This document shows, one piece after another, positions 1 to 64,000 of a stretch of 64,000 bases of DNA; the first letter of the stretch is position 1, and every line of letters starts with the position of its first letter. Source of the DNA: Octopus sinensis (Eukaryota); the NCBI RefSeq assembly GCF_006345805.1, contig NC_043026.1, positions 6,510,001 to 6,574,000 on the forward strand, read 5' to 3'. A model generated the notes under the pieces. It had not been told where the DNA came from. It saw only the letters and a list, made by a program, of their open reading frames with translations, and did no database searches. Both the position numbers and the translations under genes were made by a program.

Positions 1-29
1 CACACTCCTGTGCCACGCTGAATCTCCCC

Positions 30-520
30 CCGAGAACTACATTAAGGGTACGCATGTCTGTGGAGTACTCAGCCACTTGCACGTTAATTTCACGAGCAGG
101 CTGTTCCATTGATCAGATCAACTGGAATCTTCATCATCATAACCAATGGAATGCCTTGAGAACTATGTTAAGGGTACGCATGTCTGTGGAGTACTCAGCC
201 ACTTGCACTTAAATTTTACGAGCAGGTTGTTCCACTGATCGGATCAAATGGAATCTTCATCATCATAACCAATGGAATGCCTTGAGAACTATGTTAAGGG
301 TACGCATGTCTGTGGAGTACTCAGCCACTTGCACTTAAATTTTACGAGCAGGTTGTTCCACTGATCGGATCAAATGGAATCTTCATCATCATAACCAATG
401 GAATGCCTTGAGAACTATGTTAAGGGTACGCATGTCTGTGGAGTACTCAGCCACTTGCACTTAAATTTTACCAGCAGGCTGTTCCATTGATCGGATCAAC
501 TGGAACCCCCATCATCATAA
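30..520 (+). repeat. Tandem array (4 x ~121 bp) of the 3' half of SINE family D
   Basis: Repeated GAGAACTATGTTAAGGGTACGCATGTCTGTGGAGTACTCAGCCACTTGCAC unit matching 38630-38760. Confidence 0.85.
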
Positions 521-804
521 CTGACTATCGAATTGCTCTTCGTCTTGAAGAATAATAACAATAACAATAATGGTGTCAAATTTTGGCACAATGCCAGCAA
601 TTTTGAAGGGAGGGAGGTAGTCGATATACCACTGACCCCAGTACATGACTGGTACTTTGGTACTTATTTTATCGACTCTGGAGGAATGAAAGGCAAAGTT
701 TACCCCAGTGGGGACACACGAGGCAGAATGAAGATTGAATGGTTCATGTTTAAGGCTATTAACAGGGACCAGAAAGAATTGTTAGGGAATTTCGAGTTAC
801 TCAC

Positions 805-28917
<28,113 letters not shown>

Positions 28918-30831
28918 GATTCTTCCCCCAAAACCCGAAAATCCAAACCTTCAAAGCTGTCCTGCTTCTGTTGACCTTTACTCCAAGGTAGACGTGAGCA
29001 AGCACAGGAACACAACACTGAAATCACGTCGTATTTATACTGGCTTGCCACTCACTAGTATGGTAGCACAGGACGGACAGAATAACCTGTTTCGTTTCAG
29101 CCCGGTTTTCGATCTGACCTGATGGGATTGAATCGGATTGTATGAAATCTAAACTGATATTTAAATTACTTTAAATGAAATAATATATGTATTATTTTAT
29201 TTAATTAATTAATCAATTAATTAATTATTTAGCAAAAGCTTTAAAATGTGTGCAGTCTAACAATTATGTGTTACTTATAGTAATTTACTAATACGGTGGC
29301 CCAGAAAGACTGAAAAATTAGTTCGTCTCGGACTAATAAATCGACTTCGTGTTAAGGCTATGATGTAAGAGATGTTGAGCCGTTGAGCGAATCATCATTT
29401 CTGACCACGATAAGGAAAAAACTATGGGATAGAATTACACAATGGCCATAATTACGTTCTCTGTGATCAAGAAATTAATATAGCTCTGTCAGGCCGAAAT
29501 GACCGACGTATAATATATATATGTATATTTATATATAGTATACGTGATATAAAACTTTGACTTTGACATGAAGAAAATAAAACACGGGGATATTGAATGA
29601 TATAAATAAGAGTAGAAGTGTGAAATGTCGCCAAAGGCGAAGATAAAAACACCGTTCTGTAAGTTTGGGGATAAGTTTTGTACACACACACACACACACA
29701 CGCACGCGCATGCATGCATGCACGCACGCACGCAAGCACTCACACGCATGCTCACACACACACACACACACAAACACACATTCACACACACAAACACATT
29801 CTCCCACTCACACACACACACATTCTCACTCTCACACGCACATGCTCACACTTTCTCACACACACACATTGACACACACTCACACACACGCTCACAAACA
29901 CATTCTCAAACTCACACACACACACACTAGTATATTTCTGGTTCTGGCATAGAACCGATAGAAATCTCACCATTTCTTTCCCCCATATCCTAAGCTCAGT
30001 CTGAGAAGAGACGCAAAACCCATTATTGTTGCTGCTCGAATTCTCTTTTAGATTGTTTTTTTTCTTCTTACCCCCTGATTTATGAACAACTATACACTAT
30101 TCAATCAGTTGGCTGTGTCCATGCTGGAGCACCAACTTTAGTCAAACAAATCAACCCCAGGACTTATTCTTTGTAAGCCTAGTACTTAATTTATCGATCT
30201 CTTTGCCGAACCGCTAGGTTACAGGGATGCAAACAAACCAACATTGGTTGTCAAATGATGAAGGGGGCACAAAAACAGACAGCTACCAGGGGGTTAGGTT
30301 AGGATTTTGGCCCTTTTTCATTTCACCACCCTTTTTCAAAGCAGCCGCTGACCAGTTAGGTTAATCTACTGACAATAGAGAGCAGTCGCCCTATTCTCTT
30401 CCTTATAAGCTAACTCTGATGAGCGTAAGGTTATATAACCGGATTGTTACCTAACACTCCTTGCACAAAACCAATTCATTAGATCAGCCATGATGCGTAT
30501 TTAATACTATACAATTGGGATAATATGTCCACTTTATTGACAGATGCATGAGTACATCTTTTCCCTGATTTAGGGTCTCTTAGACGACTCATGCGTGTAT
30601 ATGCATTTATGTGTATGTGTGTGTCTTTGTGTCTGTGTTACTCCACCCACCATCGCTTGACAGCCGATGTTGGTGTGCTTACATTCCCATAACTTAGAGG
30701 TGTGGCAAAAGAGACTGATAGAATAAGTACTAGGCTTTTAAGGCGGTGCTCCAGTATGACCACAGTCAAATGACTGAAGCAAGGAAAAGAATAAAAACAA
30801 CAACATTTCATAAGATTATTTTATATTCAAA

Positions 30832-31223
30832 CTAGCAGTATCGCTCGGCATTGCTTGGGTTTGTTTCGACCCTTTAGAATTGGAATTTTTGAAAAGTAAA
30901 AATTTTGCATTTTGTAGCTTGTTTTTCTCTTTAAGTGAACATTTTTCTGGTTGAAATACACTGAAAAATGGCAACACAGCAGTCAAAAAATCATAAAAAA
31001 TAGGGATTTTCATAGAAAAAAAGCACCTTTTTGATGTAAATAATTTTTGGTGTTAACATGGTCCGATTTGAAATTTTTCTTCTACAGAAGGAAGAGCAAG
31101 CCTTCTTCTATCATACTCTCAATTTTGGTCAACTTGCGCCGCAGGGTCTCGGAGGAGATAGTGTTAGTTGAAGGCTACCAAACCTGCCACACCTAGACAA
31201 CTTCAGCTTTATATAGAGAGAGA
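30832..31223 (-). mobile_element. Non-autonomous Helitron
   Basis: Same family as 16864-17251 and 50487-50864. Confidence 0.8.
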
Positions 31224-31944
31224 TTACATAAGTATGATCCAGCAACAGTTGTGTGCCAGCGCTCCACCAGGTTGGCTGCTCTTAGAGCATTTTCTTGTAT
31301 GAAATTTTATGTAAATTCTATACATTGGTGGAGTTTCACATGTTTATCCAGCTCAAAGAAAAACTATGCAGCATGATGACATAAGGTAGCCGATAACTGT
31401 ATAGGAGCTTTGAAGTGCACATTATGAGGTTATTACCCAGATGACATTGACTATATATATAAACACACACACATAGATATCATCATCGTTTAACGTTCGC
31501 TTTCCATGCTAGCATGGGTTGGACGGTTCAACTGAGGTCTGGGAAGCCCGAAGGCTGCACCAGGCCCAGTCTGATCTGGCAGTGTTTCTACAGCTGGATG
31601 CCCTTCCTATATTTATATAGGGTGAAGGGTAAAGACCCTCTTCAGTCATGAATGACCATGGGATTGCACCTGGAAAGTTCCCCTCCAAGGCATAAGTCCA
31701 AAGAAAGCAGAGAGTGGAAACAGTCAGAGGATGAATTTATGAGTATATACATAATATGAATGTTTACATTTATGTGATGTAAATATTTACATCAAGAGTT
31801 CCAAATTACACGGATTTCAATTGACCTTTAACTTTCTCTGTTGTTTGTACTCCGTGGAAGTTGGACTTGCTAATGTAAATATATATATACATACATACAT
31901 ACATACACACACACACACCACACCACACATATATATATATATAT

Positions 31945-31976
<32 letters not shown>

Positions 31977-32015
31977 TAATATATATATATATACATATAT
32001 ATATATACATATATA

Positions 32016-32068
<53 letters not shown>

Positions 32069-32443
32069 ATGTATATGTATATATATATAATTGTCGCTAT
32101 TATGCAAATGTGTTGTAAGTCCAAAATGTTTCTTTTCAGAAAATGAAAAAAATAGTTTCACCATTCCATAGCGAAACCGCTGTACTAGATTTTGGTCAGC
32201 CTGAGGCTATAGTAGAAGACACTTGCCTAAGGTGTCACGCAGTGGAACTGAACCTGGAACCATGTGGTTCGTAAGCAAGCTACTTACCACACAGCCACAC
32301 CTGTGCCTGTTTTATATTTTCTCTTGTCACTCATGTTTCACCTGTATGTTTGCGAGGCCGACAGGAACGTACAAGGACTTTCTTGATGACCTTGTGAACA
32401 TACAGGTGAAACCTGAGACTAGCAACACAGTGACTCAACCAAA

Positions 32444-32474
<31 letters not shown>

Positions 32475-34092
32475 CATACATACATACACACACACAGGCA
32501 TGCGCATGCATGCACACACAGATATGGTGGTCTGAGCTCTCTGCTTTACAACAAGCATTTTGTGCACCACATCATTGCTGTGGATGTCCTCATTACCCAC
32601 ATACTCTTCCACTTGTTTCAGTCAGTTGACTGCGGCCATGCTGGAGCACCGCCTTTAGTCGAGCAACTCGACCCCGGAACTTATTCTTTTGTAAGCCCAG
32701 TACTTATTCTATGGGTCTCTTTTGCCGAACCGCTAAGTAACGGGGACATAAACACACCAGCATCGGTTGTCAAGCAATGCTTGGGGGACAAACACAGACA
32801 CACAAACATACACACACACATATATATATATACATATATACGACGGGCTTCTTTCAGTTTCCGTCTACCAGATCCACTCACAAGGCTTTGGTCGGCCCGA
32901 GGCTATAGTGGAAGAGGCCTTCTTAACTGGACACTACAAGAAACTCAAAGATAAAGACATATGAACTAGCAAAAGTGTTATAGGAAACTTCACAGCATGA
33001 TTATGTGGTAAGAAGCTTGCTTTCCCAACCACATGGTTCTGGGTTCAGTCCCACTGTGACACCTTGGGCAAGTGTCTTCTGCTATTGCCTCGGGCTGACC
33101 AAAGCCATAGGAGTGGATTTGATAGATGGAAACTGAAAGAAGCCCATCATATATATTATATATTTCTTTATTGCCCGCAAGAGGCTAAACATAGAGGGGA
33201 CAGACAAGGACAGACAAAGGGATTCAGTCGATTATATCGACCCCAGTGCTTAACTGGGGCTTATTCAATTGACTGTGAAAGGATGAAAGGCAAAGTCGAC
33301 CTCAGAACATAGTAGCAGACGAAATGCCTATTTCTTTACTACCCACAAGGGGCTAAACACAGAGAGGACAAACAAGGACAGACAAAGGGATTAAGTCGAT
33401 TACATCGACCCCAGTGCGTAACTGGTACTTAATTTATTGACCCTGAAAGGATGAAAGGCAAAGTCGACCTCGGCGGAATTTGAACTCTGAACGTAACGGC
33501 AGACGAAATACCTATTTCTATTTCTTTATTACCCACAAGGGGCTAAACACAGAGGGGACAAACAAGGACAGACAAAGGGATTAAGTCGATTACATCGACC
33601 TCAGTGCGTAACTGGTACTTAATTTATCGACCTCGAAAGGATGAAAGGCAAAGTCGACCTCGGCGGAATTTGAACTCAGAACGTAACGGCAGGCGAAATA
33701 CTGCTACGCACTTCGCCCGGCGTGCTAACGTTTCTGCCAGCTCCCAACTTCAAAAACAGAGTCTGTTTACTCAACACGGTGCACAGCATTATTGCACGAT
33801 ATTGCACAGTATTCCTGGAGTTTTGCAAGCCAGATAATCCGTTCGGCACCGTATATTAAGCGATACAAAAGACATTGTTTCCCTTCGATGCTTCCATACT
33901 TTGATGAACCATCGAAATAAACAACTGCTAAACCGGAACTCTCTTCCGCCATTAAGACTGTTTCGCACGCATGTGTTCGTCAGGACTTCCTCCAGTCATT
34001 CCTTCCCTCCGTCTCTCTTCCTCTGTAATTTTATTCCTTCATCCATCGCTTCTTCGGTCTGTCTTTCTCCCTATCGTTTATTTCAAGCCGCG

Positions 34093-34201
34093 ATGTTTAG
34101 TTCGGAGGAATATTTGAGGAAGAAAACGGGTGAATATGGCGTTGGTCGTCTCAGTTATCTGCAGTCGTTGGTGACAGAGTTCGAAGAGACAACATCCGAC
34201 G
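34093..34201 (+). CDS. ARMC7: ARMC7 exon 1 ([36 protein letters not shown])
   Basis: ATG at 34093, donor gtagca, 109 nt. Confidence 0.92.
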
Positions 34202-34472
34202 GTAGCAACAACATCCACAACACAGACTCCAACACATTACACGCGCCCCACACTGACACACACATACACAAACATTAACACATTAACCCACACGTACCCA
34301 CATTATAGGCGCAGGAGTGGCTGTGTGGTAAGTAGCTTGCTTACCAACCATATGGTTCCGGGTTCAGTCCCACTGCGTGGCACCTTGGGCAAGTGTCTTC
34401 TGCTATAGACCCGGGCCGACCAAATCCTTGTGAGTGGATTTGGTAGACGGAAACTGAAAGAAGCCCGTCGTA

Positions 34473-34515
<43 letters not shown>

Positions 34516-37140
34516 CTGTGTTTGTCCCCCTAACATTGCTTGACAACACATTGCTGGTGTGTTTACGTCCCCGTAAAGAGACCGATAGAATAAGTCCCGG
34601 GGTCGATTTGCTCGGCTAAAGGCGGTGCTCCAGCGTGGCCGCAGTCAAATGACTGAAACAAGTAAAAGAGAGTAAAGTGTAATACACATACACAAACATA
34701 AACACATCACACACACACAGAGTCAGAGGTAAAGAATACGCACACCACCGGGTTTTCGGCGTAACAAAAACCCTAAACTAAGGCCCTAACCCTAACCACC
34801 GGGTGTACGTATTTTGGTACTACTTGAGAACAGTGGTCCCAGTGCGCGTACTCGTGCATCCGCGCCAGCTAGTCATGACTAGTCGATCTTTACTTTGTGT
34901 TTTTTGTGTTTTATTTACTCTACTTTGTGTAAAATATTTATTTTGTGTTTTATTTACTCTGCTAGGTAGTCGTTGTAGGATCGACTAGTCACGACTAGCT
35001 AGCGCGAGTGCGCGCACCGGGACCACTCTTCTTAAGTAGTACCCGTATTCTTGTGAGTGGATTTGGTAGATGGAGACTGAAAGAAGCCCACCATATATGC
35101 ATGTATATCTGTGAGCGTGTGTCTTTCTGTCTATGTTTGTATCCCAAAGGCGGCGAGCTGGCAGAATCGTTAGCGCGCCTGGCGAAATGCTTAGAGGTAT
35201 TTCGTCTGCCGCTACGTTCTGAGTTCAAATTCCGACGAGGTCGACTTTGCCTTTCATCCTTTCGGGGTCGATTAAATAAGTACCAGTTACGCACTGGGGT
35301 CGATATGATCGACTTAATCCGTTTGTCTGTCCTTGTTTGTCCCCTCTGTGTTTAGCCCCTTGTGGGTAGTAAAGAAATACGTATTCTTTGTTCGCCCAAG
35401 CACGTACATAAACATTAACACATTACACACACACTTGAACAGTAATGTTGACTACATATTTACGTGTGTGTTTCCCTGTGTGTTACACTCTGTGTGTGTA
35501 TTTGTATGTGTTTCACGTATGCGTAGTTGTGTACGTGTGTGTTATAAATTTTACCGCCCAACGTGTTAGAAACATCAATCAAATACGCAAAGGGCATAAC
35601 TACAGTTTGGGACCCCGCGGCCTCATATCTTTCCAGGCAGTGTATTTTTTTTAAAAATATGGTTTTGTAGTGATACGTTTCCGAGGATGTAAAGTGCTAT
35701 TGTGTTGATAGATTTTTCAAATAGTATATGTATATATCTGTTTATGTGCATGTACGTACGTATAAAATTTAGGAAGTAATTTTTTACGGAAATTGCCGAT
35801 TTTCATTTTCACTTTAATCATACCAACACCGAAGGATCGCCAGGCATTCTTTCGATATGAGTTCCACTTACGTCACGTGTATTTGTTTACATTTGAAGAA
35901 GATCGTCACTTTCCGTAAAATTATTATTTATATATACCAACACCGAAGGATCGCCAAGTACTTTTTCTGTGGCACAGTCACCAGTGCTTTTTACATGGTA
36001 CCTTGGTTTTAGGATATAAACTCTATAGTGTTGGGCGGGTTTTCTTGTGTACACCAATGCACCCCTAAAATCCACTGACACCCTCAAAATCTAAAGATTC
36101 CCCAAAAATCCATGTGGACCCTGAAACCCTGTTGAACCCTTAAAATCCTTAAAATGCAATGAGTCATGCCTGAAATATCTCTTTTCAGATGCTAAGAAAG
36201 AAATTCTTGCCAACCTCGCTAATTTTGGCTACGACCCCCTAAACTATGGTTTCTTTCGCCAACTCAATATCTTGGATTTGTTTCTTGGTAAGTAGAAATT
36301 TCTTCATCATCATCATCATCATCGTTTAACGTCCGTTTTCCATGCTAGCATGGGTTGGATGGTTTCACCAGAGCTGGCAAGATGGAAGGTTGCACCAGAC
36401 TCCAGTCTGATTTGGCATGGTTTTCTACAGCTAGATGCCCTTCCTAACGCCACCCACTTTGAGAGTGTAATGGGTGCTCTTACATGCCACTGGCATGGGT
36501 GCCATTTGCAGGACACTGGCATCTGCCACGACTGTGGTTTTACTTGGCTTGATGGGTCTTCCTTGTACGGAAATCCACTATGAATTTACCCTTTTACGGC
36601 TGAGTGGACTGCTGTAATGGGAAAGGAAGTATCTTGCTCAAGTATGCAATGTGCTGCCTGGTCCAGGAATTGAACTCACGGTTGCTAGATTGTCAGTGCA
36701 ACACCTTAACCACAAGGTCAAACACCTTCCCATCAGCATCATTATCATTTAATGTCCATTGTTCATTGAGTTGGATGGTTTGACCAACACAGTGGATTGA
36801 ACCCAGAACCATGTGGTTGTGAAGCAAGCTTCTTATCACACAGCCATGCCTATTTTATATATATATATATATATATTGGTAATACAGTAAGATAACAAAA
36901 GAAAGAAAGAGACCTCAATATTATGTAAATAGAGGAAATTTATCTGTAAAATAATATGTTACAAATACTCAATAGTCAAGATAAAACTCTGAGTTTCAGA
37001 TGCCGAAGTGGGAATCCACAACACCATCTCTTCGGTTATCTGGCTATAATAGCCAGATAACCGAAGAGATGGTGTTGTGGATTCCCACTTCGGCATCTGA
37101 AACTCAGAGTTTTATCTTGACTATGAGTAATGTAACATAT

Positions 37141-37176
<36 letters not shown>

Positions 37177-40100
37177 TTATATATCGAAAAATACCTTAGG
37201 AATGAGAACCCAGGTTCGAAATTTCCCCAAGACACCTGATGAAGGCTGGAGGGTATATCAGCCGAAACGTTGTGTTAACAACAAACAAGATGAGGACAAA
37301 TATCCGTCAAATCTAAATAATGTAAATAAATACTGAAGATGATACACACAGAACATGTGTGTGTGTGTGTGATGTGACAAGACGTTGTCCTTTCAAATAG
37401 TATGGTTTCGGATGTGTGTGTGTGTGTGTGTAACAGCAGGTGTGTTATGTTAGATCTGGGTTAGGCCAAGATAACTCAGATTTCAGAGGATCAGGTCAGG
37501 TCAAGGTTGTGTGTGAGAACAACATTGGCATTGTTCTGTTTGTTCTTAAGAGTCACTGCTGTAATCTGGGCCGTCTACATCATCATCATCATCGTCATCG
37601 TCACTGCCACCACCATCATCACCATTATCATCACCATCCTCCTCCACCTCCACACCACCACCACTATCATTTTAACATTCACTTTACCATGGTTACATCA
37701 TCATCATCATCATCATTGTTGTTGTCATTGCTGTTCTCATCATCACCATCATTATCATCATCGTCATTGTCATTCTTGTCATCACCATCATCATCATCAT
37801 TTAACGTCCACTTTCCATGCTGGCATGGGTTAGACGGTTTGACTGAAGACTGGCAAAGCCAGAAGACTGCACCAGGCTCCAATCTTGATCTGGCAGAGTT
37901 TCTACAGCTGGATGCCTTTCCTAAATGCCAACCACTCAGAGAGCGTAGCGGGTGCTTTCTACCTGTCACAGGCATGGGAGCCAGTTGGTGGGGGCTGGCA
38001 TCGATTACGTTTGGATGCTGCTTTTTATGTGCCACAGGAGTCAGTCATGCGGCACTGGCATCAATCCCGTTCAGATGGTGCTTTTTACGTGCCACCATAA
38101 CTGTGTGGTTAAGTTTACCTCTCAGCCATAAGGTTATGAGGAGGGTGGTGGCTGTTGTTGTTGTTAAGCAACAAGACGGGTAAGGGTGATTAGGTGATGG
38201 TCTAGGGCTTAGGGGCGGGAGACCCCAGACATTGGAAAAAAAAACTTTGGTCGTCTTGTTGTAGTCGAGGGCTCTTCGTTGACGCCCGATACCACTGGGA
38301 GGTGACCCTGGAAGATCTCCAGGTCCAAATTCTTGGACGGTTAATGGTGGTGACAATGGTTGTGCTGGTGGTGGTGATGTGGAGGCGCAACGGCTCAGTG
38401 GTTAGGGCAGCGGACTCGCGGTCGTAGGATCGCGGTTTTGATTCCCAGACCGGGCGTTGTGAGTGTTTACTGAGCGAAAACACCTAAAGCTCCACGAGGC
38501 TCCGGCAGGGATGGTGGTGATCCCTGCTGTACTCTTTCACCACAACTTTCTCTCACTCTTACTTCCTGTTTCTGTTGTACCTGTATTTCAAAGGGCCGGC
38601 CTTGTCACTCTCTGTGTCATGCTGAATATCCCCGAGAACTACGTAAAGGGTACACGTGTCTGTGGAGTGCTCAGCCACTTGCACGTTAATTTCACGAGCA
38701 GGCTGTTCCGTTGATTCGGATCAACTGGAACCCTCGTCGTCGTAACCGACGGAGTGCTTCCATCCAGTGGTGGTGATGTCAGTAAGGACGACAATGATGA
38801 TGATGATGATGATGATGATGACTGTCATTGCTATTGACAACGATGCTGCTGCTTCTGCTGCTGGTGAAGTCCCCATTTCATTAAATGTTTAACGACACAG
38901 TTATTGTTTTTGTTGTTGTTGCAGATTCATTAGAAGACAACGATGAGAAAATGGTAGAATTCTCCATCGCAGGATTATGCAATTGCTGTTTAGGTAAGTC
39001 TTCTTATTCAGGTGGTTCATGCTTTCATTCTTGTGCACATTACAGACGGACCGGCCATACTGGAGCACTACTGTCAAGGCTTTGCTTCACTCATATTGTT
39101 CTCGAGAGTTACCATATTTTAACGTGTTTAAAAGGAACCCTTTTTTGTCTAAAATTAGGTTAAAAAAATATGGGAGTTTCTTGTACATTGATAGTATCAT
39201 AATCCCTTACAAACGGAGTTCTAATACTAATGCCCTTCCTAATGCCAACCACTTTACAGAGAGGACTCGGTGCCTTTTGCATGGCACCAGAACGGGTGCC
39301 TTCAACATGTCACCGGCATGGGTGTCCTGGGGATTTTTTATGTGGTACCAGCATGGCACATTCTATTATACTGGTGGTCCAACCAGTGCCTTCTAAAGTG
39401 AATTTGGTTGCTGGAAACTGAAAGAAACCTGTCATAAATTGATATACGTGTGTCTTTGTTTCTGTGTTTGGCCAAACCACTTGATTACCAGTATTGGTTT
39501 GTTTACATTCCCCATGATTGAAAAGTTTGACCAAACGGACAAATACTGGGAGCAGTTAATTTGACCCAAAAAAACCCCTTGTCCCAGCATGGCTGCATTC
39601 CAAAGACTGACATACATCAAATAGTCACACACACACACAATATGTGCCTACACACACACACATACATAAATACATACGAAGATCAGTGAAAAAGAAAATA
39701 CCTATGCTGAACTATTTAGAAATCTGTAGTTACTCTATCCAGATTACAAGTTCAAGTTTATACCTGTAATTATTGGGGCCCTGGGATATGTAACACACTG
39801 CCTAAACACCAATCTTGAGATATTAGGCTTCTCACAACCAGAAAGGAGAAAGCTAATTCAAAGACTACAGATCCAATCCATCAGCGGAACTGTAAAAATC
39901 TGTAAAACTTTCCAGAAGTTTAGCATTTAAATATATCTGAATATATATATATGTCTAGATATGTAGCTATATGCATGAGAAGACGTACATAAAGCAAAAC
40001 ATACAAATCTGCACACATACAAACAAACAAAAATATCCAGATATTGAAATTCCAATGAAGGAGCCTTGGATCTAGGTTAGAAACCGGTTCCTTCTCTATT

Positions 40101-43100
40101 GGCAAGAAACCATGAAATAAAACTGAATAAATGTTCGGGCGCAGGAGTGGCTGTGTGGTAACTAGCTTGTTTACCAACCACATGGTTCCGGGTTCAGTCC
40201 CACTGCATGGCATCTTGGGCGAGTGTCTTCTACAATAGCCTCAGGCCGACCAAAGCCTTGTGAGTGGATTTGGTAGCCGGAAACTGAAAGAAGCCCGTCG
40301 TATATATGTATATATATATATGTATGTGTGTGTGTGTTTGTCCCCCCTAGCATTGCTTGACAACCGATGCTGGTGTGTTTATGTCCCCGTCACTTAGCGG
40401 TTCGGCAAAACCGACCGATAGAATAAGTACTGGGCTTACAAAAAGAATAAGTCCCGGGGTCGATTTGGTCGACTGAAGGCGGTGCTCCAGCATGGCCGCA
40501 GTCAAATGACTGAAACAAGTAAAAGAGTAAAGAGTAAACGCATGTACATACATGTGTATATTTACACCCGCATGTATGTTAAACCTTTGTAGGTAGTGCT
40601 ACAACATGGCCGCAGTTCAGTGAACACAACAACTAAAAGAAAAAAAGAAGACCGCTCCCCAATCCCATCTTTTTCTCTTTCTTCTTCCCTTATGGAAATT
40701 TTCCCATTCCTGGTAGGAATTCCAGCAGAAGTTACCATTACAGGGGAGATAATCAGTATTTGCCTTTATAGGGGAGATAATTAAAGCAAGTCAAGGAATT
40801 CGCGTCGTAGAGTGAACGGCCCAAGCATTTAATTTGCTTAATTTCTACTTAAATGATAAGGGTTTAAAGAAATTTATATCTCATTTCAGATGAGAAAAAC
40901 AAGGAGTTTATTATCAAAAACGACGGTGTGAATCTTGTGAAAAAGCACTGCCTCAGGTGAGTCATTAATCATTACTCTTGTACTCTTTTACTTGTTTCAG
41001 TCATTTGACTGCGGCCATGCTGGAGCACCGCCTTTAGTCGAGCAACTCGACCCCGCGACTTATTCCTTTGTAAGCCCAGTACTTATCCTATCGGTCTCTT
41101 TTGCTGAACCGCTAAGTAATGGGGACATAAACACACCAGCATCGGTTGTCAAGCAATGCTAGGGGACAAACACAGACACACAAACACACACACATACACA
41201 TATATATACATATATACATATATATATATATACGACAGGCTTCTTTCAGTTTTCGTCTACCAAATCCACTCACAAGGCATTGGTCGGCCCGAGGTTATAG
41301 CAGAAGGCACTTGCCCAAGATGCCACGCAGTGGGACTGAAGCTACTTACCACACAACCACTCCTGCGCCTATTATTCATATTATTCATATCAATCACCAG
41401 GTTTGTCTTCAGGTGCATCTCTGCATTCCTGAATGTGTGTGCAGCAATGTCTTTTGCGTTGGTGCAGAATTACATTTTGGAACCGGATGTCTGCTTTTGA
41501 TTTTTTTCCTTTTTTTTTTTTGGAATATGGCCACCCCTTTTGATGTTCCAGGTGTTATTTCAGGTGAGAGAGAGAGAGAGGGTTTGGGTGGCATCTTTTG
41601 CTTTCTAAATGGATTGAAGTAGTGAGAACTGATCTCAGGATGCTGGACCTCATAGAGGAGATCACTATTTCTATCTGACTCATTTAAAACCTGGGAAAAA
41701 GTGAATGTTTTCAATGATGATAATAAGAACTTCAGGAAGGCCCACAACTTTATTCATGCTCAAAATTAGCCCCAAGAGTGTGGAATTGAAACCTTGCCAA
41801 AGCTGACATTGGACCTCAACGCTGTCATCTGGTTCATTAGTGCATAACTGGTAATTATTTAATCGACCTCTGTGGAATTTGAACTCAGAACGAAATGACA
41901 TACGAAATACCGTTAAGCTTTCACCCAGCGTGCTAACGATTCTGGCAGCTTGCCACCTTCTATAATAATAATAATAATATATTTCTTTATTGTCCACAGG
42001 GGACAAACAAGGACAGACAAAGGGATTAAGTCAATTACATTGACACCAGTGCGTAACTGGTACTTAATTTATCGAACCCGAAAGGATGAAAGGCAAAGTC
42101 GACCTCGGCGGAATTTGAACTTAGAACGCAGTGGCGGACGAAATACTGCAAAGCATTTCGTCCGGCGTGCTAACGTTTCTGCCAGCTCAATCTTTTCTAT
42201 TATAGGCACAAGGCCTGAAATTTGGAGGGGGACAGTTGATTACAAAGAGCCTTTGAGAGGGGATGGGGCATTGGAGGAGGTGATCTTGTGTCAGATGATG
42301 AAAGGTTAGAGTGTGACAGAGAGGCAGAAATGGGTGTCTTGCTGTAGGGGAGGTACATGTTTACCCAACCAGAGAGAGAGAAATAGTAATTTTCTAATTT
42401 ATAAATCAGTGACTAGTTGTCACTTTGAAAACTCTATATTTCGAACAGGAATTTGGCAGCGGCACCTCTAGCCAAACAATTATTCTGTGCTGATGAAGGG
42501 AAATAACCCAGAAATCATGATACACAGATATTGTTTTGAGCTGAGTTGGGGTGCTAGGTTCCCTTGTTTGAAAATATAAGGACACAGATTGTGTCGTATG
42601 GCCAGCTGGAGACAATGTCTCCTGGGGATAAATTACAGCAACATTCGTCCTAAACCAGGACTGCCACGTTATCTTGGCAAACAATCTTTACTCAAAGTAC
42701 TGTTGCTGAATATCTCTCGTTATTTTCAGAGAGAGAGTGATCAAGAATGAGGATGTAAAACCAATTTATTGTGCATATTTATGTATTCATTTAATTAACT
42801 CTTATCTTTCAGTGGTGCTAATGAAGAAACATTAATATCAGCCTTGACATGTCTGATGTTCCTCATAACCCCAGGTTCCAAAAAGGTAAGAATATTTACA
42901 TACACACACACATACATACATACATATATATATATAATATATATATATACTCTCTTTTACTCTCTTACTTGTTTCAGTCATTTGACTGCGGCCATGCTGG
43001 AGCACCGCCTTTAGTCGAGCAAATCGACCCCGGGACTTATTCTTTGTAAGCCCAGTACTTATTCTATCGGTCTCTTTTGCTGAACCGCTAAGTGACGGGG

Positions 43101-43328
43101 ACATAAACACACCAGCATCGGTTGTCAAGCAATGCTAGGGGGACAAACACAGACACACAAACACACACACACACATACATATATACGACGGGCTTCTTTC
43201 AGTTTCCATCTACCAAATCCACTCACAAGGCATTGGTCGACCCGGGGCTATAGCAGAAGACACTTGCCCAAGATGCCACGCAGTGGGACTGAACCCGGAA
43301 CTACTTACCACACAGACACTCCTGCGCC

Positions 43329-43386
<58 letters not shown>

Positions 43387-45390
43387 ATACATACACACAC
43401 TATGGGCTTCTTTCAGTTTCCGTCTACCAAATCCGCTCACAAGGCTTTTGGTCAGCCTGAAGCTATAGCAGAAGGCACTTGCCCAAGGTGTCACACAGTG
43501 GGACTGAACCCGGAACCATGTGGTTGGTAAGCAATCATCTTACCACACAGCCACACCTGTACCAATTTAAGTAGATTTTTGTTAAAATGTTAACACAATG
43601 CAACACAGACGTCAAAAAGAGACTATATGCATTTCATCATCATCATCATCATCATCATTTAGCGTCCGTTTTCCATGCTAGCATGGGTTGGACGGTTCAA
43701 CTGGGGTCTGGGGAGCCCGAAGGCTGCACCAGGCCAGTCAGATCTGGCAGTGTTTCTACAGCTGGATGCCCTTCCTAACGCCAACCACTCCGAGAGTGTA
43801 GTGGGTGATTTTATGTGCCACCGACACAGGTGCCAGACGAGGCTGGCGAACGGCCACGCTCGGATGGTGTTTTTATGTGCCACCGACACAGGTGCCAGAC
43901 GAGGCTGGCAGACGGCCACGCTCGGATGGTGTTTTTATGTGCCACCGACACAGGTGCCAGATGAGGCTGGCAGGTGCCAGACGAGGCTGGCAGACGGCCA
44001 CGCTCGGATGGTGTTTTTATGTGCCACGACACAGGTGCCAGATGAGGCTGGCGGACGGCCACGATCGGATGGTGTTTGTTACGTCCCCAAAGCACGGAGG
44101 CCAGTCTATGCGGTACTGGCTACGGCCACGTTCGGATGATTTTCTTGTGTGCCACCGGCACTGGTACCACAAGATACAAATTCCATTTATGTTCATCTAT
44201 TTTGATTTGTTTTGATTTGATTTGATTTTTATATATATATAATAGGCGCAGGAGTGGCTGTATGGTAAGTAGCTTGTTTACCAACCACATGGTTCCAGGT
44301 TCAGTCCCACTGCGTGGCACCTTGGGCAAGTGTCTTCTACTATAGCCTCGAGCCGACCAAAACCTTGTGAGTGGATTTGGTAGACGGAAACTGAAAGAAG
44401 CCCGTCGTATATATGTATATAGATATGTATGCATGTGTGTGTTTGTCCCCCTAGCATTGCTTGACAACCGATGCTGGTGTGTTTATGTCCCCGTTACTTA
44501 GCGGTTCGGCAAAAGAGACCGATAGAATAAGTACTGGGCTTACAAAAGAATAAGTCCCGGGGTCGATTTGCTCGATTAAAAGGCGGTGCTCCAGCATGGC
44601 CGCAGTCAAATGACTGAAACAAGTAAAAGAGTATCTTCACCCCCCCCCCCGGCTATCATTTAGTTTTTTTAGCTTTTAAACCCATGATGATTAAAACCAT
44701 GCTGGACCACCACCTGTGAACCACTAATTTTATTGTCTTTTTTTTTTGTTTTTTGCCAGCTATTCTGACGGAGGATTTCACAAAACGAATCATAGACTGG
44801 TCGGGAAACCCTAACGCACGCATTAAAAACTTAGCTACCATATTCATCGAGGTAAACGACCATTTTCTATCTTTCTACACTATTATATATGTACCTTTAT
44901 TAGTAAAAACCCTGCAAGGTGGTGCTCCAGCATGGACACGGTCTGCTGACTGAAACGAGTAAAAGGTGAAAAGAAGTGTAAATTATTAATATTACACCTG
45001 TATTAGAGTGGTGGTGGGTGTGGTGGTGTTGGTAGTGGGGGTGGGGTGGTGTTGATGATAATAGTGATGCTGACTTTGGATTATTCTTGCATTTCATCGT
45101 CATCGTCATCATTTAACTTCCGTTATCCATGCTGGCATGGGTTGGACGTTTCAAATTTCACCGAGGTCAGCTCTGCTTTTCATCCTTTCAGGATCGATAA
45201 ATTAAGTACCAGTGAAATATGAAATACTGGGGTCGATAAAAAAGACTTATCGCCTCCCCCAAAATTGCTACCCTTGTGGCAAAATTTGAAATCATTATTA
45301 TTATTATTATTTCTTTTGTTCCTCCAGGATTATTTCAACAAAGAAGATAAGGTGAAATCCGAAGACCAAGCCTCTGTCGCAAACCATTGA
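34093..45390 (+). CDS. ARMC7: Armadillo repeat-containing protein 7, 7 exons, about 190 aa
   Basis: The translation contains [53 protein letters not shown] and RIKNLATIF, matching ARMC7. The exon total of 572 nt is 1 nt short of an open frame (see findings). Confidence 0.93.
34817..35042. mobile_element. MITE with ~65-bp terminal inverted repeats in ARMC7 intron 1
   Basis: GTACTACTT..AGTGGTCCC...GACTAGTCGATC mirrored at the right end; T-rich core. Confidence 0.7.
35149..35379 (+). mobile_element. tRNA-derived SINE family B (representative copy)
   Basis: A box TGGCAGAATCG, B box GAGTTCAAATTCC, central GCCTTTCATCCTTTCGGGGTCGAT. Other copies at about 5232-5520, 12955-13365, 15559-15792, 26805-27030, 33170-33745, 47033-47266, 48710-48898 and 56162-56575. 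Confidence 0.85.
36189..36287 (+). CDS. ARMC7: ARMC7 exon 2 ([33 protein letters not shown])
   Basis: ttttcag acceptor, gtaagt donor, 99 nt. Confidence 0.95.
36948..37146. repeat. Long palindrome (76-bp perfect arms, 1-nt spacer) in a Penelope-like repeat
   Basis: 36972-37047 is the exact reverse complement of 37049-37124. Confidence 0.9.
37231..37276 (+). ncRNA. Minimal type I hammerhead ribozyme motif
   Basis: gacac CTGATGA a ggctg-loop-cagcc GAAA CG T T gtgtt. Confidence 0.65.
38381..38766 (+). mobile_element. Full-length tRNA-derived SINE family D with a 13-bp TSD
   Basis: tRNA-like head GGCTCAGTGGTTAG...TTTTGATTCCC; TSD gtggtggtgatgt at 38368-38380 and 38767-38779. Confidence 0.85.
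38925..38993 (+). CDS. ARMC7: ARMC7 exon 3 ([23 protein letters not shown])
   Basis: ttgcag acceptor, gtaagt donor, 69 nt. Confidence 0.94.
40890..40956 (+). CDS. ARMC7: ARMC7 exon 4 ([23 protein letters not shown])
   Basis: tttcag acceptor, gtgagt donor, 67 nt. Confidence 0.92.
42484..42528 (+). ncRNA. Minimal type I hammerhead ribozyme motif
   Basis: tctgtg CTGATGA a ggg-aaataa-ccc a GAAA tcatga T A cacaga; 6-bp stem I, palindromic stem III. Confidence 0.65.
42813..42885 (+). CDS. ARMC7: ARMC7 exon 5 ([24 protein letters not shown])
   Basis: ctttcag acceptor, gtaaga donor, 73 nt. Confidence 0.9.
44760..44851 (+). CDS. ARMC7: ARMC7 exon 6 ([30 protein letters not shown])
   Basis: Long T tract plus ccag acceptor, gtaaac donor, 92 nt. 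Confidence 0.9.
45328..45390 (+). CDS. ARMC7: ARMC7 exon 7 ([20 protein letters not shown])
   Basis: cctccag acceptor, TGA at 45388-45390. Confidence 0.85.
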   Translation, partial: DYFNKEDKVKSEDQASVANH

Positions 45391-45904
45391 TGACGCTGAC
45401 GACTTAAAACCAAATCCGACAAAAGCTAGAGGCTCAGAAATTCTGGTGAGATGAAGCAGCTGAATATATCGACCGTCCCCCAGTAGTTAACTGGTATTTT
45501 GATTTATTGGCACGTCACCTCCAGAAGGAAGAAAGGCAGAGTGTTGACCCTGGCTGGATTTGAACTCAGAATGCACAGGAGTGTTTTGCAAAAATACTTC
45601 AGGTTAAGCACTGCTGCATTCAAGTGCAATCCCTTTGTGCAACGCCTCGAGCAAGTGTCTTCGACTGTAGCCACAGGCTGAGTAAAGTTTTGTGAACAGA
45701 TTTGGAAAGTGGAAACTAAAAGAAGCTTTTCAAAAACACATACATGTATATCTATGTAGGTGAAAGCATTGCTGTATGCTAAGCTATGGGGATGTAAACA
45801 AACCAACACCAGTTGTCAAGTGGCGGTGGGGGACAGGCACATGTATAGGTAAGTATATATATGTGTATATATATATACACACACACGCAAACTCACGCAT
45901 CATT

Positions 45905-46477
45905 CATTCATTGTTCGACCGTGGTCGAGACAATGGAATTTACTATGTTACGCCAGACCACACGGTCCATCATGGCATTACGGAGGTCCTGTTGCTGGAT
46001 GCCTGTATCCCTGGAGATTACATCAGGGTAGGAGAGTGTGCGCTCTCTGGTATCGCAAGTAGATGGCTTCCAGAGGAGAAGACTAGAAATTACCTTGTTT
46101 TCAGCTCTACAACAATGTCCAGCAAACTGGACTCTCCTACCTTTCACAAGAGATGACACAGGTGGTAGTTTCCCTTATATTTGCATTTTGGTTGGATGGC
46201 ACTTCCACGAGAGATTTTGAGCTCCCATAAGGAGGCGAGTGTAGGTTCCATCCAACCGCCTCTCAAGCTTCTTTGATAACGTCCAGGTTTCTGAGCCATA
46301 TAGTAGAATTGGTTTGACTGTGGCTTTGAAGATTTCAAGTTTGAAGTCTCTACTTAGATTTGATGACCAGATCTTATGCATGTCATTACAGGCTGACCAG
46401 GCCATACCCTTTCTAGTTAGAAAATCTTTTCCAGATGATGATATGTATGACCCAAGATATTTGTAATCAGAAACCAT
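45905..46477 (-). mobile_element. RTE-clade LINE 3' fragment (further copies at about 19995-20400 and 49705-49817)
   Basis: YKYLGSYI...ILLYGSETWTL...RRVQFAGHC...WRNIVN C-terminus with a short (TGAA/TGA)n tail. Confidence 0.85.
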
Positions 46478-46561
46478 ATTTAAGGGCGCATTGTTGAGAG
46501 TGTGGATGATGCAATCACTGTTGGGCAGGCACTTGTTTACATATCCAGTCTTGGACTCATT

Positions 46562-46605
46562 GTACGCTGATGACGGGTCAATACCCAGAAACTCGAGTCC
46601 GTGTG
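46562..46605 (+). ncRNA. Minimal type I hammerhead ribozyme motif (GUC site)
   Basis: tacg CTGATGA c gggt-caat-accc a GAAA c tcga GTC cgtg. Confidence 0.65.
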
Positions 46606-47779
46606 TATCATACCAGGTTGAAGATGGGAAGGATGGCTTCCCTTTGCAAATACTGATAGGGCACAGAAAGTGTGTCTATAGCCAGCTGGAGGAGATGTCC
46701 TCCTGGGGCTACAAGCTACAGTAGCATCCACCCTTAAGGGTTAGCCACATTTAAGTGGCAAATATACTTCACGATATATATATATATATATACTTGTTTC
46801 AGTCATTTGACTGTGGCCATGCTGGAGCACCGTCTTTTGTCGAACAAAAGGCGGTGCAACCAATTCAATTCAATTTTTATTGGCTCAAAAAGCAAAAGCA
46901 AGGCCATGTAGGACTCATTCTTTGTAAGCTTAGTACTTTATTCTATCGGTCTCTTTTGCCGAGTCGCTAAGATATGGGGACGTAAAGACACCAACATCGG
47001 TTGTCAAGCGATGGTGTGGGGACAAACACAAAGGCGGCGAGCTGGCAGAACCGTTAGCACACCGGGCAAAATGCATAGCCGTATTTCGTCTGCCGTTACG
47101 TTCTGAGTTCAAATTCCGCCGAGGTCGACTTTGCCTTTCATATTTTCGGGGTCGATTAAATAAGTACCAGTTACGCACTGGGGTCGAAATAATCAACTTA
47201 ATCTGTTTGTCTGTCCTTGTTTGTCCTCTCTGTGTTTAGCCCCTTGTGGGTAGTTAAGAAATAGGTGTGGGGACAAACACACACATATACAATGGGCTTC
47301 TTCCAGTTTCCGTTGTATGGCAATGAGTAATTCTGGCAGCTTCCTTTTGCCAGCATGGCCAAACATCAAGAAATACGGCAGACACACCACAATTACAAGT
47401 TCAACTTTTATCAAATTTCTTGGGACTTCATACAAAATAATGAAATGAAATGAAAACTGATTTTCAAAACGCAAAATATTTATTACTTTTAAAATAAAAT
47501 TACATAATACAAATTTCATTTACTCCACCACTGCAATTCTTTTTCACTGTATGTGTGTGTGTGTGTGTATGTATGTGGTGGGAGAGGAATGTTCTTTTAC
47601 TCATTGTCTGTCACCAAGCCTAGAGTGTGCAATCATCTGACACCTCTTATGTTAACCCTCACTATATCTCTCTTCCTGTCTCTATACAATGTAAGGTGTG
47701 ACTACAGCAAGCAACCAACCAACAAATATTTTATCAGCTATTATTATATACAGGGGTAAGATATATATAAATATATGTT

Positions 47780-47958
47780 ATATAATTAGGGTTCAGTAAA
47801 ATAATTTACTTTACCACACACTGAACTTTTAGAAATAGCAGCCAAAAAAATCTTAGCTATTTCTTATAGTAGTAGAAATATCTAAGATTTTTTAGCTGCT
47901 ATTTCTAAAAGTTTGGTATGTGGTAAAGTAAATTATTTTAGTGAACCCTAATTATATA
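47780..47958. repeat. Foldback/palindromic MITE
   Basis: TATAATTAGGGTTCA...TGAACCCTAATTATA, arms of about 85 bp. Confidence 0.75.
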
Positions 47959-48082
47959 AGGTAATGTTTTAGATATACCTTAAATGGTCTTTTTACATAC
48001 TGAACACTAATTGTAAAATTAATTAATTAATTAATTAATTGATTTTACCCTTTTATTATTGATATATATACATATATGTATA

Positions 48083-48180
<98 letters not shown>

Positions 48181-49245
48181 CTAGGAAGAACCACAATGTT
48201 GTCTGTGTGTCACTCAGACAGGCTACATAGCCAAGTGTGATGGGATTTTTCTTCCTGCAAATAATAGATTTAACCAACCCAGAGGTGAGGATAGTTGACA
48301 GGGCTCAATGGCAATATAAGGGGTCATAGGGAAGTTGGGGGTGGGTGGGTAGAAAATGAGACGGGGCAGAATACAATTTGGTAAGTGGTATGAAAGACAG
48401 CGTATCTGTCCCCCTGCCTCGCACTTTGTTTAAACAAGGGTCAACTGGGTAATGGACCCTTTATATTCTACATTGAAAGATTTAAAAAAACCCTATAGGG
48501 TAGGTCTGGCTGTGTGGTAAGAGGTTTGCATCTCAAACATGGTTCTAGGTCCAGTCCCACTGCGTGGCACTTGAGCAAGTTTCTTCTATAATCTTGGGCT
48601 GACCAAAGCCCTACAGATGGATTCGGTTGATGGAACCTGAAAGAAGTCTGTCATATCTACACATATATATATATATATATTTTTTTTTTCTTTATGGCCC
48701 ACGTGGATAAACAAGGACAGACAAAGGGATTAAGTCAATTACATTGACCCCAGTGCGTAACTGGTACTTATTTAATCGACCCCGAAAGGATGAAAGGCAA
48801 AGTCGACCTCGGCGGAATTTGAACTCAGAATGTAACGGCAGACGAAATACTACTAAGCATTATGACCAGCGTGCTAACAATTCTGCTAGCTCGCCGCCAC
48901 ATATATATATATATATACACACACATATATAAAAGTATATGTATGTATACACACACACATCTCAACCACGTGGATCTGGGTTCAACCCCATCAGTAAAAG
49001 CAAGAGCACCAATCAATTAGTGTTGAATTAAACGCCTTGTAGTATTGCTTCTGGGTTCAAATCCCACAGATCTCACCTTTGCCAATTCGTCTTTTTGGGA
49101 CCGATAACCTAAAGTCCCCACTCAAACACTGGGAAATGGAGGTGGTGGTGGTGGGTGTACCGGGAATGGGCCATGCAAGCAACCAACCTCTACCGCTCTT
49201 CAAAATTATTATTATTATTATTATTATTATATTATATTATTATTA

Positions 49246-49281
<36 letters not shown>

Positions 49282-49374
49282 TCTGTTCTCACTTTATAAA
49301 TTGTCTCCTCTTGTGTGTTTGTTGTCTGGAAAACTTAACTATTATTGTTGGTGTTGCTGTTGTGGGAGCCTTTG

Positions 49375-49504
49375 CTATAAAGCAAGGCTGTAAGAGAAAC
49401 TGGAGGTCTGCCAGCTGAATTCCCCGGCCTTGATCGGTGTCTCTAGGGTCCTCTCGGTGATGTCTATTTTCCCGTCTCCGTCAACCAGTAGCACAGTGTG
49501 GGTC
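49375..49504 (-). CDS. TANGO2: TANGO2 exon 7 (THTVLLVDGDGKIDITERTLETPIKAGEFSWQTSSFSYSLAL*)
   Basis: ctcttcag acceptor, TAG stop. Confidence 0.93.
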
Positions 49505-52500
49505 CTGAAGAGAGAAACATTTACTTACATTAATTAAAGCAATCGCGTTTAAACCGGCCACACCCAGCCCAAAATATCTGACCTGTCTTATGTTAAAACT
49601 GGCCAGATCTGCCTTTTTACGCCTACTCTACAATGTGGCGGTGGGGGACAGACACATGTATAGGTAAGTATATATATGTGTATATATATACACACAAACT
49701 CATGCATCATTCATTCATTGTTCGACCGTGGTCGAGACAATGGAATTTACCATGCTACACCAGACCGCACGGTCCATCATAGCATTACGGAGGTCCTGTT
49801 GCTGGATGCCTGTATCCGTTTTCTGTGCTAGGCACAGGTTGGACGGTTCGACCAGGGTCTGGGAAGCCAGGAGGCTGCACCAGGCTCCAGTCTGATCTGG
49901 CAGTGTTTCTACAGCTGAAAGCCCTTCCTAACACCAACCACTCCGTGAGTGTAGTGGGTGCTTTTTACATACCACTGACACAGGTGCCAGGGGAGGCTGG
50001 CAGCAGCCACGATCGGTTAGTGCTTTTTACATGCCACCAGCACAGAAACCAGTGAAGACGGCACTGGCTTCGGCCACGTTCAGATGGTGCTTTTACGTGC
50101 CACTGGCACAGGGATCACAACTACAACTACAATATCAAATTTCCATTTGATATTTATAATAAACAATTCCATCATTGAAATATCAAAGCTATGAGATAAT
50201 GCAGGATTAATTCAAAACAATATGAATATATAAGCATTACATTTGACAGTATAATCTAAATGTTAAGGGGTTAGAATAGGGACCAGATGAACCATTTGAG
50301 GGAGCTTCTATTTAATCACCTGACCTTACACAATGTAACAGCCAAATCTCCTATCAACAAACTCCCTACTCTCTTTAACCATTTAGTATATAAACCAGCC
50401 ATATTGGGCCCAAATATTTTGCTTTATGTTCAGACAGGTCTAATCCAGCCTATCACACTTGCCCTACAATGCCATTATAAAAATAATCTATATATATAAA
50501 GCTGAAGTTGTCTGTGTGTGGCAGCCTTCAACTAACGCTATCTCCTCCGAGACCCTGCGGCGCATGTTGACCAAAATTGAGAGTATGATAGAAGGCTTGC
50601 TCTTCCTTCCATAGAAGAAAAAATTCAAATCGGACCATGTTAACACCAAAAATTATTTACATCAAAAGGTGCTTTTTTTCTATGAAAATCTCTATTTTTA
50701 CGATTTTTTTTTACTGCTGTGTCGCCATTTTTCGGTGTATTTCAACCAAAAAAATGTTCACTTAAAGAGAATAACAAGCTACATAATGCAGAATTTTTAC
50801 TTTTCAAAATTTCCAATTCTAAAGGGTCGAAACAAACCCGAGCAACACGGGGCGATACTGCTAGTATATTATTAAGTGTATTAAACGTTTCCATAAGTCA
50901 ATATCATATTCTGCTGTGTTAGCAGTGATCTTACATCACTGTTAAGCATGCTTAGATGCATTGCACCACTGTAGAATTATCTCCCCTGTAGCTGCAGGCA
51001 CATTGTGTTGCATTGAGAGGGGAGAAAACTCATACAACAACATGTTGCACCTGCAGTGTGCTAAAGGTTAAAAAGTCAGAAATATTCTGTCTTCTTTTTT
51101 TACCTTGATCCTCTTCGTTCCTCTTCACATTGGAAATAGATATAAGGAATGGTTGAATTGAAGGATGGAAATTTCTGGCTGTATTCCTGGTCATAATATC
51201 TGGATAATGAGATAAAAATTAAAAAAAAAAGTAATCTGGTAAACATCGACAAATAAGGGATGGAAGAGTTTTATCAAAAACATGACGTGATTAATTAGCA
51301 TGCAGAACACTAAGAAGCTTGCTTCCCAACCACATGGTTCTGGGTTCAGTCCCACAGCATGGCACCTTGGGCAAGTGTTTTCTACAGTAGCCTCAAGGCT
51401 CACCAAAGCCTTGTGAGTGGATTTGGTAGATGGAAACTAAAAGAAGCCTGTTGTGTGTGTGTGTGATCACGTGATGGAGCAGCTATCAGATGTTGTTATA
51501 CCTTGCTGGTCACAATGCGCTTTTGCATTGCTTTAGCCCTCAAATGGTGTCACCTCGCTGGGTGCAGACATGGCTGTGTGGTACGAAATTTGCTTCCCAA
51601 CCACATGGTTCCAGGTTCAATCACCCTGCATGACATCTTGGGTAACTTTCTTCTACTATAGCCTTGGGCCAACCGAATCCTTGCGAGTGGTTTTGGTAGA
51701 TGGAAACTGAAAGAAGCCCATTGAATTATGTGCGCACGACCGCGCATGTGCATTTGTCCTCCAACCTTGCTCGACAATCAGTATTGGCGTGTTTATATTG
51801 CTGTCACTTAGCAGTTCAGCAAAAGTAACTGATAAAATAAATAGCAAGGGGTGGCTGTGTGGTAAGTAGCTTGTTTACCAACCACATGGTTTCGGGTTCA
51901 GTCCCACTGCGTGGCACCTTGGGCAAGTGTCTTCTACTATAACCTCGGGACGACCAAAGCCTTGTGAGTGGATTTGGTAGACGGAAACTGAAAGAAGCCC
52001 GTCGTATATATGTGTATATATATATATGTGTGTGTTTGTGTTTGTCCCCCTAGCATTGCTTGACAACCGATGCTGGTGTGTTTATGTCCCTGTTACTTAG
52101 CGGTTCGGCAAAAGAGACCGATAGAATAAGTACTGGGTTTACAAAAGAATAAGTCCCGGGGTCGAGTCGCTCGATTACAGGCGGTGCTCCAGCATGGCCG
52201 CAGTCAAATGACTGAAACAAGTAAAAGAGTAAAAAGAGTAAGCATAATAAGAAAAAACCCACAAAAAAACAGTACTGAGATCAATTTGTTTGACTAGAAT
52301 GTCTTCAGGGCAGTGCTCCAGTGTGGCCGCAGTCTAGTGACTGAAACAAGTAAAAGATAAAGAAGGAGCCGTGGTGGCAGGTCTTACGGTTCTTTGTTCA
52401 TCATCATCTGAAAAAGGCTGTCTTTGAGTTGCTGTTGGTGTTGCGTCGTGGAGTATTTTGCGATGACGTCATCGAATAATTCTTTACCCTTGCACACCTT

Positions 52501-55500
52501 CTGGAGCGGGTGCAGCAACTCAGAGTTTCCAAACACATAAGAAGTACCTGGTGGAGGAAAGAGAGAGAGAGAGAGAGATGGAGTGTTAGGGGGGAGATAC
52601 AGCATGGTCGTGTAAACGTGTGGGGGGGGGTGCTGTGTATGCGTGCATGGGTCAGTGTCTGAGTGTGGATGTGTGTATATGATTGTACATATGGGTGTGT
52701 GTGTATATGAGTACGTATGTGTATATATGGGTGTGTGTATGAGTATGTATATGAATGCGTGTATAGGTGTGTGTGTGTGTGAAAGATAAATAAATAGGTT
52801 GTATTGTTACCTTGGTAACTATCAAGTTATGATTAAAACTGTGGGAATTTTAAGTGCAAACCTGTTAAAACACTACAACACAAACCTCAAAAAGAGACTA
52901 TTTGGATATATATAACACATAGTCATTAATCTTATGTTGTATGTGGAAGAGATAAGCAGTTGGTATTGCTATTTTAGTAACTAACAACTTTCGATTAAAA
53001 CTGAGCATTTTAAATGCAAGTCTGTTAACACAATGCAACACAGACATCAAAGAGAGACTCTATGCATTTATATAATATACATATATAGGTGCAGGAGTGG
53101 CTGTGTGGTAAATAGGCGCAGGAGTGGCTTTGTGGTAAATAGGCGCAGGAGTGGCTTTGTGGTAAGTAGCTTGCTAACCAACCACATGGTTCCAGGTTCA
53201 GTCCCACTGCATGGCACTTGGGCAAGTGTCTTCTGCTATAGCCTTGGGCCGACCAATGCCTTGTGAGTGGATTTGGTAGACGGAAACTGAAAGAAGCCCG
53301 TTGTATATATGTGTATATATATATATAATACACACACATACATATGTATATATATATATATATATATATACGCACTTATACTCTCTCACTTATACGCACT
53401 TATACTCTCTCACACACACACACACACACCTATACATACCAATACGTACTAATACATACTAATACATACACCAACCCCATACATACGCACGTCCAGACCA
53501 ATCTTACGCACTAATACTTCTCATACCCACACACCCTTATACATACTAATACATACACCAACCCTATACATACACACATCCAGACCCCTCCCACGCACTT
53601 TTAGCTGGTCCCTCAACCCGTTTATCAACCCTATTATCTCCCCTTATTTCGCTCTCGCGTCTCATGTTTGATCTTTGACCTCTGGCCGAAATCAGATCGC
53701 CATGTTGATTCGTTAGCTACTGCACGCATTTTTTTTCTCTCCTTCTTCTGTGTTTTTCTCTCTCTGTGTATCTTTCTGTTGAAGAGCGTAGGCTCGAAAC
53801 GTTAAAGACTTGTTTTATTTATATTTCCTGAGCGCCATACTAATACAATTGTTCGTTTGTTTTCCACCTGCCTTCGTCTTTTGTTTATTTTCATAAAGCT
53901 TCCCGTTATATATATATATATATATATGATGATGGTGATATATATATATGTACAGCAAAAATTTAGATTCGATTGAATATGGTACTTAATTTAGATGCAC
54001 CAGAATTTTGTATGGTGTTATCCATAAAAATTTGTGGGGTGATTATAATCAAAATAAGCAACAAGAACGACTCCGGTTATTTGGTACGATCGTTTCGCAC
54101 TACATCATTTTATTAAAAGTTGTAAGTATTACAACAGATTTAAGATGCTGAGTGCTCATCAGCCAATTATAGAGGTTTTCCATTAATACAAAAATTTTCA
54201 TATCAAGTGGCAACATTATAGAGAAGGTAGATATATAGACAAAGATGTAGATTTAAATTTTAAGAACATATGAGGTAGTGAAGTCCAACCACTGACTGAC
54301 CAAGCTATGGCTGTATCTAACTGCTATAAGGTTAGAAGTAATATTTTGATTATATATATGTATATATGTATATATACATGTGTGTGTGTGTGTGTATGTT
54401 AAACTTGTAATTGTGGTATGTCTGCTGTATTTCTTGATGTTTGGCCATGTTGGCAAAAGGAATCTGCCAGAATTACACATTGCCATACAACGGAAACTGG
54501 AAGAAGCCCTTTGTTTATAGATGTATGTGTGTTTGTCTCCCCAACATTTTGGGTGTCTGTGTATGAATGTGCGTACATGCATGTGTCTGTATGTATTTAT
54601 GTGTATCTGTGTGCAAGTGTGTATGTTTATGTAGATTAATGTGCACGCATGTGTACACGTGTGTGTGTGCGAGCATCTGTGTGTCTAAGACACTTGTGTG
54701 TATATATGTAGATTTGTATGTGTTTATGCATAAATTTGTGTGTGTGAGTGTATATGTGTGTATGCTGGCAAACAAGGCCAGGTGAATGAGTGAATGTAAC
54801 CTGGCCACCTCACCTGGTTCTAATGTCTGTGGTTCGCTGTTATCTTCAGTGTTAGACAGACAATAGGCTTCGTTAGAACTGCAAAAAGAAATGGGGGCTC
54901 ATTTAAATATATATATATATACATAACTGTCTCCCACCTTCTTCTCTTTCTTTGTCCTCCAGGGGTCACCAAGTAAGACAACTATCTCTCGGTGTCTGTC
55001 CATTACACTCTAAACTCTTGCCTGGTATACAACTCCCTCCTTCGGATCCATTCCTTCTCTCAGCTGAGAGGCCTTTGTCCGGAAGGTTACTTGGCAACCC
55101 TGCTGGTGCTGGTGCCACACACATAGTACCTGTGCTGGTACCACATAAAATGGACCTGTGCTGGTTCCATGCAGAAAGCACCTGTGCCATCTCAACGCCA
55201 AAGGCACCTCTGCTAGTGCCACATATGGAGCACATGTGCCCGTGCCACATAAAATGGACCTGCGCTGGTTCCACGCAGAAAGCACCTGTGCCATCTCAAC
55301 GCCAAAGGCACCTCTGCACCCCTCAAATGACAACCTAGACACAGAACAAAGACACACGAAATGGTGCTAAGCATTTTGCCCAGTGAATTAACAATACTGC
55401 CAGTTCGACACCTTCTAATAATAAAAATAATAATAATAATAATCCTTTCTGCTGAAGGTGCAAGGCCTTGAAGTTTTGCGGGGAGGGGACTAGTCGATTA

Positions 55501-57430
55501 CATCGACCCCAGTGCATAACTGGTATTTAATTTACCGACCCTGAAAGGATGAAAAGCAAAGTCGACCTCAGTGGAATTTGAACTCAGAACACAGCGGGCG
55601 AAATACTGCTAAGCATTTCACCTGGCGTGCTAATGATTCTGCCAGCTCACAGCCTTTATAATAATAATAATAATAATAATAATTTTTTCTATTGTAGGCA
55701 CAAGGCTTCAAATTTGGGGGAAGGAATTAAGTTGATTACATCGGCCCCAGTGCATAACTGGTACTTGTTTAATCAACACTGAAAGGATGAAAGGCAACAC
55801 TGACATCAAATAATAATAATAGTAGTAATAATAATAATAATAATAATAATAATCTACAGACATTTTAGGAAGTCAGTAGAACTTACCTGAGATCCATTAA
55901 GACAATAGTAAAAGGTGAGAAATCTGTGCGGAGAGAGGCTAAGGTGTTAGAGTAAGACACAGCAGTATATTGGTCATTATTCAAATAATCAGACACAAGT
56001 TGACCTTGGAATGGAAAGAAAGAGAGTGCCGTAAGAAACAGAGATACAAATATGTGTGCGTGTGTGTGTGTTTGGATGGATGGATGGATTGATTGATAGA
56101 GAGACAGGTAGCTAAAAAGACAGACCAGGTAGCTAGAGAGATAGACAGAAAGATAGAGAGATGGCGAGCTGGCAGAAACGTTAGCACGTCGGGCGAAATG
56201 CTTAGCGGTATCTCGTCTGCCGCTACGTTCTGAGTTCAAATTCTGCCGAGGTCGACTTTGCCTTTCATCCTTTCAGGGTCGATTAAATAAGTACCAGTTA
56301 CACACTGGGGGTCGATGTAATTGACTTAACCCGTTTGTCTGTCCTTGTTTGTCCTCTCTGTGTTTAGCCCCTTGTGGGTAATAAAGAAATAGGTATTTTG
56401 TCTGCCGTTACGTTCTGAGTTCAAATTCCGCCGAGGTCGACTTTGCCTTTCATCCTTTCAGGGTCGATTAAATAAGTACCAGTTACGCACTGGGGTCAAT
56501 GGAATTGACTTAACCCGTTTGTCTGTCCTTGTTTGTCCCCTCTGTGTTTAGCCCCTTGTGGGTAATAAAGAAACAAATCATGCTTCACCAACTCGTCCTA
56601 TGTCTTCCTGGGTCTACCTCTTCCACAGGTCCCTTCCAATGTTAGAGATCAGCACTTCTTTACCTAGCTGTCCTCGTCCAAACGCATCATATAACCATAT
56701 CCGTGCAGTCGTCTCTCTTGCACACCACATCTGATGCCTCTTATGCCCAGCTTTTCTCTCAAGATGCTTACACTCTGTCGAACAGACACACTGACATTGC
56801 ACATCCAGCGAAGCACACTACCTTCATTTCTTTCAAGCTTGTGTGTGTGTGTGTGTGTGTGTGTGTAATGAAGACAAAATCAAAACCAAGGACAGTTCAC
56901 CTACCACGATGCTTCTTGGAAGGGTCTGGTTCTTCACAGTAAATGTTTAGTAAACAAGATAATTTACCATTCCGGTTCACAGCTAGCCACGTTCCACCTT
57001 CTCGTCCCTCCATAAGATCCATACCTTGATGAAACAAAACATGCAGAAGAGCTAAAGACAGTGTCGGTTGATTAGGTATACAAATTCACACATTTTTAAA
57101 CGCAGCTTTACATCACCGTCACCCGCCAACACCATCATCATATCAACATTATCATGATCATCAAAGCTGGCAGAATCGTTAGCTCGCTGGGCGAAATGCT
57201 TAGTGGTATTTCATCTGCCACTATGTTCTGAGATCAAATCCCGCTGTAGCTGACTTTGCCTTTCATCCTTTCAGGGTCAATAAATTAAGTAACAGTGAAA
57301 GCACTTGGGTTGACGTAATCAACTAGTCCCCTACCCCCATATTTCAGGCCTTGTGCCGTTAAGAGAAAGGACTATTATTATCATTATTATTATTGTTATC
57401 ATCATTATCATTGTTATTATTATTATTACA

Positions 57431-57465
<35 letters not shown>

Positions 57466-60400
57466 CATTATTATTATTATTATTCAGCGTCGCCTCGACT
57501 GGCTTCTGTGCCAGTGGCACATAAAAAGCACCATCCGAACGTGGCCGATGCCAGCGCCGCCTTGGCTGGCTTCCGTGCTGGTGGCACGTTAAAAGCACCA
57601 ACCGATCGTGGCTGATGCCAGACTCCCCTGGCACCTGTGCCGGTGGCACGTAAAAAGCACCCACTACACTTGCGCGGAGTGGTTGGCGTTAGGAAGGGCA
57701 TCCAGCTGTAGAAACACTGCCAGATCAGACTGGAGCCTGGTGCAGCCCCTGACTTCCCAGAACCCGGTCAAACCGTCCAACCTGTGCTAGCGCAGAAAAA
57801 CAGACGTTAAACGATGATGATGATGATTATTATCATTATTATTATTATTGTTATATTATCATTATTGTTATTATTATTATTATTATTCTATGTTTGACTT
57901 TTGCTTTATATTTGTACAAGTTGGCTCCAAGTCTCACCCAGAGACCTCAAGAGACAACAGGGTTGGAAGTTCATGTTGTTGTTATGCCTAGTGTGCCATA
58001 TATTTGGGGGGTGGGGATGTTGTACTAATGAATGTCTAAAAAAAAAAGTTTTTTTTTTTTTTAAACCGAAAATTATGGTTGTTTTAAACCTTGAGGTTAC
58101 ATAGAGAGTATTTTGCGTAGGATATGAGCAGTTCCCATGAGCACTATCTTTTGAACTTCTGCCATTTTTGGGTTTCCTGGTATCTGAGTTAGGTAGCCAT
58201 CAGCCCCTTTTGCTATCATTCCCAGGGCACCTATGACAACAGGTATTGTTTTAGTCTTCAGCTTCCACATTTTGCTGATTTCTATTTCAAGATCTTTATA
58301 TTTGCTCAGTTTTTGGCAGGTCCTGACAGATACGTTTATATCGATTGGGACAGTCATATCAATGAGGAGGCATGTTATTGTTTGAAGTCTTTCAATATGA
58401 TGTCTGGCCTATTTGCATCTATCTTCCTGTCAGTTTGAATGGTGAAGTTCCAGAGGAGTGAGATGTGGTCATTTTCAAGCACTGGGGGTGGTTTGTGTTC
58501 CCACCAGTTTTTTTCATGGGGCAAATCCAGGTTTTTACAGATTACCCAGTGAATATATTGTGCAGCTCTATCGTGCCTGTTGAGATACTCTGTAGGCGCT
58601 AGAAGACTGCACTTGGAGACCACATGGTCAATGGTTTCATTTTGTTGCTTGCATACACGACACGTTGGACTGCTTCTGATCTTTAATATGTTGGCCTGGT
58701 AGTTTCTTGTTGGTAGGCATTGATCTTGAGCTGCTATGATAAACCCCTCTGTTTCAGATTTTAAGCCAGAGGCCATTAGCCATTGATGGGTCAGGGCTTT
58801 GTCGATATCTGCATTATTCGCTCTCTTTGGGTATTTGCCATAGAGAGGTTTTTCTTGCCATTTATTATTCAGAATATCTAAGGCCGCAGTTTTGGCACGG
58901 GTTTTCATGCGCCTAGCTTTTTCTGTGCTTGTTTCTTGTATGTCTATCTCTAATTCCGAAATTGGTTGTATTCGGAATTCACTTAGATATTCCTTTGCCT
59001 GTTTTGTGACTGAGTATGATGCTTTCTTGTTTTCATGTTTTGAGACAAGTTTTAACATCCAGTCCTCAGAGTTTTTCAGGTAGGTGTCTAGGCCAATTGT
59101 AGCAATCTTCATTGTTATTGCCAGTTGCAAAAGACCACGGCCTCCCTCTTTTCTTGGCAGATAGAGTCGTTCTGTATCTGCCTTAGGGTGGTGCATTCTA
59201 TGCATTGTCAACAGTTTCCTTATTTTTCTGTCGAGCTGACATATTTCAGTAATTGACCAGTTAACAATATTGAAACTGTAAGTCACGACTGGTATAGCTA
59301 ATGCATTGATTGCTTCGATCCTGTTTCTTGCATTCAGCTCTGTCTTGAGTATTGCTCTCACTCTTCGATAGCATTCTCTCCTGATCCTTTCCTTCATCTC
59401 TGAATGCCTTATTCCGTTCCCTTCAATTACCCCTAGGTACTTGTAGCTCTCCGCTGGGTCTAGTTCTTTTATGACATTCTGTTGGTCAAGGTTAACGTTA
59501 GATGTTTCTGTCATTTTTCCTTTGATAAAGGTAGCCTTTGCACATTTATCGAGGCCGAATTGCATTCTGATGTCGTCACTGAATTGTTTGACTATCGCTA
59601 GTAAGCCCTTGAGTTGTTGATCATTTTTTGCAAAAAGCTTTAAATCATCCATGTAAATGAGATGATTTATATTTTTATCAAACATTTTATATCCGTACTG
59701 CGCGTCATTGAGCAGCTTTGAGAGAGGTATTAAGGATAAACAAAAGAGGAGTGGTGACAGTGAGTCACCCTGGAAAATGCCACACGAAATTTTTACATCA
59801 CCAGCATTTAGGGATTCACTGTCACTGTTCAGAGTTAGTGTGGTTCTCCATGATCTCATACTTACAGTCAAGAAGTTTCGCAGAGTTGGTGCTATCTTAT
59901 ACATTTCAAGGCATTTCCTAATCCAGCTATGTGGTAGGCTATCAAAAGCCTTTTTATAGTCTATCCAGGCTATTGATAAGTTTTTGTGTCGTTTGTGACA
60001 AAGCTATTGATAAGTTTTTGTGTCGTTTGTGACAAGAGTGTCGTTTGTGACAATTATTATTATTATTATTATTATTATTGTTATTATTGTTATTATTATC
60101 ATTATTATTATTATTATTATTGTTATTATTATCATTATTGTTATTATTATTATTATTGTTATTATTATTATTATTGTTATTATTATTGCTATTGTCATTA
60201 CTGTTATTATTATTATCATCATAATTATTATTATTATTATAATTATTATTGTTATTATTATTATTATTAATGTGGTGAGCTGGTAAACAAGCAAAAGATA
60301 AAAGAAAACAAGAAATACTGCTTACCACCAATACACTGGGGATTGTCCTTCCAGAATCCGAGGGGCAACGTGAGCCGATCCCAGCTTTCATCACGGACAT

Positions 60401-60467
60401 TGGCTAAGATCAGGCGATATTTATCTGGCGAAGGATCCGCAAGGAAATGGAAGAAGAGCATACACAT
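49375..60467 (-). CDS. TANGO2: Transport and Golgi organization protein 2 homolog (NRDE family), 7 exons, 831 nt, 276 aa
   Basis: N-terminus MCMLFF, LILANVRDE, EGREGGTWL, RTHTVLLVDGDG and ERT match TANGO2. All introns are GT-AG and the frame stays open to TAG at 49375. Confidence 0.95.
50487..50864 (+). mobile_element. Non-autonomous Helitron
   Basis: A|TC ... hairpin CTAG|T. Confidence 0.85.
51104..51199 (-). CDS. TANGO2: TANGO2 exon 6 (YYDQEYSQKFPSFNSTIPYIYFQCEEERRGSR)
   Basis: tatccag acceptor, gtaaaa donor, 96 nt, phase-compatible on both sides; weak similarity. Confidence 0.8.
52388..52547 (-). CDS. TANGO2: TANGO2 exon 5 (TSYVFGNSELLHPLQKVCKGKELFDD...MMMNKEP)
   Basis: ccaccag acceptor, gtaaga donor, 160 nt. 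Confidence 0.92.
53771..53808 (+). ncRNA. Degenerate hammerhead motif (core CUGUUGA) in a Penelope-like repeat
   Basis: tcttt CTGTTGA a gagc-gtag-gctc GAAA CG T T aaaga. Confidence 0.45.
54814..54878 (-). CDS. TANGO2: TANGO2 exon 4 (SNEAYCLSNTEDNSEPQTLEPG)
   Basis: tttttgcag acceptor, gtgagg donor, 65 nt; joins phase 2 to phase 1 as required. Confidence 0.9.
55887..56004 (-). CDS. TANGO2: TANGO2 exon 3 (QLVSDYLNNDQYTAVSYSNTLASLRTDFSPFTIVLMDLS)
   Basis: ttccaag acceptor, gtaagt donor, 118 nt. Confidence 0.92.
56905..57024 (-). CDS. TANGO2: TANGO2 exon 2 (GMDLMEGREGGTWLAVNRNGKLSCLLNIYCEEPDPSKKHRG)
   Basis: tcaag acceptor, gtaggt donor, 120 nt. Confidence 0.94.
57888..60052 (-). mobile_element. 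5'-truncated non-LTR retrotransposon, R4/Dong-like (RT plus CCHC plus restriction-like endonuclease)
   Basis: ORF 59904-58375 has GIFQGDSLSP, YMDDLKL, CRVC...TIDHVVSKC and RPDI. It continues after a 1-nt frameshift into DMTVP...KLSKYKDL...VVIGALG (58357-58097). (AAT)n flanks both ends. Confidence 0.9.
60326..60467 (-). CDS. TANGO2: TANGO2 coding exon 1 (MCMLFFHFLADPSPDKYRLILANVRDESWDRLTLPLGFWKDNPQCIG)
   Basis: ATG at 60467, donor gtaagc. An acceptor-like ctctccctttctctcccaatag at about 60489 implies an upstream UTR exon. Confidence 0.94.
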
Positions 60468-60568
60468 CGTCAGGATGAGCGTGTCCCCCTATTGGGAGAG
60501 AAAGGGAGAGAGATGTAGCAAAACAACCAACCAATGGGGGGACGTTCAGATTAGTCGGCCCCTGGAGG

Positions 60569-60867
60569 TATGTGGCACTAGCACAGGTGCCTTTGACGTT
60601 GGACTGGCACAGGTGCTTTCTGCGTGGCACCAGCACAGGTCCATTTACGTGGCACTAACACGGGTACTATTTGTGTGGCACCAGCACCAGCAGGGTTGCC
60701 AAGTAACCTGCCAGACAAAGGCCTTTCAGTTGAGAGAAGGAATGGATCCGAAGGAGGGAGTTGTATACCAGGCAAGAGGTTAGAGTGTAATGAACAGACC
60801 CAGAGAAATAGTTGTCTTACTTGGTGACCCCTGGAGGACAAAGAAAGAGAAGAAGGTGGGAGAGAGT

Positions 60868-60909
<42 letters not shown>

Positions 60910-61050
60910 GAGCCCCCATTTCTTTTTGCAGTTCTAACGAAGCCTATTGTCTGTCTAACACTGAAGATAACAGCGAACCACAGACATTAGAACCAGGTGA
61001 GGTGGCCAGGTTACATTCACTCATTCACCTGGCCTTGTTTGCCAACATAC
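60569..61050 (+). pseudogene. Inverted duplicate of TANGO2 intron 3 end, exon 4 and intron 4 start (exon copy at 60932-60996)
   Basis: Reverse complement of about 54741-55226; 60907-61044 is identical to 54766-54903. Confidence 0.93.
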
Positions 61051-61299
61051 ACAGACACACACTCACACAGTGTATGGTGTTCTGACATCACCTCACACAA
61101 AACCAATGAAATTTTCCCTCTGGTCAGAACTGGGCCCTAAGAAAAATACAGGCCGTGACTTCTTAAGAATGGTAGATGACTATCATGCCAAGACAAATTA
61201 TAGAGTCCCTACAAGGAAGTCGACCAAGCAGAACACTGGACTTGACCCTAGTTGAATCGTCGGGTGACATGCAGTGCTTGAGGACACCTGTTGAGTGAA

Positions 61300-62155
61300 G
61301 TAAATCAATCGAATCACAATCAAATGGAAATTGTAGTTGTGGCCGATACCAGTGCCACCTGATTGGCCCCTGTGACGGTGGCACGTAAAAAGCACCATCT
61401 GAATGTGGCCGATACTAGTGCCGTCTGACTGGCTCCCATGCTGGTGGCACCTAAAAAGCACCATCCAAACGTGGATGATACCAGCTCCCATGCTGGCGGT
61501 ACATAAAAAGCACCATCCAAATATGGCCGATGCCAGTGCTGCCTGACTGGCTCTCGTGCCAGTGGCACGTAAAAAGCACCATCTGAATGTGGCCGATACT
61601 AGTGCCGCCTGACTGGCTCCCATGCTGGTGGCACCTAAAAAGCACCATCCAAACATGGATGATACCAGCTCCTATGCTGGCGGTACGTAAAAAGCACCAT
61701 CTGAATGTGGCCGATACTAGTGCCGCCTGACTGGCTCCCATGCTGGTGGCACCTAAAAAGCACCATCCAAACATGGATGATACCAGCTCCTATGCTGGCG
61801 GTACGTAAAAAGCACCATCTGAATGTGGCCGATACTAGTGCCGCCTGACTGGCTCCCATGCTGGTGGCACCTAAAAAGCACCATCCAAACATGGATGATA
61901 CCAGCTCCTATGCTGGCGGTACGTAAAAAGCACCATTTGAATGTGGCCGATGCCAGTGCTGCCTGACTGGCTATCGTGCCAGTGGCACGTAAAAAGCACC
62001 CACTAACACTCAGAGTGGTTGGCGATAGGGAAGGCATCAAGTTGTAGAAACTTTGCCAGATCAGATTGGAACCTGGTGTGGCCTCCTGGCTTGCCAGCCC
62101 TCAGTCAACCTGTCCAACCCATGCCAGCATGGAAAGCAGATGTTAAACGATGATG
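61300..62155 (+). mobile_element. RTE-type 3' end with an expanded internal array (higher-order unit of about 119 bp)
   Basis: Repeated AAAAGCACCATC...GTGGCAC units followed by the same RTE-type tail. Confidence 0.7.
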
Positions 62156-62756
62156 AAATCGTAAAGCATTAGCTATGAGCAGATGGCATTTCCACCTGCC
62201 TAATGTCAGTAGCACCACAAGAATGGTTCTGTGAAACAAGGGAGGTTTTTTTGCGGCCTCCTGTATATTCGCCTAATCTGTGTGTGGGATGGTCATGCAG
62301 TCATGCTTTTGCTATTAAAAATTTAATGGTTCAAAGTTAATCTGGGTTAAACGACGACAACAATAAGGCCTTTCTACATGGTCGTCCAGACTGCTAGACA
62401 TAGCAACCAAATGTAGAAACAAACAAATGAATAGGCGCAGGAGTGGCTGTGTGGTAAGTAGCTTAAAAACTGATGTAATACTTACATTGTTTAATAAAAT
62501 GAAGTAGCATGAAACGATTGTACTACACTACCTTGGATATCCTTGTTGCTTATTTTGATTATATGTACATATATATTTATGTATGCACGCAGGAGTGGCT
62601 GTGTGGTAAGTAGCTTGCTAACCAACCACATAGTTCCAGGTTCAGTCCCACTGCGTGGCATCTTGGGCAAGTGTCTTCTGCTATAGCCCCGGGCCGACCA
62701 ATGCCTTGTGAGTGGATTTGGTAGACGGAAACTGAAAGAAGCCTGTCGTATATATG

Positions 62757-62787
<31 letters not shown>

Positions 62788-64000
62788 TTGTGTTTGTCTC
62801 CCTAGCATTGCTTGACAACCGATGCTGGTGTGTTTACGTCCCCGTCACTTAGCGGTTCGGCAAAAGAGACCGATAGAATAAGTATTGGGCTTACAAAGAA
62901 TAAGTCCCGGGGTCGATTTGGTCGACTAAAGGCGGTGTTCCAGCATGGCCACAGTCAAATGACTGAAACAAGTAAAAGAGAGAAAAGAGAATATTTAAGA
63001 ATTCCAAAATAAAACCTAACATAATTTGGACTTTGGTAATCAGCTTCGTTTGTGAATATAAGACATTAAAAATGGGGCACATTGCACAATGTAGTCCAAA
63101 GGAAAAAGATGAGATGCTCATTCTGTCATGTTTTTGATATCAAAGATCTTTTGGTTCAAGTTTAAGCTGTGTTAAGAAGAAAAATAATCAGCAGAAGACG
63201 AGAGAAGGAGACCTCAATGTGGTCACTCTATATGCTAGAAATAATAGCCTAAATTTCCTTCAATCCACATCCTTCCAACTGCTTTTAATGTGCATCTGCC
63301 CAAATGTAGAATTGTGCGTAACCCTTTCGATGCCAACCCGGCTGAAACCACCTCTGGCTCTGTAGTACAAATGTCTTGTTTTCATAAGTTCTGAATTAAA
63401 ATCTTCCACCAAACTTTAGTCACAATTTATGTTCCTAACACTAGCTTAATGATAACCAAGTTATTTTACTAAATTCTTTCTTATATTTAAAATTAATTGA
63501 AAGAGACACAGAGCATCTCAACAGAAATATGGTAACGAAAGGGTTAAGAAGAAAAATAATCAGCAAAAGACATCAGAGAAGGAGACCTCAATGTGGTCAT
63601 TCTATATGCTAGAAATAATAGCCTAAATTTCCTTCAATCCACACCCTTCCAACTGCTTTTAATGTGCATCTGCCCAAATGTAGAATAGTGTGTAACCCTT
63701 TCGATACCAAACTGGCTCTGGCTCTGAGAACAAATGTCCTGTTTTCATAAGTTTTTAATTAAAATCTTCCACCAAACCTTAGTCACAATTTATGTTCCTA
63801 ACACTGTCATTCTACAGTCCAAATAATAAACCAGTGCATATCCGAGAAGAAAGCGAGGCCCTTAATAAAATAATCTTTGAGTTGTTGTAACATTATTGAA
63901 GGCCCCCCCCCAAAAAAACCTTGGGCGAAGTGGCAAGGTTGGAGGTTTTACATTTTTTTTCTACTGACAGCAAACGACAACCGACAAAAATTGGCAATGG

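What the first reader, a model, noticed from the sequence alone, without database searches (positions are those of the whole stretch)
54741..61050. Inverted copy of TANGO2 exon 4, with both splice sites, just upstream of the ATG exon
Seen: 60569-61050 is the reverse complement of about 54741-55226. The 138 bp covering the 65-nt exon 4, its pyrimidine tract, acceptor and donor (54766-54903 vs 60907-61044) are identical. The adjoining ~200 bp of intron differ at roughly 10 positions and the repeat part differs more. An acceptor-like signal 21 nt before the ATG implies a 5' UTR intron that may contain the copy. Inference: the pre-mRNA could form a ~480-bp duplex. It might (a) act as an editing-complementary sequence for A-to-I recoding of exon 4, since coleoids are known for extensive ADAR recoding, (b) hide exon 4, whose skipping shifts the frame, or (c) bring the ATG-exon acceptor and the exon 3 donor together for a ~401-nt circRNA. 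Perfect identity over the exon alone hints at selection or gene conversion.
Basis: partly seen in the sequence, partly recalled or inferred. Interest (0 to 1): 0.8.

Follow-up and report, generated by a model that had tools for sequence, protein, structure and literature searches.

The report
Inverted copy of TANGO2 exon 4
In Octopus sinensis, a 501-bp stretch holding exon 4 of the TANGO2 gene was copied in reverse orientation to a spot 101 bases before the gene's start codon; the copy is real and species-lineage-specific, its perfect 138-bp core is best explained by recent gene conversion, and no function can be shown from sequence alone.

Summary
Window 60569-61069 is the reverse complement of 54741-55226, which holds TANGO2 exon 4 (54814-54878, minus strand) plus 348 nt of intron 3 and 73 nt of intron 4. 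A 138-nt core (54766-54903 vs 60907-61044) is identical. The remaining 323 nt differ by 24 substitutions (7.4%).

The window is Octopus sinensis GCA_006345805.1. The O. bimaculoides orthologue has a clean empty site, so the copy is an insertion on the O. sinensis side of the ~34-My split. It has no target-site duplication or microhomology and no other copies in the DNA I could read. It is therefore not a transposon, and its diverged arms rule out an assembly artefact.

The identical core runs from a (TA)n length difference to 25 nt from the arm's end. It carries a base (codon 145, ACA) that O. bimaculoides and O. vulgaris lack. This fits arm-to-arm gene conversion within about 2.5 My on a duplication roughly 15-25 My old, rather than constraint on the exon.

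A pyrimidine-rich AG|G site 21 nt before the ATG is conserved in O. bimaculoides, so a 5'UTR intron containing the copy is plausible but unproven. I could reach no transcript data. The editing, exon-hiding and circRNA ideas remain untested.

The parts
54741..55226 (-). Source arm: last 348 nt of TANGO2 intron 3, exon 4, and first 73 nt of intron 4
   Evidence: repeat arms; exon model. The part from 54659 to about 55000 is orthologous to O. bimaculoides L002 11330-11639.
54814..54878 (-). TANGO2 coding exon 4, 65 nt, encoding SSNEAYCLSNTEDNSEPQTLEPG together with the bases it shares with neighbouring exons
   Evidence: the exact spliced model equals P0001/XP_029653413.1; translation.
60569..61069 (+). 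Inverted copy (501 bp). The exon 4 sense strand lies on the + strand, so the copy is antisense to TANGO2 transcription. It is an insertion relative to O. bimaculoides.
   Evidence: Empty site: O. bimaculoides reads ...CCATACAC-ATTCTCAA-CCTCCAGG..., and O. sinensis has 501 bp in place of the 8 bp.
60932..60996 (+). Exact copy of exon 4 (pseudo-exon) with intact acceptor and donor signals on the + strand
54766..54903 (.). 138-nt core identical to 60907-61044. It is bounded by a C/T difference 25 nt from the arm's end and by the (TA)n tract.
60907..61044 (.). 138-nt identical core in the copy
60868..60906 (.). (TA)n microsatellite in the copy, 17 nt longer than its counterpart at about 54904-54925. 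It marks one end of the identical tract.
60326..60488 (-). ATG exon: 21 nt of 5'UTR after the acceptor-like TCTCTCTCCCTTTCTCTCCCAATAG|G, then 142 nt of CDS (ATG at 60467)
   Evidence: model; 18 of 20 pyrimidines, and only 2.6% of AGs on this strand reach 16 of 20. O. bimaculoides keeps the pyrimidine tract and CAG|G.
56905..57024 (-). TANGO2 coding exon 2 (120 nt)
55887..56004 (-). TANGO2 coding exon 3 (118 nt). Its donor lies 660 nt upstream of the source arm.
61070..61150 (-). Single-copy block directly upstream of the insertion. Its last 66 nt (61070-61135) differ from O. bimaculoides at only 2 positions. It may be a proximal promoter or a 5'UTR element.
   Evidence: alignment. (61344-61070: 8.1% substitutions).

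Best explanation
This is a real, lineage-specific inverted intragenic duplication.

Origin. On the O. sinensis side of the split from O. bimaculoides, a ~500-bp piece of TANGO2 was inserted in reverse orientation 5.3 kb away. The piece holds the end of intron 3, exon 4 and the start of intron 4. It landed 101 nt upstream of the start codon and replaced 8 bp. The joints are blunt, with no target-site duplication and no visible microhomology. That points to capture or templated copying of a nearby fragment during double-strand-break repair (inferred), not to transposition.

Evolution. The arms then diverged to about 7%. The 138 bp between a (TA)n length difference and the end of homology was recently re-homogenised by arm-to-arm gene conversion. 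The exon sits in that interval by position, not because it is protected. I think the copy is most likely a nearly neutral by-product with no evolved function.

Consequences, all inferred. The conserved acceptor-like site 21 nt before the ATG suggests that the TANGO2 primary transcript starts upstream of 61069 (I put this at about 0.6). In that case the copy lies in a 5'UTR intron, and the pre-mRNA holds two ~480-nt complementary arms 5.3 kb apart. The most likely consequence is then the generic one for nearby inverted repeats: promiscuous ADAR editing of both arms, including exon 4. Some E1-E3 back-splicing or exon 4 skipping would be minor, probably unselected, side products.
For: Shown:
- The arms and their identity profile.
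- The window is 100% identical to O. sinensis CM016888.1.
- O. bimaculoides has a clean empty site and only one exon 4.
- Neither joint has a TSD or microhomology.
- No other copy exists in the 64-kb window, the extra 6.5 kb of L001 or the 25 kb of L002.
- Flank divergence between arms is 7.4%, against 8-13% non-coding substitution divergence between the two species. The species split about 34 My ago (PMC10700109). That puts the duplication at roughly 15-25 My.
- The substitution-free run is improbable: P = 0.0014-0.003, or 0.006 with a fully constrained source.
- The 138-nt core differs from O. bimaculoides at 8 substitutions plus 1 indel, about as much as the flanking intron. Constraint therefore does not explain 0/138.
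- Codon 145 reads TTA in O. bimaculoides (DNA) and Ile (AT-) in O. vulgaris CAI9742958.1. It reads ACA in both O. sinensis arms. The shared derived C dates homogenisation to after the ~2.5-My sinensis/vulgaris split.
- The acceptor-like site is strong and conserved.
- Two RefSeq protein accessions share one sequence, which hints at transcript variants differing in UTRs.
- Predicted duplex: 467 intermolecular pairs, net -586 kcal/mol over the self-folds.

Established knowledge:
- A-to-I editing mainly targets dsRNA formed by young, nearby inverted repeats across metazoans, O. bimaculoides among the species profiled (PMC9989829).
- Flanking reverse-complementary sequences promote exon circularisation, and ADAR antagonises it (PMC5042038).
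Against: - No RNA evidence of any kind was reachable, so the TSS, editing, skipping and back-splicing are all unknown.
- I could not fetch an independent assembly. The O. vulgaris locus look-up failed, so presence in a second genome is predicted, not shown.
- The codon-145 argument rests on one site and on a protein model for O. vulgaris.
- The coincidence of the perfect block with exon 4 and both splice sites could still reflect selection for a perfect duplex.
- The joints are roughly 15-25 My old and one lies in GT-rich low-complexity DNA, so original microhomology may have been erased.
- Divergence rises with distance from the core (5.2%, 6.0%, 10.2%). That may mean repeated conversion events or rate variation, so the age estimate is rough.
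Confidence: 0.6

Rival explanations
1. The copy is not part of the TANGO2 pre-mRNA. Transcription would start between 60569 and the ATG, or the AG|G is not a splice site. The insert would then be a 501-bp insertion in the proximal promoter with no RNA-level role. Any effect would come from displacing the conserved upstream block (61070-61150) by 500 bp.
For: - No annotated CDS or known exon lies within 10 kb upstream.
- An ATTGG (inverted CCAAT) about 70 nt before the ATG is conserved in both species, as in short-UTR TATA-less promoters.
- The 66 nt directly upstream of the insertion are unusually conserved (2 differences), as a promoter element might be.
Against: - The acceptor-like site has 18 of 20 pyrimidines followed by AG|G, and it keeps its AG in O. 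bimaculoides although neighbouring bases changed.
- The 81 nt between the insert and that site are not conserved (14.8% substitutions), which fits a core promoter poorly.
- A CpG-rich, single-copy, conserved block with a conserved G|GTGAGAGT lies 3.6 kb upstream (window 64114). It could supply a 5'UTR exon.
Confidence: 0.3
2. The copy is an evolved long-range editing-complementary or editing-inducer element. The duplex would recruit ADAR to recode TANGO2 exon 4, and the perfect core would be kept by selection.
For: - The exon and its splice sites are perfectly complementary over 138 nt, within a 480-nt duplex.
- Exon 4 has 24 adenosines in 65 nt.
- Coleoids edit heavily, and nearby inverted copies are the main source of ADAR substrates (PMC9989829).
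Against: - The copy is absent from O. bimaculoides, so it is not a conserved ECS.
- A long perfect duplex is expected to give promiscuous rather than site-selective editing (established knowledge of ADAR).
- The limits of the identical block coincide with a microsatellite indel and the end of homology.
- Exon 4 is not strongly constrained: residue 145 is T, I and L in three species.
- The upstream arm sits in an intron that may be spliced out before the downstream arm, 5.3 kb further on, is transcribed (inference).
Confidence: 0.1
3. The arms act on splicing. Pairing would sequester both splice sites of exon 4 and cause frame-shifting skipping. Alternatively it would bring the exon 3 donor and the ATG-exon acceptor together to make a 401-nt E1-E3 circular RNA at meaningful levels.
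For: - The geometry fits intron-pairing-driven circularisation. The upstream arm ends 80 nt before the E1 acceptor, and the downstream arm starts 660 nt after the E3 donor.
- Repeats of 30-40 nt suffice for circularisation in other systems (PMC5042038).
- Both exon 4 splice sites lie inside the perfect core.
Against: - Transcription of the upstream arm is unproven.
- Very stable pairing can impede circularisation, and ADAR antagonises it (PMC5042038).
- Competing inverted SINE-like pairs flank exon 3 and exons 2-3 at shorter range (55492-55597 vs 56405-56510 and 56220-56310; 55519-55597 vs 57218-57296).
- Strong exon 4 skipping would cut TANGO2 output, yet the arrangement has persisted for millions of years (inference).
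Confidence: 0.12
4. The copy is an assembly artefact, such as a fold-back or chimeric long read, or a misplaced haplotig.
For: The only assembly I could read is a PacBio plus Hi-C assembly (PMC10700109), and inverted duplications are a known artefact class (my own knowledge). No independent assembly was reachable.
Against: - The arms are 5.3 kb apart and differ at 7.4% outside the core, with a 17-nt microsatellite difference. An artefact would give near-identical arms.
- The insert has precise borders against a clean empty site in O. bimaculoides.
- There are no Ns in the window.
Confidence: 0.03
5. The copy was moved by a transposable element, either by transduction of flanking exon sequence or as part of a composite element.
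For: - The distal 55000-55340 part of the source arm is absent from O. bimaculoides and contains a 104-nt tandem duplication, as some elements do.
- The region is rich in SINE-like repeats.
Against: - There is no target-site duplication, no terminal repeats and no poly(A) at either joint.
- No further copies of 54765-55340 exist in about 95 kb of octopus DNA examined.
- The proximal 260 nt of the arm are ordinary orthologous intron and exon.
Confidence: 0.03

Closest known systems
Pairs of inverted repeats in pre-mRNA (for example inverted Alu pairs in primates, or young inverted repeats in metazoans generally) that form long dsRNA, are promiscuously edited by ADAR and promote back-splicing
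   Same: Two arms of about 480 nt in opposite orientation lie a few kb apart in one gene, and the predicted duplex is very stable. The arms bracket exons E1-E3 as reverse-complementary sequences do around circularised exons (PMC5042038, PMC9989829).
   Different: The arms are not transposon copies. One arm is a working coding exon with its splice sites, so any editing would recode protein and any pairing would mask splice sites. Co-transcription of the two arms is not shown.
Mouse Sry inverted repeats that drive circularisation of the Sry transcript
   Same: A locus-specific (non-TE) inverted duplication flanks the sequence that would be circularised (PMC5042038).
   Different: Sry arms are tens of kb long (my own knowledge) and flank a single exon, and the circle is documented. 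Here the arms are 0.5 kb, one arm contains an exon downstream of the putative circle, and no circle has been observed.
Editing-complementary sequences (ECS) of site-selective recoding sites such as GluA2 Q/R, and intronic editing-inducer elements
   Same: A non-coding sequence complementary to an exon, possibly in an intron of the same gene.
   Different: Classical ECS are short, imperfect and conserved with the edited site, and usually lie in the adjacent intron (my own knowledge). This one is long and perfect, sits 5.3 kb away across three exons, and is absent from O. bimaculoides.
Arm-to-arm gene conversion in palindromes and inverted segmental duplications (for example the human Y-chromosome palindromes)
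   Same: A tract of complete identity between inverted paralogous arms that are otherwise diverged. The tract carries a lineage-specific derived base in both arms.
   Different: The scale is 0.5 kb rather than tens to hundreds of kb. Only part of the arm is homogenised. One arm is a functional exon, so conversion could move mutations from a pseudo-exon into the coding sequence.
Hairpin-RNA or young MIRNA loci born by inverted duplication of a target gene segment (plants; Drosophila hpRNAs)
   Same: An inverted duplicate of part of a protein-coding gene that could form a long hairpin with the parental sequence.
   Different: In those cases the two arms are adjacent and form an independent hairpin transcript processed into small RNAs (my own knowledge). 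Here the second arm is the parental gene itself, 5.3 kb away, and there is no small-RNA evidence.

Membership tests
Real inverted segmental duplication (as opposed to an assembly artefact) | Arms show independent divergence and have defined insertion borders against an orthologous empty site | tested here: met
   The arms differ by 24 substitutions in 323 nt plus a 17-nt microsatellite indel. The O. bimaculoides empty site is shown.
Real inverted segmental duplication (as opposed to an assembly artefact) | Present in an independent assembly or in spanning long reads | not testable with these tools
   L001 is the same assembly as the window. The O. vulgaris locus is not on record. No Logan contigs were found.
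Transposable-element insertion or transduction | Target-site duplication, terminal repeats or a poly(A) tail, and multiple copies | tested here: not met
   The joints read CCATACAC|TGTGTGAG and GCCACATA|CCTCCAGG with no TSD. There is no other copy in the window, L001 or L002. A genome-wide copy number could not be checked.
Gene-conversion tract between paralogous arms | A run of identity significantly longer than expected from the flanking divergence | tested here: met
   The run is 138-140 nt. P = 0.0014-0.003 by permutation, and 0.006 with a fully constrained source.
Gene-conversion tract between paralogous arms | The identity is not explained by purifying selection on the tract | tested here: met
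   The core differs from O. bimaculoides at 8 substitutions plus 1 indel in 138 nt, similar to the flanking intron. Exon 4 residues 131 and 145 vary among species.
Gene-conversion tract between paralogous arms | Both arms share a derived state younger than the duplication | tested here: inconclusive
   The second base of codon 145 is T in O. bimaculoides DNA and in O. vulgaris (Ile), and C in both O. sinensis arms. This is one site, and the O. vulgaris state is known only from a protein model.
Editing-complementary sequence of a recoding site | Complementary to the edited exon | tested here: met
   The perfect 138-nt complement includes all of exon 4.
Editing-complementary sequence of a recoding site | Lies in the same primary transcript as the exon | not testable with these tools
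   The TSS is unknown. A conserved acceptor-like site suggests an upstream exon but does not prove one.
Editing-complementary sequence of a recoding site | A-to-I editing observed at the paired exon | not testable with these tools
   No RNA data were available. No paper in the library mentions both TANGO2 and octopus.
Editing-complementary sequence of a recoding site | Conserved together with the exon in related species | tested here: not met
   O. bimaculoides has exon 4 but no inverted copy within 10 kb upstream of the gene's annotated CDS or within the gene itself.
Reverse-complementary sequences driving exon circularisation | Complementary arms lie upstream of the back-splice acceptor and downstream of the back-splice donor | tested here: met
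   The upstream arm ends 80 nt before 60488. The downstream arm starts 660 nt after the exon 3 donor. This holds only if the upstream arm is transcribed.
Reverse-complementary sequences driving exon circularisation | Back-splice junction detected | not testable with these tools
   No RNA data.
TANGO2 (Pfam PF05742) gene | The spliced product matches the family, and exon 4 is a genuine coding exon | tested here: met
   The spliced model equals P0001, which carries PF05742. Homologues in annelids and molluscs match with E-values from 1e-30 to 1e-43.

The most novel reading that the evidence does not exclude
The inverted copy is a recently born, functionally recruited RNA element. It would be transcribed in a 5'UTR intron and kept perfectly complementary to exon 4 by concerted evolution. 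It would drive ADAR recoding of TANGO2 exon 4, or tune exon 4 inclusion or an E1-E3 circle, in the O. vulgaris/sinensis lineage. That would be a caught-in-the-act example of a new editing-complementary or structure element arising by inverted duplication of an exon. Gene conversion would also let the pseudo-exon feed substitutions (perhaps I145T) into the coding exon.
Probability: 0.1. Interest if true: 0.7.

Novelty: new member of a known kind. Interest (0 to 1): 0.35.

Why it matters
If both arms are in one transcript, this is a natural experiment. A working coding exon and both its splice sites would be locked in a perfect 138-bp duplex in one octopus lineage, while a close relative (O. bimaculoides) lacks the partner arm. 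Comparing exon 4 editing, exon 4 skipping and circular RNA between the species would show directly what a new long-range inverted repeat does to a cephalopod pre-mRNA. It would also show whether exon-derived inverted duplications can seed new ADAR substrates.

Independently of RNA, the locus is a compact example of concerted evolution between an exon and its pseudo-exon, where conversion can carry neutral changes into a coding sequence. If the copy is not transcribed or has no effect, it is an ordinary structural variant in a repeat-rich genome.

Tried and rejected
- O. vulgaris locus. The exact look-up of CAI9742958.1 (P0011) was not on record, so there is no independent assembly and no sister-species identity profile.
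- Logan or other contigs. I tried the exact genomic ORF over the ATG exon, a homology search with the E1+E2 peptide and a search with the 146-aa ORF crossing the 60569 joint. None gave an octopus hit beyond the two RefSeq models, so there are no transcripts, 5'UTR or reads.
- Rfam on 53000-64000 gave no family.
- No paper in the library holds both 'TANGO2' and 'octopus'.
- The bacterial-type promoter and terminator scan is not informative for an animal gene.
- The 94.6%-conserved block at 63502-63319 looked like a possible 5'UTR exon, but it is duplicated in O. sinensis (63805-63689) and has no convincing exon features. I dropped it.
- Retro-copy of an edited RNA is rejected. Arm differences show no excess of sense-strand A-to-G (3 against 7 G-to-A), and the copy contains intron sequence.
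- The CCAAT and CRE motifs upstream of the insert are not reliable. The only two substitutions in that conserved block fall in those motifs.
- Purifying selection on the exon as the cause of the 138-nt identity is rejected.

Full report
**1. Observation**

The inverted repeat is real. The repeat finder reports three collinear inverted blocks:
- 54741-54903 vs 60907-61069 (163 nt, 98%)
- 54901-55149 vs 60644-60892 (249 nt, 93%)
- 55148-55225 vs 60569-60646 (78 nt, 91%)

A global alignment of 54741-55226 with the reverse complement of 60569-61069 gives 28 substitutions, a 17-nt (TA)n length difference and two single-base indels. The substitutions are distributed as follows:

| Source interval | Length | Substitutions | Note |
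|---|---|---|---|
| 54741-54765 | 25 nt | 4 | GT-rich, at the arm's end |
| 54766-54903 | 138 nt | 0 | identical core |
| 54904-55099 | 196 nt | 11 | |
| 55100-55226 | 127 nt | 13 | |

The 65-nt exon is copied exactly at 60932-60996 on the + strand, with its acceptor (TTTTTGCAG|) and donor (|GTGAGG). Nothing else in the 64-kb window resembles 54765-55340.

**2. The gene**

A probe with human TANGO2 located the exons. A database search returned the Octopus sinensis protein XP_029653413.1 (P0001, PF05742). An exact spliced model on the minus strand reproduces that protein residue for residue:

| Exon | Coordinates | Length |
|---|---|---|
| E1 | 60467-60326 | 142 nt |
| E2 | 57024-56905 | 120 nt |
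| E3 | 56004-55887 | 118 nt |
| E4 | 54878-54814 | 65 nt |
| E5 | 52547-52388 | 160 nt |
| E6 | 51199-51104 | 96 nt |
| E7 | 49504-49375 | 130 nt |

- Exon 4 is 65 nt, so skipping it shifts the frame.
- An AG|G preceded by 18 pyrimidines in 20 lies 21 nt before the ATG (exon start 60488). Only 2.6% of AG dinucleotides on this strand reach 16 of 20.
- The copy ends 80 nt upstream of that acceptor-like site.
- The source arm begins 660 nt downstream of the exon 3 donor.
- 5342 nt separate the arms.

**3. Where the window comes from, and the empty site**

The window is 100% identical to O. sinensis GCA_006345805.1, CM016888.1. Locus L001 is therefore the same assembly, extended 6.5 kb upstream.

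The O. bimaculoides orthologue (L002) is collinear. Window 61344-61070 aligns to L002 8452-8699, and window 60569-60285 aligns to L002 8707-9004. Joining the two O. sinensis flanks and aligning them to O. bimaculoides shows a clean empty site:
- O. bimaculoides reads ...CCATACAC-ATTCTCAA-CCTCCAGG...
- O. sinensis has the 501-bp insert in place of the 8 bp.

O. bimaculoides has a single exon 4, at the orthologous place. The copy is therefore a derived insertion on the O. sinensis side of the split.

The joints carry no target-site duplication, terminal repeat, poly(A) or microhomology. That speaks against transposition. It favours capture or templated copying of a nearby fragment during break repair, which is an inference. 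The joints are old, and one lies in GT-rich low-complexity DNA.

The distal third of the source arm (about 55000-55340) is absent from O. bimaculoides. It contains a 104-nt tandem duplication, of which the copy carries one unit plus 15 nt. The inverted duplication therefore followed those changes.

**4. Not an artefact**

- The arms are 5.3 kb apart.
- They differ at 7.4% outside the core and in microsatellite length.
- The insert has exact borders against an empty site.
- The window has no Ns.

A fold-back or chimeric-read artefact would give near-identical arms. I could not obtain an independent assembly, because the O. vulgaris protein look-up failed. That confirmation is still owed.

**5. 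Age**

- Substitution-only divergence between O. sinensis and O. bimaculoides in eight non-coding or mixed segments of this locus is 5-15%, mostly 8-13%.
- The two lineages split about 34 My ago, and O. sinensis and O. vulgaris about 2.5 My ago (PMC10700109).
- Arm-to-arm flank divergence of 5-10% (mean 7.4%) then puts the duplication at very roughly 15-25 My.
- In the part of the flank where O. bimaculoides can serve as outgroup, changes shared by both arms and changes private to one arm are about equally common. This fits that age.
- The copy is therefore predicted to be present in O. vulgaris.

**6. The identical core**

- Zero substitutions in 138 nt is improbable at the flank rate (Poisson 3.5e-5). 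The longest-run permutation gives P = 0.0014-0.003.
- It stays improbable (0.006) even if the source arm were completely frozen by selection and only the copy could change.
- The core is not frozen. It differs from O. bimaculoides at 8 substitutions and 1 indel, including 3 substitutions in the exon. That is about the same rate as the adjoining intron.
- Two exon 4 residues vary among species: A/V at 131, and T/I/L at 145.
- The limits of the core are structural. One end is the (TA)n tract, where the arms differ by 17 nt. The other end is 25 nt from the end of homology. A conversion tract would be expected to stop at such points.
- The second base of codon 145 is T in O. bimaculoides (TTA, seen in DNA) and T in O. 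vulgaris (Ile in CAI9742958.1). It is C in both O. sinensis arms (ACA). The simplest reading is one T-to-C change on the O. sinensis branch (under 2.5 My) that gene conversion spread to the other arm. The direction is unknown, and the pseudo-exon may have donated it to the coding exon.

I conclude that the 'perfect identity over the exon' is a recent arm-to-arm gene-conversion tract. The exon lies inside it by position. This rests on one polarised site and on statistics, so selection for a perfect duplex is not excluded.

**7. Is the copy transcribed with TANGO2?**

For an upstream start:
- The acceptor-like site is strong. In O. bimaculoides the pyrimidine tract and an AG|G are kept although adjacent bases changed.
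- The 81 nt between the insert and that site are poorly conserved (14.8%), unlike a core promoter.
- Two RefSeq protein accessions share one sequence, which suggests transcript variants differing in UTRs.
- A CpG-rich (observed/expected up to 1.65), single-copy block conserved with O. bimaculoides lies at window 65028-63808. It contains a conserved G|GTGAGAGT at about 64114, just beyond the window.

For a downstream start:
- An inverted CCAAT about 70 nt before the ATG is conserved.
- The 66 nt directly upstream of the insert are unusually conserved (2 differences), as a proximal promoter might be.

I put the probability that the copy is in the pre-mRNA at about 0.6. Three attempts to find transcripts or independent contigs gave nothing.

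**8. What it would do if transcribed**

- The two arms are predicted to pair almost completely: 467 intermolecular pairs of 501, cofold -904 kcal/mol, net -586 over the self-folds, and -278 for the core alone.
- Across metazoans, A-to-I editing mainly hits dsRNA formed by young, nearby inverted repeats; O. bimaculoides was among the species profiled (PMC9989829). The default expectation is promiscuous editing of both arms, including the 24 adenosines of exon 4. Site-selective recoding is not the default.
- The arms bracket E1-E3 in the arrangement that promotes intron-pairing-driven circularisation. Very stable pairing can impede circularisation, and ADAR antagonises it (PMC5042038).
- Shorter-range inverted SINE-like pairs flank exon 3 and exons 2-3 and would compete.
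- Both splice sites of exon 4 lie in the perfect core, so some skipping is conceivable. Strong skipping would lower TANGO2 output, yet the arrangement has persisted for millions of years (inference).
- The upstream arm may be spliced out before the downstream arm is made (inference).

**9. Comparison with known systems**

The locus works, if at all, like an inverted Alu-type pair or the Sry inverted repeats. It evolves like a small palindrome with arm-to-arm conversion.

It fails the conservation test for a classical editing-complementary sequence, because it is absent from O. bimaculoides. It also fails every test for a transposon insertion.

Its unusual feature is that one arm is a functional coding exon with its splice sites.

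**10. Verdict**

The structure is a real, lineage-specific inverted exon duplication with a gene-conversion signature. The functional readings are untested and individually unlikely. The finding is of moderate interest, mainly as a clean natural experiment (one species with the arm, one without) that public RNA data could resolve quickly.

Noticed in passing
window 55492-55597 vs 56405-56510 and 56220-56310; 55519-55597 vs 57218-57296: Inverted SINE-like repeat pairs (82-87% complementary, 79-106 nt) flank exon 3 and exons 2-3 of TANGO2. They are shorter-range reverse-complementary matches that would compete with the exon 4 arms, and they could themselves favour small circles.
   Followed up: partly
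L002 13071-13454 (O. bimaculoides): An assembly gap lies where TANGO2 exon 5 should be. The O. bimaculoides RefSeq model (P0002, 145 aa) starts in exon 2 and joins exon 4 to exon 6 out of frame, so it is probably a gap-induced mis-annotation rather than a real isoform.
   Followed up: partly
L001 5440-6660 (window 65028-63808, mostly beyond the window end): A single-copy block conserved with O. bimaculoides. It has CpG observed/expected up to 1.65, a telomere-like AACCCTAACCCTAAAC motif and a conserved G|GTGAGAGT. It is a candidate TANGO2 promoter or first non-coding exon.
   Followed up: partly
window 61361-62030 and 57497-57691: A tandem array of alternating 66- and 52-nt units (GTGGCACGTAAAAAGCACC motif) lies just upstream of the inverted copy. 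Related units occur in intron 1 in the same orientation, and an 85% match follows both (57677-57747 vs 62013-62083).
   Followed up: no
window 62990-62590, 52241-51847, 44633-44250, 43303-42944, 41340-40967, 40537-40143, 32915-32602, 19972-19553, 12625-12250: A SINE-like family of about 390 bp with at least nine copies in both orientations (85-95% identity). It is also present in O. bimaculoides.
   Followed up: no
window 59992-60322: A long (ATT)n-rich microsatellite (16% GC) begins immediately after the exon 1 donor. A similar tract lies at 57334-57520.
   Followed up: no
window 63805-63689 and 63502-63319: Two copies in O. sinensis of a block that is single in O. bimaculoides (L002 6071-6259). 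The second copy is 94.6% identical to the O. bimaculoides sequence.
   Followed up: partly
window 55107-55314: A 104-nt tandem duplication (89% identity) lies inside the source arm. The inverted copy holds one unit plus 15 nt of the next, so the tandem duplication predates the inverted one.
   Followed up: partly
window 54832-54834 (codon 145 of TANGO2, in exon 4): The only residue that differs between O. sinensis and O. vulgaris TANGO2 lies in exon 4. It is T in O. sinensis, I in O. vulgaris and L in O. bimaculoides.
   Followed up: yes
window about 45390 down to below 39375, + strand (L001 25078-31093): The next annotated gene downstream of TANGO2 encodes a protein of about 190 aa with no Pfam hit on record. 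Its orthologue sits in the same position in O. bimaculoides (L002 17124-23003).
   Followed up: no
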